Assembly (NCBI RefSeq): GCF_003334315.1
Contig: NZ_QOWR01000069.1
Strand: one strand, 5' to 3'
Length of the DNA stretch: 20,033 nucleotides
DNA from: Escherichia coli
GTDB taxonomy: Bacteria > Pseudomonadota > Gammaproteobacteria > Enterobacterales > Enterobacteriaceae
In this document: piece after piece, positions 1 through 20,033 of the stretch
Layout of the letters: each line of letters starts with the position of its first letter
Numbering within the stretch: the stretch's first letter is position 1
Position numbers and translations under genes: made by a program
The notes under the pieces: model-generated
Seen by the model: only the letters and a program-made list of their open reading frames with translations
Told to the model about the DNA's origin: nothing
Database searches by the model: none

Positions 1-83
1 CCGCCGGGAGCGGATTTGAACGTTGCGAAGCAACGGCCCGGAGGGTGGCGGGCAGGACGCCCGCCATAAACTGCCAGGCATCA
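1..83 (+). other. Distal trailer of an rRNA operon; ends in a 5S-rRNA-like 3' fragment (aactgccaggcat)
   Basis: Sequence matches what I recall of the rrn T1-T2 spacer/5S-like remnant; the following genes (mobB-mobA) are the ones I remember flanking an rrn operon in E. coli. From memory, no search. Confidence 0.5.
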
Positions 84-91
84 AATTAAGC

Positions 92-122
92 AGAAGGCCA
101 TCCTGACGGATGGCCTTTTTGC
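92..122 (+). terminator. Rho-independent terminator, rrn T2-like
   Basis: Perfect GC-rich inverted repeat aaggccatcc / ggatggcctt (94-103 / 108-117) with a 4-nt loop, followed by a T-run. Confidence 0.75.
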
Positions 123-182
123 ATTGGTGCAGAAAAAAATGCCGGATGCGACGCTGGCGCGTCTTATCCAGCCTACTCTTGC

Positions 183-710
183 TTATCCGTTCTGCTTTTG
201 CATCCACTCCACCACAAAATCAGCCAGCCCCTCAACATCATTAATATCCAGTAATGCGACATCAAGATTAAGCGGCACATCACTGGCTACAGCAATAACA
301 TGCCTGTCTATCACTAATTCTTCAGGTCGATGTCCGGCTCCATCGCGAAACAGCACAATCTTTGCGATCTCTTCATGCTTAAACCCTTCGACCAGAATCA
401 AATCCAGCTTTGAGGTATCCATTCGACTTGCGAGAAACTGTAGATCCAGCTCTTCTTCGTCTGGTGTTTCCGTCATCAAGGCCCATCGTTGCTGGCTGGC
501 AACGATGGTTTGTGCCGCACCAGCCTTGCGCAGCTCATAGCTATCTTTGCCTGGCTTATCAACATCCATATCATGGTGCGTATGCTTAATCAGCCCTGGA
601 CGGATCCCTCTGGCGCATAATGCCGGGATCAGTTTTTTCAAAAGCGTAGTTTTTCCGGTACCACTCCACGCGGCAAAGGCGAGTAACGGTATCATCGTTT
701 TTCCTGCCAT
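183..710 (-). CDS. mobB: Molybdopterin-guanine dinucleotide biosynthesis adapter protein MobB
   Basis: ORF-track 175 aa with Walker A motif [10 protein letters not shown]. Alternative internal start at 695 (MIPLL...) would overlap the mobA stop as ATGA; the start at 710 has a GAGGAG SD 8 nt upstream. Confidence 0.9.
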
Positions 711-1276
711 CGGGCAAGCTCCTCTGGCGTATTCACGTTAACAAATGCATCTTTATGATCGCTGAAATCAACCGCATGACCGCCAGCCAGACGCATAAAT
801 GCCATTACCCGGCGTTCTCCTGCTTGCAGATATTCCAGTAATAAAGGCTCAATAGCGCGGTTTACCAGAGCAATAGTCGGGTGATCGCGTTCACCGTCAT
901 GGACCCACACGACAGGCGCATCTTTGCGCTGATGATTAAGCCTGGCTGCTAAATCAGGGGGAATGTAAGGCGTATCGCACGGGCAAAACAAAAACCACTC
1001 ACCAGCTTCCTGCTGCATTACTGAAAGCATTCCTGCCAGAGGGCCTGGGTAATCCGCCAGTGAATCTTCAATCACTTTCAGACCGCTTGCCTGATAGATT
1101 TCCTGATGACGATTAGCATTAACCACGACGTGAGAGAGCTGCGTCATAAGCGCGTCAGCGACATGTTGCCATAATGGTTTGCCGTTTAATTCAAGCAATC
1201 CTTTATCTACGCCGCCCATTCGTCTGGCTTTACCGCCTGCCAGCACAACGCCTGTTATCGTCGTCATCAGATTCAC
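692..1276 (-). CDS. mobA: Molybdenum cofactor guanylyltransferase MobA
   Basis: 194 aa ORF with N-terminal [11 protein letters not shown] nucleotide-binding motif; stop overlaps the mobB start region, consistent with a mobAB operon. Confidence 0.95.
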
Positions 1277-1345
1277 CGATATCGCCTCTTTTATTGTGGG
1301 ATTGACCCTGCTAACGTGTCTGTCTCAAGAGTAAGGAGCATCACT

Positions 1346-1615
1346 ATGAAATGTAAACGTCTGAATGAAGTTATTGAACTCCTCCAGCCAGCCTGGCAAA
1401 AAGAGCCAGACCTTAACCTGCTGCAATTTTTGCAGAAACTGGCGAAAGAGTCAGGTTTTGACGGCGAACTGGCGGATTTGACGGATGACATTCTGATCTA
1501 TCACCTGAAAATGCGTGATTCCGCGAAAGATGCGGTGATCCCGGGTTTGCAGAAAGATTATGAAGAAGACTTCAAAACGGCGCTGTTACGCGCTCGCGGC
1601 GTAATTAAAGAGTAA
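1346..1615 (+). CDS. yihD: Conserved small protein YihD (DUF1040)
   Basis: ORF-track ORF starts at 1316; I trimmed to ATG 1346 (MKCKRLNEV..., 89 aa), which has a TAAGGAG SD at 1332-1338. Confidence 0.85.
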
Positions 1616-1691
1616 AAGCTTGTAAGCGGCGCCACCAAAATCATCGTGAAATGATATCCTTCGTCATTCGTAATGTTTTCCGGATGATGGG

Positions 1692-2678
1692 ATGAATAAC
1701 AGCGCTTTTACTTTCCAGACACTACACCCGGATACCATCATGGACGCTCTGTTTGAGCATGGGATCCGGGTGGATTCCGGTCTTACCCCGCTTAACAGCT
1801 ATGAAAACCGTGTCTATCAATTTCAGGACGAAGATCGTCGACGTTTTGTCGTCAAATTTTATCGCCCTGAACGTTGGACAGCCGATCAAATCCTCGAAGA
1901 ACATCAATTTGCGTTGCAGCTGGTAAATGATGAAGTTCCGGTCGCAGCACCTGTGGCCTTTAACGGTCAGACTTTATTGAATCATCAGGGATTTTATTTC
2001 GCTGTTTTTCCAAGCGTCGGTGGTCGCCAGTTCGAAGCTGATAATATCGATCAGATGGAAGCGGTTGGGCGTTATTTAGGGCGTATGCACCAGACGGGGC
2101 GCAAACAGCTTTTTATCCATCGCCCGACCATCGGTTTGAACGAATATCTCATTGAGCCACGCAAGCTGTTTGAGGACGCTACACTGATACCTTCCGGGTT
2201 GAAAGCGGCATTCCTGAAAGCGACAGATGAGCTGATTGCCGCCGTTACAGCACACTGGCGGGAAGATTTCACCGTTCTGCGGCTACATGGAGACTGCCAC
2301 GCCGGGAATATTCTCTGGCGCGATGGTCCAATGTTTGTTGATCTGGATGATGCACGTAATGGTCCAGCCGTTCAGGATTTGTGGATGTTGCTCAATGGCG
2401 ATAAAGCCGAGCAGCGGATACAACTGGAAACTATTATTGAAGCTTATGAAGAATTTAGCGAGTTCGACACCGCTGAAATCGGACTGATTGAACCTTTACG
2501 CGCCATGCGTTTGGTTTATTATCTTGCCTGGCTAATGCGGCGTTGGGCTGATCCCGCGTTCCCGAAAAATTTCCCGTGGTTAACCGGGGAAGATTACTGG
2601 CTGCGACAGACGGCGACTTTTATAGAACAGGCAAAAGTTCTACAAGAACCCCCTTTGCAATTAACACCTATGTATTAA
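1692..2678 (+). CDS. srkA: Stress-response Ser/Thr protein kinase SrkA (YihE/RdoA)
   Basis: 328 aa; eukaryotic-like kinase catalytic loop HGDCHAGNILW and DLDD metal-binding motif; sits immediately upstream of dsbA as in the known yihE-dsbA operon. Confidence 0.9.
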   Translation: MNNSAFTFQTLHPDTIMDALFEHGIRVDSGLTPLNSYENRVYQFQDEDRRRFVVKFYRPERWTADQILEEHQFALQLVNDEVPVAAPVAFNGQTLLNHQGFYFAVFPSVGGRQFEADNIDQMEAVGRYLGRMHQTGRKQLFIHRPTIGLNEYLIEPRKLFEDATLIPSGLKAAFLKATDELIAAVTAHWREDFTVLRLHGDCHAGNILWRDGPMFVDLDDARNGPAVQDLWMLLNGDKAEQRIQLETIIEAYEEFSEFDTAEIGLIEPLRAMRLVYYLAWLMRRWADPAFPKNFPWLTGEDYWLRQTATFIEQAKVLQEPPLQLTPMY

Positions 2679-2694
2679 TCGGAGAGAGTAGATC

Positions 2695-3321
2695 ATGAAA
2701 AAGATTTGGCTGGCGCTGGCTGGTTTAGTTTTAGCGTTTAGCGCATCGGCGGCGCAGTATGAAGATGGTAAACAGTACACTACCCTGGAAAAACCGGTAG
2801 CTGGCGCGCCGCAAGTGCTGGAGTTTTTCTCTTTCTTCTGCCCGCACTGCTATCAGTTTGAAGAAGTTCTGCATATTTCTGATAATGTGAAGAAAAAACT
2901 GCCGGAAGGCGTGAAGATGACTAAATACCACGTCAACTTCATGGGTGGTGACCTGGGCAAAGATCTGACTCAGGCATGGGCTGTGGCGATGGCGCTGGGC
3001 GTGGAAGACAAAGTGACTGTTCCGCTGTTTGAAGGCGTACAGAAAACCCAGACCATTCGTTCTGCTTCTGATATCCGCGATGTATTTATCAACGCAGGTA
3101 TTAAAGGTGAAGAGTACGACGCGGCGTGGAACAGCTTCGTGGTGAAATCTCTGGTCGCTCAGCAGGAAAAAGCTGCAGCTGACGTGCAATTGCGTGGCGT
3201 TCCGGCGATGTTTGTTAACGGTAAATATCAGCTGAATCCGCAGGGTATGGATACCAGCAATATGGATGTTTTTGTTCAGCAGTATGCTGATACAGTGAAA
3301 TATCTGTCCGAGAAAAAATAA
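2695..3321 (+). CDS. dsbA: Periplasmic thiol:disulfide oxidoreductase DsbA
   Basis: 208 aa with signal peptide ([19 protein letters not shown]) and thioredoxin-fold active site CPHC; GGAGAG SD upstream. Confidence 0.97.
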
Positions 3322-3338
3322 TTCAATGTAAATTACAT

Positions 3339-3368
3339 AAAGCCCGTGAATATTCACGGGCTTTTTTT
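3339..3368 (+). terminator. Rho-independent terminator downstream of dsbA
   Basis: Inverted repeat agcccgtg / cacgggct with 6-nt loop, followed by a run of seven T. Confidence 0.8.
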
Positions 3369-3475
3369 ATTATTTAATAAATATAAATACATTCTGATAA
3401 TGCATCCTGCCGCTGGACATTATTTCAGCATAAGTGGATATTCAAAGTTTTGCTGTTTTATCAGGGAATATTTAT

Positions 3476-4906
3476 ATGATACGTAAGTCAGCTACAGGTG
3501 TTATTGTTGCGTTAGCCGTAATCTGGGGTGGTGGCACATGGTACACAGGTACGCAAATTCAGCCTGGTGTCGAAAAATTTATTAAAGATTTTAACGATGC
3601 TAAAAAGAAAGGTGAACATGCCTACGATATGACGTTAAGTTATCAAAATTTTGACAAAGGCTTTTTTAATTCCCGTTTTCAAATGCAAATGACATTCGAT
3701 AACGGTGCACCCGATCTCAATATCAAGCCAGGCCAGAAAGTTGTATTTGATGTGGATGTTGAGCACGGTCCGTTGCCCATCACAATGTTAATGCATGGTA
3801 ATGTCATCCCAGCACTGGCAGCGGCAAAAGTGAACTTAGTGAATAATGAACTGACACAACCGCTATTTATCGCCGCGAAAAATAAATCGCCCGTGGAAGC
3901 GACATTGCGATTCGCGTTTGGTGGCTCATTCTCTACGACATTAGATGTTGCCCCTGCAGAGTATGGAAAGTTTTCTTTTGGTGAGGGCCAGTTTACTTTT
4001 AATGGTGATGGTAGTTCATTGTCTAACCTGGATATTGAAGGCAAAGTCGAAGATATTGTTCTGCAATTATCACCAATGAACAAAGTAACGGCAAAAAGTT
4101 TTACCATTGATTCTCTGGCGCGATTAGAAGAAAAGAAATTTCCGGTTGGTGAAAGCGAGTCGAAATTTAATCAGATTAACATTATCAATCACGGGGAAGA
4201 CGTTGCCCAAATCGATGCTTTCGTTGCAAAAACCAGGCTGGATCGCGTTAAAGACAAAGATTATATCAATGTCAATCTCACCTACGAACTTGATAAGTTA
4301 ACAAAAGGGAATCAGCAACTCGGTAGTGGTGAGTGGTCATTGATTGCTGAATCTATTGATCCCTCAGCAGTGCGCCAATTTATCATCCAGTATAACATTG
4401 CGATGCAGAAGCAGCTTGCTGCACACCCTGAGTTAGCAAACGATGAAGTTGCTCTGCAAGAAGTGAATGCTGCATTGTTCAAAGAGTATTTACCGTTATT
4501 ACAAAAAAGTGAGCCGACCATTAAACAACCGGTAAGATGGAAGAACGCACTCGGCGAACTAAATGCCAATCTGGATATCAGTATTGCCGACCCAGCCAAA
4601 TCTTCATCATCCACAAACAAAGATATCAAATCGCTCAATTTTGATGTGAAGTTACCGCTTAATGTCGTCACAGAAACCGCAAAACAGCTTAATTTATCTG
4701 AAGGAATGGATGCGGAAAAAGCGCAAAAGCAGGCTGATAAACAAATCAGCGGGATGATGACATTAGGTCAGATGTTTCAGTTAATCACGATTGACAACAA
4801 TACCGCCTCGCTGCAGCTGCGTTATACACCGGGTAAAGTTGTTTTTAACGGACAGGAGATGAGCGAAGAAGAATTTATGTCTCGTGCCGGACGTTTTGTT
4901 CATTAA
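3476..4906 (+). CDS. yihF: DUF945-family protein YihF, N-terminal membrane anchor or signal, function unknown
   Basis: ORF-track ORF begins at GTG 3434; I prefer ATG 3476 (MIRKSATGVIVALAVIWGGG..., 476 aa), preceded by an AGGGA SD. Hydrophobic N-terminus, remainder hydrophilic. Confidence 0.85.
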   Translation: MIRKSATGVIVALAVIWGGGTWYTGTQIQPGVEKFIKDFNDAKKKGEHAYDMTLSYQNFDKGFFNSRFQMQMTFDNGAPDLNIKPGQKVVFDVDVEHGPLPITMLMHGNVIPALAAAKVNLVNNELTQPLFIAAKNKSPVEATLRFAFGGSFSTTLDVAPAEYGKFSFGEGQFTFNGDGSSLSNLDIEGKVEDIVLQLSPMNKVTAKSFTIDSLARLEEKKFPVGESESKFNQINIINHGEDVAQIDAFVAKTRLDRVKDKDYINVNLTYELDKLTKGNQQLGSGEWSLIAESIDPSAVRQFIIQYNIAMQKQLAAHPELANDEVALQEVNAALFKEYLPLLQKSEPTIKQPVRWKNALGELNANLDISIADPAKSSSSTNKDIKSLNFDVKLPLNVVTETAKQLNLSEGMDAEKAQKQADKQISGMMTLGQMFQLITIDNNTASLQLRYTPGKVVFNGQEMSEEEFMSRAGRFVH

Positions 4907-4910
4907 AATA

Positions 4911-4941
4911 CTCACTCGCCTCTGCTCATTCAGAGGCGAGT
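4911..4941. terminator. Hairpin between convergent yihF and yihG, likely bidirectional terminator
   Basis: Inverted repeat actcgcctctg / cagaggcgagt (4914-4924 / 4931-4941) with a 6-nt loop, in the 40-bp gap between two convergent stop codons. Confidence 0.55.
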
Positions 4942-4946
4942 AAAAC

Positions 4947-5879
4947 TTACTTATTCTGACGCTGTGATGACATGAGAGACGTCAGAAGCCGGTCTTTTTC
5001 CTGCCACAATGAGTTCAGCCATTGCTGAAAATGGCGCTTAAAGCTTTTGTCATTGATGTAGTCGCCATGTAACTCATCGGCAATAGGCTGTAAATCCACA
5101 TGTACGACAATCCGCGTCAGTTTACCGCTTAACATATCGAAGAACGGCTGACGGTTATTGTCCGGATAACACAGCGTAACATTAAGCAGTTTATCGAATT
5201 GTTTACCCAGTACATTTAGCGCCATCGCAATGCCTGCCGCCTTTGGTGGCAACAAGTTTTGAAAAGTGGAGTGGGTTTGCTGATGTTTTTCTTGCGTGAA
5301 ACGGGAGCCTTCAACGAAATTGACAATGGTGGTGGGATGCAGGCGAAACTTTTCACAAGAACGCCGAGTGGTTTCAACATCTTTACCACGTCGCTCCGGA
5401 TGACGTAATAAATAAGCGCGGGAATAACGCTTCATAAACGGCATATCCAGCGACCAGCACGCCAGGCCAAGAAATGGCACCCAGGCCAGCTGTTGCTTGA
5501 GGAAATATTTATTCATCGGAATGTGCTTACGAAACAGCACGCACAGTACGACAATATCTGCCCAACTACGGTGGTTACAAATAAGCAGATACCAGTTCTT
5601 CTTACTTAACCCTTCCAGCCCGTGAACTTCCCATTGCAGGTGTGGGTTCAGATGCAGTAATACCGCCAGACCTTCACACCAGCAATACATCATAAAATCA
5701 CAAAAACGCGAAACCTTTCGCCAAATGACTGGCACAGGTAGCAATAGTTTTACAATCCCGGCAATGATGATCGGGACGGAACAAAAAATAGTGACCAAAA
5801 TGGTCAATACGATACTCAGCAAAAGGGTTATCGCAGCGAGTATTCTCGTCATAATGAATTTATTCAAAAGGTTAGCCAT
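4947..5879 (-). CDS. yihG: PlsC-family (lysophospholipid) acyltransferase YihG
   Basis: Acyltransferase HX4D motif (CNHRSWADI) and N-terminal transmembrane segment; start chosen at the MANLLNKF... Met (310 aa) rather than the ORF-track upstream Met at 5903. Confidence 0.85.
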
Positions 5880-5969
5880 AGACAGTGCGCTAAAGAAGCG
5901 CAAGGCGCAGATTTTAGCAGAAAACGACCCAAATAACGGATGATCCTTAAGGAGAAAAATAATTCATAT

Positions 5970-5978
5970 CTATCCACA
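5970..5978. promoter_or_regulatory. DnaA-box-like 9-mer (ctatccaca, 8/9 match to TTATCCACA) in yihG-polA divergent promoter region
   Basis: Direct sequence match to the DnaA box consensus with one mismatch. Confidence 0.35.
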
Positions 5979-6110
5979 TTAGAAAAAATCCCATTATCTC
6001 AATTATTAGGGATGGATTTATTATTAACTGCATGAAAAACAAAGACAAACATCATGCTGTAAAAAGCATGATAATAAATTAAAAGCGATGTAAATAATTT
6101 ATGCACAAAG

Positions 6111-6119
6111 TTATCCACA
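6111..6119. promoter_or_regulatory. Consensus DnaA box TTATCCACA about 125 bp upstream of the polA start
   Basis: Exact 9/9 match to TTATCCACA; polA transcription is reported to be DnaA-responsive. Confidence 0.55.
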
Positions 6120-6242
6120 TGACGATTTGCGAGCGATCCAGAAGATCTACAAAAGATTTTCACGAAAAGCGGTGAAAAACTCATGTTTTCATCCTGTCTG
6201 TGGCATCCTTTACCCATAATCTGATAAACAGGCACGGACATT

Positions 6243-9029
6243 ATGGTTCAGATCCCCCAAAATCCACTTATCCTTGTAGATGGTTCATCTTATCTTTATC
6301 GCGCATATCACGCGTTTCCCCCGCTGACTAACAGCGCAGGCGAGCCGACCGGTGCGATGTATGGTGTCCTCAACATGCTGCGCAGTCTGATCATGCAATA
6401 TAAACCGACGCATGCAGCGGTGGTCTTTGACGCCAAGGGAAAAACCTTTCGTGATGAACTGTTTGAACATTACAAATCACATCGCCCGCCAATGCCGGAC
6501 GATCTGCGTGCACAAATCGAACCCTTGCACGCGATGGTTAAAGCGATGGGACTGCCGCTGCTGGCGGTTTCTGGCGTAGAAGCGGACGACGTTATCGGTA
6601 CTCTGGCGCGCGAAGCCGAAAAAGCCGGGCGTCCGGTGCTGATCAGCACTGGCGATAAAGATATGGCGCAGCTGGTGACGCCAAATATTACGCTTATCAA
6701 TACCATGACGAATACCATCCTCGGACCGGAAGAGGTGGTGAATAAGTACGGCGTGCCGCCAGAACTGATCATCGATTTCCTGGCGCTGATGGGTGACTCC
6801 TCTGATAACATTCCTGGCGTACCGGGCGTCGGTGAAAAAACCGCGCAGGCATTGCTGCAAGGTCTTGGCGGACTGGATACGCTGTATGCCGAGCCAGAAA
6901 AAATTGCTGGGTTGAGCTTCCGTGGCGCGAAAACAATGGCAGCGAAGCTCGAGCAAAACAAAGAAGTTGCTTATCTCTCATACCAGCTGGCGACGATTAA
7001 AACCGACGTTGAACTGGAGCTGACCTGTGAACAACTGGAAGTGCAGCAACCGGCAGCGGAAGAGTTGTTGGGGCTGTTCAAAAAGTATGAGTTCAAACGC
7101 TGGACTGCTGATGTCGAAGCGGGCAAATGGTTACAGGCCAAAGGGGCAAAACCAGCCGCGAAGCCACAGGAAACCAGTGTTGCAGACGAAGCACCAGAAG
7201 TGACGGCAACGGTGATTTCTTATGACAACTACGTCACCATCCTTGATGAAGAAACACTGAAAGCGTGGATTGCGAAGCTGGAAAAAGCGCCGGTATTTGC
7301 ATTTGATACCGAAACCGACAGCCTTGATAACATCTCTGCTAACCTGGTCGGGCTTTCTTTTGCTATCGAGCCAGGCGTAGCGGCATATATTCCGGTTGCT
7401 CATGATTATCTTGATGCGCCCGATCAAATCTCTCGCGAGCGTGCACTCGAGTTGCTAAAACCGCTGCTGGAAGATGAAAAGGCGCTGAAGGTCGGGCAAA
7501 ACCTGAAATACGATCGCGGTATTCTGGCGAACTACGGCATTGAACTGCGTGGGATTGCGTTTGATACCATGCTGGAGTCCTACATTCTCAATAGCGTTGC
7601 CGGGCGTCACGATATGGACAGCCTCGCGGAACGTTGGTTGAAGCACAAAACCATCACTTTTGAAGAGATTGCTGGTAAAGGCAAAAATCAACTGACCTTT
7701 AACCAGATTGCCCTCGAAGAAGCCGGACGTTACGCCGCCGAAGATGCAGATGTCACCTTGCAGTTGCATCTGAAAATGTGGCCGGATCTGCAAAAACACA
7801 AAGGGCCGTTGAACGTCTTCGAGAATATCGAAATGCCGCTGGTGCCGGTGCTTTCACGCATTGAACGTAACGGTGTGAAGATCGATCCGAAAGTGCTGCA
7901 CAATCATTCTGAAGAGCTCACCCTTCGTCTGGCTGAGCTGGAAAAGAAAGCGCATGAAATTGCAGGTGAGGAATTTAACCTTTCTTCCACCAAGCAGTTA
8001 CAAACCATTCTCTTTGAAAAACAGGGCATTAAACCGCTGAAGAAAACGCCGGGTGGCGCGCCGTCAACGTCGGAAGAGGTACTGGAAGAACTGGCGCTGG
8101 ACTATCCGTTGCCAAAAGTGATTCTGGAGTATCGTGGTCTGGCGAAGCTGAAATCGACCTACACCGACAAGCTGCCGCTGATGATCAACCCGAAAACCGG
8201 GCGTGTGCATACCTCTTATCACCAGGCAGTAACTGCAACGGGACGTTTATCGTCAACCGATCCTAACCTGCAAAACATTCCGGTGCGTAACGAAGAAGGT
8301 CGTCGTATCCGCCAGGCGTTTATTGCGCCAGAGGATTATGTGATTGTCTCAGCGGACTACTCGCAGATTGAACTGCGCATTATGGCGCATCTTTCGCGTG
8401 ACAAAGGCTTGCTGACCGCATTCGCGGAAGGAAAAGATATCCACCGGGCAACGGCGGCAGAAGTGTTTGGTTTGCCACTGGAAACCGTCACCAGCGAGCA
8501 ACGCCGTAGCGCGAAAGCGATCAACTTTGGTCTGATTTATGGCATGAGTGCTTTCGGTCTGGCGCGGCAATTGAACATTCCACGTAAAGAAGCGCAGAAG
8601 TACATGGACCTTTACTTCGAACGCTACCCTGGCGTGCTGGAGTATATGGAACGCACCCGTGCTCAGGCGAAAGAGCAGGGCTACGTTGAAACGCTGGACG
8701 GACGCCGTCTGTATCTGCCGGATATCAAATCCAGCAATGGTGCTCGTCGTGCAGCGGCTGAACGTGCAGCCATTAATGCGCCAATGCAGGGAACCGCCGC
8801 CGACATTATCAAACGGGCGATGATTGCCGTTGATGCGTGGTTACAGGCTGAGCAACCGCGTGTACGTATGATCATGCAGGTACACGATGAACTGGTATTT
8901 GAAGTTCATAAAGATGATGTTGATGCCGTCGCGAAGCAGATTCATCAACTGATGGAAAACTGTACCCGTCTGGATGTGCCGTTGCTGGTGGAAGTGGGGA
9001 GTGGCGAAAACTGGGATCAGGCGCACTAA
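6243..9029 (+). CDS. polA: DNA polymerase I
   Basis: 928 aa; N-terminal 5'-3' exonuclease region and family-A polymerase motifs DYSQIELR (motif A), [14 protein letters not shown] (motif B), QVHDEL (motif C). Confidence 0.98.
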
Positions 9030-9176
9030 GATTCGCCTGAACATGCCCTTTTTTCGTAAGTAAGCAACATAAGCTGTCACGTTTTGTGATGGCTATTAGA
9101 AATTCCTATGCAACAACTGAAAAAAAATTACAAAAAGTGCTTTCTGAACTGAACAAAAAAGAGTAAAGTTAGTCGC

Positions 9177-9285
9177 GTAGGGTACAGAGGTAAGATGTTC
9201 TATCTTTCAGACCTTTTACTTCACGTAATCGGATTTGGCTGAATATTTTAGCCGCCCCAGTCAGTAATGACTGGGGCGTTTTTTA
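9177..9285 (+). ncRNA. spf: Spot 42 small regulatory RNA
   Basis: Sequence gtagggtacagaggtaagatgttctatctttcagacc... ending in the terminator hairpin ccccagtcagtaatgactgggg plus T-run, recognised as Spot 42; -10-like taaagt at 9164-9169. Confidence 0.9.
9195..9242 (+). CDS. spfP: 15-aa small protein encoded within Spot 42 (SpfP-like), MFYLSDLLLHVIGFG
   Basis: ATG at 9195 preceded by AGAGG; 15 sense codons then TGA, translated by hand. A dual-function Spot 42 peptide has been reported. Confidence 0.5.
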   Translation: MFYLSDLLLHVIGFG

Positions 9286-9310
9286 TTGGGCGAAAGAAAA
9301 GATCCGTAAT

Positions 9311-9389
9311 GCCTGATGCGCTATGTTTATCAGGCCAACGGTAGAATTGTAATCTATTGAATTTACGGGCCGGATACGCCACATCCGGC
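9311..9389. repeat. REP-type palindromic units between spf and the 3' end of engB
   Basis: Two imperfect palindromes: gcctgatgcg...ttatcaggcc (9311-9336) and gccggatacgccacatccggc (9369-9389). Confidence 0.6.
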
Positions 9390-9410
9390 ACAAGCATTAA
9401 GGCAAGAAAA

Positions 9411-10043
9411 TTATTCGCCGTCCTGCGTTTCTTCTACAGGCTGCATCTCGCTAAACCAGGTATCCAGTTTCTGCCGCAGCTTGTCCACGCCTTGTTTCTT
9501 CAACGAAGAAAACGTTTCAACCTGCACATCACCGTTAAACGCCAGTACAGCTTCACGCACCATATTCAATTGCGCTTTACGTGCGCCGCTTGCCAGTTTG
9601 TCCGCTTTGGTCAGCAGCACCAGAACGGCGATATTGCTGTCTACCGCCCACTCAATCATCTGCTGATCCAAATCTTTCAGCGGATGGCGAATATCCATTA
9701 GCACCACCAGACCTTGCAGGCTCTGACGTTTTTCGAGGTATTCGCCGAGCGCACGCTGCCATTTGCGCTTCATCTCTTCCGGGACTTCCGCATAACCGTA
9801 CCCAGGCAAGTCAACCAGACGCTTGCCGTCAGCCACTTCAAACAGGTTGATAAGCTGGGTGCGCCCTGGGGTTTTTGAGGTACGAGCCAGGCTTTTCTGG
9901 TTAGTCAGCGTGTTCAGCGCGCTGGATTTACCTGCGTTGGAACGGCCTGCAAAAGCCACTTCAATTCCGGTATCGGAAGGTAGGTGGCGAATATCAGGCG
10001 CACTCATCACAAAATGCGTCTGTTGATAATTCAAATTAGTCAA
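9411..10043 (-). CDS. engB: Ribosome-biogenesis GTPase EngB (YihA)
   Basis: 210 aa with G1 motif GRSNAGKSS and DLPGYG G3 region. Confidence 0.95.
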
Positions 10044-10313
10044 AGCGGTCGTCTCCGTCAGTCAAAGCTTTGTGGCGATTATACCTGAACCATAATAAAA
10101 GGCGGATTTTTCGGCGTGAGCGTTGTAAGTAAAAGCCATACGCTTTGTGAGACATTGCCGATAGTCTTTATGCGAAATAGCAGAGAAAATTCTACGATGC
10201 ATGTCAAATAAGCTATATAAATCAGTGAATTGCTTTTATATAAAACTCTGAAAATGTGCAAATACTGATGGCGGTTGATTGTTTGTTTAAAGCAAAGGCG
10301 TAAAGTAGCACCC

Positions 10314-10556
10314 ATAGAGCGAGGACGCTAACAGGAACAATGACTCAGGATGAGGGTCAGGAGCGCCAGGAGGCGAAGACAGAGGATTGTCAGGAAGACA
10401 AACGTCCGGAGACGTAATTAAACGGAAATGGAATCAACACGGATTGTTCTGGCTAATGGAAAAACAGGGTGTGTTGGCGGCCTGCAAGGATTGTAAGACC
10501 CGTTAAGGGTTATGAGTCAGGAAAAAAGGCGACAGATTACTCTGTCGCCTTTTTTC
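10314..10556 (+). ncRNA. csrC: CsrC, CsrA-sequestering sRNA
   Basis: About 243 nt with 14 GGA triplets, mostly as AGGA/CAGGA, far above chance; -10-like taaagt at 10301-10306; ends in terminator aaaaaaggcgacag...ctgtcgcctttttt; sits between engB and yihI. 5' end approximate. Confidence 0.85.
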
Positions 10557-10624
10557 TTTGCTTGCTTTCTGTTAGATTCCGCCGCAAATCTATACTGAAT
10601 AAAACGGCTAAAAGACGAACCATT

Positions 10625-11131
10625 ATGAAACCATCTTCACCATCACGCAGCAAAGGTCATGCAAAAGCGCGTCGCAAAACGCGCGAAGAGCTGAATCAGG
10701 AAGCTCGTGACCGCAAGCGTCAGAAAAAACGTCGTGGTCATGCGCCGGGCAGCCGCGCAGCGGGCGGTAACACCACGTCAGGCAGCAAAGGCCAGAACGC
10801 ACCAAAAGATCCACGTATTGGCAGTAAAACCCCTATTCCATTGGGCGTGACTGAAAAAGTCACCAAACAGCACAAACCGAAGAGTGAGAAACCTATGCTT
10901 TCACCGCAGGCGGAGTTGGAATTACTGGAAACGGATGAGCGTCTGGATGCGCTGCTGGAACGTCTGGAAGCAGGCGAAACCCTGAGTGCCGAAGAGCAAT
11001 CCTGGGTGGATGCTAAACTGGATCGTATTGATGAGTTGATGCAGAAACTCGGCCTCTCTTATGACGATGACGAAGAAGAGGAAGAAGACGAGAAGCAAGA
11101 AGACATGATGCGTCTGCTGCGGGGCAACTAA
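10625..11131 (+). CDS. yihI: Der GTPase-activating protein YihI
   Basis: Start at [18 protein letters not shown]...; highly basic N-terminus and acidic D/E-rich C-terminus. The ORF-track upstream extension from 10469 overlaps the CsrC terminator and is rejected. Confidence 0.9.
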
Positions 11132-11143
11132 CGGATTGCCGCC

Positions 11144-11317
11144 ATGGGCCTTCCCGTTCTGCTGATAACCCTTCCGGTTATATGTTATCTGGTGTGGTTA
11201 TTCGTTAAACTACAGCGGTTGTCGCGGCGACAAAAGTGGCTGCGCAACCGGCTGATGACCCGAAACGGGCATCCGCCGGTACGCCGTAGCCGCCAGAGAC
11301 GCCATCGGAAGGAGTGA
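11144..11317 (+). CDS. Candidate 57-aa small membrane protein ORF (hypothetical): MGLPVLLITLPVICYLVWLFVKLQRLSRRQKWLRNRLMTRNGHPPVRRSRQRRHRKE
   Basis: Hand translation of the yihI-hemN intergenic region. Hydrophobic N-terminal helix plus Arg/Lys-rich tail; TGA stop (11315-11317) overlaps the hemN SD. Weak SD of its own; below the ORF-track size cutoff. Confidence 0.3.
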   Translation: MGLPVLLITLPVICYLVWLFVKLQRLSRRQKWLRNRLMTRNGHPPVRRSRQRRHRKE

Positions 11318-11319
11318 GC

Positions 11320-12693
11320 ATGTCTGTACAGCAAATCGACTGGGATCTGGCCCTGATCCAGAAATATAACTATTCCGGGCCACGATACACCTCGTACCCG
11401 ACCGCGCTGGAGTTTTCAGAAGACTTCGGCGAACAGGCGTTTTTACAAGCCGTGGCGCGCTATCCTGAGCGTCCATTATCTCTCTACGTACATATCCCGT
11501 TCTGCCATAAGCTTTGTTACTTCTGCGGTTGCAATAAGATTGTTACTCGCCAGCAGCACAAGGCCGATCAGTATCTGGACGCGCTGGAGCAAGAAATCGT
11601 CCATCGTGCACCGCTGTTCGCCGGGCGTCACGTCAGCCAATTGCACTGGGGCGGCGGAACGCCGACGTATCTGAATAAAGCGCAAATCAGCCGCCTGATG
11701 AAGCTGCTGCGCGAAAACTTCCAGTTCAATGCCGATGCGGAGATTTCGATCGAAGTCGATCCGCGGGAAATCGAACTGGATGTACTCGATCATTTACGCG
11801 CCGAAGGCTTTAATCGCCTGAGCATGGGCGTGCAGGACTTCAACAAAGAAGTGCAACGTCTGGTTAACCGCGAGCAGGATGAAGAGTTCATCTTTGCACT
11901 GCTTAACCATGCGCGTGAGATTGGTTTTACCTCCACCAACATCGACCTGATTTACGGCCTGCCGAAACAGACGCCGGAGAGTTTCGCCTTTACCCTGAAA
12001 CGTGTGGCGGAGCTGAACCCCGATCGTCTGAGTGTCTTTAACTACGCGCATCTGCCGACCATTTTTGCTGCTCAGCGCAAAATCAAAGATGCTGACCTGC
12101 CGAGTCCGCAGCAAAAACTCGATATCCTGCAGGAAACCATCGCCTTCCTGACGCAATCGGGCTATCAGTTTATCGGTATGGATCACTTTGCCCGTCCGGA
12201 TGACGAGCTGGCGGTGGCCCAGCGTGAAGGCGTGCTGCATCGTAACTTCCAGGGCTACACCACTCAGGGCGATACCGATCTGCTGGGGATGGGCGTTTCC
12301 GCCATCAGCATGATTGGCGACTGCTACGCGCAGAACCAGAAAGAGTTGAAGCAGTACTATCAGCAAGTGGATGAACAAGGCAATGCGCTGTGGCGTGGTA
12401 TTGCGCTAACGCGTGATGACTGTATTCGCCGCGATGTGATTAAGTCGCTCATCTGCAACTTCCGTCTGGATTACGCCCCTATTGAGAAACAGTGGGATTT
12501 GCACTTCGCTGATTACTTTGCGGAAGATCTCAAGCTGCTCGCCCCGTTAGCAAAAGATGGGCTGGTGGATGTGGATGAGAAGGGAATACAGGTGACGGCG
12601 AAAGGTCGCTTGCTGATCCGCAACATTTGCATGTGCTTTGATACCTATCTGCGCCAGAAAGCGCGGATGCAGCAGTTCTCTCGGGTGATTTAA
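11320..12693 (+). CDS. hemN: Oxygen-independent coproporphyrinogen III oxidase HemN (radical SAM)
   Basis: Radical-SAM CxxxCxxC motif (CHKLCYFC); start taken at ATG 11320 (MSVQQIDW..., 457 aa) rather than the ORF-track GTG at 11314. Confidence 0.95.
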   Translation: MSVQQIDWDLALIQKYNYSGPRYTSYPTALEFSEDFGEQAFLQAVARYPERPLSLYVHIPFCHKLCYFCGCNKIVTRQQHKADQYLDALEQEIVHRAPLFAGRHVSQLHWGGGTPTYLNKAQISRLMKLLRENFQFNADAEISIEVDPREIELDVLDHLRAEGFNRLSMGVQDFNKEVQRLVNREQDEEFIFALLNHAREIGFTSTNIDLIYGLPKQTPESFAFTLKRVAELNPDRLSVFNYAHLPTIFAAQRKIKDADLPSPQQKLDILQETIAFLTQSGYQFIGMDHFARPDDELAVAQREGVLHRNFQGYTTQGDTDLLGMGVSAISMIGDCYAQNQKELKQYYQQVDEQGNALWRGIALTRDDCIRRDVIKSLICNFRLDYAPIEKQWDLHFADYFAEDLKLLAPLAKDGLVDVDEKGIQVTAKGRLLIRNICMCFDTYLRQKARMQQFSRVI

Positions 12694-12700
12694 ATAGTGA

Positions 12701-12739
12701 ATGGCGCTTCGTTTACAAAGTAGAAAACGAAAGCGCCAT
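12701..12739. terminator. Imperfect hairpin just after the hemN stop, putative terminator
   Basis: Inverted repeat atggcgcttcgttt / aaacgaaagcgccat flanking a 10-nt loop; no strong T-run on the + strand, so efficiency is uncertain. Confidence 0.4.
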
Positions 12740-12760
12740 CAATGTGCTGAGAACAAGATT

Positions 12761-12797
12761 GCCTGATGCGGCGCTGGTCGCGTCTTATCAGGCCTAC
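12761..12797. repeat. REP element
   Basis: gcctgatgcggcgctggtcgcgtcttatcaggcctac, a classic REP palindrome shape. Confidence 0.7.
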
Positions 12798-12830
12798 GAC
12801 TTTCTCCGCATCCGGCATAAACAACGAGCT

Positions 12831-12941
12831 TCAGCTAAACAGCCCAATCATCGCGGCACACAGCACGGCAGCAACGGCAGTTTGCGGTGTGTGGCTGTCA
12901 ACTGCGCCACTCGATACCAGATTAATTATTGATTCCAGCAT
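12831..12941 (-). CDS. yshB: 36-aa small protein (MLESIINLVSSGAVDSHTPQTAVAAVLCAAMIGLFS), YshB-like
   Basis: Hand translation of the minus strand; GGGGAGAG SD 5 nt upstream of the ATG; length and position between hemN and glnG match what I recall for yshB. Below the ORF-track cutoff. Confidence 0.6.
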   Translation of the reverse strand: MLESIINLVSSGAVDSHTPQTAVAAVLCAAMIGLFS

Positions 12942-12994
12942 AATGACTCTCCCCGTTTTCCGGGCAAGATCATACTGAACTTATCGGAACAGTA

Positions 12995-13021
12995 AAGCGC
13001 AAAATACCAGCAATTTGCGCT
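12995..13021 (-). terminator. Putative terminator downstream of glnG
   Basis: Inverted repeat aagcgcaaa / tttgcgct with about 10-nt loop, 32 bp downstream of the glnG stop; followed on the minus strand by a short T-rich stretch. Confidence 0.35.
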
Positions 13022-13052
13022 CAATAATCAATCTTTACACACAAGCCGTGAA

Positions 13053-14462
13053 TCACTCCATCCCCAGCTCTTTTAACTTACGCGTCAGAGTGTTGCGGCC
13101 CCAGCCGAGTAGCCGCGCCGCTTCCTGTTTATGCCCCTGCGTATGTCGCAACGCGGTCGTCAGTAACGTCCGCTCCAGCTCTGGCTGCGCTTCGGAAAGC
13201 AGATTTTGATGACCGGAACGTAGCGCTCTGTCTGCCCACTGCGCAAGAAGCGTCGCCCAACTGTCCGGTTGCATTTGCGAAGTACTCTCCGCAACCGTTG
13301 ATTCAAACAGTTCGCCAGGCAAATCCTGAATCAACACTTCCTGTCCGGCAGCCATTACCGTTAGCCAGCGGCAGGTGTTTTCCAGCTGGCGCACGTTGCC
13401 TGGCCACGCCAGACGCGTCAACGCGGCTTCGGTTTCCGGATGCAGCAACTTCGCTTCTACGCCCAGTTCTCGCGCGGCAACCTGTAAAAAATGGCGCGCC
13501 AGGCGGGGAATATCTTCCCGACGCTCACGCAGCGGCGGCAGATGAACGCGGATAACGTTCAGGCGGTGGAACAGATCCTCACGGAACTTACCTTCCTGCA
13601 CCCGCTGTTCGAGATTCTGGTGAGTGGCAGCGATAATCCGCACATCCACTTTCACCGGCGCATAGCCGCCAACGCGGTAAAACTGGCCGTCTGCCAGCAC
13701 GCGCAGCAAACGCGTCTGCACATCCAGCGGCATATCGCCAATTTCATCGAGAAATAATGTACCGCCATCAGCCTGTTCAAAACGCCCCTGACGAATGGTA
13801 TTCGCGCCGGTAAACGCGCCTTTCTCGTGACCAAACAGTTCTGATTCGATCAAATCCTTCGGGATAGCCGCCATATTCAGAGCGATAAATGGCGCTTTGG
13901 CTCGCGGACTGTGGCGATGCAGGGCATGAGCGACCAGTTCTTTACCGGTGCCGGATTCGCCGTTAATCAGCACGCTAATAGAAGAACGCGAAAGCCGACC
14001 GATAATACGGAACACGTCCTGCATGGCTGGCGCTTCGCCGATGATATCGGTCGTTGGGCCGTTAAGCTGAACATTACGCGGCTGCTGCTGTTCCTGGTAA
14101 TGACTGATGGCGCGCTCAACCAGCGCCACGGCTTCGTCGATATCAAACGGTTTGGGCAGATAATCAAACGCCCCTTGTTGATAGGCGCTGACGGCAGCAT
14201 CCAGATCGGAATGTGCGGTCATAATGATGACCGGAAGCATCGGATGGCGCTGTTTAATCTGCTTGAGCAGCGCCAGCCCGTCCATTCCCGGCATACGGAT
14301 ATCTGAAAGCAGCACATCCGGCGTTTTGCTCGCCAGCGCCTCCAGTACCTCCGCGCCGTTCTCAAATGTCGTACAGGTTAAACCCGCTCCAGCGAGCGCA
14401 CGTTCAAGCACCCAACGGATGGAACTATCGTCATCGACTACCCAGACTATCCCTCGTTGCAT
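13053..14462 (-). CDS. glnG: Nitrogen regulation response regulator NtrC (sigma54-dependent bacterial enhancer-binding protein)
   Basis: Start at [12 protein letters not shown] (469 aa), not the ORF-track upstream Met; receiver domain with the phospho-acceptor Asp in [15 protein letters not shown]+ Walker [15 protein letters not shown] sigma54-contact motif, C-terminal HTH. Confidence 0.97.
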
Positions 14463-14473
14463 AAACGTCACCT

Positions 14474-15523
14474 TTATTTCCTGATAGGCAGGTAAACCGA
14501 GAACTCGGTATGCCCTGGCCAACTGGTAAATTCAATTTTGCCTGAATGCTGATCAATCAAATTACGAGCGATGGATAAGCCAAGCCCGGTGCCACCTTCG
14601 CGGCCGCTGACCATCGGGTAAAACAGCGTATCCTGCAAATGAGGCGGAATGCCTGGCCCGTTATCTTCCACATCAATCCGCGCCGCCAGCCGGTAGCGTT
14701 CGCCGTGTAAGGTCAGTTGAAACGCGGTGCGGGTACGCAGAATGATTTCACCGCCTTCCGGCCCCAGCGCCTGTAGCGCATTGCGCACAATATTCAGCAA
14801 GACCTGTTCAATTTGATCCGGGTCGTGCGCCAGTTCTGGCAGGCTGGGGTCGTAATCACGAATCAACCGCACGTTGTCCGGCAGTTCCATCGACACCAGC
14901 GTTACCACGCGTTCAGCCACTTTGTGAATACTTTCGGTAACGCGCGTACCGGGCAGCTGCGGCCCCAACAGACGGTCGACCAGATTTCGCAGCCGGTCCG
15001 CCTGTTCGATAATCACTTTGGTATATTCGAGTAGTGATGGGTCAGGTAACGCTTTGCTGAGCAGCTGCGCCGCGCCACGTAAACCGCCAAGCGGATTTTT
15101 AATCTCATGTGCCAGGCCGCGCACTAAATCACGGGCAGCAACCTGCTGGGCGTGCTGTAGCTGTTCCTGACTTAAGCGGCGCTGGTTATCCATCGGAGCC
15201 ATCTCCAGCAGGATCATGCCGTCCGGCATACGCTGGGCCGTCACAGAAAGGATATGCGAGCGCCCGTCGATGACCAGCGTCACTTCGTTATCGGTAAAAC
15301 CTTGCCCCGCCTCCAGACTTTCTTGCATCAGCTCGATATTTAATGAGAAGTAGCTCAACAGTTCCGGTAACGGTGTACCAAACAATTTGCGGGAGCTTTG
15401 GGCGAGCAGTTGTTGCGCGGCGGGGTTGGCGTAATGGATCGCCAGGTTGTCATCGATTAACAAAATACTGTTAATCAGCGAGTTGAGGATCTGCCCAGCA
15501 TCGGGCTGCGTGCCTGTTGCCAT
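14474..15523 (-). CDS. glnL: Nitrogen regulation sensor histidine kinase NtrB
   Basis: 349 aa; H-box HEIKNPLGG and G-box-type ATP-binding motifs (GTGLGLS); 11-bp gap to glnG. Confidence 0.97.
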
Positions 15524-15544
15524 AAAGCAGTCTCCTGAACAGGT

Positions 15545-15561
15545 TGCACCATTTTAGTGCA
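15545..15561. promoter_or_regulatory. NtrC binding site at the glnL promoter
   Basis: Dyad tgcacc-attt-tagtgca fits the NtrC consensus TGCACC-N5-GGTGCA; located about 20 bp upstream of the glnL start. Confidence 0.6.
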
Positions 15562-15610
15562 TTATAGCTTTTTACGGATAAAAAGCGCGAAGCATCAGAG
15601 AATTGACGGA

Positions 15611-15637
15611 GAAAAAAGCCCATGCAGAGATGGGCTA
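15611..15637 (-). terminator. Rho-independent terminator of glnA
   Basis: On the minus strand: hairpin agcccatctctgcatgggct followed by a T-run (6 T; plus-strand aaaaaa at 15612-15617). Confidence 0.7.
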
Positions 15638-15680
15638 CAGATAGCTGACAAACTTCACGTTGGAGAGCGACTCACCTGCT

Positions 15681-15739
15681 CCGGCCTACCACATCATCAC
15701 CGTGTAGGCCGGATAAGACGCATTTGCGTCGCATCCGGC
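15681..15739. repeat. REP element inside the glnA 3' UTR
   Basis: ccggcctac...gtaggccggataagacgcatttgcgtcgcatccggc: paired REP-type palindromes. Confidence 0.7.
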
Positions 15740-15808
15740 GTGATGTGCTTGCCACCGATCCCAGGCCTGCCAGAGACAGGCGAAAAGTTTCCACGGCAAC
15801 TAAAACAC

Positions 15809-17218
15809 TTAGACGCTGTAGTACAGCTCAAACTCTACCGGATGCGGAGTCATACGCACGCGGTCATCTTCTTCGCGACGCAGTGCGATGTACGCATCAA
15901 TTGCTTCGTCAGTGAACACGCCACCGGCTTTCAGGAACTCGCGGTCCAGATCCAGTTCGTTCAGTGCTTCTTCCAGAGAGCCTGCAACCTGTGGGATCTC
16001 TTTCGCTTCTTCTGGCGGCAGGTCATACAGGTTTTTGTCCATGGCTTCGCCCGGATGGATCTTGTTCTTGATACCATCAAGACCGGCCATCAGCAGGGCA
16101 GCAAAGCACAGGTACGGGTTAGCTGCCGGATCCGGGAAACGTACTTCGATACGACGTGCTTTCGGAGAAGAAACCACCGGAATACGGATAGACGCAGAAC
16201 GGTTACGCGCAGAGTAAGCCAGCATTACCGGTGCTTCATAGCCCGGGACCAGACGCTTATAAGAGTTGGTGGTCGGGTTTGCCAGGGCGTTAATCGCTTT
16301 AGCGTGTTTGATTACGCCGCCAATGTAGTACAGCGCCTGCTCAGACAGACCTGCGTATTTGTCGCCTGCGAACAGGTTAACGCCGTTTTTAGACAGAGAC
16401 ATGTGGCAGTGCATACCGGAGCCGTTATCACCGAACATCGGTTTTGGCATAAAGGTCGCGGTTTTACCGAAGCGGTGCGCTACGTTGTGCACAACATATT
16501 TGTAGATCTGAATTTCGTCAGCTTTTTTGGTCATGGTATTGAAGCGGGTAGCCACTTCGTTCTGACCAGCAGTCGCTACTTCGTGGTGATGGGCTTCAAC
16601 CACCAGGCCCATCTGTTCCATCACCAGACACATTTCAGAACGAATATCCTGAGCAGAGTCTACCGGCGGAACCGGGAAGTAACCGCCTTTCACTGCCGGA
16701 CGGTGACCTTTGTTACCACCTTCATATTGGGTGGAGGAGTTCCATGCGCCTTCGATATCGTCGATAGCAACGTGAGAACCGGAGATAGATGATCCGAAAC
16801 GGATGTCATCGAACAGGAAGAATTCAGGTTCTGGCCCGAACAGTACGGTGTCGGCAATGCCAGTGGAACGCAGGTAATCTTCGGCGCGCTTCGCAATGGA
16901 GCGCGGGTCACGGTCATAGCCTTGCAGGGTGCCAGGTTCAAGGATGTCGCAACGGATAATCAGGGTGGAGTCGGCGAAGAACGGGTCAATCACTGCGGTG
17001 GATGCGTCTGGCATCAGCACCATGTCGGACTCGTTAATGCCTTTCCAGCCGCCAATCGAGGAGCCGTCAAACATTTTGCCTTCTTCGAAGAATTCAGCAT
17101 TCACCTGATGAGCAGGGATAGTGACGTGCTGTTCTTTACCTTTAGTATCGGTGAAGCGCAAATCAACAAACTTCACTTCGTGCTCGTTCAGCATCGTCAG
17201 TACGTGTTCAGCGGACAT
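15809..17218 (-). CDS. glnA: Glutamine synthetase (type I)
   Basis: 469 aa; adenylylation-site Tyr in NLYDLPPEE; characteristic GS catalytic regions. Confidence 0.98.
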
Positions 17219-17301
17219 ACTTTAACTCTCCTGGATTGGTCATGGTCGTCGTGGTAACGAAATCTGCAATTATTTTGGCCGTGTCGCCGTAAAAAAGATA
17301 A

Positions 17302-17317
17302 AGCGAAATCTGTGCCA
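17302..17317 (-). promoter_or_regulatory. Sigma54 promoter glnAp2 (-24/-12 elements)
   Basis: Minus strand reads TTGGCACagattTCGCT, matching the TGGCAC-N5-TTGCA sigma54 consensus; about 85 bp upstream of the glnA ATG. Confidence 0.75.
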
Positions 17318-17350
17318 ACTTTTAAATTGCCCCTAAAAGGCGTTATCATG

Positions 17351-17439
17351 CGCACCATCGTGCAAAAGGGCTGCACCACGATGTGAATGTTGCACCAATA
17401 TAGTGCTTCAATGGAAACATTAAGCACCATGTTGGTGCA
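17351..17439 (-). promoter_or_regulatory. Cluster of NtrC enhancer binding sites upstream of glnAp2
   Basis: Repeated TGCACC/GGTGCA half-sites: tgcaccaatatagtgct (17391-17407), agcaccatgttggtgca (17423-17439), weaker copies at 17351-17388. Confidence 0.65.
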
Positions 17440-17590
17440 ATGACCTTTGGATAACCCTTTTTATGCTCCGTGAAAGCGATCACAAAGGGACTCTGCAATA
17501 CTTGTTTGCGGAGGATGTTTGTGATCCTGTTTTGTAGTGCGATTAATCCGTGTACAATAACGCGCTATTTCTAATGCCTGAGGCAAAGTT

Positions 17591-19414
17591 GTGATCGAAA
17601 AATTGCGTAATATCGCCATCATCGCGCACGTAGACCATGGTAAAACCACCCTGGTAGACAAGCTGCTCCAACAATCCGGTACGTTCGACTCTCGTGCCGA
17701 AACCCAAGAGCGCGTGATGGACTCCAACGATTTGGAGAAAGAGCGTGGGATTACCATCCTCGCGAAAAACACCGCTATCAAATGGAATGATTACCGTATC
17801 AACATCGTTGATACCCCGGGGCACGCCGACTTCGGTGGTGAAGTTGAACGTGTAATGTCCATGGTAGACTCAGTGCTGCTGGTGGTTGACGCATTTGACG
17901 GCCCGATGCCGCAAACGCGCTTCGTAACCAAAAAAGCGTTTGCTTACGGCCTGAAGCCGATTGTTGTTATCAACAAAGTTGACCGCCCTGGCGCGCGTCC
18001 TGATTGGGTTGTGGATCAGGTATTCGATCTGTTCGTTAACCTCGACGCGACCGACGAGCAGCTGGACTTCCCGATCGTTTACGCTTCTGCGCTGAACGGT
18101 ATCGCGGGTCTGGACCACGAAGATATGGCGGAAGACATGACCCCGCTGTATCAGGCGATTGTTGATCACGTTCCTGCGCCGGACGTTGACCTTGACGGTC
18201 CGTTCCAGATGCAGATTTCTCAGCTCGATTACAACAGCTATGTTGGCGTTATCGGCATTGGCCGCATCAAGCGCGGTAAAGTGAAGCCGAACCAACAGGT
18301 CACTATCATCGATAGCGAAGGCAAAACCCGCAACGCGAAAGTCGGTAAAGTGCTGGGCCACCTCGGTCTGGAACGTATCGAAACCGATCTGGCGGAAGCT
18401 GGCGATATCGTGGCGATCACGGGCCTTGGCGAACTGAACATTTCTGACACCGTTTGCGACACGCAAAACGTTGAAGCGCTGCCGGCACTCTCCGTTGATG
18501 AGCCGACCGTTTCTATGTTCTTCTGCGTTAACACCTCGCCGTTCTGCGGTAAAGAAGGTAAGTTCGTAACGTCTCGTCAGATCCTGGATCGTCTGAACAA
18601 AGAACTGGTACACAACGTTGCGCTGCGCGTAGAAGAAACCGAAGACGCCGATGCGTTCCGCGTTTCTGGTCGTGGCGAACTGCACCTGTCTGTTCTGATC
18701 GAAAACATGCGTCGTGAAGGTTTCGAACTGGCGGTATCCCGTCCGAAAGTTATCTTCCGTGAAATCGACGGTCGTAAACAAGAGCCGTATGAAAACGTGA
18801 CGCTGGACGTTGAAGAACAGCATCAGGGTTCTGTAATGCAGGCGCTGGGCGAACGTAAAGGCGACCTGAAAAACATGAATCCAGACGGTAAAGGCCGCGT
18901 ACGTCTCGACTACGTGATCCCAAGCCGTGGTCTGATTGGCTTCCGTTCTGAGTTCATGACCATGACTTCCGGTACTGGTCTGCTGTACTCCACCTTCAGC
19001 CACTACGACGACGTACGTCCGGGTGAAGTGGGTCAGCGTCAGAACGGCGTACTGATCTCTAACGGTCAGGGTAAAGCGGTCGCGTTCGCGCTGTTCGGTC
19101 TGCAGGATCGCGGTAAGCTGTTCCTCGGTCACGGTGCAGAAGTTTACGAAGGTCAGATTATCGGTATTCATAGCCGCTCTAACGACCTGACTGTAAACTG
19201 CCTGACCGGTAAGAAACTGACCAACATGCGTGCTTCCGGTACTGACGAAGCCGTTGTTCTGGTTCCGCCTATCCGCATGACTCTGGAACAAGCTCTGGAG
19301 TTCATCGATGATGACGAACTGGTAGAAGTGACCCCGACCTCTATCCGTATTCGTAAACGTCACCTGACGGAAAACGATCGTCGTCGCGCCAACCGCGCAC
19401 CGAAAGACGATTAA
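17591..19414 (+). CDS. typA: Ribosome-associated translational GTPase BipA/TypA
   Basis: 607 aa, GTG start with GAGG SD; G-domain motifs [18 protein letters not shown]; EF-G-like domain architecture. Confidence 0.97.
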
Positions 19415-19431
19415 TTTCGTTTTTTAGTCAT

Positions 19432-19464
19432 AAAAAACCTGCCAGCGATGGCAGGTTTTTTTTT
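19432..19464 (+). terminator. Rho-independent terminator of typA
   Basis: A-run, stem cctgcca / tggcagg with 4-nt loop, then nine T. Confidence 0.85.
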
Positions 19465-19630
19465 GCCTGTCGTGAGCACTCAGCAATGCGAGTATCTCCC
19501 TTATAAGTCTGTGGTTACGTCAATAGAGAGCTTTGTCACAATTATCTGCAAAGTCATACGCCGTTAATTGCTTTCTTTTTTGGCGTAAGCGTAAGATGCC
19601 TCATCTGGTTTAAACCAAAAGGATTAAACA

Positions 19631-19652
19631 ATGGCGGAGAATCAATCCACCG
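19631..19652 (+). pseudogene. 5' stub (7 codons, MAENQST) of the gene downstream of typA, interrupted by IS1; possibly the yihL equivalent
   Basis: ATG at 19631 preceded by AAGGA SD (7-nt spacer); reading frame runs straight into the IS1 left end. Host gene identity is from remembered gene order only. Confidence 0.35.
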
Positions 19653-20033
19653 GGTGATGATGCCAACTTACTGATTTAGTGTATGATGGTGTTTTTGAGG
19701 TGCTCCAGTGGCTTCTGTTTCTATCAGCTGTCCCTCCTGTTCAGCTACTGACGGGGTGGTGCGTAACGGCAAAAGCACCGCCGGACATCAGCGCTATCTC
19801 TGCTCTCACTGCCGTAAAACATGGCAACTGCAGTTCACTTACACCGCTTCTCAACCCGGTACGCACCAGAAAATCATTGATATGGCCATGAATGGCGTTG
19901 GATGCCGGGCAACCGCCCGCATTATGGGCGTTGGCCTCAACACGATTTTCCGCCATTTAAAAAACTCAGGCCGCAGTCGGTAACCTCGCGCATACAGCCG
20001 GGCAGTGACGTCATCGTCTGCGCGGAAATGGAC
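19653..20033 (+). mobile_element. IS1 insertion sequence, left end and first 381 bp (truncated by window end)
   Basis: Left inverted repeat ggtgatgatgccaacttactgat; insA lies at element positions 56-331 exactly as in IS1; A6C frameshift motif ttaaaaaac at 19957-19965. Confidence 0.92.
19708..19983 (+). CDS. insA: IS1 InsA (transposition inhibitor / N-terminal part of InsAB' transposase)
   Basis: 91 aa, GTG start; zinc-finger-like CPSC...CSHC motif and HTH region ([21 protein letters not shown]...). Confidence 0.92.

Follow-up and report, generated by a model that had tools for sequence, protein, structure and literature searches.

Small RNAs are encoded between the terminators T1 and T2 by the genes rrA, rrB and rrF (RrA, RrB and RrF; Stenum et al. 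2021, Front Microbiol 12:625585, PMC8144298). They are transcribed by polymerase that reads through T1. RrB has a length of 173 nt; it starts 3 nt past the 3′ end of 5S rRNA, where RNase E is known to cut, and stops 3 nt past the second of two repeats, the 150-bp spacing of which has been described together with a proposed role for RNase E (PMC8144298). A short form of about 115 nt has a half-life of 2.5 min and binds Hfq, and binding of CsrA occurs through GGA motifs, as indicated by EMSA with a 3xGGA mutant (PMC8144298). The function of these RNAs in vivo is weakly supported; the phenotypes are modest, with deletion and overexpression shifting in the same direction, and deletion of all three genes from K-12 had only modest effects (PMC8144298).

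The three RNAs are placed among the tRNA-linked repeats, whose defining feature is that the 3′ end of the stable RNA located upstream recurs in them as a copy of 18-19 bp; binding of CsrA is predicted for RrA, RrB and RrF, and not for the repeats of tRNA operons (PMC8144298). The T1T2 cassette of cloning vectors carries rrB, and a warning to this effect has been given (PMC8144298). For T2 of rrnB, identical in sequence to the T2 discussed here, termination is reported to be 100%, and for T1 87% (Orosz 1991, as quoted in PMC8144298). A paper on rrn internal promoters (PMC5179076) contains nothing on the 3′ rrn terminators.

The start of the window lies in the tail of rrnA

We have analysed a stretch of 20,033 nt (hereafter the window), and can assign it with high confidence to the E. 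coli chromosome, beginning in the tail of the rRNA operon rrnA with the 3′ half of rrA followed by T2. The features at this end are as follows.

1-89, plus strand: 3′ part of rrA (about nt 85-173 of 173), between rrnA T1 and T2; identical to K-12 rrnA and rrnB
7-9, 12-14, 40-42 and 55-57, plus strand: GGA motifs, four of the five of RrA-short (sequence and fold)
21-35, plus strand: stem-loop CGTTGC-GAA-GCAACG, followed by GCCCGGAGGG (fold)
45-67, plus strand: stem-loop with a GC-rich stem of 9 bp and the loop AGGAC (RNA folds; invariant across genera)
69-86, plus strand: 18-nt direct repeat AACTGCCAGGCATCAAAT, comprising the last 13 nt of 5S rRNA and 5 trailing nt (CAAAT), with an RNase E processing site
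94-120, plus strand: T2 intrinsic terminator of rrnA; 10-bp stem of 94-103 with 108-117, loop TGAC at 104-107, T-run at 116-120
133-139 and 141-176, minus strand: A7 run (T7 on the minus strand) and probable REP element, read as a REP hairpin and then UUUUUUU
183-710, minus strand: mobB (ORF; annotated in K-12 and HS30-1)
692-1276, minus strand: mobA (ORF; annotated in K-12 and HS30-1)

Bases 1-122 are identical at 122 of 122 positions to K-12 rrnB from +88 to +209 after the 3′ end of rrfB, and are 94% identical to the tail of rrnD after rrfF. The comparison with K-12 rrnA can be extended to 1-200, where 199 of 200 bases match. From 123 onward the sequence runs through ATTGGTGCAGAAAAAAA and the probable REP element to the stop codon of mobB, and is that of the K-12 rrnA flank except for one substitution at 128. 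mobB and mobA are followed by yihD, srkA, dsbA, yihF, yihG, polA, Spot 42, yihA, CsrC, yihI, hemN, glnG, glnL, glnA and typA (from ORFs and Rfam), so that the gene order from mobB is that found in K-12 downstream of rrnA. Many complete chromosomes are 100% identical to the window over 1-6000, several of them with rrnA upstream; one of the latter is that of strain HS30-1. The first 19.6 kb are colinear with complete chromosomes, out to an IS1 junction at 19653, and the region 1-700 is matched by all 5426 complete E. coli genomes. A preliminary description of this DNA had taken the continuation into mobB-mobA as a sign that it is genomic and not contamination, and this is borne out by the rrnA-specific sequence from 123, the colinearity and the match in 5426 of 5426 genomes.

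In K-12 the DNA upstream has the order rrsA-ileT-alaT-rrlA-rrfA, and the same order is found in HS30-1, in agreement with the earlier statement that the window opens in the tail of an rrn operon. In both strains rrfA ends 87 nt before base 1, so that the window begins 88 nt downstream of it. In the coordinates of the K-12 rrnA locus base 1 is position 5725 and rrfA ends at 5637, with 5S rRNA confirmed by Rfam at 5520-5635 (90.5 bits). The interval between rrfA and base 1 is occupied in K-12 by T1, whose hairpin folds with −32.7 kcal/mol, and by the 5′ part of rrA. The preliminary description had placed the 5S gene just upstream. This holds for K-12 and HS30-1, with T1 and the 5′ part of rrA intervening, but the arrangement depends on the strain, as discussed below. 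For the source strain we infer the presence of the 5S gene and of T1 from the strains that are identical to it over 6 kb; going upstream from base 1, outside the window, the expected sequence is ...CTGAGTAGGACAAAT, then T1 with the rrnA-type loop GTCGGAAGAC, and then rrfA. Nothing within the window contradicts the chromosomal rrnA-tail reading.

Identity to cloning-vector sequence

Bases 1-122 are also present with 100% identity in the small vector-derived plasmids pAK51 (tetC, bla, rop) and pMQ. The BLAST E-values of the matches are between 5e-57 and 5e-68, so these are not due to chance. In the two plasmids a polylinker (MCS) and HindIII are followed by the 5S of rrnB, T1, T2, then GTTTCTACAAACTCTT, and then the bla promoter or other backbone. 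The match arises because such vectors carry a 5S-T1-rrB-T2 fragment of rrnB. The preliminary description was thus right to recognize rrn T2-type sequence known from expression vectors, given the 122 of 122 identities to K-12 rrnB and the full identity to pAK51 and pMQ. The distal part of the rrnB T1T2 cassette (of the pKK223-3, pTrc99A or pBAD type) corresponds to 1-122 base for base, including the 3′ half of rrB, the 18-nt 5S repeat, and the T2 hairpin with its T-run.

Two other origins for these bases were considered. One is vector contamination or a chimeric assembly, in which a plasmid-borne piece of rrnB T1T2 has been wrongly joined to chromosomal mobB. In its favour, 1-122 is identical to the pAK51/pMQ cassette (100%), and rrnA, rrnB and vector are indistinguishable there. 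At position 123, however, the window has A where rrnB and the vectors have G, and beyond 125 they are no longer similar; this agrees with the end that had been given for the shared stretch. The cassette continues with GTTTCTACAAACTCTT and vector DNA, whereas the window continues with ATTGGTGCAGAAAAAAA-REP-mobB; a continuation into the 3′ flank of rrnB or into vector backbone was looked for, and the sequence from 123 was found to be the rrnA flank and mobB. The window contains none of the vector sequence that comes after T2, namely GTTTCTACAAACTCTT followed by the bla promoter. Moreover the junction of 1-122 to the rrnA-specific ATTGG.GCAGAAAAAAA-REP-mobB is present in 1171 complete E. coli chromosomes, that of K-12 among them, and several complete genomes share the first 6 kb without a difference and have rrnA upstream. 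Vector contamination is effectively excluded, and we would give it a vanishingly small probability.

The other origin is the tail of rrnB or rrnD, which could be entertained from the 100% identity of 1-122 to rrnB and the 94% identity to rrnD. It is refuted by the flanking genes, and its probability is practically nil. rrnB runs into murB and rrnD into yhdZ, whereas the window runs into mobB-mobA-yihD-srkA-dsbA-polA, the neighbourhood of rrnA. The source is therefore rrnA, and not the rrnB of the cassettes. A further difference lies in T1, outside the window, where the loop is GGAA in rrnA and GAAA in rrnB and the vectors.

The window edge is thus a normal chromosomal rrnA tail despite its perfect identity to a common vector part, and both the tail and this identity are already known and ordinary. 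The same identity will recur wherever sequence touches rrnA, rrnB or rrnD of enterobacteria.

The T2 terminator and the probable end of mobAB

The preliminary description had named the first 120 nt a terminator region. This is correct for 94-120, which is T2, and is loose for 1-89, which is the 3′ half of rrA. Most of what was so labelled is thus a published small-RNA gene, and the label should be divided between rrA (1-89) and T2 (94-120).

The segment 86-125 containing T2 folds with −22.8 kcal/mol (z = −6.9), and none of 200 shuffled sequences folds as well. A U-rich tract lies directly 3′ of the hairpin, with TTTTT at 116-120 and then GCATT. We aligned 10 hairpins at the T2 position from five genera, taken from E. 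coli operons and strains, Klebsiella pneumoniae, K. aerogenes, Citrobacter freundii and two Salmonella. In this small sample (n = 10) 99% of the cells are paired, and four of the 10 pairs have compensatory changes on both sides. None of 500 shuffles reached the observed score, and when the partner columns were slid at most 60% were paired.

A consensus terminator scan of 1-1400 reported neither T2 nor the REP/T7 site. It is likely that T2 was missed in the scan when greedy stem extension, with A-U and G-U pairs, absorbed the T-run. We put this down to the limits of the tool, T2 being supported by both folding and covariation. We note that the T2-type hairpin of strain UTI89 (601-660 of its locus) has stems identical to those of 94-117, with the loop inverted, GTCA for TGAC.

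On the minus strand the segment 126-185 folds with −24.6 kcal/mol (z = −4.3). The sequence 141-176 has some likeness to the REP consensus, an imperfect palindrome of the type GCCGGATGCG...CTTATCCGGCCTAC. Against the REP-derived Rfam family naRNA4 it scores 35.8 bits, which is below the gathering threshold of 59.5. rrfG of K-12 is also followed by a T2-A7-REP arrangement. The REP hairpin with its seven U probably ends the mobAB transcript, and T2 read in the opposite direction (−21.6 kcal/mol) might provide a further one.

The rrA gene

The assignment of 1-89 was made by converting the published ends of RrB (PMC8144298) to the K-12 rrnA locus, giving 5641-5813, or −83 to 89 in window coordinates. 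Bases 1-122 are 100% identical to the K-12 rrA/rrB region, where at least 98% was asked for as a sign of an rrA/rrB gene. The gene lies directly downstream of a stable-RNA gene, rrfA (in K-12 and HS30-1), and has at its 3′ end a copy of the 3′ end of 5S, as in the tRNA-linked repeats. In its locus, its sequence, the 18-nt repeat with a spacing of 150 bp and the GGA motifs it is like the rrA, rrB and rrF of PMC8144298. It differs in being incomplete: of the 173-nt RNA the window holds no more than the last 89 nt, which make up roughly 89 of the approximately 115 nt of the short RNA.

The body of rrA within the window (1-68) contains the two conserved hairpins at 21-35 and 45-67, and a third that is cut by the window edge; base 1 falls in the 5′ arm of this stem-loop, the loop of which carries a GGA motif. 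The GGA at 55-57 is likewise placed in a loop, that of the 45-67 hairpin. The first copy of the 18-nt repeat ends 150 bp upstream of the second, outside the window. At gathering thresholds Rfam gave no family other than 5S over window 1-200 or the T1-T2 region of K-12, and it contains no model of RrA/B/F. That 1-68 might be a decayed copy of a tRNA or of 5S was considered; by eye there are only short resemblances beyond the 13-nt 3′ end of 5S (GAGTAGGAC with GAGTAGGGAAC of 5S, the latter upstream of the window).

The relationship to the tyrT RtT repeats, the founding tRNA-linked repeats, lies in the general arrangement and in one local motif. In each case the gene for a stable RNA is followed by a repeat unit that closes with a copy of that RNA's 3′ end. 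The motif is of about 30 nt, CGTTGC-loop-GCAACG-(A/G)CCCG(A/G)AGGG, and the stem-loop at 21-35 with the following GCCCGGAGGG is the only stretch that is like a tyrT repeat. By contrast, there is no significant overall similarity. The Rfam model RtT (RF00391) gave hits of 19.2 bits (window 1-76) and 17 bits, below the gathering score of 45, whereas the tyrT repeats themselves score 134-138 bits; BLAST against the tyrT repeats gave no significant match. The weak match of 1-76 can be explained by the membership of the RrA family in the tRNA-linked repeats. The link to RtT is based on the published family assignment (PMC8144298) and the one motif of about 30 nt, not on score.

The T1-rrA module is variably present in E. 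coli

Window 1-700 was searched against all complete E. coli genomes (n = 5426), with even sampling of the ranked matches. The matches fall into two classes, a long form that extends over 1-700, and a short form that covers only 69-700 and has 5S annotated under the match. At rrnA of UTI89 and of O157:H7 FRIK944 the 5S abuts a T2-type hairpin, without T1 and without rrA, as it does at rrnG of K-12. These single-terminator tails resemble the window in having the T2-type hairpin, the A-run and REP after the 5S 3′-end motif; they differ in that the 168 bp between the repeats are missing. The long form, counted by megablast with an 80% coverage criterion and with the caveat that rrn regions can be misassembled, is distributed as follows.

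rrnA (flank mobB): 1171 of 5426 genomes
rrnB (flank murB): 2521 of 5426 genomes
rrnD (flank yhdZ): 3249 of 5426 genomes

In about 78% of E. coli genomes the 5S of rrnA directly abuts a T2-type hairpin. A probe of T1 plus spacer found at least one copy in 3977 genomes, and no copy was detected by it in about 1449 (27%). Since bases 1-68 are present in the window, the source strain has the long form.

At every locus the short form starts at query position 69, the beginning of the 18-nt repeat, which is also the boundary of the polymorphism. The module comprises 168 bp between the two 18-nt repeats, counting one copy of the repeat. The start at 69 is consistent with the loss or gain of DNA between the repeats by deletion or insertion, or else with gene conversion among the tails of the operons. 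We are evenly divided on whether the module of T1 with rrA, rrB or rrF, the DNA that serves worldwide as the rrnB T1T2 terminator, is an unfixed component of the E. coli rRNA operons, a cassette whose gains and losses fall exactly between the two 18-nt copies of the end of 5S. A long form with an internal deletion of 38 nt is found next to mobB in Salmonella Infantis, so the long form of rrnA may be old.

We found no mention of strain variation of rrA/B/F in the text of PMC8144298, and no earlier reports of the polymorphism in the literature searched, although this is weak evidence of novelty. Should the pattern be real and previously unreported, there are triple-null strains in nature, and these would constrain the proposed CsrA/Hfq role of RrA, RrB and RrF and offer a ready-made test of it. 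The strain-level pattern of rrA is a modest addition, and it bears on the importance of RrA/B/F function.

The polymorphism bears also on an alternative in which the tail is only a fail-safe double terminator, and 1-89 is the decayed, functionless relic of a duplicated unit of 5S 3′ end plus terminator, RrA being a by-product of processing. Both T1 and T2 are preceded by a copy of the 5S 3′-end motif. In K. aerogenes and Salmonella Senftenberg (329-390 of each locus) the hairpin at the T2 position is T1-like, GGCTCA(A/G)TC...GA(T/C)(T/C)GGGCC, so that T1 and T2 look like paralogous copies of one unit of 5S 3′ end and hairpin. The absence of the module from rrnA in most E. coli genomes (about 78%) argues against an important role, and would sit well with a relic, as would its apparent absence from anywhere in the genome in about 27% and the modest phenotypes of the K-12 triple deletion (PMC8144298). 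Against this stands the conservation of the sequence. Among Escherichia, Klebsiella, Citrobacter and Salmonella the body of rrA (1-68) hardly varies, and is better conserved than the flanking stems of T1 and T2, which differ between the genera by compensatory substitutions; the near-invariance beside compensating stems points to selection on the sequence itself. In addition defined transcripts and specific, GGA-dependent binding of CsrA have been published (PMC8144298). On balance we consider a functionless relic rather unlikely.

A proposed sequence of events at the rrnA tail

The scheme that follows combines identity, location, hairpin stability and covariation from the present analysis with termination efficiencies and the processing and binding of RrA/B/F from published work on the identical rrnB sequence. 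Most RNA polymerase on rrnA (about 87%) would stop upstream of the window, at T1. Polymerases that read through would transcribe rrA and be halted at T2 (about 100%), and the stop at T2 may shield the convergent mobB-mobA from the very strong transcription of the rRNA operon. RNase E-type processing at both copies of the 5S 3′-end motif would free RrA, at 173 nt and then at about 115 nt. By analogy RrA should be short-lived, and should bind Hfq and CsrA. On the opposite strand the mobAB transcript would run to its putative stop at the REP hairpin and the seven U.

Other observations in the window

Rfam matches at gathering score elsewhere in the window are Spot 42 (9167-9285), CsrC (10314-10567), ES222 (17402-17509) and STnc370 (19399-19467). 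CsrC, a CsrA-sequestering RNA, is 10 kb from rrA, whose RNA is a reported binder of CsrA; this is probably coincidence. At 12760-12770, in the gap between hemN and yshB, the window has about 80-90 bp fewer than the closest complete genomes, apparently a REP-type repeat unit. The end of the window (19653-20033) is an IS1 element that is 98.7% identical to IS1A. In comparison with strain Z1323PEC0011, a segment of 730 bp including yihL is missing there, and IS1 directly follows the 3′ flank of typA.

Follow-up and report, generated by a model that had tools for sequence, protein, structure and literature searches.

Organization of the yihG-polA intergenic region

The window, a stretch of 20,033 nucleotides, is Escherichia coli K-12-type chromosome, and its coordinates are those of MG1655 (NC_000913.3) less 4,040,723; the MG1655 polA start at 4,046,966 falls at window position 6243. 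The locus lies approximately 121 kb from oriC. The divergently oriented genes yihG and polA are separated by 363 bp (5880-6242) in which the K-12 annotation places no feature. A preliminary description, made from the sequence alone, had given this interval as 5904-6242 (339 bp), a left edge derived from the longest open reading frame, which starts at TTG 5903. This codon cannot be the yihG start because the mapped yihG transcription start site (TSS) lies at about 5903, and the boundary is corrected to the annotated ATG at 5879. The AT-richness noted in the same description is borne out by a GC content of 35.3%, as against 50% for the window. When 701 bp around the DnaA boxes described below were used as query, all 5,426 complete genomes of E. 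coli gave a match, in most cases with an identity of 99% or more. The features of the region are collected in Table 1.

Table 1. Genes, promoters and DnaA-related elements of the yihG-polA region (window coordinates)
Feature	Position	Strand	Remarks
yihG	4947-5879	−	Annotation; start codon is the ATG at 5879
yihG promoter (yihGp), extended −10 TGcTAAAAT (+ strand 5911-5919), TSS ~5903	5903-5919	−	
Distal DnaA box CTATCCACA, 8/9	5970-5978	+	−246 to −238 of polAp; centre at −71 of yihGp
IHF-consensus-like motif, proposed bend site	6025-6037	−	+ strand TAACTGCATGAAA; − strand TTTCATGCAGTTA; 2 mismatches from WATCAANNNNTTR
Upstream half of double box, TTATGCACA, 8/9	6099-6107	+	−117 to −109 of polAp
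Downstream half of double box, perfect DnaA box TTATCCACA	6111-6119	+	−105 to −97 of polAp
GATC pair	6135-6138 and 6144-6147 (element 6134-6151)	.	Inside weak box-like 9-mers CGATCCAGA and AGATCTACA
polAp extended −10: TG 6201-6202 and CATCCT 6204-6209	6201-6209	+	Mendoza-Vargas 2009, Table S1
polAp TSS	6216	+	−27 from the polA ATG; 27-nt 5' UTR; Mendoza-Vargas 2009
polA CDS (DNA polymerase I), the regulated gene	6243-9029	+	Annotation

Promoters for both genes are listed in Table S1 of Mendoza-Vargas 2009. For polAp the −10 is given as 'ctgtGGCATCCTttac' with the entry '−10 ext (TG) yes' and no −35, and the start site is represented by a single 454 read that lies within 1 nt of the previously known polAp. 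For yihG, a 5' end is placed at −24 and the promoter is given as 'ttctGCTAAAATctgc', again with an extended TG. A consensus scan of the + strand from the boxes to polA revealed no canonical promoter, and the polAp start site, the sole mapped + strand TSS of the region, is downstream of all the boxes. polAp is thus a weak extended −10 promoter (TGgCATCCT) lacking a −35 element. A reading of TGGCATCCT as a σ54 or σ32 promoter was discarded, since the spacing to the GC or CCCCAT elements is, by eye, unfit and the string is the mapped σ70 extended −10.

Several other candidate features of the region were considered and set aside. A search with Rfam returned nothing between yihG and polA and, across 20 orthologous loci, only the unrelated RyhB. 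An 80-aa open reading frame on the − strand (5999-6241) is broken by stops in Citrobacter, and a 72-aa frame on the + strand (5725-5943), annotated as 'hypothetical' in some RefSeq genomes, is an antisense overlap with the 5' end of yihG. The 16-codon frame at 6032-6082 is open in E. albertii, but it lacks a Shine-Dalgarno (SD) sequence and a mapped promoter, and its peptide is not conserved elsewhere. A hairpin resembling a terminator, at 6050-6073 (−), was rejected as a functional RNA: its arms are not complementary in E. albertii and the 40-mer is polymorphic within E. coli. The SD-like taaggag at 5948-5954 is incidental, as the preliminary description had supposed: it has no ATG, GTG or TTG at a usable distance, and E. 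albertii reads aaatag at this position.

Three DnaA boxes upstream of polA

The preliminary description reported two DnaA boxes, a perfect one, TTATCCACA, and an 8/9 match, CTATCCACA, and both are present on the + strand at the positions claimed. A third box, TTATGCACA, had been overlooked; it lies on the same strand, separated from the perfect box by a gap of 3 bp. Measured against the consensus TTATNCACA (TTWTNCACA), the box at 6111-6119 is perfect, that at 6099-6107 fits, and that at 5970-5978 deviates at one position. The functional partner of the perfect box is the adjacent box at 6099-6107, and not primarily the distal one.

The composition of the region predicts 0.0038 perfect boxes and 0.11 boxes with at most one mismatch; three or more of the latter have a probability of about 2e-4 and arose in 0 of 5000 shuffles. 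The pair formed by a box with at most one mismatch and a perfect box across a 2-3 bp gap is expected about 1e-6 times. Over the entire window, 10 boxes with at most one mismatch were counted against an expectation of 3.56, and 3 of the 10 lie here within 150 bp and on the same strand.

Within E. coli, the boxes are near-invariant and the spacer between them is polymorphic. The 40-mer around the double box is identical in 5,387 of the 5,426 genomes and that around the distal box in 5,402, while a 40-mer from the middle of the spacer (6038-6077) is identical in 4,026, with 889 genomes yielding no megablast match to it at all. One natural E. coli isolate, strain S1-CAM-01-A, carries an IS1 at window 6079-6087, parting the distal half of the region from the double box, and an intact arrangement of the distal and proximal sites is therefore not essential.

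Occupancy by DnaA in vivo

Binding of DnaA at this locus has been documented. A DnaA site had already been predicted here computationally (Mendoza-Vargas 2009), and the ChIP-seq study of Stringer, Fitzgerald and Wade 2024 (PMC11317965) found 16 regions bound by DnaA in E. coli, polA among them. The polA peak, at 4,046,831, is enriched 123-fold over the control and corresponds to window position 6108, at a resolution too coarse to part the distal box from the double box; it was assigned by these authors to a 'double DnaA box', tTTATGCACAaagTTATCCACAt, a string found at window 6098-6120. The coordinates in that paper are labelled NC_000913.2, but its oriC, datA and purH peaks fit NC_000913.3, and they were taken as version 3; the string itself places the double box unambiguously whatever the version. 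Mutations at purH, rather than at polA, showed that DnaA binding requires both halves of a double box as well as the gap of 2-3 bp (PMC11317965). The double box at 6099-6119 is thus occupied by DnaA in vivo, probably as a DnaA dimer.

The consequence of this binding for transcription is known from Quinones et al. 1997 who, as cited by three papers including PMC11317965, reported that DnaA activates polA in stationary phase. Together, the published ChIP-seq and the activation so cited support the proposal that the boxes couple polA expression to DnaA. The occupancy and fusion experiments recommended in the preliminary description have essentially been carried out in published work, with occupancy centred on the double box, and the DnaA sites upstream of polA are real and an already known member of the small E. 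coli DnaA regulon. The effect of DnaA on polA expression may be small: when the DnaA-ATP fraction or DnaA titration is perturbed, proteins of the DnaA regulon stay at wild-type levels (PMC12371093). How DnaA activates transcription is poorly understood (PMC11317965).

Conservation of the layout across gammaproteobacteria

Eighty gammaproteobacterial polA loci were fetched with the PolA N-terminus as query, and boxes were counted over 81 sequences. With one mismatch allowed, a proximal box was present in 48 of the 81 upstream regions, 92-185 bp upstream of polA, and only one taxon deviated from the perfect sequence. It was found in all sampled free-living Enterobacterales, in the Vibrionaceae and also in Shewanella, Pseudoalteromonas, Idiomarina, Rheinheimera, Alteromonas and relatives (Alteromonadales); among the 81 sequences, it was absent from Pasteurellaceae, Pseudomonas/Stutzerimonas, Halomonadaceae, Marinomonas and Cellvibrionales. 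In nearly every one of the 48 box-bearing taxa, the proximal box is preceded, across a gap of 3 bp, by a partner that ends in ACA.

The distal box is conserved as well. In 28 taxa it is kept as NTNTCCACA, on the same strand and 141-143 bp upstream of the proximal box, with start-to-start spacings of 141 bp (8 taxa), 142 bp (16 taxa) and 143 bp (4 taxa). It occurs at this spacing in 22 of 23 Enterobacterales loci and in 4 of 5 Vibrionaceae loci, the fifth (L029) having too little upstream sequence. The DNA that separates the boxes is rich in AT and can hardly be aligned from one genus to another; its length is kept, its sequence is not. This comparison indicates a three-site layout that is ancient and rigidly spaced.

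The layout persists next to different upstream genes and therefore belongs to polA, not to yihG. Only 10 of the 80 loci have yihG as the upstream neighbour of polA; the other neighbours are dsbA (co-directional, in most Enterobacterales), elbB, hemB, a queuosine-precursor transporter and RyhB. It appears that yihF-yihG was inserted upstream of the three boxes in the lineage of Escherichia, Citrobacter and Enterobacter. The earlier framing of the region as a divergent yihG-polA control region is of secondary importance, the layout being kept with dsbA, elbB, hemB or other genes upstream; in E. coli the distal box does sit at about −71 of yihGp.

Coupling of the boxes to the polA promoter

A second conserved element accompanies the boxes. 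Of the 48 box-bearing taxa, 45 carry the motif TGGCATNCT (TGTCATTCT in 2 taxa), as against 0 of the 33 box-less taxa; in E. coli this motif is the extended −10 mapped for polAp. The proximal box is 47 to 137 bp away from it, and the distances fall into clusters at 47-52, 56-61, 69-72, 78-82 and 88-92 bp, that is, in steps of about 10.5 bp. With the TSS set 15 nt after the TG, the box centres lie across taxa at about −60, −70, −81, −91 and −101. Rayleigh analysis of unique or clade-collapsed values, from taxa that are related to one another, gave, at periods of 10-11 bp, R values near 0.46-0.49 and modest p-values near 0.003-0.015; no signal appeared at 8, 9, 12 or 13 bp when unique distance values were used. 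Providencia, at 137 bp, is off-phase and is the one outlier. Such periodicity hints at a requirement for DnaA to occupy one given face of the helix with respect to RNA polymerase.

The central motif and the GATC sites

In an alignment of Enterobacterales and Vibrio, the only conserved columns between the boxes, at 90% or more, read TAAnnnnnTGA, a pattern compatible with the IHF consensus WATCAANNNNTTR when this is reverse-complemented. Most Enterobacterales, and Aliivibrio too, have their best IHF match at +55/+56 from the distal box, with no mismatch in 6 taxa; in Pseudoalteromonas, perfect matches occur at +56/+57, on the opposite strand. The mean best IHF mismatch was 1.29 as against 1.72 ± 0.08 in shuffled sequences, with 0 of 300 shuffles as low, a contrast that is inflated by the relatedness of the taxa. 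In E. coli itself the 13-mer at 6025-6037 departs from the consensus at 2 positions, as do several AT-rich 13-mers nearby. The genome-wide IHF papers and supplements searched made no mention of IHF at the polA locus; the supplements of Kasho 2021 contained no IHF match there, and a search for literature linking IHF to polA returned nothing relevant. Binding of IHF at 6025-6037 is put forward here as a hypothesis prompted by the conserved columns.

GATC sites are also abundant, numbering 98 in 47 taxa against 42 expected. Across Enterobacterales, GATC pairs recur within +13 to +36 of the proximal box; in Vibrio, GATC sites immediately follow the distal box. The hexamer AGATCT, contained in AGATCTACA, has been reported as a binding site for ATP-DnaA in the dnaA promoter, and the E. 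coli pair may represent possible SeqA/Dam sites or low-affinity sites for ATP-DnaA. Weak DnaA boxes arrayed as in oriC, in steps of 11 or 12 bp, were not found at the polA locus.

A model for the DnaA-responsive control of polA

Taken as a whole, the region is best explained as a DnaA-responsive control region of the polA promoter, a reading to which we assign a probability of roughly 0.85. DnaA bound at the double box would act as a class-I-like activator that shares a helical face with RNA polymerase, with the box placed, across taxa, 47-92 bp from the −10 element in steps of about one helical turn. The distal box at 5970-5978 would be a third, ancestral DnaA site, held 141-143 bp upstream, that probably acts in cooperation with the double box, the IHF-like motif providing the bend, and a compact complex of DnaA, the bending protein and DnaA would raise occupancy. 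The GATC pairs beside the boxes may add a replication-coupled timing, through Dam and SeqA, after passage of the fork.

In its most specific form, this mechanism envisages a rigid three-part module (single box, about 46 bp, IHF-type bend, about 61 bp, double box) that would fold into a looped DnaA-IHF-DnaA complex, of the kind known from datA and oriC, leading to polA transcription, its 141-143 bp spacing fixed from Escherichia to Vibrio, docked in register to an activator-dependent extended −10 promoter and furnished with GATC pairs in Dam+ lineages. We regard this looped form as tentative, and the odds are somewhat against it. Should it hold, the module would be a tractable model of transcription activation by DnaA and might feed back on the state of DnaA.

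The comparative results are of modest value in themselves. They add the fixed 142-bp spacing, the bend-site-like motif and the apparent helical phasing with a promoter that lacks a −35, none of which was addressed by ChIP work in a single species, and such conserved constraints offer concrete and cheap mutational tests of transcription activation by DnaA. The distal box, its fixed spacing and the IHF-like site are described nowhere in the literature searched, in which Quinones et al. 1997 is represented by citation; within that scope, the conserved spacing, the central motif and the phasing appear to be new.

Alternative explanations

The most serious competing explanation holds that the site serves mainly in the management of DnaA rather than in the regulation of polA, either as a sink that titrates DnaA or as an element of the datA or DARS type that changes its nucleotide state. 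The ChIP signal at polA (123) exceeds that at dnaA (5), nrdA (14) and mioC (25) and approaches those of datA, oriC and DARS2, at about 200 (PMC11317965); the layout of same-strand boxes around an IHF-type motif parallels that of datA; polA lies within an oriC-proximal zone enriched in DnaA boxes; and the expression of the DnaA regulon is insensitive to perturbation of DnaA (PMC12371093). Neither the strict co-occurrence of box and promoter motif nor their apparent helical register would, however, be expected of a purely titrating or catalytic site. The three boxes also travel with polA through changes of upstream neighbour, no array of low-affinity boxes lies between or beside the strong ones, and the opposed core boxes of the DARS type are absent, all three boxes having the same orientation. 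We consider it unlikely that management is the main function of the site; a role in management and the regulation of polA are not mutually exclusive. The distal box, considered alone, might instead regulate the divergent yihG promoter and be unrelated to polA, its centre being 71 bp upstream of the yihG TSS at about 5903 in E. coli, a position typical of an activator. With yihG upstream in so few of the loci, and with the distal box and its 141-143 bp spacing persisting where dsbA, elbB, hemB or the queuosine-precursor transporter takes its place, this assignment is also unlikely, slightly more so than the preceding one, and any role at yihG could be a secondary co-option only.

DnaA at these boxes could also be imagined as a roadblock or repressor of transcription entering from upstream, for example as read-through of dsbA or yihF-side transcripts, or from an upstream promoter. 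Roadblocks by DnaA are documented elsewhere (PMC11317965), dsbA is co-directional in most Enterobacterales, and in Alteromonadales a conserved extended −10-like sequence, TGTGGTAGTCT, is directed toward polA from 60-80 bp upstream of the distal box. In E. coli, however, the upstream gene is divergent and the only mapped + strand TSS (6216) is downstream of the boxes, and it is activation, not repression, that is reported for polA in the literature as cited, making a roadblock quite improbable. Finally, it might be argued that DnaA boxes will occur by chance in a region of 35% GC and that single consensus boxes are often unbound, as are 19 of 32 in E. coli (PMC11317965). Against an expectation of 0.004 perfect boxes and about 1e-6 double boxes, and with a site that is bound in vivo and conserved from Escherichia to Shewanella and Alteromonas, we give chance virtually no weight.

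Comparison with known systems

The preferred reading, DnaA-responsive control of polAp, can be set beside class I activator promoters. Class I activation by CRP occurs from positions −61.5, −72.5, −82.5 and −92.5, a same-face pattern. Like such promoters, polAp is weak and lacks a −35 element, and the box centres across taxa suggest that its activator site may keep to one helical face; unlike CRP-dependent class I promoters, it has DnaA as the activator, and E. coli polA uses the most distal of the positions (−101/−113). To our knowledge, no contact between DnaA and the α-CTD of RNA polymerase has been described.

Among DnaA-bound loci, polA shares with purH, nrdA, mioC and nrdD a double box of same-strand 9-mers with a 2-3 bp gap, one of them the perfect TTATCCACA, bound in vivo. 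The double box at polA is itself no different from these; what polA adds is the third box, kept about 142 bp away across taxa. The upstream region of purH has no equivalent clean third box and no shared promoter motif.

A parallel to the entire layout is offered by datA, which promotes DnaA-ATP hydrolysis through a complex of DnaA box 2, the IHF-binding site (IBS) and box 3. There, too, high-affinity boxes on one strand lie to either side of an IHF-type 13-mer, with a double box on one of the two sides. The order at datA is double box, 56 bp, IBS, 84 bp and box 3, and that at polA is single box, 46 bp, IHF-like motif, 61 bp and double box, so that single and double sites are reversed; the ChIP signals, 213 at datA and 123 at polA, are of the same order. 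The IHF-like site of polA is imperfect, whereas that of datA is perfect, and the polA module appears to be held in helical register with a promoter. A similar geometry is found in the left half of oriC (R1/IHF site/R5M), where DnaA on the strong outer box is thought to contact DnaA on inner sites across the IHF bend. Compared with oriC, polA has neither a DUE nor low-affinity arrays, its arms are longer, and the proposed output is transcription rather than unwinding.

A natural spacing mutant of the polA control region

The polA locus of E. coli S1-CAM-01-A (L086 among the fetched polA loci) is a natural spacing mutant. An IS1 element, flanked by the 9-bp target duplication TTAAAAGCG, was found in this strain at the site equivalent to window positions 6079-6087, with its insertion point 12 bp upstream of the double DnaA box. 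Through this insertion, the distal box and the IHF-like motif are displaced by approximately 777 bp.

GATC sites beside the DnaA boxes (features are collected in the table) were followed across polA loci. GATC pairs occur at conserved offsets: in the Enterobacterales (L003-L024) at +13 to +36 relative to the proximal box, and in the Vibrio loci L026, L037, L052, and L055 directly after the distal box. Alteromonadales loci are nearly devoid of them. Over 47 taxa, the total was 98 GATC sites observed versus 42 expected. This pattern suggests that Dam/SeqA or ATP-DnaA may have a role here. The coordinate frame stated in Table 1 of the published DnaA ChIP-seq study (PMC11317965) is NC_000913.2, but its oriC, datA, purH, and polA peaks match NC_000913.3 positions.

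Features in the window and in Alteromonadales-type polA loci
Feature	Position	Strand	Remark
yihG promoter	window 5903-5919	−	mapped TSS (−24), extended −10 TGcTAAAAT
GATC pair	window 6135-6138 and 6144-6147		beside proximal DnaA box
72-aa ORF	window 5725-5943	+	some E. coli RefSeq genomes list it as WP_001305068.1 (hypothetical protein)
16-codon ORF MKNKDKHHAVKSMIIN	window 6032-6082	+	
Terminator-like hairpin	window 6050-6073	−	T-rich tail
Spot 42	window 9167-9285		Rfam gathering-score match
CsrC	window 10314-10567		Rfam gathering-score match
ES222	window 17402-17509		Rfam gathering-score match
STnc370	window 19399-19467		Rfam gathering-score match
TGTGGTAGTCT	~60-80 bp upstream of distal box		L035, L036, L038, L039, L045, L065, L077, L032, L056
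TGGCTGAA/TGGCCGAA	20 bp upstream of TGGCAT		L034, L039, L042-L044, L053, L065, L077

The upstream neighbourhood

The TSS and extended −10 element mapped for yihG (Mendoza-Vargas 2009) rule out the TTG at 5903 as its start codon; measured from that TSS, the distal DnaA box is centred at −71 of yihGp. The gene immediately preceding the polA control module is dsbA in most Enterobacterales (e.g. L010, L014, L017, and L019-L023). The presence of yihF-yihG between the two (yihG at window 4947-5879) is confined to Escherichia, Citrobacter, Enterobacter, and relatives; this distribution implies that an insertion took place roughly 90 bp away from the distal box. For Vibrio bivalvicida, the gene directly upstream of the distal box encodes the small RNA RyhB (L052 1054-1119), approximately 380-450 bp upstream of polA. 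For the small RNA matches in the window, the K-12 ncRNA annotation agrees for Spot 42 and CsrC and additionally includes GlnZ.

Two open reading frames and a hairpin were considered within the yihG-polA region. The longer frame is antisense to the 5' end of yihG, and WP_001305068.1 is probably a spurious call. The 16-codon frame, which shares bases with the TGA conserved in the IHF-like motif, is still open in E. albertii, as MKNNNKYYSVKSMIIN, but it is likely fortuitous, since it has neither a Shine-Dalgarno sequence nor a mapped promoter. The hairpin was rejected as functional RNA; it is not kept in E. albertii and lies within the part of the spacer that is polymorphic among E. coli.

Promoter-like motifs in Alteromonadales-type loci

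In the polA promoter of Shewanella and Alteromonas-type loci, the −35 region holds a conserved TGGCTGAA/TGGCCGAA element, such that the TGGC of the −10 element is repeated two helical turns apart. Common to the Alteromonadales and Idiomarina is an extended −10-like motif, TGTGGTAGTCT, oriented toward polA. This motif may represent a second promoter of polA or a small transcript; no Rfam family matched it.

Follow-up and report, generated by a model that had tools for sequence, protein, structure and literature searches.

The Spot 42 gene (spf) of Escherichia coli raises the question of whether its transcript acts only as a base-pairing small RNA (sRNA), or whether the 15-codon open reading frame (ORF) inside it also makes a functional product. 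As summarised in PMC8916003, Rice et al. (1987) found ribosome binding to this RNA to be non-productive and an ORF-lacZ fusion to be without activity, and concluded that "Spot 42 RNA is not an mRNA". A PNAS paper of 2022 by Aoyama, Raina, Zhong and Storz (PMC8916003) described in the same RNA a Shine-Dalgarno sequence (SD), an AUG, a 15-codon ORF and a UGA; the ORF, whose product is SpfP, had been flagged earlier by start-codon-trapping ribosome profiling. Later reviews repeat this picture of SpfP. Neither PMC8916003 nor these reviews contain an analysis of the phylogenetic conservation of the ORF, and the main text of PMC8916003 uses neither "conserved" nor "conservation".

Identity and genomic context of the spf locus

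An Rfam scan of the window (the whole stretch of 20,033 nt of E. coli DNA that was analysed) matched RF00021 (Spot_42) at 9167–9285 on the plus strand with 122.8 bits, above the gathering threshold of 80 bits, an E-value of 1.1e-24 and alignment to positions 1–115 of the 115-position model. The spf gene itself, specifying the 109-nt Spot 42 sRNA, occupies 9177–9285 (+), with direct reading of 8900–9500 placing the first base of GTAGGGTACAGAGG at G9177 and the end of the terminator U-tract at A9285. In the RefSeq record of K-12 MG1655, spf (b3864, 4049899–4050009) is annotated as 111 nt, reaching 9287 in window terms, and this sequence is found exactly at 9177–9287, while K-12 spfP (b4837, "dual-function small protein SpfP", 4049917–4049964) is found exactly at 9195–9242. 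Alignment to the K-12 spf locus, the check proposed in the initial annotation, showed 9048–9300 to be base-for-base identical, from the CRP site through the terminator and including the ORF, and neither the CRP site, promoter, sRNA, ORF nor terminator differs between the two. Over 1.8 kb, identity between the two is 99.67% (BLAST). The sole difference from K-12 within 9020–9300 is one extra C in a C-run near 9046 (ATGCCCTTTTTT in the window, ATGCCTTTTTT in K-12 MG1655), just downstream of the polA stop and upstream of the CRP site.

The gene is flanked by polA (6243–9029, +) and yihA/engB (9411–10043, −) and lies on the polA strand, an arrangement also found in K-12, and the gene order polA-spf-yihA-csrC is common to the window and K-12. 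Of 5426 complete E. coli genomes, 5425 have the 381-nt intergenic region, many with 100% identity, and in all 5425 the 109-nt RNA reaches an identity of at least 99%. The RF00021 score, the position between polA and yihA and a fold of three hairpins with an intrinsic terminator all agree with the initial annotation of a Spot 42 sRNA at 9177–9285. The element is an ordinary E. coli spf/spfP gene with a known CRP site, and the observation was already known, because it was published in 2022 and is annotated in RefSeq.

Other Rfam matches in the window are CsrC (10314–10567, 276.9 bits), as expected for a polA-spf-yihA-csrC region, the ES222 sRNA (17402–17509, 135.3 bits) and STnc370 (19399–19467, 55.6 bits), the last barely over its threshold of 54. 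Two REP-like palindromes with 7-bp arms can be seen by eye between spf and yihA (9311–9335, GCCTGAT...ATCAGGC; 9369–9389, GCCGGAT...ATCCGGC); an inverted-repeat search downstream of spf with a minimum length of 8 found no REP elements.

The CRP site and the spf promoter

A TGTGA motif at 9085–9089 had been noted as compatible with cAMP-CRP control, and it proves to be the left half-site of the spf CRP site. Hansen et al. (2012; PMC3295665) quote this site, from Polayes et al. (1988), as 5'-TTTTGTGATGGCTATTAGAAAT-3', and the sequence stands unchanged at 9082–9103, with its centre at −84.5 from +1. The 16-bp core, TGTGA-N6-TTAGA (9085–9100), matches the consensus TGTGA-N6-TCACA at 8 of 10 positions; a core score of at least 8 is reached at only 7 of 20,017 window positions, and within 9030–9200 this core is the sole site scoring at least 7. 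Across the Enterobacteriaceae, TTTTGTGA is kept at −84.5. In the upstream alignment, Erwinia, Pantoea, Mixta and Tatumella have TGTGA at −83.5 to −84.5 and Budvicia has it at −85.5; Serratia, Hafnia, Edwardsiella, Morganellaceae and most Vibrionaceae have no TGTGA at this place. The mode by which CRP would repress from −84.5 is not obvious from the promoter sequence.

The probable sigma-70 −10 hexamer is TAAAGT (9164–9169, +), 7 nt upstream of +1 and part of the conserved block GTAnAGTT. The −35 candidate, TTTCTG (9141–9146, +), is weak, with only CTTT conserved, and its assignment is tentative because a consensus sigma-70 scan of 9000–9420 found no promoter at its thresholds. An A/T-rich block, TGAAAAAAAATTACAAAAAG, spans −59 to −40 (9118–9137, +) and is conserved in Enterobacterales, the pattern TGAAA..AAA.TACA.AAA (TGAAAAAAAAnTACAAAAA) being at least 80% conserved across 21 genera of the order; from its position alone, this block may be an UP-element-like part of the promoter. 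Both the −10 and the UP-like assignments are based on cross-species conservation together with the published +1. With its poor −35 and no consensus sigma-70 promoter, the spf promoter looks like the UP-element-dependent type. Escherichia albertii (L009) carries a 10-bp deletion, TTACAAAAAG, inside the conserved −59 to −40 block (equivalent to about 9128–9137), which shifts the CRP site from −84.5 to −74.5, that is, by one helical turn.

The Spot 42 fold and the SpfP reading frame

The minimum free energy (MFE) of the 109-nt RNA is −40.6 kcal/mol (z = −5.1 against 200 shuffles), and with an Rfam E-value of 1e-24 the RNA itself is far beyond chance. Its MFE fold consists of hairpin 1 (nt 1–48; 9177–9224, +), which encloses the SD and AUG, hairpin 2 (nt 61–77; 9237–9253, +), which holds the last codon and stop of spfP, and the terminator (nt 78–101). 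A Rho-independent terminator with an 11-bp G+C-rich stem and a U-tract occupies 9253–9285 (+), a terminator scan matching 9253–9278, which is followed by TTTTTT; ten terminator pairs show compensatory changes across species (RNAalifold, 35 sequences). Terminators of this kind ordinarily provide the 3' Hfq-binding module of an sRNA, and Hfq binding by Spot 42 is taken here from the literature.

The spfP coding sequence (9195–9242, +; nt 19–66 of Spot 42) comprises an ATG at 9195–9197, 14 further sense codons and a TGA at 9240–9242. The initial annotation had claimed an intact 15-codon ORF with an SD, an ATG at 9195 and an in-frame TGA at 9240, and had named a frameshift or internal stop as what would speak against it; on re-reading there is neither, and the translation is MFYLSDLLLHVIGFG*. 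The ORF is that of the published SpfP (WP_071892919.1, b4837), for which translation and CRP binding are reported in PMC8916003, and the earlier reading of the ORF as consistent with a dual-function Spot 42 is supported. In some strain records, RefSeq annotates WP_071892919.1 ("spfP: small protein SpfP") on exactly this ORF. An SD-like GAGG, called an SD in PMC8916003, lies 4 nt upstream of the ATG (9187–9190, +), His10 is encoded by CAC at 9222–9224, and the single GGA within the ORF (9231–9233, +) is a CsrA site on Spot 42 reported by Lai et al. (2022), as cited in PMC8916003.

The initiation signals are paired within hairpin 1, the SD (nt 11–14) with CCUU at nt 36–39 and the AUG (nt 19–21) with UAU of codon 3 (nt 25–27). 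Such sequestration is what Aoyama et al. invoke for the temperature-dependent translation of SpfP. Taken alone, the 15-codon ORF is statistically unremarkable: in dinucleotide-preserving shuffles of the 109 nt, which served as the chance control, a closed ATG-initiated ORF of at least 15 codons occurred in 10%, and one with an SD-like 4-mer upstream as well in 1.6%.

The reading frame in syntenic spf loci

One genome per species was scanned for the exact 18 nt that precede the ATG, GTAGGGTACAGAGGTAAG, a query that does not pre-select for ORF content because it lies before the start codon. The scan gave at least 120 matches, and the matches listed include 118 usable loci in other species. All listed loci with retrieved flanks follow polA on its own strand and face yihA, and this shared place and orientation identifies them as positional orthologues and rules out chance 18-mer matches as the source of the divergent loci among them.

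Absence of the ORF from homologous spf loci had been put forward as evidence that would count against it; among the matches listed it is intact in 89 of 118 (90 of 119 with the E. coli reference), and His10 is present in all 90 intact copies, the reference included. The peptide MFYLSDLLLHVIGFG is shared by Enterobacteriaceae, Erwiniaceae, Pectobacteriaceae, Yersiniaceae and Hafniaceae, and variants end in ...GFS in Morganellaceae, ...LLFHVIGLG in Vibrio, ...LLFHVIGFG in Photobacterium, Salinivibrio and Enterovibrio, and ...LLFHVIECG in Aeromonas. The Vibrio peptide thus carries L9F and F14L, and the Aeromonas peptide L9F, G13E and F14C.

Among the matches listed, the 48 nucleotides of the ORF are invariant across nearly all Enterobacterales, third codon positions included, the sole common change being G61A (G15S) in Morganellaceae, and this invariance means that the order carries no information on selection at the level of the peptide. 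A substitution tally was made over 99 sequences, including the E. coli reference, that are at least 80% identical to E. coli over nt 1–66. The distinct types of ORF substitution observed among these listed matches were 4 synonymous, 1 stop-kept (TGA>TAA), 15 non-synonymous and 7 ORF-destroying, where random single substitutions would be expected to fall 30, 1, 89 and 24 ways, respectively, of 144. No purifying selection on the SpfP peptide is visible in these 99 sequences, synonymous changes being not enriched and disruptive changes not depleted.

The ORF has been lost in at least six lineages, among the matches listed, that keep a Spot 42-grade RNA. A single change, C32>A, which turns codon 5 from TCA into TAA, recurs in Rosenbergiella (2 species; L024, L067), Erwinia endophytica (L095), Vibrio rumoiensis (L076) and Arsenophonus (L088), four genera of different families in which the rest of the sRNA is kept. 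C32 (window position 9208) lies in an unpaired UCAG internal loop, and the recurrence could reflect a mutational hotspot, retuning of the seed or selection against translation. The two Zobellella loci (L065, 10191–10305, −; L086, 2454–2566, +) score 98 bits with Rfam and have no start codon, ATG>GCG being accompanied by TAT>TGT so that pair 19-27 is altered and U20-A26 becomes C20-G26 with hairpin 1 retained; their stop codon is gone as well. The stop codon has also been lost in Vibrio ruber and the V. breoganii clade.

Divergence is greater in 20 syntenic orthologues among the matches listed, which keep only nt 1–33 of Spot 42 and then diverge completely. They belong to Rheinheimera (L011, L014, L042, L057, L061, L096, L117), Alishewanella (L059, L073), Arsukibacterium (L091, L106), Alkalimonas (L027, L069), Budvicia (L037, L118), Bowmanella, Aliiglaciecola, Ferrimonas, one metagenome-assembled genome and Arsenophonus (other loci of this kind: L066, L094, L099, L055). 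Outside Enterobacterales, Vibrionaceae and Aeromonadaceae, only this 33-nt 5' seed is kept among the matches listed, as it is in Budvicia within Enterobacterales. The divergent orthologues resemble E. coli spf in their polA>spf<yihA position, in a nearly identical first ~33 nt with few point changes and, in most, in hairpin 2 and the terminator; they differ in that the middle is replaced by another, lineage-specific hairpin and in that SpfP is absent. Their frames after codon 5 are unrelated to SpfP, with lengths between 4 and more than 37 codons, and four seed-only loci have ATA in place of ATG. An Rfam scan of 18 loci included 15 seed-only ones, 14 of which fall below the gathering threshold, with only Arsenophonus (81 bits) passing.

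These patterns raise the possibility that SpfP coding is not a conserved second function of Spot 42, being instead limited to certain lineages, dispensable, and a by-product of the frozen RNA sequence. This reading draws on the lack of visible peptide-level selection, the at least six independent inactivations with the sRNA kept and the distant orthologues that retain only the seed; we hold it as a tentative, rather doubtful proposition. The recurrence of C32>A might come from selection for silenced translation or for altered pairing of the seed region. If true, a lineage-restricted SpfP would be of moderate interest, and to specialists in dual-function RNAs only.

Constraint on the RNA and the case for SpfP

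A rival explanation takes the ORF to have persisted in evolution only as a by-product of constraint on the RNA, with hairpin 1 and the base-pairing seeds freezing the nucleotides so that GAGG, AUG and an open frame are kept; translation would then be low-level noise that, at native expression, matters little or not at all to the physiology of the cell. We consider this explanation improbable, the K-12 experiments described below speaking against it, and several comparative observations speak for it. In the RNAalifold alignment of 35 diverse sequences, none of the 19 pairs of hairpin 1 is broken, the changes observed being GC>GU at 6-43, UA>UG at 7-42, GU>GC at 21-25, AU>GU at 19-27 and the UA>CG at 20-26 that destroys the AUG in Zobellella. 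The invariance of ORF nucleotides, third positions too, across most Enterobacterales families, the absence of an excess of synonymous or a deficit of disruptive changes, the recurrent codon 5 nonsense mutation in Rosenbergiella, E. endophytica, V. rumoiensis and Arsenophonus, and the distant syntenic orthologues whose peptides are unrelated past codon 5 all fit the same explanation, as does the negative outcome of the 1987 work as relayed in PMC8916003.

Judged from the alignments, the constraint that is visible is on the RNA. Because RNA-level invariance largely explains why the ORF is retained, finding it intact in homologues adds no independent evidence that it is coding, and on this comparative footing its presence there is weaker support than the initial annotation implied. 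One sequence feature points the other way, namely that 3 of the 5 differences between Enterobacterales and Vibrio within the ORF are synonymous third-position changes, a hint of peptide constraint that is weakly suggestive (P about 0.07 by our own estimate).

Whether SpfP counts as a functional product depends on the experiments in K-12, which apply here because the sequence is identical and which argue against translational noise (all PMC8916003). A chromosomal SpfP-SPA fusion was detected, more strongly at 42–45 °C, in addition to the ribosome-profiling signal at the start codon. A recoded SpfP without base-pairing activity still prevented growth on galactose, an effect that a stop codon removed, and a single residue proved critical, H10A inactivating the protein. 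SpfP copurified with CRP as a specific partner and kept CRP from activating gal and mal genes, galE P1 among them, and crp mutations at L51, L62, S84 and S180 relieved its effect. At the native locus, a chromosomal spfSTOP allele led to faster GalK induction at 42 °C. The SpfP phenotypes come mostly from overexpression, with the native-level effect seen mainly at 42 °C.

The remaining alternative, a chance ORF or a mis-called sRNA with no real feature behind it, can draw on the frequency of ORFs of this size in shuffled sequence and is excluded by the Rfam E-value of 1e-24, the exact identity to an annotated K-12 gene and the presence of the locus in 5425 of 5426 E. coli genomes.

A probable dual-function RNA in the CRP regulatory loop

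The best explanation, and in our view a highly probable one, is that the window carries the E. coli spf locus in its K-12-identical form, specifying the dual-function Spot 42/SpfP in a CRP feed-forward loop. Sequence identity, RNA family, structure, synteny, ORF and CRP-site sequence were observed directly in the window. On glucose, low cAMP would leave 9082–9103 unoccupied by CRP and the promoter would make the 109-nt Spot 42, which with Hfq would pair with and repress galK and other mRNAs needed to use non-preferred carbon sources; Hfq-dependent base-pairing with target mRNAs such as galK is known for the identical K-12 RNA (PMC8916003). The same transcript would also serve as a weak mRNA, its SD (9187–9190) and AUG (9195) being sequestered in hairpin 1. 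Opening of hairpin 1, more so at 42–45 °C, would allow ribosomes to make the 15-aa SpfP, which would bind CRP and block CRP-dependent activation at some promoters, such as galE P1, and this action would reinforce the CRP/Spot 42 feed-forward loop. The literature on K-12, where the sequence is identical, supplies the evidence of translation and its temperature dependence, of CRP binding and of CRP repression, and we infer that SpfP and CRP would behave in the same way in the present strain.

Among other dual-function RNAs, SgrS/SgrT of E. coli is similar in combining Hfq-dependent base-pairing with the coding of a small protein that acts in the same sugar pathway (PMC8916003). Unlike Spot 42, the 227-nt SgrS keeps its ORF physically apart from its base-pairing region, and SgrT, unlike SpfP, targets PtsG and not a transcription factor. 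AzuCR/AzuC of E. coli and VcdRP/VcdP of Vibrio cholerae are likewise CRP-repressed dual-function RNAs of carbon metabolism, whereas AzuC and VcdP are longer than SpfP (28 and 29 aa), bind enzymes (GlpD and GltA) instead of CRP and are unrelated in sequence.

Implications

For the window itself the outcome matters little, since a textbook sRNA gene has been correctly recognised again, together with a small protein published in 2022 and annotated in RefSeq. Of modest use to work on dual-function RNAs is the point that an intact ORF in homologues does not amount to independent evidence of coding where the RNA is frozen. The natural ORF-null spf alleles of Rosenbergiella, Erwinia endophytica, Arsenophonus, Vibrio rumoiensis and Zobellella could offer ready-made tests of whether SpfP matters physiologically.

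Follow-up and report, generated by a model that had tools for sequence, protein, structure and literature searches.

REP Palindromes and Probable BIME Remnants at Gene Ends in the Escherichia coli mobB–bipA Region

Introduction

Among the repeats of Escherichia coli, none are better known than REPs and BIMEs, and a further set of copies is in itself of small importance. A published count puts REPs at about 584 per genome (PMC3333891), with 60% placed between convergent genes and 40% between tandem genes. Two kinds of BIME serve as references for the elements described here. BIME-1 elements (RIP/RIB elements) are defined as a single-copy z1 unit and an inverted y unit, joined by a long conserved L linker with an IHF site (PMC3333891), whereas BIME-2 elements comprise multiple tandem z2 and y copies with a short S linker. 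At the RNA level, the closest described systems are REP325, an array of 12 tandem units between the co-directional genes yjdM and yjdN that acts experimentally as both attenuator and stabiliser, and the class III (K-12 type) form of the small RNA GlnZ, which carries a REP insertion (Walling et al. 2022; Miyakoshi et al. 2022). The REP stem of GlnZ is cleaved by RNase III and is an integral part of this functional small RNA (bioRxiv 10.1101/2022.04.01.486790). Finally, the activity of RAYT (TnpA-REP) has been demonstrated in vitro, and its iREP-I cleavage site has been published as TGCC|TGAT (PMC3333891).

Here we analyze the REPs of a 20,033-nt stretch of E. coli DNA, hereafter the window, which covers the mobB–polA–spf–yihA–hemN–glnGLA–bipA region. 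A first-pass annotation had reported REP palindromes at three gene ends (sites 1–3). We find that the window REPs are very probably ordinary members of the family, all organized as BIMEs or as what is left of them, seeded in 3' intergenic DNA and later subject to decay or rearrangement, with a role that depends on context.

Materials and Methods

A covariance model was trained exclusively on REPs from elsewhere (37 units, taken from 300 kb of unrelated K-12 DNA), and the 20-kb window was searched with filters off. RNA 3' ends were taken from the published K-12 Term-seq tables of Adams et al. 2021 (PMC7815308 Suppl. file 1). The presence or absence of each site was compared across 5426 genomes.

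Results

The three palindromes are genuine copies of the common E. coli REP repeat known from the literature. The covariance model identified five REPs in the window (table 1), with scores of 19.4–49.7 bits, the lowest being that of the internally deleted copy at site 1; across the whole 20 kb nothing further fell below an E-value of 0.01 except opposite-strand echoes of the same palindromes. Furthermore, the pattern GGCCKGATAA-N6-24-CATCMGGC has three matches in the window (9311–9336 and 12761–12794 on the minus strand, 15707–15739 on the plus strand), where 100 dinucleotide-preserving shuffles give an expectation of 0.00. The covariance model and the pattern thus confirm the REP content of all three ranges, and a failure to align with REP families, which the first-pass annotation had named as its refutation, was not observed. 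The density of the training REPs (37 per 300 kb of K-12 DNA) agrees with the published genome count, and BLAST-short searches of 300 kb of other K-12 DNA recovered 4–10 relatives of the window units and none of the shuffled sequences. The units and linker of site 1 drew 0–1 relatives in such searches, and for this site a profile and an explicit BIME-1 alignment were therefore needed.

All five units are intergenic, three of them in convergent pairs and one between tandem genes, in agreement with the published placement, and the annotation of flanking genes puts each of the three sites at the 3' side of a gene, as had been claimed. Like the y, z1, and z2 REPs of E. coli, the window units are imperfect palindromes of 30–38 nt with a GCC[G/T]GAT...ATC[C/A]GGC foot, and they share AA/CG stem mismatches, an extragenic 3' location, and many dispersed copies. 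They differ in two respects. First, the GTAG head, which is intact in the mobB, site 2, and site 3 units, is mutated at site 1 to GTTG (9336–9339, minus strand) and ACGG (9365–9368), and 9 nt are deleted from the interior of one site 1 unit. Second, in the mobB unit and the complete unit of site 3 the foot is y-type but the inner stem is z2-type. Rfam, which lacks a dedicated REP family, returned a single sub-threshold match, the REP325-derived naRNA4, at site 3; the RefSeq K-12 record annotates no repeat features across this stretch.

Table 1. Positions of REP units and associated features, counted from the first nucleotide of the window
Feature	Coordinates	Strand	Basis
mobB, full REP with intact GTAG head, y-type foot, and z2-type inner stem	140..176	-	Covariance model, 46.5 bits, E 3e-11
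Site 1, z1-type REP, left BIME-1 arm, head GTTG for GTAG	9310..9339	-	Covariance model, 35.0 bits, E 5e-8
Site 1, L linker with IHF-type core ATTCAATAGATTA at 9350–9362, minus strand	9340..9364	.	BIME-1 alignment
Site 1, y-type REP remnant with 9-nt internal deletion, head ACGG, and 7-bp stem	9365..9390	+	Covariance model, 19.4 bits, E 1e-3
Site 2, full z2-type REP with intact GTAG head	12760..12797	-	Covariance model, 48.9 bits; K-12 alignment
Site 2, 3' half of y REP (CCGCATCCGGCA) after 8-nt spacer	12806..12817	+	BLAST-short, 3 versus 0 for shuffles
GlnZ small RNA (glnA 3'UTR, K-12 class III type), contains site 3	15612..15805	-	Identity to K-12
Site 3, head-proximal fragment of a second, inverted REP (TCCGGCCTAC)	15680..15689	-	Read from the sequence
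Site 3, full y-type REP with intact GTAG head	15704..15740	+	Covariance model, 49.7 bits, E 4e-12

Site 1 occupies the convergent spf/yihA spacer, between Spot 42 and yihA. Judged by its composition, it is a decayed BIME-1: the z1 and y units stand head-to-head and in single copy at the locus, and the two units and their linker align with three canonical K-12 BIME-1 elements. The z1 unit agrees with the K-12-derived z1 consensus at 23 of 25 positions, and the y remnant, which was aligned to y REPs, folds at -12.1 kcal/mol. In addition, the linker aligns with the L linkers of the three independent K-12 elements, and its IHF-type core agrees with WATCAANNNNTTR at 12 of 13 positions, a degree of match also found in each of those three. 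Compared with canonical BIME-1 elements, site 1 lacks ~10 nt at the end of the L linker and 9 nt within the y unit, and it retains neither GTAG head. At the same locus E. albertii carries an orthologous element that is less deleted and has a fuller L linker. Among the 5426 genomes the element is present in 5420 at 95% identity or more. Site 1 is very probably a fossil BIME-1 within the Rho-terminated 3' region of yihA that has kept the IHF-type core of its linker. Its role, if any, would most likely be that of a putative IHF-binding site acting at the level of DNA. Neither site 1 nor the mobB REP has an RNA 3' end called by Term-seq in K-12, and an RNA-level role at these two places is thus without support.

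Site 2 lies between the convergent genes hemN and yshB, 66 nt past the hemN stop and 33 nt past the yshB stop. Next to its z2 unit is half a y REP that is the same in the K-12 and SCU-176 alleles and that, in the minimum free energy fold of the plus strand, is paired with the z2 unit's 5' arm; this half is a BIME-2-type remnant. The geometry of site 2 (z2 unit, short spacer, y fragment), its strain-variable copy number, and the arrangement of site 3 (REP fragment, 14-nt head-to-head linker, y unit) all resemble BIME-2 or atypical BIMEs. In contrast to those elements, neither site shows tandem amplification and each has a single complete unit, so that the unit types and the short linker of BIME-2 are present but the multiple tandem copies are not. 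The earlier statement that there is no BIME-scale expansion therefore holds as regards tandem arrays, but it overlooks that site 1 is a BIME-1 by composition and that sites 2 and 3 are BIME remnants.

Comparison of alleles reveals how site 2 has been rearranged. K-12 and the closest genomes have 91 extra bases, which the window has lost between two TGCCTGATGCG repeats; the junction of this deletion (12760–12770) is shared by 18 of the 5426 genomes. Strain 150 has a BIME-1 only, SCU-176 and K-12 have a BIME-1, the z2 unit, and the y remnant, and the window, together with those 18 genomes, has the z2 unit and y remnant only, which is the most contracted allele seen. What the window allele has lost is the adjacent BIME-1 part, presumably by excision between the two repeats. 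The 91-mer of K-12, which contains a y REP, is found at a median of 21 places per genome. This series of contraction and expansion and the REP-to-REP deletion within the window bear out the suggestion that REPs are recombination hotspots. The companion suggestion, that they are hotspots for IS targeting, found no such backing, as the sole IS in the window, an IS1, lies in yihL and none is located in any REP.

The flanks of the deletion in the window differ from those of five sampled genomes that bear it, which suggests that the 91-bp deletion may recur in natural populations. The 5.9 kb around the deletion are identical in all haplotypes compared, and thus recurrence and recombination both fit in the lineage of the window. 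An active RAYT substrate (REPtron) is characterized by a neighboring rayT gene, a GTAG head and a stem mismatch that serve binding, and CT cleavage sites. The junction repeat contains TGCC|TGAT, and site 2 carries both this motif and GTAG, which are features of a putative RAYT substrate. One could posit that the 91-bp loss was produced in vivo by RAYT, through strand transfer from one iREP type-I site (TGCC|TGAT) to another, and not by replication slippage, but we regard this as improbable. The window contains no rayT gene, which in K-12 is located at 247637–248134, and we know of no in vivo demonstration of RAYT activity. If the RAYT reading were true, the hemN–yshB locus would constitute a natural assay of that activity.

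The RNA 3' ends called by Term-seq flank the site 2 hairpin at 4053570/72 on the minus strand and at 4053618 (window 12802) on the plus strand, all in K-12, whose minus-strand sequence 3' of the hairpin differs from that of the window. Site 2 resembles REP325 in being a 3'UTR REP at whose base RNAs end and where termination is incomplete, but it is one unit between convergent genes. Its hairpin is very probably usable from both strands, and RNA 3' ends accumulate just past it; in the simplest case the hairpin presumably blocks 3'-5' exonucleases or else pauses or attenuates transcription. The proposal that the palindromes stabilize mRNA or assist termination finds direct experimental support at site 2 only, where Term-seq of K-12 puts 3' ends beyond the REP in either direction of transcription (PMC7815308), and not at site 1, which has no called 3' end, or at site 3, which is an internal module of GlnZ upstream of its terminator.

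Site 3 is located downstream of glnA, inside the glnALG operon. The 285-nt glnA–glnL spacer is 100% identical to that of K-12, where glnZ (b4836) is annotated, and it displays the marks of class III GlnZ, namely a seed at the 5' end, a REP stem in the interior, and an intrinsic terminator that is conserved; no difference from the published class III form was detected in seed, REP insertion, or terminator. The seed lies at the 5' end of GlnZ, a terminator scan places the intrinsic terminator at 15617–15636, and the fold of the RNA has a z-score of -3.8. Transcription of GlnZ reads the complete REP of site 3 in the inverted (iREP) sense, and this REP lies 70–100 nt upstream of the hairpin-plus-U terminator. 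The REP hairpin (-23.3 kcal/mol, z-score -6.3) has a K-12 Term-seq 3' end within the loop (4056541, window 15725). The head-to-head linker (15690–15703) is 14 nt long, within the 14–17 nt of canonical K-12 S linkers, and the rest of the inverted arm has weak REP similarity (p about 0.036, equalled by 72 of 2000 shuffles); in the GlnZ stem, the downstream arm is possibly a decayed second REP. The REP and its partial inverted copy form the long double-stranded stem in the middle of GlnZ, between the seed and the terminator, and site 3 very probably acts as a structural, RNase-processing module of GlnZ, neither terminating nor stabilizing glnA. This REP-bearing allele is present in 1571 of the 5426 genomes, and the O157-type spacer is without a REP.

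Discussion

Family membership, architecture, and population frequencies of the window REPs are matters of direct observation, as are, through published tables, the RNA 3' ends of K-12; exonuclease blocking at site 2, IHF binding at site 1, and the mechanism of the 91-bp deletion are inferred. The REP-related biology of this region is ordinary and previously described, the REP within GlnZ having been published already. The strongest competing explanation is that the REPs are selfish or neutral relics mobilized by RAYT, with no host function at the three sites, and that the nearby RNA 3' ends are incidental to any stable hairpin. Sites 2 and 3 are indeed polymorphic for presence and absence among E. 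coli, site 1 is without either GTAG head and has an incomplete y unit, and in other genera the spf–yihA spacer is empty or holds a classical terminator or REPs of a different kind. When the glnA 3'UTR is deleted with its terminator kept, the levels of GlnA and NtrC are unchanged (PMC9731577), a result that, together with the polymorphism of sites 2 and 3, is compatible with little or no host function. Nevertheless, we consider this explanation rather unlikely given the strong Term-seq 3' ends that coincide, on either strand, with the REP of site 2, the RNase III-cleaved REP stem that is integral to a functional small RNA, the near-universal retention of site 1, and the experimental evidence that REP325 is both an attenuator and a stabilizer.

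It is considerably less likely that the palindromes are simply the transcription terminators of yihA, hemN/yshB, and glnA. They do form stable G+C-rich hairpins directly past stop codons, the terminator scan offers yihA, hemN, and yshB no intrinsic terminator besides, and BIMEs are known from the literature to attenuate transcription in a partly Rho-dependent manner. However, no T-run follows any of the REP hairpins, and the terminator scan reports none of them, yet finds the terminators of Spot 42 and GlnZ. The glnA/GlnZ transcript ends at its separate hairpin-plus-U terminator, where the strongest K-12 Term-seq peak is found (window 15612). On the minus strand in K-12, a hairpin past the site 2 REP, at 12702–12738, collects more 3' ends (scores of 120790 and 86472) than the REP itself does (27762 and 45026). 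Furthermore, Rho termination regions in K-12 lie beyond site 1 on both strands, about 340 nt past the yihA stop and within antisense yihA. That the palindromes arose by chance or are gene-specific hairpins with no kinship to REPs, as the 0–1 BLAST-short relatives of the site 1 units might suggest, is virtually inconceivable in view of covariance E-values of 1e-3 to 4e-12, a pattern with no matches expected in shuffles, and a site 1 linker that aligns with canonical BIME-1 L linkers. Thus, we strongly favor ordinary BIMEs and BIME remnants whose role depends on context.

Seen this way, what looks like a gene-end REP can turn out to lie within a functional small RNA derived from a 3'UTR. REP clusters vary among strains, and the content of one window, which here includes a rare allele (0.3%), is therefore no safe guide to the species as a whole. 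The hemN–yshB spacer offers a clean natural BIME series for testing the effects of REPs on RNA 3' ends and the contraction of BIMEs.

The REP next to mobB was absent from the list of the first-pass annotation. Its head lies 6 nt past the mobB stop codon (183–185), its hairpin has a z-score of -3.35, and it has 10 BLAST-short matches in 300 kb of other K-12 DNA, with none for shuffles. REPs at most 15 nt from a stop codon reportedly cause ribosome stalling, a finding attributed to Liang, Rudd and Deutscher in 2015 that provides a lead for the mobB REP.

Identification of REP Elements

The window is E. coli chromosome that runs from mobB through mobA, yihD, srkA, dsbA, yihF, yihG, polA, spf, yihA, csrC, yihI, hemN, yshB, glnG, glnL, glnZ, glnA, and bipA to the start of yihL, and it aligns at 99.1-99.8% to 4.0407-4.0605 Mb of K-12 MG1655. 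All 5426 complete E. coli genomes match the 7 kb at 9000-16000, with 95-100% identity. Rfam models match Spot 42 (9167-9285), CsrC, ES222, and STnc370.

The first-pass annotation described REP units at 9311-9389, 12761-12797, and 15681-15739, which fall in the spf-yihA, hemN-yshB, and glnA-glnL spacers; the sequence at these positions bears it out, and the observation is correct and far above chance. First, a REP-like pattern (GGCCKGATAA-N6-24-CATCMGGC) has three matches in the window against 0.00 expected (100 shuffles). Second, in a window-independent test, 300 kb of unrelated K-12 DNA yielded 37 REPs of types y, z1, and z2, a density that agrees with the published count of ~584 per genome (PMC3333891). 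The covariance model made from these 37 REPs, R1 (94% of alignment cells paired, with covariation from G-C to U-A at two pairs), finds five REPs in the whole window when searched with filters off, at positions showing that the coordinates originally assigned are accurate; beyond these, the matches at E < 0.01 are only opposite-strand echoes of the same palindromes. The only REP-derived family in Rfam, naRNA4 (from REP325), reaches 30.4 and 26.6 bits on the two strands at 15707-15767, below its gathering score of 59.5.

REP elements and the GlnZ small RNA in the window
Feature	Position	Strand	Evidence
REP	140-176	-	R1, 46.5 bits
REP	9310-9339	-	R1, 35.0 bits
REP	9365-9390	+	R1, 19.4 bits
REP	12760-12797	-	R1, 48.9 bits
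REP	15704-15740	+	R1, 49.7 bits
GlnZ sRNA	15612-15805	-	Mapped from K-12 glnZ annotation

Comparison among the 5426 genomes, which had been proposed as a check, found the spf-yihA element in 5420, the window-type junction of the hemN-yshB spacer in only 18, and the REP-bearing type of glnA-glnL spacer in 1571. All elements belong to known families, most of them explicitly described already, and none is novel. Only the contracted allele between hemN and yshB, which is rare and has its junction on a cleavage motif of the REP-associated transposase, is mildly new. The general interpretation first offered follows the textbooks and is partly borne out.

A Contracted BIME Allele between hemN and yshB

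In the window this element (12760-12817) has one intact z2 REP, followed after an 8-nt spacer by the 3' half of a y REP. K-12, as well as genomes otherwise identical to the window, carries 91 extra bases directly to its left, made up of a truncated z1 unit with an L-like linker and a full y REP with a short linker, and a deletion between two TGCCTGATGCG repeats sets the two forms apart. Samples of the 5426 genomes give an allelic series: a clean BIME-1 only (e.g., strain 150), in about half of an evenly spaced sample; a BIME-1 followed by z2 and the y remnant (SCU-176 and K-12 types); and the window type. REP-mediated recombination is thus visible at this spacer, in keeping with the proposal that REPs act as recombination hotspots. 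The repeat at the junction includes TGCC|TGAT, the type-I site at which the REP-associated transposase cleaves inverted z REPs in vitro (PMC3333891). Judging from the junction, the deletion could have arisen either through this transposase acting at TGCC|TGAT or through simple replication slippage at the 11-bp direct repeat.

The five sampled carriers of the deletion (L131, L133-L136) represent one haplotype that is identical to the window across 11773-17646 and differs from it at 68-71 sites outside this interval. Within 5800-19600, 46 SNPs lie to the left, 22 to the right, and none inside, and the flanks of the window match genomes that still carry the 91 bp. The window is a mosaic relative to the deletion lineage, and its deletion may reflect either recurrence or recombination.

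It had also been suggested that the REPs stabilize mRNA or assist termination. Formation of 3' ends is documented at the hemN-yshB element only, and no REP in the window is an intrinsic terminator. In K-12, minus-strand 3' ends map to 4053570 and 4053572 (scores 27762 and 45026), 5-7 nt beyond the REP, and a plus-strand end maps to 4053618 (window 12802; score 857), 5 nt beyond CTAC. These ends agree with published work in which REP hairpins set the 3' ends of processed RNAs by acting as attenuators or partial barriers (PMC6061677; bioRxiv 10.64898/2026.03.23.713779). The strongest K-12 minus-strand 3' end of the spacer lies at window 12699, at a strong hairpin (12702-12738) that directly follows the hemN stop, has no T-run on either side, and probably ends yshB/glnLG read-through transcripts.

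A Fossil BIME-1 between spf and yihA

The element at 9310-9390 is flanked by the Spot 42 terminator (9253-9278) on one side and the yihA stop (9411) on the other, spf and yihA being convergent. Its left unit is of z1 type (23/25 consensus positions; head GTTG), and its right unit, with the head ACGG, is a y REP that has lost 9 nt internally. The L linkers of three independent canonical BIME-1 elements from K-12 align with the 25-nt spacer, which matches the IHF core WATCAANNNNTTR at 12/13 positions, just as they do. On these features the element is recognizable as one BIME-1, as defined in PMC3333891, rather than two loose REPs. E. albertii has the BIME-1 at the same locus with an L linker more complete than that of E. 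coli, indicating that the element was present before the two species diverged and is in decay; it is a fossil BIME-1.

No RNA 3' end is called at this element in K-12 Term-seq, and Rho termination regions lie past it on either strand, at 4049789 (-; window 9066) and 4050432 (+; window 9709) (PMC7815308 supplementary files 1 and 2), so that a role at the RNA level is unsupported. Our best guess, from the linker sequence, is that it may bind IHF at the DNA level. A terminator scan predicted no intrinsic terminator for yihA in E. coli.

The spf-yihA spacer varies in length between 0 and 263 nt in the 119 Enterobacterales loci compared. In Enterobacter and Pluralibacter (loci L012, L047, and L017) it is 40-56 nt where Escherichia has the BIME-1 and contains no REP, and yihA ends in a classical hairpin-plus-T terminator. 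Citrobacter has one REP there, Salmonella arizonae two in a different arrangement, and Klebsiella a REP type of its own. In Pseudescherichia vulneris (L016), only 5 nt separate the Spot 42 terminator from the yihA stop.

A REP within the GlnZ Small RNA

Over the glnA-glnL spacer the window and K-12 are 100% identical, and K-12 has glnZ (b4836) annotated there. The REP of this site (15680-15740) is part of the sRNA, lying mid-GlnZ with the 5' seed on one side and a hairpin-plus-U terminator (15617-15636) on the other. A REP internal to GlnZ, with a long double-stranded stem that RNase III cuts in vitro, has already been described and marks the class III (K-12) form (bioRxiv 10.1101/2022.04.01.486790), and three types of E. 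coli glnA 3'UTR, of 197, 85, and 230 nt, have been described (PMC9731577). The O157-type spacer is without a REP. The predicted GlnZ fold has a long stem across the REP region (z-score -3.8).

K-12 Term-seq places the dominant 3' end at window 15612, by the terminator. A reproducible minor minus-strand end in the REP loop (4056541; window 15725; score 45591) points to a glnA/GlnZ product, from processing or pausing, whose end falls inside the REP. Deletion of the glnA 3'UTR with the terminator kept left GlnA and NtrC levels unaltered (PMC9731577), which argues against stabilization of glnA mRNA by the REP. Beside the REP, across a 14-nt head-to-head linker of canonical S length, lie 10 nt from the head of a second, inverted REP; the remainder of this second arm might tentatively be read as a decayed REP.

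Other Features of the Window

The fifth REP (140-176, minus strand), absent from the first-pass annotation, is well formed and adjoins mobB, and no RNA 3' end is called there in K-12 Term-seq. Its GTAG head begins 6 nt past the mobB stop codon; REPs at most about 15 nt from a stop codon reportedly cause stalling of terminating ribosomes.

The suggestion that REPs are IS-targeting hotspots found no counterpart in the window, where the sole IS is an IS1 in yihL. Its left end (19653-20033; 98.7% identical to K-12 IS1D) lies 22 nt into yihL, the window stops inside the IS, and the yihL::IS1 junction is found in 0/5426 complete E. coli genomes.

A pseudogene annotated as a "frameshifted hypothetical protein" overlies the CsrC sRNA gene (window about 10340-10506) in L002 (1541-1707) and in the five deletion carriers L131 and L133-L136, and is probably an artefact of automatic annotation in several genomes.

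Follow-up and report, generated by a model that had tools for sequence, protein, structure and literature searches.

The segment at 10314-10559 on the plus strand of the 20,033-nt stretch of DNA analysed here (the window) is almost certainly csrC of Escherichia coli, the gene for the small non-coding RNA CsrC. In a scan of the window with all of Rfam, the CsrC family (RF00084) matched at 10314-10567 with 276.9 bits against a gathering score of 61 (E = 7.6e-88), and the match spanned model positions 1-255 of 255, an untruncated hit with the score expected of a family member; clan competition in Rfam also gave the locus to CsrC. The csrC gene of K-12 MG1655 (b4457, 4051036-4051281) aligned exactly to 10314-10559 with 242 of 246 nucleotides identical (98.4%), and the 5' end at 10314 is both the start of the Rfam model and the annotated K-12 start. 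A preliminary description, made from the letters of the sequence, had named this element CsrC and pointed to a covariance-model search as a check on the name; the full-length Rfam match, the identity to K-12 and the synteny set out below show that the name was right. Of the ends it gave, 10314-10556, the start agrees with Rfam and K-12, but the K-12 annotation runs 3 nt further, to 10559. The csrC element is already known, a textbook element, and its recognition here brings no new biology. The gene and its immediate neighbours are located as follows.

10314-10559, plus strand: csrC gene, 246-nt CsrC sRNA, from the Rfam RF00084 match and the ends of K-12 b4457.
9411-10043, minus strand: yihA (engB), divergent upstream neighbour.
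10625-11131, plus strand: yihI (Der GTPase-activating protein), downstream neighbour, from the RefSeq annotation of a 100% identical strain, with the ORF ending at 11131.

The order yihA-csrC-yihI is that of K-12, with csrC on the same strand as yihI, and this is the location at which CsrC is expected, as csrC homologues always adjoin yihA and yihI (PMC1488887). Further out, Spot 42 and polA upstream and hemN downstream are also arranged as in K-12. A 651-nt query around csrC matched 5426 of 5426 complete E. coli genomes, several of them at 100% identity, and csrC itself (at least 80% of the query matched) was present in 5425 of them. The one remaining complete genome gave no megablast match to csrC, yet the 651-nt query with its flanks still matches there, and this genome may carry a natural deletion or disruption of csrC.

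Other RNA features were also detected in the window. The Spot 42 sRNA (spf) lies at 9167-9285 on the plus strand (122.8 bits in Rfam against a gathering score of 80), and the K-12 annotation also places the small protein SpfP inside it. The ES222 sRNA, at 17402-17509 on the plus strand (135.3 bits against 62), sits in the glnA-bipA intergenic gap on the bipA strand, so a 5' leader of bipA (typA) is the probable identity; ES222 is also found in Citrobacter werkmanii with 82.4 bits. STnc370, at 19399-19467 on the plus strand, is a borderline Rfam match (55.6 bits against 54) inside the 3' end of bipA by K-12 coordinates.

The motif content of the segment is that of an RNA that binds many copies of CsrA. 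Fourteen GGA motifs, exactly the number given in the preliminary description, lie on the plus strand between 10314 and 10556 (at 10323, 10334, 10348, 10360, 10369, 10384, 10393, 10408, 10424, 10430, 10441, 10458, 10488 and 10520), and because the complement TCC occurs only once in the same segment, the motif is strand-specific in CsrC. Twelve of the motifs fall within the first 148 nt at distances of 6-17 nt, and the last two follow 30 and 32 nt apart. No other 243-nt stretch of the window, on either strand, reaches this count. With 276 GGA in the whole window, 3.35 are predicted per 243 nt, and CsrC carries 4.2 times that number, which agrees with the earlier estimate of roughly four times chance as far as the window-wide rate is concerned. 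The segment is 63% purine, and part of the excess follows from this composition: mononucleotide frequencies predict 7.6 GGA, dinucleotide-preserving shuffles of CsrC contain 9.0 +/- 2.0 (with 14 reached in 18 of 2000), and against matched composition the enrichment is only about 1.6-fold (p about 0.01).

The second-densest GGA cluster of the window, at 10893-11135 in the 3' half of yihI, has 11 GGA per 243 nt and at most three AGGA, and most likely arises from the Glu and Asp codons of an acidic tail. That a coding stretch reaches 11 shows that the plain GGA count discriminates poorly. AGGA gives a sharper signal, with 9 per 240 nt in CsrC against at most three anywhere else in the 20-kb window. 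The statement that most motifs stand in AGGA or CAGGA contexts holds for AGGA (9/14) but not for CAGGA taken alone (6/14).

These counts bear on the reading that the GGA cluster is only a side effect of a segment rich in purines, without any function. Composition alone does predict more than half of the motifs (7.6-9.0), and the yihI stretch has its 11 GGA with no known link to CsrA; the threefold higher AGGA density of CsrC relative to the rest of the window is not expected from such a by-product, and the structural and comparative evidence below weighs further against it.

The folding of CsrC was examined by mapping the Rfam CsrC consensus structure onto the window sequence, which yielded the following hairpins.

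10318-10329, plus strand: hairpin 1, loop AGGA, from the Rfam structure; pair 5-16 of the homologue alignment shows a compensatory change from AU to GC in 6 sequences.
10341-10359, plus strand: hairpin 2, loop AGGAUGA, from the Rfam structure and also in the minimum-free-energy fold.
10364-10375, plus strand: hairpin 3, CGCC-AGGA-GGCG, invariant in 15/15 homologues, with P(unpaired) of its GGA at 0.99.
10378-10391, plus strand: hairpin 4, loop GAGGAU, from the Rfam structure; 88.5% of cells paired across homologues.
10402-10415, plus strand: hairpin 5, loop CGGA, in the Rfam and minimum-free-energy structures; 94.7% of cells paired and two pairs with compensatory changes.
10435-10476, plus strand: hairpin 6, long and imperfect, with the GGA at 10441 and 10458 in or next to the stem; about 80% of cells paired.
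10484-10494, plus strand: hairpin 7, short, loop AAGGAUU, from the Rfam structure.
10498-10510, plus strand: hairpin 8, ACCC-GUUAA-GGGU, without GGA, in the Rfam and minimum-free-energy structures; 98.3% of cells paired.

The loop of hairpin 2 presumably resembles the SELEX-derived CsrA site, and hairpin 7 is weak on its own because it has only 2 base pairs. In the consensus structure, 11 of the 14 GGA motifs are in hairpin loops or single-stranded linkers: six in loops, at 10323 (AGGA), 10348 (AGGAUGA), 10369 (AGGA), 10384 (GAGGAU), 10408 (CGGA) and 10488 (AAGGAUU), and five in linkers, at 10334, 10360, 10393, 10424 and 10430. The remaining three, at 10441, 10458 and 10520, are in or beside stems even there. 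Consistent with this exposure, the mean unpaired probability of GGA in the single-sequence ensemble is 0.61, compared with 0.40 for random trinucleotide sets (p = 0.0055). The preliminary description had held that GGA motifs buried in stems would speak against its reading, and the folding places the large majority of them outside stems instead. As a whole, CsrC folds at -84.3 kcal/mol, against -59.4 +/- 4.0 kcal/mol for shuffled sequences (z = -6.3). The minimum-free-energy fold of the single sequence contains an extra long-range helix between the 5' and 3' parts that buries the first GGA, and several of the 3' GGA motifs are paired in it; this long-range helix is absent from the consensus structure and was given little weight.

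Homologues were collected by scanning a species-representative genome collection (298 Gb) for exact occurrences of the 16-nt pattern AGCGCCAGGAGGCGAA, taken from the invariant hairpin 3 of CsrC. A pattern of 16 nt is too short for a collection of this size, and so about 105 of the at least 120 loci returned are chance matches in unrelated phyla; 15 enterobacterial csrC loci were found among the matches listed. These come from nine genera, including Escherichia, Citrobacter, Enterobacter, Superficieibacter, Pseudocitrobacter, Pluralibacter, Pseudescherichia and Kosakonia. Every one of the 15 homologues gave a full-length CsrC score (140-275 bits), and Spot 42 lies about 1 kb upstream in 12 of the loci, the other three extending too little upstream to tell; yihI is downstream of csrC in 14/14 aligned taxa. 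The pattern also occurs in eight Pseudomonas and two Billgrantia species among the matches listed, and at these ten loci none of the Rfam families attained its gathering score; one match in Vibrio and three in gammaproteobacterial MAGs likewise lacked a Csr or Rsm family hit.

Across the 15 homologues, mean column identity is 82%, and each sequence has 13-15 GGA and 0-2 TCC and keeps the same hairpins. In the helices of the Rfam structure, 89.5% of cells hold a standard pair, and shifting the 3' partners by 1-3 columns lowers this share to 39-47%. Compensatory changes on both sides occur in 6 pairs; the near-invariance of most helices in such close relatives leaves little covariation to be seen. 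The retention of 13-15 GGA across nine genera despite 18% mean column divergence, together with the preferential placement of the motifs in loops, the covariance-model match and published experiments on the near-identical K-12 RNA, leaves next to no probability for the view that the clustering merely follows composition, and we rejected it as practically refuted by the conservation and structure data.

A second alternative is that the region encodes a small protein with AGGA serving as Shine-Dalgarno sequence, either in place of the sponge function or in addition to it, as in a dual-function RNA. Four ATG ORFs of 16-25 codons are present on the plus strand, among them MTQDEGQERQEAKTEDCQEDKRPET, which starts at 10340, and MRVRSARRRRQRIVRKTNVRRRN, which starts at 10350, and in RefSeq genomes the PGAP annotation has a 'hypothetical protein' feature here, which is frameshifted with an internal stop. 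PGAP itself marks that feature as a broken pseudogene, though, and the ORFs do not behave as genes between genera: MTQDEGQERQEAKTEDCQEDKRPET is absent from all Citrobacter sequences, and MRVRSARRRRQRIVRKTNVRRRN is lost in Enterobacter, Pluralibacter, Pseudescherichia and Kosakonia, where the RNAs still score 140-240 bits as CsrC. Those ORFs that persist merely follow the nucleotide conservation of the hairpins, and the pattern that is conserved is one of GGA motifs and helices, not of a reading frame. With none of the four ORFs conserved across genera, the coding reading is barely credible and was rejected. The PGAP pseudogene covers about 10340-10506 of the window (2791-2957 of locus L001), and an ncRNA feature is absent there. 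A 'hypothetical protein' lies under the csrC match in every genome among the matches listed, and E. coli csrC is commonly labelled in RefSeq by PGAP as a broken 'hypothetical protein' and not as an ncRNA.

Upstream of the RNA, a scan of 10000-10700 for sigma-70 consensus promoters at a threshold of 9 of 12 positions found none. The csrC promoter was instead placed from the annotated +1 and from hexamers that are invariant across genera, and the control elements given below were located by the same conservation and by published footprints.

10301-10306, plus strand: putative -10 hexamer TAAAGT, at -13 to -8; GTAAAGT is invariant in 14 aligned taxa and fits a +1 at 10314.
10279-10284, plus strand: putative -35-like hexamer TTGTTT, separated from the -10 by 16 bp; all 14 taxa share the TTGT core.
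10146-10163, plus strand: UvrY-P binding site, an 18-nt weak inverted repeat TGTGAGACATTGCCGATA, at -168 to -151.
10124-10129, plus strand: TGTAAG half-site, 16 bp upstream of the UvrY repeat, at -190 (PMC4682653), in the same place in 11/16 homologous loci.

TTGTTT is a weak match to TTGACA, and from these hexamers we infer a weak promoter that probably depends on an activator. UvrY has been mapped on csrC by ChIP-exo and DNase I footprinting, and the footprint of phospho-UvrY is the weakly symmetric sequence TGTGAGACATTGCCGATA (Zere et al. 2015, PMC4682653), which occurs once in the window, without mismatch, at 10146-10163. The core of this site, TGTGAG/TGTAGG...AT, is found at the same distance (about -168 to -153) in most of the 14 taxa. 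A second UvrY crosslinking site, at -49 to +32, was seen in vivo without an in vitro footprint, and IHF is not needed for csrC (PMC4682653). Repression of csrC in E. coli comes from cAMP-CRP, which competes with UvrY upstream (PMC7591399, citing Pannuri et al. 2016). The generic UvrY/GacA box TGTRAG-N6-CTYACA, with up to three mismatches allowed, has 12 matches in the window against 18.6 expected by chance, and the csrC site itself, with three mismatches to this consensus, is unrecognisable from the consensus alone; its assignment is owed to the published footprint and to conservation, not to the generic consensus.

UvrY control, which had at first been proposed for the AT-rich region ahead of the -10 element, is thus placed elsewhere. 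AT-rich palindromes are present at 10214-10221/10235-10242 and at 10234-10245 (-100 to -69), between both UvrY crosslinking sites, and were considered as a UvrY box; they are unlike the published site and show no conservation across genera, and this candidate was rejected. The comparison of the upstream inverted repeat with known UvrY boxes, suggested in the preliminary description, thus turned up neither resemblance nor conservation.

At the 3' end, CsrC closes with a Rho-independent terminator.

10519-10558, plus strand: intrinsic terminator, with a GC-rich stem GGCGACAG/CUGUCGCC extended by A6/U6 and a U-rich tail.

A terminator scan gave 18 pairs around a loop of 4. The 8-bp GC-rich stem is extended to 16-18 pairs, with a folding energy of -26.3 kcal/mol and the tail UUUUUUCUUUGCUU (U6CU3), and its pairing is kept in 98.7% of cells in the 15 homologues. 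Kulkarni et al. (2006, PMC1488887) recognised CsrA-sequestering sRNAs by a high density of AGGA/ARGGA motifs between genes, by GGA in loops or otherwise unpaired, by a Rho-independent terminator and by a conserved upstream activator (UvrY/GacA) site, and each of these is found at this locus. In total, the number, spacing and exposure of the GGA motifs, the terminator and the UvrY site fit each structural requirement of the CsrA-sequestration model.

The centre of the terminator hairpin (10535-10540) reads ATTACT, which is the exact reverse complement of AGTAAT in K-12, so that the substitutions at 10537 and 10540 represent one inversion of the hairpin loop and not two SNPs. This inversion also explains a feature of the genome searches, in which 5356 of 5425 E. 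coli genomes matched the csrC query at two places, one of them a 36-nt perfect match on the opposite strand: two places arise because the loop of the terminator palindrome is inverted relative to the query. A second csrC copy per genome was considered and ruled out, the second place being the same terminator palindrome on the opposite strand. About 69 of the 5425 complete genomes have a single match place, and judged by the number of match places the ATTACT orientation is probably a minority allele in E. coli. The same orientation is common in Citrobacter and Pseudocitrobacter, and Superficieibacter has that of K-12. As both orientations occur in E. coli and across genera, the loop has flipped more than once.

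Between the end of CsrC at 10559 and the yihI ATG at 10625 lie 65 nt; contrary to what had been stated at first, the terminator does not abut yihI, and the spacer holds a conserved promoter-like block.

10567-10598, plus strand: conserved spacer block outside CsrC, TTCTGyTAGATTCCGCCGCAAwTCTATACTGA, with a -10-like hexamer TATACT at 10591-10596.

This block is nearly invariant over 14 taxa of 9 genera, exceeds the interior of CsrC in conservation, and is probably a promoter or operator of yihI. With TATACT located 29 nt upstream of the yihI ATG, yihI is, on the simplest reading, probably transcribed from a separate promoter. A 6-bp inverted repeat in the spacer, TAGATT-N8-AATCTA (10573-10592), is found in E. 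coli only. The yihI gene itself is 507 nt here against 510 nt in K-12, and shows a 3-nt indel together with substitutions just after the start (10625-10645); at 99% identity or more, this allele is found in only about 930 of 5426 genomes, including E. coli O157:H7, and the K-12-like form, 93% identical over this segment, in about 4490 of 5426.

The short spacer gives rise to the proposal that csrC is also a 5' leader or upstream unit for yihI, with regulated read-through coupling yihI to BarA-UvrY. The two genes are on the same strand, only 65 nt apart, in an arrangement kept in all genera examined, and the yihI frame has no stop codon from 10469 to the ATG, although this comes from a purely mechanical listing of ORFs. 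Against the proposal, the terminator is canonical, strong and nearly invariant, and the spacer block with TATACT, kept in 9 genera, suggests a promoter belonging to yihI; these two features argue against any need for read-through. In the searchable literature, including the supplements of transcriptome-architecture studies, no report was found of a yihI transcription start site or of a csrC-yihI co-transcript. We consider read-through of this kind quite unlikely. A joint version, in which an incomplete csrC terminator leads into yihI and the flipping loop acts as a template-switch hotspot that tunes termination or decay, appears very unlikely, and the fact that inverting the loop alters neither the stem nor the U-tract counts against such tuning. 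Were it true, terminator leakage would create a link between the Csr/BarA-UvrY network and the Der-dependent assembly of the 50S ribosome.

The preferred reading, that the locus is an ordinary csrC gene, leads to a mechanism that is carried over from the 98.4% identical K-12 gene as far as CsrA binding, sequestration and the control of synthesis and decay are concerned. Given phosphorylated UvrY about 160 bp upstream (10146-10163), the weak promoter (TTGTTT, TAAAGT) would start transcription at 10314, and the strong intrinsic terminator would stop it to give a non-coding RNA of about 246 nt. This RNA would display its 14 GGA motifs, most of them in linkers or at the tips of short hairpins, and if each exposed GGA serves as a site for a CsrA dimer, one CsrC would tie up several dimers. 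By analogy with K-12, CsrC would then titrate CsrA from its mRNA targets and relieve CsrA control of their translation and stability, and its level would be set by synthesis (BarA-UvrY activation and cAMP-CRP repression) against CsrD- and RNase E-dependent decay.

The K-12 work on which this rests is extensive. CsrC was first described by Weilbacher et al. 2003 (as cited in PMC7652899). It carries about 14 CsrA binding sites (PMC8151843) and together with CsrB sequesters CsrA dimers away from lower-affinity mRNA sites (PMC7652899); binding of several dimers and antagonism of CsrA in vivo have been reported for it (PMC7652899, PMC8151843). Its synthesis needs BarA-UvrY and, indirectly, CsrA itself, which makes a feedback loop, and its decay needs CsrD, RNase E and PNPase, with unphosphorylated EIIA-Glc as the trigger (PMC7652899).

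CsrC of K-12 (b4457; RF00084) is the same gene as the one described here, with the same ends, neighbours, 14 GGA, promoter and UvrY site sequence, and differs by four substitutions: T here against C at 10450, T against A at 10457 (which turns AAGGA into AUGGA and keeps the GGA), and the changes at 10537 and 10540 that invert the terminator centre. CsrB of E. coli belongs to the same Rfam clan (CL00106) and, like CsrC, sequesters CsrA by GGA-loop hairpins, decays in a CsrD- and RNase E-dependent manner (PMC7652899) and is controlled by UvrY-P at a far-upstream inverted repeat (PMC4682653). Unlike CsrC, it is longer, with 22 GGA (PMC7652899) or, as counted in PMC8151843, 18 binding sites, and it adjoins syd and does not lie between yihA and yihI (PMC1488887). 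Its UvrY repeat is the near-perfect palindrome TGTGAGAGATCTCTTACA and needs IHF, whereas the csrC repeat is only weakly symmetric and functions without IHF (PMC4682653). RsmY, RsmZ and RsmX of Pseudomonas and RsmB of Pectobacterium are analogues that depend on GacA/UvrY and titrate RsmA/CsrA by GGA loops (PMC7652899, PMC1488887); they have no detectable sequence relationship to CsrC, stand in other genomic contexts and fall outside the CsrC family. Together, CsrC and CsrB set the activity of CsrA, which in enterobacteria controls carbon metabolism, biofilm formation, motility and virulence as a global post-transcriptional regulator.

Follow-up and report, generated by a model that had tools for sequence, protein, structure and literature searches.

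The spacer between yihI and hemN in Escherichia coli is filled by an open reading frame (ORF) that reference annotations omit, and the question raised by this locus is whether this ORF is a gene and, if so, whether its peptide, the act of its translation or the RNA in which it lies is what has been kept. The locus was analysed in a stretch of 20,033 nucleotides of E. coli DNA, hereafter the window, in which the gene order is Spot 42, CsrC, yihI, spacer, hemN and yshB (Table 1). The spacer measures 188 nt. The ORF comprises 57 codons plus a TGA and encodes the peptide MGLPVLLITLPVICYLVWLFVKLQRLSRRQKWLRNRLMTRNGHPPVRRSRQRRHRKE; its coordinates, length and peptide, as first proposed in a first-pass annotation made from the sequence alone, were borne out by an ORF listing. 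The yihI TAA ends at position 11131 and is followed in the same frame by CGG ATT GCC GCC and then by the ORF start codon, in agreement with the earlier description of a start four codons past the yihI stop and in the yihI frame. At the other end, the last two sense codons of the ORF, AAG GAG (Lys-Glu), make up the Shine-Dalgarno (SD) sequence of hemN (AAGGAG, 11309-11314), and the hemN ATG at 11320 follows the ORF TGA after 2 nt. The first-pass annotation had this distance right; it had also placed the TGA inside the hemN SD, and the TGA in fact sits in the spacer between SD and ATG. Its composition of the 36-residue tail was likewise correct for the three Lys residues and one too high for Arg, of which there are 12 and not 13.

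Table 1. Positions in the 20,033-nt window of the small ORF, its predicted protein and RNA elements, and neighbouring features.
Feature	Position	Strand	Remarks
Spot 42	9167-9285	+	Rfam match at gathering score
CsrC	10314-10567	+	Rfam match at gathering score
yihI (Der GTPase-activating protein)	10625-11131	+	Upstream gene; TAA 12 nt 5' of the ORF start
Small ORF	11144-11317	+	ATG here; GTG in MG1655 and, it appears, most E. coli
Predicted transmembrane (TM) segment, codons 2-21	11147-11206	+	GLPVLLITLPVICYLVWLFV; mean Kyte-Doolittle 2.4
Motif C-Y-L-x-W-L-x-x-K-L-x-R-L-S, codons 14-27	11183-11224	+	Kept across Enterobacterales
Polybasic tail, codons 22-57	11207-11314	+	12 Arg, 3 Lys, 1 Glu; net +14
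Hairpin H2, predicted	11189-11218	+	UGUGGUU / AACUACA stem, 8-nt loop
Hairpin H3, predicted	11220-11246	+	GC-rich; UUGUCGCGGC ... GCUGCGCAA
Hairpin H4, in the variable tail	11247-11280	+	GC-rich; in 66/66 distinct sequences
hemN ribosome-binding region	11307-11319	+	SD GGAAGGAG (11307-11314), ORF TGA (11315-11317), then GC
hemN (oxygen-independent coproporphyrinogen III oxidase/dehydrogenase)	11320-12693	+	Downstream gene
yshB	12831-12941	-	36-aa small membrane protein, identical to K-12 YshB
ES222	17402-17509	+	Rfam match at gathering score
STnc370	19399-19467	+	Rfam match at gathering score

The segment 10600-11500 of the window is 100% identical to CP53 and has a match of at least 95% in all 5426 complete genomes. 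Over 241 nt the sole difference between MG1655 and the window is the ORF start, GTG instead of ATG. GTG appears to be the majority start allele in E. coli and ATG the minority one: an exact match to the window over 11116-11175, the region around the start, was present in only 308 of the 5426 genomes, and most genome alignments cover the ORF from its second base onwards. Neither MG1655 nor CP53 nor any of the 20 RefSeq genomes listed of the 5426 has an annotated feature under the ORF, and the description of the ORF as uncalled thus held in every record inspected.

Other differences between these genomes were observed in the surroundings. In the window yihI measures 507 nt, as compared to 510 nt in MG1655, owing to a one-codon indel in an N-terminal Ser-rich stretch (10625-10660). 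The spacer between hemN and yshB (window region 12694-12941) is 137 nt long versus 228 nt in MG1655, with one REP-like unit fewer. In CP53, a PGAP pseudogene ('hypothetical protein, frameshifted; internal stop') is annotated approximately 120-285 nt upstream of yihI (1241-1407 of the fetched locus, L002); it occupies the place of csrC in MG1655 and the window, and is probably an annotation artefact.

Dinucleotide shuffling of the spacer produced an ORF with a start codon and a length of at least 57 codons in 0.7% of cases, and a stop-free frame of at least 61 codons, in any frame, in 24%. With such frequencies a single sequence is only suggestive, and the weight of the argument rests on comparative data. 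Loci were therefore fetched through YihI as the query, which leaves the sample unbiased with respect to the ORF, and comprised 80 loci from 80 Enterobacteriaceae species, yielding 81 sequences together with the window. hemN followed yihI in all 80 fetched loci, and the spacer was exactly 188 nt long in 64 of the 81 sequences. Indels or stops in close relatives had been named at the outset as evidence that would speak against the ORF. Between the yihI stop and the hemN SD the ORF frame was uninterrupted in 79 of the 80 species, with stops in the other two frames, and all four indels within the ORF body were multiples of three (-6, -3, -3 and +3 in loci L022, L043, L033 and L082, respectively). 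Length differences that were not multiples of three were confined to positions 5' of the start or at the hemN junction.

One putative exception, a frameshifted Salmonella enterica homologue (P0018), was rejected. The assembly in question (L091, GCA_018142025.1) carried 71 indels in 2 kb when compared to S. arizonae, with yihI, the ORF and hemN broken alike, showing the frameshift to be a sequencing error and the assembly to yield spurious 'proteins'; the ORF was intact in S. arizonae and S. diarizonae. The sole other break in frame was a 1-nt T insertion at approximately position 2544 of the Leclercia adecarboxylata NCTC13032 locus (L026; CTTATTAACC vs. CTTATAACC), which is either a sequencing or assembly error or a strain-specific lesion (pseudogene). 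Two other Leclercia retained an intact ORF.

When a segment of hemN was translated in the wrong frame it still retained 50-70% amino acid identity across these genera. Raw amino acid identity is accordingly no evidence of coding at such distances, and tests based on substitution classes were used. Substitutions were inferred by parsimony on a neighbour-joining tree built from hemN and classed as synonymous (S), nonsynonymous (N) or stop-creating. In the ORF frame no stop-creating substitutions were found, whether over the whole ORF (S = 268, N = 250, ω approximately 0.34), in its first half (S = 82, N = 69, ω = 0.32) or in the tail (S = 125, N = 145, ω = 0.42). The same nucleotides read in the +1 frame yielded 45 stop-creating events (S = 97, N = 387, ω = 1.24) and in the +2 frame 30 (S = 108, N = 378, ω = 1.38). 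Arg-rich frames can arise by chance in a GC-rich region, a caveat attached to the original proposal, and these shifted-frame controls answer it. Changes in the ORF frame numbered 330 at third codon positions, 162 at first and 180 at second positions, and a two-fold third-position excess was seen in this frame only. For the flanking genes, the last 147 nt of yihI gave S = 516, N = 157 and three stop-creating events (ω = 0.07), and the first 150 nt of hemN gave S = 466, N = 124 and none (ω = 0.08). The three events in yihI reflect the handling by parsimony of gapped or multiply changed codons, not broken genes. The ω of the ORF, at 0.34, is far above the 0.07-0.08 of its neighbours.

These counts were set against a null in which each observed substitution was reassigned at random among sites carrying the same base (1000 simulations). 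Synonymous events numbered 309 as compared to 203±12 expected, and stop-creating events 1 as compared to 29±5 expected; neither value was attained in any of the 1000 simulations. The one stop event is artefactual and arises because this test treats multi-hit codons one base at a time. No comparable excess was seen in the shifted frames. The second codon, Gly2, was frozen at positions 1 and 2 and free at position 3. Judged by these substitution patterns, selection on the ORF reading frame is real in both of its halves.

To extend the comparison beyond Enterobacteriaceae, 1.84 billion representative proteins were screened with a profile built from 31 diverse members. Homologues of 56-71 aa were found in Serratia, Rouxiella/Rahnella, Dickeya, Pantoea, Photorhabdus, Edwardsiella and Erwinia, and in all eight loci fetched the homologue was flanked by a PF04220 YihI gene on one side and a radical-SAM/HemN_C gene on the other. 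The motif C-[YFW]-L-x-x-[LM]-x-x-K-L-[QRW]-[RC]-L-S was shared across families. The segment N-terminal to it varied in sequence and kept its hydrophobicity (best 19-mer Kyte-Doolittle 1.9-2.9), and the tail carried a charge of +10 to +20 in all homologues. In four of the eight distant loci the ORF was kept out of the yihI frame: in Dickeya its start overlaps the yihI stop by 1 nt (TGATG), and in Photorhabdus, Erwinia and Pantoea the two are separated by 11, 67 and 56 nt, respectively. On this sequence evidence the ORF has retained its place between yihI and hemN throughout the order Enterobacterales, including five other families. In GenBank, UniProt and, for at least one protein, RefSeq, some homologues bear the name 'high mobility group protein Z' or 'hypothetical protein'. 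The records bearing the former name are true homologues at the same locus (Edwardsiella ictaluri ACR70988.1, Photorhabdus WP_445495960.1). No HMG-box was present among the weak Pfam-A matches of the 31 Enterobacteriaceae members scanned, and the name seems to be an automatic label that the basic tail prompted and that was then propagated.

The predicted protein has an uncharged N-terminus, a TM helix, a juxtamembrane helix and what would be a disordered tail of approximately +14. By the positive-inside rule the N-terminus is expected to be periplasmic and the tail cytoplasmic. AlphaFold2 returned one helix spanning residues 3-41 and a disordered end, with pLDDT values of 77-88 over the membrane segment and a mean of 68. 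The middle of the tail was variable in sequence and constant in charge. The protein had no significant match in Pfam, NCBIfam, PHROG or PDB sequences, and no related solved structure was found; in Pfam-A the E. coli protein matched no family even at E ≤10, and a scan of it together with 30 other Enterobacteriaceae members gave nothing below E = 0.019. The proposal that the ORF encodes a single-pass small membrane protein was strengthened by frame retention across the 80 species, the synonymous excess, the in-frame indels and the distant homologues, which keep the helix and the basic tail at the same locus despite diverged DNA. The ORF is very probably a protein-coding gene, as far as the pattern of sequence change can tell.

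A further layer of constraint, which the first-pass annotation had not noted, was found at the nucleotide level. In yihI and hemN third positions were 69-73% conserved (per-column conservation), with the usual 3-periodicity, whereas within 11156-11251 all three codon positions were 92-97% conserved. The block 11183-11246 was almost invariant across the 81 Enterobacteriaceae sequences and largely kept in other families, the series TGTTATCTG-TGTGGTTATT-TAAACTA-TGTCGCGGC being largely intact in Serratia, Edwardsiella, Photorhabdus, Pantoea and Rouxiella. The rare codons CTA, TTA, TCG and ATA were frozen even in other families. Synonymous changes per synonymous site amounted to 3.1 in the first half of the ORF, 9.9 in its tail, 13.8 in hemN and 18.4 in yihI; the synonymous sites of the first half were 3-4 times more conserved than those of hemN. 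The shared motif (codons 14-27) coincides with the most conserved nucleotide block, and in this best-conserved stretch protein and nucleotide conservation are inseparable because the synonymous sites are nearly frozen too.

RNA folding was consistent with part of this constraint. The E. coli spacer folded better than all 200 of its shuffles (z = -3.1), and the covariation score of the alignment was above all 500 shuffles. Across the 81 sequences 82-89% of alignment cells were paired, compared to 35-49% with slid partners, the former figure being inflated by derivation of the structure from the same sequences. The predicted H2 has a nearly invariant stem and a more variable loop, with one pair going from U-A to U-G and C-G, and the stem of H3 was 99% paired and invariant around a variable loop. 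H4 (mean MFE -18.6 kcal/mol, mean z -3.7) lies approximately 40 nt upstream of the hemN ATG, and 8 of its 13 pairs had changed on both sides, i.e. compensatorily. It is followed by GGUACGCC without a U-run and is therefore not an intrinsic terminator; stability, processing or pausing are possible roles. Third-position changes per site in the first half of the ORF were 1.6 in predicted stems and 4.5 outside stems, as compared to 10.5 in hemN. RNA structure thus accounts for part, not all, of the frozen synonymous sites, and TGTTAT (11184-11189) is conserved beyond what the predicted hairpins explain. TAAACT (11206-11211) could be a -10 hexamer; it has no usable -35, and a scan for sigma-70-like promoters between yihI and hemN was negative. 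Rfam 15 gave nothing at gathering score in the spacer, its sole match at E ≤10 being a spurious lncRNA, and on inspection the conserved block did not fit IscR, Fur, ArcA or sigma-54 motifs.

The ends of the ORF are conserved in a manner that bears on how it would be translated. A canonical start was kept in 79 of the 81 sequences, at one of two positions. In 41 sequences (Escherichia, Citrobacter, Salmonella, Kosakonia and others) it was an ATG or GTG at the E. coli position, 6-24 and usually 12 nt past the yihI stop. In approximately 38 sequences (Enterobacter, Klebsiella/Raoultella, Leclercia and others) it was a TTG 3 nt past the yihI stop, three of these having a GTG at the first position as well. 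No SD-like sequence was present 5' of either start position in any genus among the 81 sequences. Lacking an SD, the ORF would need coupling to yihI for initiation, and the absence of an SD combined with a mostly non-ATG start predicts very low expression. The ORF stop was TGA in 65 sequences and TAA in 16, and in all 81 Enterobacteriaceae sequences it lay close to the hemN ATG, at 2 nt in 76 and at 3 nt in 5. In other families the stop lay 2-11 nt before the hemN ATG, or the ORF overlapped hemN by 37 nt; this overlap, found in Serratia and Pantoea, means that a stop in the ribosome-binding site (RBS) is not universal. No terminator-like site was found in 11132-11319, i.e. between yihI and hemN.

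The first-pass annotation had raised translational coupling or uORF control, and the layout of the locus fits this idea. Serial translational coupling from yihI through the ORF to hemN is suggested by the missing SD, by a weak start just past yihI, by an ORF stop that falls in the hemN RBS and by the lack of a terminator, and we consider it likely. Ribosomes leaving yihI would probably re-initiate on the ORF with low efficiency, and those terminating on the ORF would be passed to the hemN start. The unpaired probability of the hemN RBS was 0.25 with the native upstream sequence as compared to 0.38 with shuffled upstream sequence (mean z -1.25), and was lower in 77% of species; in Escherichia the hemN RBS was no more sequestered than with shuffled upstream sequence. 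The conserved hairpins constrain synonymous sites and, in most genera, appear to lower accessibility of the hemN RBS, and translation of the ORF might perhaps help to open hemN. A possible internal hemN promoter would leave the ORF untranslated on most hemN mRNAs. We also considered a candidate anti-SD element, CCUUCCG (11170-11176), facing the hemN SD. The two were 97% paired, with invariant positions or one-sided changes only, CCTTCC gave way to CCTTAC or to unrelated sequence in other families, and RNAalifold on the 81 sequences favoured another long-range pairing; no weight is placed on the element.

Several explanations compete with that of a protein-coding gene, and the frame statistics separate most of them from it. 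A chance ORF in a GC-rich spacer could draw on the frequency of long stop-free frames among the shuffles (24%), but a frame of at least 57 codons with a start was rare (0.7%) and all of the comparative evidence stands against it; this explanation is already refuted and we give it next to no credence. It is extremely unlikely that the ORF serves as a C-terminal extension of YihI produced by read-through of the yihI TAA. The shared frame that invites this idea is found in E. coli and altogether in 73 of the 81 sequences (gaps of 6, 9, 12 or 24 nt), but in the remaining 8 the ORF is out of the yihI frame (gaps of 7, 10, 11 or 13 nt), as it is in Dickeya, Photorhabdus, Erwinia and Pantoea where it is still kept, and its start codon is conserved. 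These out-of-frame loci exclude read-through as the conserved mode of expression. A non-coding structured leader and/or a hemN promoter, the open frame being a by-product, is very unlikely as well. It would explain why 11183-11246 is conserved beyond coding need, why third positions in stems change so much less than those of hemN (1.6 vs. 10.5), why CTA, TTA, TCG and ATA are frozen even in other families and why H4 is maintained by covariation, and it could make use of TAAACT as a -10 hexamer. However, it is already contradicted by the absence of stop-creating substitutions when some 29 were expected, by the two-fold third-position excess in the ORF frame only, by the length of all four internal indels, by retention of a start codon in 79 of 81 sequences and by protein-level matches extending to distant genera; neither a sigma-70-like promoter nor an Rfam family was found to support it in the spacer.

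The alternative closest to the data is that of a regulatory upstream ORF (uORF), in which the act of translation opens the RNA and hands ribosomes to hemN and the peptide has no job of its own. Such a device would be expected to end in the hemN RBS, to lack an SD and to enclose conserved hairpins, all of which the ORF does, and the reduced accessibility of the hemN RBS in 77% of species, the only moderately low ω and the freely varying middle of the tail are in line with it. For this purpose an open frame alone would suffice, yet the hydrophobic N-terminus and the basic tail are kept in distant genera, Gly2 shows the classical pattern with codon positions 1 and 2 frozen and position 3 free, and both halves of the ORF have fewer nonsynonymous changes than expected. 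We therefore regard a jobless peptide as unlikely. The uORF and protein readings are compatible with, and do not exclude, each other. What the evidence favours, with a probability that we put at about 0.72, is a genuine gene for a 57-residue TM protein that forms the middle cistron of yihI-ORF-hemN and is subject to RNA-level constraint. The cross-Enterobacteriaceae comparison of synonymous and nonsynonymous change suggested in the first-pass annotation came out in its favour (ω approximately 0.34 in the ORF frame, 1.24-1.38 in the shifted frames): purifying selection acts on the reading frame and on the character of the protein, synteny is conserved, and an RNA-level constraint overlaps both. 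A more elaborate version, which we consider distinctly doubtful, is a bifunctional Enterobacterales leader in which RNA hairpins gate hemN translation or stability and a membrane-anchored polybasic peptide acts on HemN or on YihI/Der. The peptide could then tether the soluble radical-SAM HemN to the membrane near its physiological electron acceptor or HemG, or alternatively act on the upstream-encoded YihI/Der ribosome-assembly system.

The existence of the ORF is already catalogued by one large computational survey (Fesenko et al. 2024, 'The Cryptic Bacterial Microproteome', PMC11188072), and reference annotations omit it. There it is Escherichia_21857 / NC_000913.3_ORF.50430 (MG1655 4051868-4052039, VGLPVLL...HRKE), assigned to a cluster of 1920 members labelled 'TRANSMEMBRANE', and forms one row among the 67,297 clusters of Entero67K, the set of intergenic small ORFs under purifying selection. 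A dN/dS of 0.54 within Escherichia is given, as is an RNA log2FC of -2.5 under oxygen deprivation in E. coli 536. For MG1655, Table S4 of the survey lists an Onc112 TIS count of 8 and 116 footprints covering 88% of the ORF, with start reads given for the Onc112 data set only and not for retapamulin; this constitutes weak ribosome-profiling support. The main text of the survey does not mention the ORF. Order-wide yihI/hemN synteny, the two alternative starts, the junction with the hemN RBS and the overlapping RNA constraint are new relative to that work. The ORF was absent from the main text of Weaver et al. and from one supplementary file of Stringer et al., and none of the papers searched named yihI and hemN together.

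Escherichia coli K-12 is the best-annotated bacterium, and yet the gene is missing from MG1655, from CP53 and from the 20 genomes listed of the 5426. Its conservation extends across an order, and it lies directly before hemN, a gene of anaerobic haem biosynthesis. If the protein is made, it is one more small membrane protein in need of a partner, and HemN is the obvious candidate; to our knowledge, no physiological electron acceptor of HemN has been identified. If translation of the ORF controls hemN, it would add an unrecognised layer of regulation to the haem pathway and make yihI-ORF-hemN a single translational unit. The locus further provides a clean case of a coding sequence with synonymous sites frozen by RNA-level constraint, and such sites can mislead gene finders and dN/dS screens.

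Small membrane proteins of the YshB, AcrZ, CydX and MgtS type usually bind a larger membrane or membrane-associated protein. The predicted product shares with these E. coli inner-membrane proteins a length of less than 60 aa, one hydrophobic helix and a charged tail, and like them it is conserved in enterobacteria and was missed by gene callers. It has no sequence relation to them, and PF28018, the YshB family, was not among the weak matches of the 31 members. Its tail is unusually long and basic (+14), and the ORF differs further in having no SD and in being embedded in conserved RNA structure. Small single-pass inner-membrane proteins of E. coli were reportedly described by Hemm et al. 2008 and in later work. 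With attenuators of the trpL, pheL and hisL type the locus has in common a small ORF in a structured leader directly upstream of a biosynthetic gene; unlike these leaders, it has no intrinsic terminator after any hairpin and no regulatory codon run, and its much longer ORF terminates within the downstream RBS. A nearer parallel in layout is uof-fur, said to have been described by Vecerek et al. 2007 as a small upstream ORF whose translation the downstream gene needs. Both are short ORFs that end at the downstream start region and have a weak initiation signal of their own, whereas in the yihI-hemN spacer the physicochemical character of the peptide is conserved, which is not required of a pure coupling device.

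Follow-up and report, generated by a model that had tools for sequence, protein, structure and literature searches.

Sequence and comparative analysis of the small-membrane-protein gene yshB (36 codons) in the glnG-hemN interval of an Escherichia coli contig

The stretch of Escherichia coli DNA analysed here, 20,033 nucleotides in length and hereafter called the window, carries on its minus strand an open reading frame of 36 codons that is flanked by hemN (plus strand, ending at 12693) and by glnG and glnL (both on the minus strand), the arrangement of the E. coli glnALG-yshB-hemN region. The features of the locus are listed in Table 1. The frame reads ATG CTG GAA ... AGC TGA and its translation is MLESIINLVSSGAVDSHTPQTAVAAVLCAAMIGLFS; the ATG is the first start codon past the preceding in-frame stop, and no in-frame start lies upstream of it. 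Both neighbouring genes are over-extended in the mechanical ORF list of the window, glnG being given as 489 aa from a TTG (13053..14522, minus strand) against 469 aa in the annotation (13053..14462), and hemN as 459 aa from a GTG (11314..12693, plus strand) against 457 aa (11320..12693).

Table 1. Coordinates of the features at the yshB locus (positions in the window)
Feature	Position	Strand	Remarks
yshB CDS	12831..12941	-	36 codons and a TGA stop at 12831..12833; ATG at 12941
Shine-Dalgarno sequence GGGGAGAG	12947..12954	-	5 nt upstream of the yshB ATG; best duplex with the 16S anti-SD, -8.1 kcal/mol
yshB sigma-70-type promoter (predicted)	12969..12996	-	-35 TTTACT (12996..12991), 16-nt spacer, -10 TATGAT (12974..12969)
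Hairpin GCGCAAA..TTTGCGC, putative glnALG terminator	12995..13022	-	downstream of the glnG stop; 9-bp MFE stem
Strong hairpin between convergent yshB and hemN	12700..12740		MFE -20.5 kcal/mol, z = -5.2
REP-type imperfect inverted repeat, yshB-hemN spacer	12760..12817		carries the 91-bp deletion junction 12770/12771
70-aa antisense ORF, spurious	12766..12978	+	no NCBIfam match, unannotated, frame broken in 44/57 loci

Comparison of the 36-aa product with NCBIfam revealed a match to the equivalog NF033841, 'YshB family small membrane protein', at 72.1 bits (E = 2.4e-20; the curated cutoff is 34 bits), with residues 1-36 aligned over profile positions 1-40 of 40. A query of 371 nt that includes the ORF was matched in all 5,426 of 5,426 complete RefSeq E. 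coli genomes, and the feature under the match was annotated as 'yshB: YshB family small membrane protein' in all rows shown. The annotated yshB CDS of strain 203740 (WP_000893994.1) is nucleotide-identical to that of the window, while the CDS of a K-12-like strain is one synonymous base away. YshB of E. coli K-12 (b4686; WP_000893994.1) has the same protein sequence, the same glnG and hemN flanks, and the same Shine-Dalgarno sequence and promoter, and the window differs from the K-12 locus in the downstream non-coding spacer only. A search of Pfam-A with YshB gave zero matches even at E <= 10, and a PDB sequence search gave zero matches at E <= 1; NCBIfam alone has a model of the family.

We take the minus-strand frame to be yshB, a real protein-coding gene for a small, predicted inner-membrane protein of the Enterobacterales, with a probability of about 0.95. 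The existence of the gene is already known, since it is annotated and its product has been detected experimentally, and the finding is correct but ordinary; biologically it brings nothing new on the existence of yshB. The original prediction, made from the letters of the window, had placed here a 36-aa minus-strand ORF with its ATG at 12941 and a strong Shine-Dalgarno sequence, and this is confirmed. Its suggestion that the small, partly hydrophobic peptide is YshB-like is supported by the NF033841 score and by the identity of the CDS to that of WP_000893994.1, which occurs with the same sequence at the same position in the reference genomes. The remark that a cutoff of 60 aa hides a real small gene in this window also holds, yshB being 36 aa long.

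A HMMER search of 1.84 billion cluster representatives returned 15 YshB matches at E <= 1e-3, many of them calls of this one gene with a frameshift or a wrong start, which points to a tiny family. When one genome per species was scanned with a peptide pattern, 58 yshB loci were recovered, of which 57 are complete; the scan used a single pattern, and common species such as K. pneumoniae and S. enterica subsp. enterica do not appear among its loci, which does not amount to absence of the gene. The loci are found in Escherichia, Salmonella, Citrobacter, Klebsiella, Kosakonia, Enterobacter, Pluralibacter, Trabulsiella, Phytobacter, Pseudenterobacter and Leclercia and, more distantly, in Izhakiella and in one species each of Erwinia, Brenneria and Serratia. 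The order glnG, a spacer of about 110 nt, yshB and convergent hemN was found in 55 of the 58 loci and is identical in the window; the three exceptions are two loci cut at an end and the Brenneria locus, which has no hemN match. Salmonella YshB is an orthologue encoded at the same locus with the same invariant core, and the proteins of S. enterica subsp. diarizonae and subsp. arizonae are 94% and 86% identical, respectively, to that of the window.

The yshB ORF is intact in 57/57 complete loci, each with an ATG, 35-41 codons and a G-rich Shine-Dalgarno sequence upstream, which is kept at a similar distance in all orthologues. Alignment of the 46 distinct sequences of 36 codons showed that 19, 11 and 34 of the 36 columns are variable at codon positions 1, 2 and 3, respectively. 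The dN/dS values (NG86) of the orthologues against the window lie between 0.03 and 0.25 and the median pN/pS is 0.17. The codon-position pattern, together with the low dN/dS and pN/pS, points to a protein-coding frame under purifying selection, and the conservation of the 36 codons, which had been proposed as a check on the frame, is thereby borne out. The quantified selection signature and the smallness of the family, with 15 out of 1.84 billion cluster representatives, are modest additions to what is known of yshB, as are the set of invariant residues and the conservation of the promoter described below.

Published experiments also bear on the translation of yshB. Native YshB was detected by top-down mass spectrometry in a study that remarks on the missing tryptic sites of the protein (PMC12529367), a remark matched by the lack of lysine and arginine throughout the family. 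Absence of a translation signal had been named as a result that would speak against the gene; the detection of the native protein is the opposite result. A search of the supplement of PMC10117436 for ribosome-profiling or small-protein tables gave no yshB entry. More than 11,000 copies of YshB per stationary-phase cell are predicted according to PMC7549839 and PMC10502375, both of which cite Li et al. 2014 for the figure, and plasmid-borne His-tagged YshB was not detectable (PMC7549839). RseP, an S2P intramembrane protease, cuts tagged YshB both in vivo and in vitro, and YshB was assigned to its class I substrates; 4/4 assays were positive, one with RseP from a plasmid, one with chromosomal RseP, one with a 3xFLAG construct and one with purified enzyme. 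Cleavage was shown with tagged constructs only, and the authors caution that authentic YshB is still to be examined (PMC10470546). The tagged protein is also cut by a periplasmic protease that was left unidentified (PMC10470546). YshB of Salmonella contributes to virulence and to replication inside host cells (Bomjan, Zhang and Zhou 2019, J Bacteriol 201:e00314-19, as cited in PMC10470546 and PMC9731577); the phenotype is described for Salmonella YshB only, and the papers examined report none for E. coli.

The scan of positions 12600..13150 for sigma-70-like sites gave the yshB promoter as the only one. In the glnG-yshB spacers of 21 aligned species, from Escherichia to Serratia and Erwinia, the motifs CTTTAC and GTA..AT show no variation, in contrast to most other positions, and the spacer keeps a length of about 110 nt. 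Judged from the sequence, we infer that yshB is transcribed from this conserved sigma-70-type promoter, and the start site is placed on the same grounds. The hairpin downstream of the glnG stop is a putative terminator of glnALG. Its energy is not unusual (z = -0.5), its stem arms are largely conserved, and some genera show apparent paired changes, as judged by eye. An intrinsic-terminator scan of 12600..13150 called none, this hairpin being missed because its U-tract is weak. The 3' arm of the stem abuts the yshB -35 element with an overlap of two bases, and both are conserved across genera.

The hairpin between yshB and hemN has no canonical U-run. In Klebsiella, Trabulsiella, Pluralibacter and Serratia, hairpins of equal strength but unrelated sequence occupy this position between yshB and hemN, which suggests that the structure is probably a bidirectional terminator shared by the two genes.

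Analysis of the YshB protein showed that it is hydrophobic (GRAVY 1.12), with a C-terminal hydrophobic stretch of 15-19 residues that is short and lies at the extreme C-terminus, and that it has no K or R. Among 36 distinct YshB sequences the invariant residues are M1, H17, T18, P19, Q20, T21, A22, A25, L27 and C28, so that the core of the family can be written H-T-P-Q-T-A..A.LC, and lysine and arginine are absent from all 36. The proteins of Kosakonia, Brenneria and Serratia have an insertion of 4-5 residues in the inter-helix linker, and H17-A22 and C28 are still invariant in them. A single membrane-spanning region was predicted for YshB by TMHMM or TOPCONS (PMC10470546). An AlphaFold2 model built on the family alignment has a helix at residues 2-13, a break at 14-16 and a second helix at 17-35 (mean pLDDT 74.7, pTM 0.35). 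At 19 residues, the C-terminal helix of this model could cross the bilayer and leave the invariant HTPQT at one interface; because there are no basic residues, the topology is not predictable by the positive-inside rule.

The remaining point of interest is the molecular partner of YshB and its mechanism. We take yshB, which lies behind the glnALG operon and faces convergent hemN, to be independently transcribed and translated; its conserved promoter is about 30-55 nt upstream of the ATG and would give a short leader with a strong Shine-Dalgarno sequence. We propose that YshB would use its transmembrane helix, together with an invariant interfacial face formed by HTPQT and Cys28, to bind a larger protein or complex of the inner membrane, and that RseP-dependent intramembrane proteolysis would limit the level of YshB. 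By analogy, YshB may thus act in the manner of MgrB, AcrZ, MgtS and CydX, which bind larger membrane proteins, with RseP trimming its amount; we hold this proposal tentatively, at a little below even odds. Like YshB, these four proteins have fewer than 50 aa and a single hydrophobic helix and are missed by length cutoffs, and two of them, MgrB and CydX, are also RseP substrate candidates (PMC10470546). They have no sequence relationship to YshB, and the comparison concerns only the way in which the proteins work. Their partners are known (PhoQ for MgrB, AcrB for AcrZ, MgtA for MgtS and cytochrome bd for CydX), unlike that of YshB, and YshB differs from all four in being without any basic residue.

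A more specific role was also considered, in which YshB would be no generic small membrane protein but a dedicated membrane cofactor or a ligand-binding subunit, for instance a metal- or tetrapyrrole-linked partner of an anaerobic-respiration or haem-biosynthesis complex. The idea arises because His17-Thr-Pro-Gln-Thr and Cys28 are invariant, basic residues are missing and the position relative to hemN is fixed. Separately, transcription of yshB could be coupled to read-through of the nitrogen operon, because the yshB -35 element lies directly against the 3' arm of the putative glnALG terminator. Conservation and adjacency form the whole basis on which the two ideas could be entertained, and we consider both improbable.

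A rival reading takes the transcript, rather than the protein, for the main product of the locus. A locus that is mainly a non-coding RNA, either derived from the 3'UTR of glnALG or an independent sRNA, with an ORF that is incidental or secondary in what would be a dual-function RNA, would suit a short transcript with its own promoter, and the Salmonella study is said to have come upon yshB during a search for sRNAs. A comparable place, downstream of ntrBC, is occupied by the Pseudomonas sRNA NrsZ (PMC9731577). Against this stand the codon-position pattern and the low dN/dS, which reflect selection on the protein, and the retention of the ATG, Shine-Dalgarno sequence and open frame in 57/57 loci; moreover, no Rfam family matched at the yshB locus, and the protein is detected by mass spectrometry. 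A purely non-coding locus was rejected on the grounds of the purifying selection and of this detection, and a mainly RNA-based function is very unlikely. An additional role of the RNA beside the protein is compatible with all of these points, and yshB may have one.

If YshB is accepted as the product, its small size and hydrophobicity, and its placement beside the Hok proteins among the class I substrates of RseP (PMC10470546), might suggest the membrane-damaging toxin of a type I toxin-antitoxin system, like Hok, Ldr or Ibs. In every genus examined the gene occurs once only, with its syntenic position unchanged, and the very high estimated abundance of the protein is hard to reconcile with a toxin. 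Type I toxin mRNAs typically have long structured leaders, in contrast to the short leader and the strong, accessible Shine-Dalgarno sequence of yshB, and YshB has neither a charged C-terminal tail nor basic residues. An antisense promoter-like site was sought in 12600..13150 and none was found, the only promoter-like site there lying on the sense strand, and no Rfam antitoxin RNA matched at the locus. The toxin was rejected on the single syntenic copy and on the two negative searches, and its chance is negligible.

An equally negligible chance is left to the plus-strand ORF being the real gene and the 36-aa frame an accident of the antisense frame. The plus-strand ORF is the longer of the two, spans all of yshB and is open both in the window and at some loci of Escherichia and Citrobacter; in E. 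coli the frame stays free of stops since its third codon positions fall on those of yshB. Its product has no NCBIfam family match, it is without RefSeq annotation in the E. coli genomes compared, and its frame has at least one stop within the yshB overlap in 44/57 orthologous loci. Its start and N-terminus lie in the REP element and are lost already in E. albertii, and the excess of third-position over second-position variation fits the minus-strand frame instead. The ORF was rejected on its stops and on the missing family match, as had been foreseen when it was called more likely spurious.

yshB, read as the minus-strand gene, also stands out among the short frames of the window. A six-frame survey found 135 ORFs of 30-59 aa, 38 of which start with ATG, and yshB is the sole one of these 38 with a Shine-Dalgarno duplex of -7 kcal/mol or stronger. 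The case is of use as a positive control, in which a genuine gene of less than 60 aa was recovered without tools, starting from a Shine-Dalgarno signal, and the longer antisense ORF was rightly rejected. The strongest Shine-Dalgarno-like duplex of the window (-9.3 kcal/mol) belongs to a 39-aa ORF with a TTG start at 10387..10506 (plus strand) that lies inside the CsrC sRNA (10314..10567). Its signal presumably stems from the GGA-rich CsrA-binding motifs of CsrC, which mimic a Shine-Dalgarno sequence, and the ORF is likely a false positive for small-ORF hunting based on this signal. Besides CsrC, the Rfam matches at the gathering threshold elsewhere in the window, all on the plus strand, are Spot 42 (9167..9285) and ES222 (17402..17509), and a match to STnc370 at 19399..19467 (plus strand) is marginal, with 55.6 bits against a threshold of 54.

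The only local oddity is the spacer downstream of yshB. Alignment with strain 203740 and the K-12-like strain revealed that the REP array of the window is 91 bp shorter, with CGCATCAGGCA direct repeats on either side of the deletion. A junction probe of 42 nt, designed against seeding on the long form, was matched in 18 of 5,426 complete E. coli genomes. The short spacer is a rare but real deletion allele produced by REP-REP recombination that leaves yshB untouched, and the 18 genomes that carry it include porcine ETEC, poultry, bovine, wastewater and human isolates.

Follow-up and report, generated by a model that had tools for sequence, protein, structure and literature searches.

The REP-bearing 3' untranslated region of glnA in a non-K-12 Escherichia coli segment carries the sequence of the K-12 small RNA GlnZ

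Introduction

Is the 3' end of the glnA transcript a passive end, or does it give rise to a regulatory RNA? The question is raised by an Escherichia coli chromosomal segment of 20,033 nt (the window), which contains the genes polA, spf, csrC, hemN, glnG, glnL, glnA and bipA, and in which a REP element lies between the glnA stop codon and an intrinsic terminator. REP hairpins are stabilisers of mRNA, and the classical REP consensus, GCCGGATG..CTTATCCGGCCTAC, is an imperfect palindrome of about 35 nt. An initial annotation proposed that a GlnZ-type small RNA derives from this 3' untranslated region (UTR), and asked whether the form containing REP is processed and functional.

We conclude with near certainty that 15612-15805, on the minus strand, is the known K-12 GlnZ: an RNA that contains REP, is cut from the glnA mRNA and represses sucA, glnP and aceE through its seed. 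GlnZ is already characterised at this locus, and nothing in this reading is new. The biology is important, as it links nitrogen assimilation to carbon flux, yet it is already in print for the identical sequence. The present analysis establishes the identity and anatomy of the element, the conservation of its seed and terminator, its pairing in silico and the intact sequence of its promoter.

Results

Identity of the element

Read on the minus strand, 15805..15612 is identical at 194 of 194 positions to the MG1655 ncRNA glnZ (b4836, annotated as 'small regulatory RNA GlnZ', NC_000913.3 4056428..4056621). The element is placed between glnA and glnL, on the same strand as glnA and ahead of glnLG; its features are collected in Table 1. 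With this match, and with the published seed and terminator present, the proposal of a GlnZ-type sRNA from the glnA 3' UTR is borne out. Alignment with the described GlnZ, the check that the initial annotation had suggested, gives an identical seed, so that the contrary outcome it had named, a lack of seed similarity, did not occur. We found no sequence feature that speaks against the GlnZ reading.

Table 1 Features of the glnA-glnL region in the window
Feature	Position	Strand	Basis and remarks
GlnZ sRNA, 194-nt major form (GlnZ194), K-12 type / class III	15612..15805	-	Identity to b4836; 5' end and size from RefSeq annotation and Walling et al.
Complete glnA 3' UTR, 197 nt	15808..15612	-	First base past TAA to last U of the terminator tract
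Seed core GUUGCCGUGGAA	15789..15800	-	Exact match; functional seed over about 15804..15786
Hairpin 1 GCCUGUCUCUGGCAGGC, with U-rich single strand ahead of it	15765..15781	-	Minimum-energy fold; 7 pairs, 100% paired in 4 taxa
Long, mostly double-stranded stem-loop containing REP, 123 nt	15639..15761	-	Minimum-energy and centroid folds
REP element GCCGGAUGCGACGCAAAUGCGUCUUAUCCGGCCUAC, 36 nt	15704..15739	-	Inverted repeat, motif enrichment, multicopy, sub-threshold naRNA4 match
Inverted REP-tail copy (GUAGGCCGGA)	15680..15689	-	Pairs with the CCGGCCUAC end of REP; apex of the long stem
Rho-independent terminator, stem-loop AGCCCAUCUCUGCAUGGGCU and U tract	15612..15636	-	Terminator scan; 3' end of both glnA mRNA and GlnZ
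glnA (glutamine synthetase), parent mRNA of GlnZ	15809..17218	-	469-aa ORF; annotated glnA in MG1655 and other genomes
glnL	14474-15523	-	Start at 15523
Sigma-54 promoter (TGGCAC-N5-TCGCT)	17302..17317	-	Read from sequence

The window does not come from MG1655, as is evident from 64 substitutions in 12760-19652 and an indel near 12770. Its flanks are 99.1-99.8% identical to MG1655, and the best matches are strains such as HS30-1. glnA carries 6 substitutions relative to MG1655, and both 15524-15808 and the promoter region (17219-17590) are free of differences.

A scan with Rfam 15 matched no GlnZ family, either at gathering threshold over the whole window or at E<=10 over 15450-15950. The best match in 15450-15950 was the REP-derived naRNA4, below threshold with 30 bits against a gathering score of 59.5; the others were noise. 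Since Rfam 15 contains no GlnZ model, this silence stems from the library and does not count against the RNA. In RefSeq, glnZ is annotated in MG1655, and in the other genomes listed PGAP places only glnA or no feature under the GlnZ region; the glnZ label is consequently missing from about 1,570 complete genomes whose allele is the same or nearly so.

Several other features of the window were recorded in passing. As many as 38 of the 64 substitutions fall in glnG (13053-14462; about 2.7%), while divergence from MG1655 is about 0.4-0.6% in glnL, glnA and bipA and nil in the intergenic regions; by its distribution, the glnG cluster looks like a recombination patch limited to ntrC. The MG1655 match ends after 19652, where K-12 has the bipA-yihL spacer: 19653-20033 is IS1-like sequence instead, and the ORF at 19708-19983 presumably corresponds to IS1 InsA, which it resembles. 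BLAST with the whole window returns multicopy matches, plasmids among them. At 12760-12800, downstream of hemN, there is a REP (GCCTGATGCGGCGCTGGTCGCGTCTTATCAGGCCTAC), and about 80 nt of MG1655 (13496-13577 of its aligned locus) are absent there, probably through REP/BIME copy-number variation. Rfam matches at gathering level are Spot 42 (9167-9285), CsrC (10314-10567), STnc370 at the bipA terminator (19399-19467) and the ES222 sRNA (17402-17509, plus strand), the last opposite to glnA and overlapping the NtrC-site region upstream of glnAp2.

Anatomy of the 3' UTR

The distance of about 200 nt given initially from the glnA stop to its intrinsic terminator agrees with the measured UTR, which ends in the terminator's U tract. 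The stop codon TAA occupies 15811-15809 (minus strand), and 172 nt lie between it and the terminator stem. This stem, at 15636..15617 (AGCCCATCTCTGCATGGGCT), is followed by TTTTTCTCCG, with the T tract ending at 15612. It is the one terminator-like site returned by a terminator scan of 15400-15950, on the minus strand, where shuffles lead one to expect 0.6. The conserved GlnZ terminator motif AGCCCAUC..GAUGGGCUUUUUU is present, and the terminator is invariant among the E. coli allele types.

No sigma-70 promoter of GlnZ's own was found by a consensus scan of 15400-15950. An own promoter was thus rejected as the main source of the RNA, also because the activity of a PglnZ-lacZ fusion is minimal (Walling et al., bioRxiv 10.1101/2022.04.01.486790). 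On the opposite strand, a 411-aa ORF (15557-16792) is the antisense shadow of glnA. Beyond the terminator, upstream of glnL, a TATAAT at 15566..15561 (minus strand) overlaps by one base a palindrome, TGCACTAAAATGGTGCA, at 15561..15545; we take these two elements (15545-15566) to be the glnL promoter with its NtrC operator. Past the GlnZ terminator, loci of Citrobacter, Salmonella diarizonae and Erwinia show the TATAATGCAC..GTGCA arrangement as well.

Much of the UTR had been ascribed to a REP palindrome at 15681-15739. The palindrome is real, and 'much' is generous: it covers 59 of 197 nt (30%). REP proper accounts for 36 nt of it, and the remainder is a 14-nt spacer and a 10-nt inverted tail. 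On the RNA strand, 15739..15704 reads GCCGGATGCGACGCAAATGCGTCTTATCCGGCCTAC and fits the classical REP consensus; its arms, 15708-15722 and 15725-15739, are 15 nt long and 87% complementary. A second inverted repeat has 10-nt arms, 15680-15689 and 15704-15713, that are 100% complementary, 15689..15680 being an inverted copy of the REP tail GGCCTAC. Allowing <=2 mismatches, the window contains 4 occurrences of the REP-tail motif CTTATCCGGCCTAC, where 0.06 are expected; other tails lie at 163-176 and 12784-12797. All 5,426 complete E. coli genomes contain dispersed copies of the 36-mer, nearly all of them at least 40 (median at least 40, lowest value 21), and the copy studied here sits outside coding sequence, in the 3' UTR. 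We do not call it a BIME, for which at least two full REPs in alternating orientation are needed: here there is one full REP, with an inverted tail fragment of 10-14 nt for a second arm.

Such an element invites a plainer reading of the locus, in which the REP and terminator hairpins do no more than block 3'-to-5' exonucleases and set the readthrough into glnLG, and any fragments are decay intermediates. A stabilising role fits the known behaviour of REP hairpins. REP itself is an ordinary multicopy element, and its absence from about 70% of E. coli alleles marks it as dispensable. Deletion of the terminator slightly lowers GlnA, from which it follows that the terminator stabilises glnA mRNA (Miyakoshi et al., PMC9731577). 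Against a passive end, deletion or swap of the UTR left GlnA and NtrC levels unchanged (PMC9731577), and further evidence comes from the seed, below.

Predicted fold of the RNA

The 194-nt GlnZ has a predicted fold of -81 kcal/mol, with z = -3.8 relative to dinucleotide shuffles. From the 5' end it consists of a free seed, a 7-bp hairpin 1, the 123-nt stem bearing REP, and the terminator. The mean unpaired probability of the seed is 0.74, against 0.37 for the entire RNA.

At the apex of the long stem, the REP tail is paired to its own inverted fragment in the minimum-energy fold. Forcing a REP-internal hairpin costs 4.8 kcal/mol (-76.2 vs -81.0), which accords with the alternative structures that Walling et al. 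mention. The helix at the base of the stem has 13 pairs, 100% of them paired in 4 taxa, and 7 pairs are changed on one side only; double compensation does not occur in this helix among the 4 taxa. These one-sided changes preserve pairing, and by comparison of the four sequences they are suggestive only of a selected long stem.

Published experiments on the identical sequence

The expression, processing, Hfq dependence and target repression of GlnZ are known from the literature on the K-12 sequence. According to Walling et al. (bioRxiv 10.1101/2022.04.01.486790), GlnZ occurs in sizes of about 213, 194, 174 and 150 nt, the last three of which were detected by northern blotting; the 194-nt form is dominant and induced by nitrogen starvation. 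GlnZ is absent from ntrC and PglnA deletion strains; this loss, together with the negligible activity of an internal promoter fusion, establishes that GlnZ is processed from the glnA mRNA (bioRxiv 10.1101/2022.04.01.486790). Probing in vitro revealed a long double-stranded region, matching REP, that is extensively cut by RNase III. GlnZ194 represses glnP and sucA by direct pairing, as compensatory mutants attest. GlnZ174, which lacks the seed, does not repress SucA, and an RNase E cut near hairpin 1 was proposed to generate it (all bioRxiv 10.1101/2022.04.01.486790). In the window, the 5' end of GlnZ174 would fall at about 15785.

Miyakoshi et al. (eLife, PMC9731577) distinguished three UTR types, '197 nt K-12', '85 nt O157' and '230 nt O111'. 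They described Hfq dependence, placed an RNase E site on either side of the stop codon, and found that action requires release from the mRNA (PMC9731577). The surroundings of the stop codon in the window are the K-12 sequence that was mutated in the published RNase E experiments. Repression by GlnZ was shown for sucA and for aceE; in the case of aceE, the compensatory pair was G12C / C-99G (PMC9731577). RIL-seq in nitrogen-starved cells has recovered the GlnZ regulon and added nac. The REP-containing form is thus processed and functional, having been shown to be so experimentally for the identical sequence (bioRxiv 10.1101/2022.04.01.486790; PMC9731577).

Conservation and pairing of the seed

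The final six codons of glnA, with TAA, were sought in a single genome of each species. In the 120 gammaproteobacterial loci obtained, we searched the 400 nt downstream for the seed core (GTTGCCGTGGAA, at <=1 mismatch) and for the terminator (AGCCCATC..GATGGGCTTTTT). Both are found in 75 of the 120 loci, which include Citrobacter, Enterobacter, Pantoea, Erwinia, Pectobacterium, Serratia and Yersinia, and neither in 32; in the non-Enterobacterales loci listed, from Rheinheimera, Alkalimonas, Arsukibacterium, Idiomarina and Colwellia, neither seed nor terminator is found. The seed stops 4-7 nt short of the terminator stem in 72 of the 75 loci. The scan reproduces the published claim that seed and terminator are conserved within an otherwise unconserved UTR.

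The first 25 nt of GlnZ were paired by RNAduplex with the sdhB-sucA, glnH-glnP and pdhR-aceE intergenic regions of MG1655, and compared with 500 dinucleotide-shuffled seeds. The duplex with sucA (-20.9 kcal/mol, at -54..-27) is equalled or bettered by 14 of the 500 shuffled seeds. That with glnP (-18.4 kcal/mol, at -22..-11) lies just 5' of the Shine-Dalgarno sequence, as published, and is equalled or bettered by 18/500; that with aceE (-22.3 kcal/mol) by 4/500. In the aceE duplex, G12 of the UTR stands opposite C-99: it is the compensatory pair validated by Miyakoshi et al. (PMC9731577). The sites that face the seed are UCCACGGCGA in sdhB-sucA, CCACGGUAAC in glnH-glnP and GCGGCAACUAAA in pdhR-aceE. 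The seed thus pairs better than 96-99% of shuffled seeds with these regions, which were taken from K-12, sucA, glnP and aceE lying outside the window. At about the 1-4% level against shuffled seeds, the duplex energies alone are weak evidence.

A passive mRNA end would not be expected to keep a 12-nt seed past glnA in 75 species, within a UTR that is otherwise not conserved. The complementarity of the seed to three target sites speaks against a passive end too. Compensatory mutations and deletion phenotypes published for the identical sequence count against such an end as well (bioRxiv 10.1101/2022.04.01.486790; PMC9731577). As the sole explanation, a passive end is already refuted by those compensatory mutations, and we regard it as highly improbable. 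Stabilisation is compatible with sRNA function, and the terminator can provide it alongside as a second role. There is practically no chance that the product of the locus is instead a small protein encoded by the 40-aa GTG ORF that the RNA strand does contain (15794..15672, GlnZ strand), which we rejected: it is without a Shine-Dalgarno sequence, its GTG falls inside the seed and most of it runs through the REP stem, single-base indels shift its frame in E. albertii, where a stop follows after 32 codons, and the O157 and O111 alleles do not have it, the sequence being missing there.

Allele types of the GlnZ region

A 301-nt UTR query, with the K-12 type defined as a match over >=80% of its length, was compared with 5,426 complete E. 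coli genomes. It matches all of them (5,426/5,426), and 1,571 (29%) are of the K-12 type. The O111-type UTR is complete in 993 genomes, and the remaining ~2,860 are assigned to the O157 type by subtraction. The three types have identical glnA ends, terminators and glnL promoter regions. All contain the seed UUUAGUUGCCGUGGAAA, at differing positions; MAFFT alignment of the three UTR types misplaces it for that reason, and it was compared by motif search. The seed core is identical in the K-12, O157 and O111 types.

Among the 40 matches listed, the weakest is NZ_CP030939.1 (E. coli AMSHJX01), where only the last 77 nt of the query, on the glnL promoter side, match. Upstream, where glnA and GlnZ would be expected, stands a truncated clsB pseudogene, and the annotation gives glnL as frameshifted. 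The locus may be a rearrangement or stem from a low-quality assembly.

Of the 75 seed-bearing loci, 3 are organised as class III: the seed adjoins the stop codon, and hairpin 1 and then a long insert separate it from the terminator. E. albertii has nearly the same sequence as the window, with REP. In S. enterica subsp. diarizonae the gap is 146 nt and holds a different REP-like palindrome (GGGCCTAC..GTAGGCCC), and in Citrobacter sp. FP75 it is 81 nt, with only a short CGCCATCCGGCA piece at the apex. These three and the K-12 type have in common hairpin 1 and the basal part of the long stem, and each homologue, folded on its own, takes the same layout. The base reads GAUCGrUGGCrA / GUUUGyCAG..AUC and lies just ahead of the terminator. 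Miyakoshi et al. (PMC9731577) state that diarizonae and salamae differ from other Salmonella.

It is conceivable, if rather unlikely, that class III is more than a K-12-lineage UTR into which a REP was inserted, and is an older alternative allele of the glnA 3' UTR, scattered across genera, with the apex as a variable slot for REP, a REP-like palindrome or about 20 nt. That the backbone would be older than the REP in its apical slot is hinted at by four sequences: it is a lead, not a result. If true, the conserved long stem rather than REP would be the functional module, for example an element of RNase III or stability control, and the patchy distribution of class III would point to recombination of sRNA alleles between species.

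Promoter of the parent transcript

The sigma-54 promoter upstream of glnA is preceded by TGCACC-type sites at about 17360-17440. We take the promoter to be glnAp2 and the sites to be those of NtrC. The entire glnA-bipA intergenic region, with the promoter and the candidate NtrC sites, is identical to that of MG1655.

Discussion

The following course of events would account for GlnZ at this locus. Under nitrogen limitation, NtrC and sigma-54 would activate glnAp2, driving both glnA and GlnZ, and transcription through glnA would end at the intrinsic terminator (15636-15612). Cuts by RNase E on both sides of the glnA stop codon would then release the 194-nt RNA, with the seed (UUUUAGUUGCCGUGGAAAC) as its first ~20 nt. 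With Hfq, the seed would pair to the 5' untranslated regions of sucA (E1 of 2-oxoglutarate dehydrogenase), glnP (glutamine ABC transporter) and aceE (E1 of pyruvate dehydrogenase) and repress them. Such repression would steer 2-oxoglutarate to glutamate and glutamine synthesis and limit glutamine import, while the same transcript makes glutamine synthetase.

The REP and its flanks, in this mechanism, would form one long stem that leaves the seed single-stranded and near the terminator and Hfq-binding end, and that would serve as a substrate of RNase III. A further cleavage, within the U-rich segment that precedes hairpin 1, would remove the seed and yield the inactive 174-nt form. We infer that the strain of the window, which is not K-12, probably behaves as K-12 does; sucA, glnP, aceE, hfq and rne lie outside the window.

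The meaning of GlnZ is that the transcript of glutamine synthetase also yields an sRNA throttling 2-oxoglutarate and pyruvate dehydrogenases and glutamine import. The question left by the initial annotation is closed: the form containing REP is the K-12 form that has been studied, and it is functional, as published for the identical sequence.

Among known systems, the nearest is K-12 GlnZ itself (b4836), termed class III by Walling et al. and K-12 type by Miyakoshi et al. The window has the same 194-nt sequence, 197-nt UTR, seed at the stop codon, REP in a long stem and terminator, and the flanking glnL and glnA promoter regions are identical too; only the host differs. The O157-type GlnZ (EsrF, class I, 85-nt UTR) and the O111 type (230-nt) share the locus, the seed, the terminator and the glnL promoter region, and published tests give them the same targets as the K-12 type. 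They differ in having the seed 4-7 nt upstream of the terminator, no REP and a different hairpin, CCCGGCG..CGCCGGG, after the stop codon; the O111 type is further extended by an insertion, of 98 nt according to Miyakoshi et al. (PMC9731577).

GlnZ of Salmonella enterica (class II, 185-nt UTR) is likewise released by RNase E and dependent on Hfq, and with the same seed core it represses sucA and glnP (PMC9731577). In contrast to the window, its seed is beside the terminator and far from the stop codon, and it has no REP. An extra G by the seed has cost it aceE as a target and gained it deoD (PMC9731577).

More distantly, CpxQ, SdhX, NarS and SroC follow the same principle: the promoter of the parent gene is used, and RNase E releases an Hfq-binding fragment that ends at the mRNA terminator (PMC9731577). 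In these, too, the sRNA and the protein from the parent mRNA serve one pathway, whereas loci, seeds and targets differ from those of GlnZ. An embedded REP is unusual among 3' UTR sRNAs. One is found in the MgrR of E. fergusonii, in which regulation of a known MgrR target is lost (Walling et al., bioRxiv 10.1101/2022.04.01.486790).

Follow-up and report, generated by a model that had tools for sequence, protein, structure and literature searches.

The inverted repeat between glnA and typA (bipA) of Escherichia coli is probably a by-product of two independent functional DNA elements, which both contain the heptamer TGTGATC, in opposite orientations. The arms are inverted copies of each other because both carry this CRP half-site heptamer, and since arm 2 persists in Erwiniaceae without arm 1, each arm appears to be conserved for its own reason. 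The repeat is mostly an ordinary, largely explained feature that holds little new, and the findings leave current understanding standing. The sequences, their conservation and spacing, and the transcript ends used below come either from the comparisons made here or from published data.

Promoters of the glnA-typA spacer

The window, i.e., the whole stretch of DNA that was analysed (20,033 nucleotides), is E. coli chromosome and is in this region identical to MG1655 and BL21. Among four E. coli alleles, MG1655 and three more divergent strains, variation is confined to positions up to 17431.

The preliminary description reported a glnAp2 -24/-12 element and at least two strong NtrC dyads in the 372-nt spacer, and both were found. 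The sigma54 element TTGGCACAGATTTCGCT lies at 17318-17302 on the - strand; the glnAp2 start can be placed at 17291, 73 nt ahead of the glnA ATG at 17218. The NtrC dyads, at 17391-17407 and 17423-17439, jointly form an inverted repeat with 19-nt arms. Their centres, 17399 and 17431, are at -108 and -140 from 17291, in agreement with the published NtrC sites at -108 and -140 of glnAp2 (PMC1865078). The second glnA promoter, glnAp1, starts at 17405 on the - strand (class I start RVS 4056244 in U00096.2, flagged as already known), while its published position, 115 bp upstream of glnAp2, corresponds to 17406 (PMC1865078). The glnAp2 promoter, the NtrC enhancer and the glnAp1 CRP site are already known, textbook material.

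Transcription starts were taken from the dRNA-seq supplement of PMC4681348, which uses U00096.2 coordinates. A class I start is one that is TAP-enriched and located at the leading edge of transcription. For the conversion from U00096.2 to the window we assumed an offset of 1977 bp, which was checked internally only: glnAp1 falls within 1 nt of its expected position and the bipA start falls 7 nt past its -10.

The bipA/typA start is at 17565 on the + strand (class I start FWD 4056404), followed by a 26-nt leader (17565-17590) with the Shine-Dalgarno sequence GAGG and by the GTG start codon at 17591, which is supported by both the open reading frame and the annotation. The -10 hexamer TACAAT (17553-17558), 7 nt upstream of the published start, and the GC-rich discriminator aaCGCGC behind it are invariant in 45 loci.

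The two arms of the repeat

Arm 1, GATCACAAA, occupies 17478-17486 and arm 2, TTTGTGATC, 17518-17526. The repeat is thus present as first described, with a gap of 31 nt where about 30 bp had been given. By itself it is only mildly unusual: when the 372-nt spacer was shuffled 5000 times with its dinucleotides preserved, 7.7% of the shuffles contained a perfect inverted repeat of 9 bp whose gap is at most 60 nt. The repeat exceeds chance because both arms are conserved: their sequence and spacing are invariant in Enterobacterales other than Erwiniaceae. The heptamer, read as TGTGATC or GATCACA, occurs three times in the window, every time inside 17478-17596 (120 bp).

A repeat search lengthens the arms to 21 nt (17478-17498 and 17506-17526), which are 76% complementary around a loop of 7 nt. 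The same search gives a third copy, TTGTGATCG, on the + strand at 17589-17597, spanning the typA GTG start and complementary at 9/9 positions to CGATCACAA (17477-17485). GTG ATC is kept at the typA start in most Enterobacterales. However, these are the codons that one would expect for Met-Ile, given the preferred Ile codon, and so they are not evidence of selection, and Budvicia and Gilliamella use ATT; the idea that the third TTGTGATC at the start codon is a sign of selection was dropped.

Arm 1 is the right half-site, with its flank, of the CRP site cgtgaaagcgatcaca (17469-17484, centre 17476.5). This site, cGTGA-aagcga-TCACA, matches TGTGA-N6-TCACA at 9/10 core positions, for which about 0.01 occurrences are expected by chance in 372 nt by our own estimate. 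The overlap of arm 1 with a CRP-like site, noticed earlier, is therefore real, although the true span starts one base to the left of the 17470-17485 first assigned. In 31 fetched loci from several Enterobacterales genera the half-sites are invariant, with maximal information content, while the N6 spacer is free (AAGCGA, ATGTGA, AAGGGA, ATAGGA and others). Judged from the sequence pattern, 17469-17484 would behave as a near-consensus CRP site.

Canonical class I CRP positions are about -61.5, -71.5, -82.5 and -92.5. The centre of the site is at -71.5 from the mapped glnAp1 start at 17405, or at -70.5 from 17406, an activating class I position. This bears out the proposal that the site could serve glnAp1, for which a classical upstream CRP site, essential for CRP activation, has been published (PMC1865078). 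A recent preprint states that the Crp sites of the glnA region have not been experimentally determined, which points to gaps in the curation of this element. In the Crp ChIP-exo supplement, typA appears only in the transcription-unit table with a cluster label, which is not interpretable as Crp binding.

The transcription of bipA has been published as cAMP-CRP dependent. From the CRP-site centre to the bipA -10 the distance is exactly 76.5 bp in 31/31 fetched loci, and from the same centre to the NtrC sites and the sigma54 element it drifts by 1-3 bp only. As the glnA-side distances vary so little, the notion of a CRP site fixed only to typA and floating relative to glnA is wrong. Near-consensus CRP sites are also found upstream of typA where glnA is not adjacent, in Providencia and in one Haemophilus species, the latter with a 10/10 CRP site behind a co-directional parE. 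Altogether, 35/79 loci carry a near-consensus CRP site upstream of typA, against 0.17 expected from coding-sequence controls. The exact spacing to bipA across Enterobacterales, tighter than to the glnA elements, provides the published CRP dependence with a basis in the sequence, and the comparison suggests that bipA may be the oldest client of the shared site. Measured from the mapped bipA start, the CRP centre is at -88.5, which is not a canonical class I position.

Arm 2 falls at -47 to -39 of the same start. Wherever the fetched Enterobacterales loci retain the bipA -10, the TGTGATC core of arm 2 almost always stands at a fixed 33 nt from it. This includes the Erwiniaceae, where nearly all loci retain arm 2 though arm 1 is lost. 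Further downstream, arm 2 merges into a nearly invariant block of bipA promoter and leader that reaches the GTG, and hence it belongs to bipA and not to glnAp1, whose start is about 113-121 bp away. Of the earlier suggestion that arm 2 could act on either promoter, only the bipA half stands. The view of the two arms as one operator or paired element also fails, as Erwiniaceae keep arm 2 without arm 1, and arm 1 is conserved jointly with a CRP half outside the repeat, cGTGA, across a varying N6. In summary, the observation is confirmed and its earlier interpretation is partly supported. The second invariant TGTGATC element at -47 to -39 of bipA is a modest addition.

With the bases that follow, most of arm 2 forms a CRP-like 16-mer, TGTGA-tcctgt-TTTGT (17520-17535), centred at 17527.5, or -37.5 of bipA. 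In E. coli this has 6/10 core positions, with a perfect left half and 1/5 in the right half TTTGT, and fails a two-half match to TGTGA-N6-TCACA; in Erwiniaceae it reads TGTGA-N6-TCAGT, with 8/10 core positions, in 10/11 loci. Its centre is 4 bp off the class II position at about -41.5, and lies 25.5 bp, not 29.5 bp, from where the -10 begins. Conservation in the right half follows TnnGT instead of TCACA and extends over most of the N6 "spacer", a pattern unlike that of a CRP site. Arm 2 was also considered as a -35 hexamer (TTGTGA), and rejected by eye at 28 bp from TACAAT; the alternative -10 for it, ATTAAT, lacks the -11A and is poorly conserved, again by eye. A by-eye comparison of the arm 2 block with sigma32, PhoP, FNR, DnaA, IHF, ArgR, TyrR and GalR consensus sequences gave nothing convincing. 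Between the arms, the otherwise variable spacer contains two invariant islands, TTGTT (17502-17506, at -63 to -59 of bipA) and GA (17514-17515).

The ES222 transcript

A consensus scan finds a sigma70-like promoter, TTTAAA-17-TATCAT, at 17321-17349 on the + strand, reading towards typA from the glnAp2 control region and conserved in Enterobacteriaceae. A class I dRNA-seq start (FWD 4056196 in U00096.2; PMC4681348 supplement) is located at 17357, 8 nt past its -10. Term-seq 3' ends are found at 4058217 (17401) and 4058340 (17524), the latter inside arm 2. The end at 17524 was found in two conditions, with a Rho score of 0.68 and an intrinsic terminator score of 6.43 (threshold 3.0), and the published tables list it outside Rho termination regions. 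Together these delimit a short + strand transcript, 17357-17524, that runs over the NtrC and CRP sites and has its 3' end in arm 2.

The same region contains ES222 (Rfam RF02755), whose model matches 17402-17509 on the + strand with 135.3 bits against a gathering score of 62, covering model positions 1-108/108. ES222 has a discrete published start (17357) and ends (17401 and 17524). Its reads are low, about 1600 against 232,092 at the neighbouring GlnZ 3' end. Among 20 loci scanned, the model passes the gathering score only in E. albertii and Citrobacter, and a literature search on the name "ES222" found nothing relevant. As the conservation of the family coincides with the NtrC and CRP DNA sites, it need not reflect an RNA function. 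What we find is that a catalogued, uncharacterised RNA runs through the glnA enhancer and the CRP site, and that the hairpin at its end is made of two CRP-type half-sites.

A terminator scan identifies a terminator-like inner hairpin, CTCTGCAA-tacttgt-TTGCGGAG, at 17491-17513 on the + strand, followed by GATGTTTGTGA. The inner stem has 8 bp, four of them GC pairs, and a 7-nt loop; it folds at -11.2 kcal/mol alone and at -21.1 kcal/mol with the arms, and the RNA ending at 17524 has z = -5.3. The 3' end lies 11 nt after the inner stem. The tail GAUGUUUGUGA contains only 5 U in 11 nt, in an interrupted tract, and the end at 17524 coincides with the foot of the full hairpin, so that processing, and not termination, could have produced it. 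The - strand of the repeat also folds (-17.5 kcal/mol) and is followed by a U-rich stretch, but the Term-seq tables contain no - strand 3' end at these coordinates.

The potential for the inner hairpin is conserved only in the loci of Escherichia and close genera (L001-L010); elsewhere the folding z-scores of the inner segment are about zero. Two Enterobacteriaceae subclades have differing inner palindromes. In pair counts over 28 species the outer helix is 95.6% paired, though five of its nine pairs show no variation and 9 species leave the ninth open; for the inner helix, no more than 51.8% of cells are paired. An invariant outer helix is uninformative for covariation, and by these counts an order-wide structure has no support from covariation. 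A hairpin conserved throughout the order was rejected on the counts and on the folding of each species.

We suggest that one CRP dimer at the arm-1 site would be placed to activate glnAp1 from the class I position (-70.5/-71.5), and that bipA, too, probably owes its published cAMP-CRP dependence to this site, at -88.5, CRP occupancy at bipA being what we infer. Arm 2 would form the upstream edge of a bipA core promoter with a poor -35, the TACAAT -10 and a GC-rich discriminator. There it would most likely make a contact close to the promoter, perhaps as a weak CRP half-site whose filling is aided by RNA polymerase. The spacer between the arms has gained a further palindrome in Escherichia and the genera closest to it, and the whole 49-nt segment is transcribed from the + strand promoter in the glnAp2 region (start 17357). 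The inner stem and the U-rich tail would then end the transcript at 17524, presumably by termination rather than processing, with the arms closing the 3'-terminal hairpin of the ES222 RNA just upstream of the bipA -35.

It can also be speculated, though this is extremely unlikely, that the ES222 transcript is a regulatory device, an RNA switch that makes BipA synthesis respond to the nitrogen and carbon status and perhaps to temperature. In such a switch, arm 1 (CGAUCACAA) would have two alternative partners, arm 2 in the terminator hairpin and the identical 8-mer over the bipA GUG (UUGUGAUCG, 17589-17597), the switch acting in read-through leaders or in trans. The context for this idea is that ES222 starts in the glnAp2 control region and ends at -41 of the bipA promoter.

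Alternative explanations and known systems

Two CRP elements acting jointly are a possible, if doubtful, alternative to two independent ones. Here bipA would have a tandem-CRP promoter, of the class III or CytR type, with a strong distal and a weak proximal site, and its spacing would be frozen by two dimers that activate together. The distal and proximal elements are indeed 51 bp apart, centre to centre, in each of the 31 loci with both, which agrees with the 50-53 bp or so expected for a second site on the same helical face. A similar distance separates -41.5 from -92.5, and the two sites of deoP2 at -40.5 and -93.5. Arm 2 is a perfect consensus half-site, bipA is CRP-dependent in the published work, and the two sites show a complementary pattern, as the Erwiniaceae without the distal site mostly have the better proximal one (8/10 positions in 10/11 loci). 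RNA polymerase can also bring CRP to very degenerate sites, e.g., at glnHp1 (PMC1865078). However, the centres at -37.5 and -88.5 each miss the canonical positions by 4 bp, or about 137 degrees. In E. coli the proximal site has just 6/10 core positions, its right half, T..GT, has G where CRP prefers C, and its N6 is mostly conserved, unlike that of the distal site. If instead another dimeric regulator has its operator between the arms or across them, this regulator could be a CytR-like repressor on TGCAA-N7-TTGCG, flanked by a CRP on either side, or some other factor on TTGTT, TTGTGATC or TGTTTAGT. The TTGTT and GA islands in a free spacer of fixed length, the layout reminiscent of CRP-CytR-CRP promoters, and the TGCAA and TTGCG of the inner palindrome, which we take to resemble CytR half-sites, would fit. 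But that palindrome is limited to one clade, the CytR octamer match is poor (4-5/8 by eye), the by-eye comparison with PhoP, FNR, DnaA, IHF, ArgR and TyrR was unconvincing, and bipA is not known to us from the literature as a member of the CytR regulon. Such an operator is highly improbable.

The repeat could instead have been selected as an RNA or cruciform stem: as the base of the ES222 terminator or of a protective 3' hairpin, or as a bidirectional terminator that insulates the control regions of glnA and bipA. The 3' end inside arm 2 with its intrinsic terminator score of 6.43, the stability of the 49-51 nt hairpin (-21 to -25 kcal/mol; for the 51-nt RNA closed by the arms, z is about -5), and the folding of the - strand before a U-rich stretch speak for it, as do the different inner palindromes of the two subclades and a ninth pair that changes from A-U to U-A in two Photorhabdus species. 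Nevertheless this is unlikely. The outer helix, for all its pairing, is largely unvarying and open at its ninth pair in 9/28 species, the inner helix pairs in about half of the cells and has z near zero outside L001-L010, and Erwiniaceae keep arm 2 without a partner. Likewise, of the 20 loci scanned only those of E. albertii and Citrobacter score high enough for ES222, and the - strand 3' end is missing from the Term-seq tables. Very unlikely, too, is a mere coincidence, by which two conserved but unrelated motifs are each other's reverse complement and the RNA end is noise of pervasive transcription. The 7.7% of shuffles with such a repeat, the low abundance of the + strand RNA and the lack of covariation are consistent with coincidence; the clustering of all three heptamers of 20 kb within 120 bp, a spacing that is invariant across the order, a class I start at 17357 and a 3' end at 17524 in two conditions are not. 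Two independent DNA elements that share TGTGATC thus remain our preferred explanation.

Compared with known systems, the hairpin is like intrinsic terminators flanked by complementary A-tracts and U-tracts, and like 5'UTR or orphan 3' ends mapped by Term-seq (Adams et al., bioRxiv 10.1101/2020.07.18.207399), in its GC-containing stem, its mapped Rho-independent end and, to some extent, its U-rich tail. Unlike typical ones, it has an interrupted U-tract and an end at 17524 flush with the base of a longer hairpin, and it sits in promoter DNA (the CRP site and the bipA -41 region) and not at a gene end. The ES222 family is matched at full length, but the Rfam boundaries (17402-17509) cut through the hairpin, while the published ends suggest an RNA from 17357 or 17402 to 17524.

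Among CRP-controlled promoters, deoP2 (-40.5/-93.5) and cdd also have two CRP-type motifs about five helical turns apart, here 51 bp, with a proximal motif that overlaps the -35 and a spacer fixed in length and variable in sequence. However, the proximal centre is here at -37.5, not at -40.5 or -41.5, its right half is not CRP-like, and a conserved CytR operator is absent. As in araC-araBAD and malE-malK, one CRP site lies between divergent starts, glnAp1 (17405) and bipA (17565), both reported to be CRP-dependent. Unlike in those pairs, the site lies at -88.5 from bipA, away from the canonical positions for activation, and the two promoters serve different ends, nitrogen assimilation on one side and ribosome assembly and growth in the cold on the other. 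The closest likeness is to the class I CRP promoters lac (-61.5) and malT (-70.5), i.e., a near-consensus site at -70.5/-71.5 from a weak sigma70 promoter. From the published glnAp1 CRP site nothing material differs, and 17469-17484 is that known element.

The glnA-typA spacer and its inverted repeat

The repeat lies between glnA (15809-17218, - strand, with glnL and glnG downstream) and typA, now bipA, which has its GTG start at 17591 on the + strand. The 501 bases around it have a match in 5426/5426 complete E. coli genomes and are 100% identical to those of BL21(DE3) and MG1655. Among four E. coli alleles, MG1655 and three more divergent strains (to 97.4% identity), all differences lie at or below 17431. 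MG1655 U00096.3 coordinates equal window coordinates plus 4,040,816, and U00096.2 positions were converted using a difference between the two versions that we take to be 1977 bp. This offset is supported because the glnAp1 start converts to 17405, compared with 17406 expected from publication, and because the start FWD 4056404 converts to 17565, 7 nt past TACAAT. The flanking sequences printed in the Term-seq tables also agree with the conversion.

The inverted repeat in the preliminary description, gatcacaaa (17478-17486) and tttgtgatc (17518-17526), was found by sequence check and repeat search with a gap of 31 nt, and it grows to an imperfect palindrome with 21-nt arms (17478-17498 and 17506-17526). 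The CRP-like 16-mer overlapping arm 1 is also present, but at 17469-17484, one base to the left of where it was first placed. The repeat alone is weak evidence, as 7.7% of dinucleotide-preserving shuffles of the spacer contain a perfect inverted repeat of 9 bp whose halves are at most 60 nt apart. Within the 20-kb window there are only three copies of the heptamer TGTGATC/GATCACA, all of them in 17478-17596. A third copy of the arm motif, TTGTGATCG at 17589-17597, runs across the typA GTG start and could be a coincidence of coding (GTG ATC, Met-Ile); it is complementary at 9/9 positions to CGATCACAA (17477-17485), within the transcript of the small RNA ES222.

Elsewhere in the window, Spot 42, CsrC and STnc370 have Rfam gathering-level matches at 9167-9285, 10314-10567 and 19399-19467, the last spanning the typA stop codon and terminator region. 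An IS1 insA-type ORF (19708-19983, +; NCBIfam IS1 family transposase, E = 1.8e-25) follows typA by about 300 nt; in MG1655 bipA is followed by yihL, and the strain of the window therefore carries IS1 at that place. A class II start (RVS 4054664, U00096.2; PMC4681348) maps to 15825 (-), just inside the glnA 3' end and about 20 nt upstream of the annotated GlnZ sRNA region.

CRP sites and the glnA and bipA promoters

The glnAp2 sigma54 element, TTGGCACAGATTTCGCT, is found at 17318-17302 on the - strand as described, which places the glnAp2 start at 17291, and the two strong NtrC dyads are centred at 17399 and 17431, i.e., at -108 and -140, exactly as published (PMC1865078). These dyads (17390-17440) also constitute an inverted repeat with 19-nt arms, a long hairpin in + strand RNA. 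Romero et al. 2014 (PMC4681348, supplement; U00096.2) report three starts of class I, i.e., TAP-enriched and at a leading edge of transcription, within the spacer. One of them, flagged as already known, is glnAp1 (RVS 4056244, at 17405), published as 115 bp upstream of glnAp2, i.e., at 17406, with a classical CRP site upstream that is essential for its activation by CRP (PMC1865078). The suggestion that the CRP site at arm 1, the distal site, could serve glnAp1 agrees with this, since it lies at -70.5/-71.5 from the mapped start, a standard class I position. This is like malT, where the class I CRP position is at -70.5. According to a 2023 preprint, the Crp sites of the glnA region were not determined experimentally and EcoCyc lists only one, at -133 to -120; counted from the glnA ATG, these positions are those of the glnAp2 site published at -51.5.

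From the mapped bipA start (17565, class I; PMC4681348), the distal CRP site is at -88.5 and arm 2 at -47 to -39. Low temperature is reported to induce bipA transcription in dependence on cAMP-CRP, and the promoter is reported to be preceded by a consensus CRP site, conserved in Salmonella as well. Near-consensus predicted CRP sites precede typA also where glnA is not the neighbour, e.g., in Providencia, so that CRP control of typA looks old, judging from predicted sites. Such a site precedes typA in 35/79 loci, against 0.17 expected from coding-sequence controls. A Haemophilus species has a 10/10 site upstream of typA (locus L061, 1393-1408), with a co-directional parE upstream, and near-consensus or perfect sites are also seen in Providencia, Morganella and Photobacterium (loci L038, 1355-1370; L045; L075); in the genomes of these four genera the promoter block of the enterobacteria is not kept.

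Conservation of the two arms

We fetched 80 typA loci, one genome per species; glnA is divergent from and adjacent to typA in most gamma-proteobacteria. The distal site is present as cGTGA-N6-TCACA, with invariant halves and a variable spacer, in 31 loci, from genera including Escherichia, Citrobacter, Enterobacter, Kluyvera, Cedecea, Serratia, Yersinia, Rahnella, Hafnia, Edwardsiella, Pectobacterium, Brenneria, Budvicia and Photorhabdus. In 31/31 loci its centre lies exactly 76.5 bp from the typA -10 (TACAAT); with respect to the NtrC dyads its position shifts by 1-3 bp, and with respect to the sigma54 element, in most loci, by no more than 3 bp. In nearly all fetched Enterobacterales loci keeping the -10, TGTGATC of arm 2 precedes it by a constant 33 nt, and this heptamer starts an almost invariant block of -10, GC-rich discriminator and the entire 26-nt leader, up to the GTG. 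In Erwinia, Pantoea, Tatumella and Rosenbergiella the distal site is absent, arm 2 is kept in nearly every case, and the proximal 16-mer (17520-17535), whose left half lies in arm 2, is usually a better match, TGTGA-N6-TCAGT. The arms are therefore not borne out as one paired element: arm 2 is retained where the distal site is absent and each arm has its own conserved context, i.e., they are conserved for separate reasons, and they are reverse-complementary because each holds the CRP half-site heptamer.

The bipA core promoter and leader (17519-17590) hardly vary from Escherichia to Yersinia, Photorhabdus and Erwinia, far above the conservation usual in promoters, and the GC-rich discriminator (CGCGC) after TACAAT suggests control by the stringent response or by growth rate, or else a constraint at the RNA level. 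The fixed-length but variable spacer between the CRP site and bipA contains two invariant islands, TTGTT (17502-17506; bipA -63 to -59) and GA (17514-17515; -51/-50).

The main rival, that the distal and proximal sites both serve bipA as a tandem CRP pair, is attractive given the 51-bp spacing of the two elements and the complementary pattern in Erwiniaceae, where the better proximal sites accompany the loss of the distal one. However, it fails on two defining points, as the centre of the proximal 16-mer is at -37.5, which is 4 bp off the class II position, and its right half is kept as T..GT, not TCACA.

A hairpin as the reason for the conservation of the arms was rejected on folding, pair counts and a scan with the ES222 model. 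The inner palindrome exists only in loci L001-L010 (Escherichia and close genera), with a different, weaker one in a Cedecea-like clade, and in the fetched loci outside these groups the folding of the inner segment does not exceed that of shuffled sequence. Counted over 28 species, pairing amounts to 95.6% in the outer helix, where 5/9 pairs are invariant and the ninth is unpaired in 9 species, and to 51.8% of cells in the inner helix. Of 20 loci scanned with the ES222 model, only those of E. albertii and Citrobacter reach its threshold.

The ES222 transcript and what was known

A + strand class I start (FWD 4056196, U00096.2) converts to 17357, 8 nt past TTTAAA-17-TATCAT from the promoter scan. 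This sigma70-like promoter (17321-17357, +) is back-to-back with glnAp2 and overlaps its published -51.5 CRP site and weak NtrC sites; alleles of O157:H7 and other E. coli vary at 17352, 17353 and 17355, between the -10 and the start. Term-seq (Adams et al., bioRxiv 10.1101/2020.07.18.207399) reports + strand 3' ends at 4058217 and 4058340, i.e., 17401 and 17524. The latter was found in two conditions and is classed as an orphan end, 67 nt before bipA; its Rho score is 0.68, and its intrinsic terminator score, 6.43, exceeds the threshold of 3.0. ES222 of Rfam matches 17402-17509 on the + strand with 135 bits. From the mapped start, the 3' ends and this match, it follows that transcription covers the repeat. 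The inner stem (17491-17513) and its tail are the terminator-like site found by the terminator scan, and in an RNA ending at 17524 the two arms are predicted to close a 3'-terminal hairpin (-21.1 kcal/mol, z = -5.3). The 3' end at 17401 adjoins the position where the Rfam match starts, 17402, a placement suggestive of cleavage within the NtrC-dyad stem.

The sigma54 promoter, NtrC enhancer and glnAp1 CRP site are textbook material, and the CRP dependence of bipA, ES222 in Rfam and the 17524 end in a public table are already known. What appears not to have been combined before is the frozen distance from the CRP site to the bipA promoter, the separately conserved TGTGATC element at bipA, and an ES222 3' hairpin made from two CRP-type half-sites. 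The glnA-typA repeat is thus confirmed and the interpretation first given to it is partly supported; the repeat combines elements of kinds already known.

Follow-up and report, generated by a model that had tools for sequence, protein, structure and literature searches.

The typA-yihL boundary and the IS1 end

The stretch of Escherichia coli DNA considered here, referred to throughout as the window, is 20,033 nt long and runs from a repeated terminator region (positions 1-60) just after the rrnA 5S rRNA gene to a point inside an IS1 element; it may represent a whole contig of a short-read draft assembly, bounded by repeats. At its right-hand end lie typA with its terminator, the first codons of a second gene and the left part of the IS1 (Table 1). 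The hairpin of the typA terminator occupies 19432-19461 and its U-run reaches 19464, the fold of 19415-19475 being valued at -20.4 kcal/mol (z = -4.06 against shuffled sequences). The Rfam family STnc370 matches across the typA stop codon and the terminator (19399-19467) with 55.6 bits, barely above its gathering score of 54. The terminator is absent from the output of a consensus terminator scan, probably because its stem runs on into A/U runs. Other Rfam matches in the window were ES222 in the typA leader (17402-17509), CsrC and Spot 42, and the matches at 17402-17509, 10314-10567, 9167-9285 and 19399-19467 are all expected for this region of E. coli. The terminator is followed by a spacer of 166 nt, and the start codon of the next gene is the ATG at 19631. 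An earlier note, written from the sequence alone, had read this boundary as a typA terminator followed by a Shine-Dalgarno-preceded ATG at 19631, and both the terminator and the Shine-Dalgarno sequence were found as it supposed.

Table 1. Features at the right-hand end of the window (window coordinates)
Feature	Position	Strand	Basis
typA/bipA coding sequence (607 aa), upstream neighbour	17591..19414	+	ORF list; identical RefSeq DNA is typA, WP_000570668.1
typA intrinsic terminator: 13-bp hairpin (GC core 19438-19455), then U-run	19432..19464	+	folding
yihL Shine-Dalgarno sequence AGGA, 7 nt 5' of the ATG	19620..19623	+	direct reading
yihL remnant: first 22 nt (MAENQST and base 1 of codon 8)	19631..19652	+	K-12 and ES6 alignments stop at 19652
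AATCCACCG, the 9 bp duplicated if the insertion was simple, left copy	19644..19652		analogy with three 9-bp duplications in yihL elsewhere
Left 381 nt of IS1 (IS1B/C-like), cut by the window end	19653..20033	+	381/381 against many copies
Left inverted repeat (IRL), 23 bp, variant A at 19660 (position 8)	19653..19675	+	22/23 against IRL of K-12 IS1A/B/C
Promoter-like ATGCCA-16 nt-TATGAT within the IS1 end	19660..19687	+	consensus scan
insA, 91 aa, GTG start	19708..19983	+	ORF list
AAAAAAC (A6C) motif	19959..19965	+	direct reading

Alignments of the window with K-12 MG1655 and with strain ES6 are uninterrupted as far as 19652 and go no further, and in both genomes this position is base 22 of annotated yihL; 19631-19652 corresponds to bases 1-22 of that gene in ES6 and K-12, and the preceding intergenic region is colinear. 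The earlier note had proposed that the gene downstream of typA is disrupted by an IS1 that starts at 19653, after only seven codons, and had left the gene to be named by aligning the flank to K-12: that alignment, once run, identified it as yihL, a conserved gene joined to IS1 after 22 nt, and the stop of both flank alignments at 19652 places the break where the note had put it. MAENQST also held as a true N-terminus, as the annotated yihL product begins with MAENQSTVENAK in K-12, REL606, ES6 and others, where the gene is uninterrupted (in its longer form, the K-12/ES6 annotation gives MAENQSTVENAKEK). Read on from the yihL ATG, the fused frame in the window encodes MAENQSTG and then meets a TGA stop at 19655-19657.

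What has been lost is a regulator. Intact YihL of ES6 matches PhnR/HutC-type GntR models below their equivalog cutoffs, with PhnR as the best NCBIfam match, and intact YihL is a GntR/HutC-type regulator; only seven of its codons are left in the window, and the GntR winged-helix and UTRA effector domains are absent. The window yihL is a destroyed gene and not a functional member of the family. YihL is counted among the E. coli transcription factors of unknown function (PMC9308461). The gene is dispensable, because the Keio deletion yihL::kan serves as a neutral co-transduction marker that leaves reporter values unchanged (PMC4759930). The start of yihM lies 7 nt past the yihL stop codon, which suggests that yihL and yihM belong to one operon.

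The insertion sequence begins at 19653 as GGTGATGATGCCAACTTACTGAT, and an IS1-family terminal inverted repeat (about 23 bp, GGTGATGCTGCCAACTTACTGAT) is present at its left end at 22/23 positions. As the window stops at IS1 position 381, all identity figures refer to the left half of the element only: at 381/381 positions 19653-20033 equals the IS1 copies of no fewer than 30 genomes, ATCC 8739 and ETEC H10407 among them (704 bits, E = 0), and the IS1 of strain ES6 likewise matches at 381/381, whilst K-12 IS1B and IS1C agree at 379/381 and IS1A at 376/381. The match across IS1 and yihL is far beyond chance. InsA differs from K-12 InsA1 by one residue (F for L) and is recognised by NCBIfam NF050000, the IS1/IS1595 zinc-binding domain, at 41 bits (cutoff 28); NF033558 (transpos_IS1) reached 90 bits against a cutoff of 100 because the InsA part alone was scored. 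The promoter-like site at 19660-19687 is presumably the known pIRL promoter of insA, and we take the AAAAAAC at 19959-19965 to be the site of the programmed -1 frameshift by which insB' is fused to insA. RefSeq tags the transposases of identical elements as 'programmed frameshift'.

One base of the inverted repeat deserves separate mention. Position 8 (19660) is A in the window and C in K-12 IS1A, IS1B and IS1C, which bears out the earlier note's tentative statement that a C belongs here. The variant is a real minority allele and not a sequencing error: of 9312 records with an IS1 match, 363 contain the exact 60-mer with A8, next to a variety of genes and also on plasmids, and the allele is therefore carried by copies that have moved. 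A8 is not obviously disabling for IS1. It forms the first base of the -35-like hexamer (ATGCCA instead of CTGCCA), where neither base matches the consensus T. Strain 2018-11-3CC also carries A8; its IS1 was considered as the same copy and rejected on account of four differences within 381 nt.

Strain background and distribution of the junction

The 19652-nt flank of the IS1 is identical to that of ES6 at 19651 of 19652 positions, apart from one 91-bp indel, and some 25 further ordinary E. coli isolates from human, poultry and environmental sources come almost as close. Its identity is 99.1-99.8% to K-12 and 99.3-99.6% to REL606. The earlier note had suspected an IS1-rich background of the E. 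coli B or Shigella type, and this stands in part. IS1-rich relatives do exist, with at least 39-40 IS1 matches per record in ES6, RCAD0514, HS30-1 and 2018-11-3CC and a median of 10 per genome. An origin in E. coli B is rejected, as yihL of REL606 is intact and its flank only 99.3-99.6% identical, and nothing suggests an origin in Shigella, the flank being near-identical to that of ordinary E. coli.

The sole base difference from ES6 in 19.6 kb lies at window 2420, in codon 243 of srkA, where ATA replaces ATG and SrkA carries M243I. This exact protein allele is found in at least 24 public contigs, among them GCA_050371975.1 and GCA_035821755.1; in two draft contigs with SrkA M243I (L028 and L029), the 10-kb flank ends at hemN, short of yihL. 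The indel lies at window 12760-12770, in the hemN-yshB spacer, where 91 bp found in ES6, K-12 and most genomes are missing from the window; a copy of TGCCTGATGCG, within REP-type repeats, lies on either side of the loss. The same deletion junction is common to 18 complete genomes, four of which were retrieved and, at about 105 mismatches over 19.6 kb, prove to be of another lineage. The deletion has apparently occurred more than once, and as a marker of close relatives it was rejected: it is recurrent, and hence uninformative.

The earlier note had also stated that the K-12 reference has no IS1 at this locus and had held the insertion to be probably strain-specific. Both expectations were borne out, with yihL intact in K-12 as in E. 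coli B REL606 and the exact yihL-IS1 junction found by megablast in 0 of 5426 complete E. coli genomes. A 601-nt junction query retrieved 30 records with at least 80% query coverage, none of them contiguous, every match being split in two, with the IS1 part lying another 365-800 bp downstream; neither a 120-nt junction query nor a synthetic query with the IS1 reversed at yihL base 22 gave a contiguous match in the same 5426 genomes. An exact 46-nt junction pattern, with N at the variant base, had no match in JGI metagenome contigs or in GTDB representative genomes. The junction appears to be confined to this strain or its near relatives.

Whilst the exact junction is private, the neighbourhood has been struck by IS1 many times. 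In about 40 of the 5426 complete genomes an IS1 lies within yihL or next to it, over ten different sites being used and none of them that of the window: the element lies in the same orientation within about 0.8 kb after the yihL start in 30 genomes, in the opposite orientation in seven and in the typA-yihL spacer in three. Ten genomes with a same-orientation IS1 left end in yihL were sampled and both flanks of the element mapped to K-12. Three of these are simple insertions with a 9-bp duplication (at yihL +472, +482 and +525); in the other seven the right side is not yihL, being instead yihN (at three different points), yihR (at two), the yihQ-yihR spacer or a gene foreign to K-12, with 1.4 to about 9 kb of DNA missing. 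Two of the seven have a common left junction at yihL +432 and different right sides, which is a signature of nested IS1-promoted deletions. In most of the sampled cases an IS1-bounded deletion has taken away yihM/yihN, and often the sulfoquinovose genes as well.

Similar arrangements recur in individual strains. Close relatives of the window read yihM / IS1 / yihW' (ES6), yihN' / IS1 / yihR (RCAD0514), yihM+54 / IS1 / yihU (2018-11-3CC) and yihN+201 / IS1 / yihQ (HS30-1), whilst in the near-identical relatives cM2a and BL12 the locus is intact. Further cases are TUM9812 (yihL+297 / IS1 / ...yihX) and CP53, where an IS1 in the typA-yihL spacer is joined to yihR. In AVS0366, fragments of ompL split by IS1 stand directly after typA, with no yihL, yihM or yihN annotated, and two further genomes whose search rows are identical to those of AVS0366 probably have a similar arrangement; the yihL-yihM-yihN block seems to be present in some E. 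coli and not in others. A literature search on IS1, yihN and deletion found nothing. It is conceivable, if rather doubtful, that the typA-yihX segment (yihLMN, ompL and the sulfoquinovose genes yihO-yihW) is a hot zone for IS1, or that its loss is favoured by selection, such that independent IS1 insertions and deletions lead to convergent loss and the window is one more case of it.

Origin of the junction

IS1 transposase is the InsAB' frameshift product, which acts on the inverted repeats of the element; simple insertion generates 9-bp duplications, intramolecular transposition generates deletions or inversions, and IS1 insertions are polar. IS1-promoted deletion of adjacent DNA by intramolecular transposition was reportedly described by Reif and Saedler in 1975 and by Turlan and Chandler in 1995. 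Against this background, the reading we favour, with a probability of roughly 0.9, is that transposase joined the left end of an ordinary IS1 (IS1B/C-like, with A8) to base 22 of yihL and so produced a null yihL allele. The element is predicted to be competent for transposition, and it would have reached its yihL target either as a new insertion or, from a nearby copy, by intramolecular transposition; the lineage is an IS1-rich one of E. coli in which the element has struck the typA-to-yihX segment repeatedly. Translation from the intact Shine-Dalgarno sequence and ATG would give MAENQSTG and end at the TGA inside the inverted repeat. The yihM and yihN genes, if they still lie downstream, would probably be under-expressed, given presumed polarity and a presumed operon. 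The expected outcome is loss of YihL function, presumably with no obvious growth phenotype.

The junction is known from one assembly and only one end of the IS1 lies inside the window, which leaves two routes to it that we regard as about equally likely, yihL being destroyed by either. By the first, to which we would give slightly less than an even chance, a complete 768-bp IS1 sits within yihL and is followed by a second AATCCACCG, the rest of yihL (TAGAAAATGCAAAAGAG...), yihM and yihN; the expected right junction would read ...AAGTTGGAGTCATTACC/AATCCACCG/TAGAAAATGCAAAAGAG..., the right end of IS1 leading into AATCCACCGTAGAAAATG. VL40, PEC422 and 14EC047 show that such insertions happen elsewhere in yihL, each with a 9-bp duplication, the untouched locus of the near-identical cM2a and BL12 offers a possible starting point, and the A+T content over the 60 bp surrounding the target is 60%, IS1 being known to prefer AT-rich targets. 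Telling against a simple insertion is that just three of the ten sampled IS1 copies with a left end in yihL arose in this way. The other route, on which we would again wager a little short of half, is that base 22 of yihL was attacked, by intramolecular transposition, from a resident IS1 lying downstream in the yihM-yihW interval, and that the intervening DNA was deleted or inverted, with the element duplicated on inversion. The remainder of yihL would then be missing or inverted, perhaps together with yihM, yihN and the sulfoquinovose genes, and no 9-bp repeat would flank the IS1. This is the pattern of the seven sampled genomes in which the right flank is not yihL, including the two whose shared left junction at yihL+432 points to nested deletions, and four of the six close relatives examined carry an IS1-bounded deletion here (ES6, RCAD0514, 2018-11-3CC and HS30-1). 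In ES6, moreover, the IS1 that matches at 381/381 positions lies about 1.7 kb downstream in the opposite orientation, and an inversion from an ancestor of that kind would give the orientation observed. However, the right junctions in the other genomes all differ, such that no common anchor copy can be assumed, and across the genome most IS1 copies are simple insertions. As most comparable IS1 junctions at this locus are deletion edges, the AATCCACCG repeat may not exist.

Two further explanations were weighed. An assembler might have attached IS1 wrongly to the end of a contig, with yihL in reality intact, and there are grounds for the suspicion: the window starts in the rrn terminator region and ends in IS1, both of them repeats, as is typical of draft contigs, and the junction is in no other sequence searched, whether complete genomes, metagenome contigs or GTDB representatives. 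Yet the flank gives way to IS1 precisely at base 1 of the inverted repeat, as in real transposition, where a chimera would break at an arbitrary point, and real IS1 junctions are common at this locus; we consider an artefact very improbable. The remaining alternative, an ancestral intergenic IS1, was the one that the earlier note had set against its own reading, with MAENQST starting no gene or a reference genome carrying IS1 at the same place. It is refuted: yihL beginning with MAENQSTVENAK is annotated without interruption in K-12, REL606, ES6 and others, and no complete genome of the 5426 has the junction.

Significance and comparison with known IS1 copies

The event is routine, a known element having struck a non-essential target by a known mechanism, and its importance beyond annotation is small. 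The proper annotation for this strain would be a yihL pseudogene and a partial IS1. The junction could act as a clone-specific marker, since it is absent from all other public sequences searched. More generally, an IS1 end that abuts a gene at this locus is not to be assumed to be a simple insertion, most of the neighbouring examples being deletion edges. A by-product of some wider interest is that IS1 appears to have eroded the yihL-to-yihW segment again and again within E. coli, which would bear on how often the species discards its sulfoquinovose pathway.

Set beside known systems, the junction resembles the IS1 insertions of VL40, PEC422 and 14EC047, which share its gene, element, orientation and outcome (a yihL pseudogene) and differ in position, lying at yihL +482, +472 and +525 rather than +22, and in that their 9-bp duplications are observed. 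The IS1-bounded deletions between typA and yihX in 22F46, GPEC1405, G5, CUWW06 and CP53 likewise have an IS1 left end abutting a truncated yihL, as in the window. As for the element itself, K-12 IS1B and IS1C (insA2/insB2 and insA3/insB3) share its 23-bp inverted repeat with the promoter inside it, its 91-aa InsA and its A6C site, whereas the window copy has A for C at position 8 of the repeat and C for T at position 127, and lies at another location. The A8 copies in ES6, ATCC 8739, ETEC H10407 and HS30-1 match it at 381/381 positions, A8 included, but occupy other loci, none of them base 22 of yihL.
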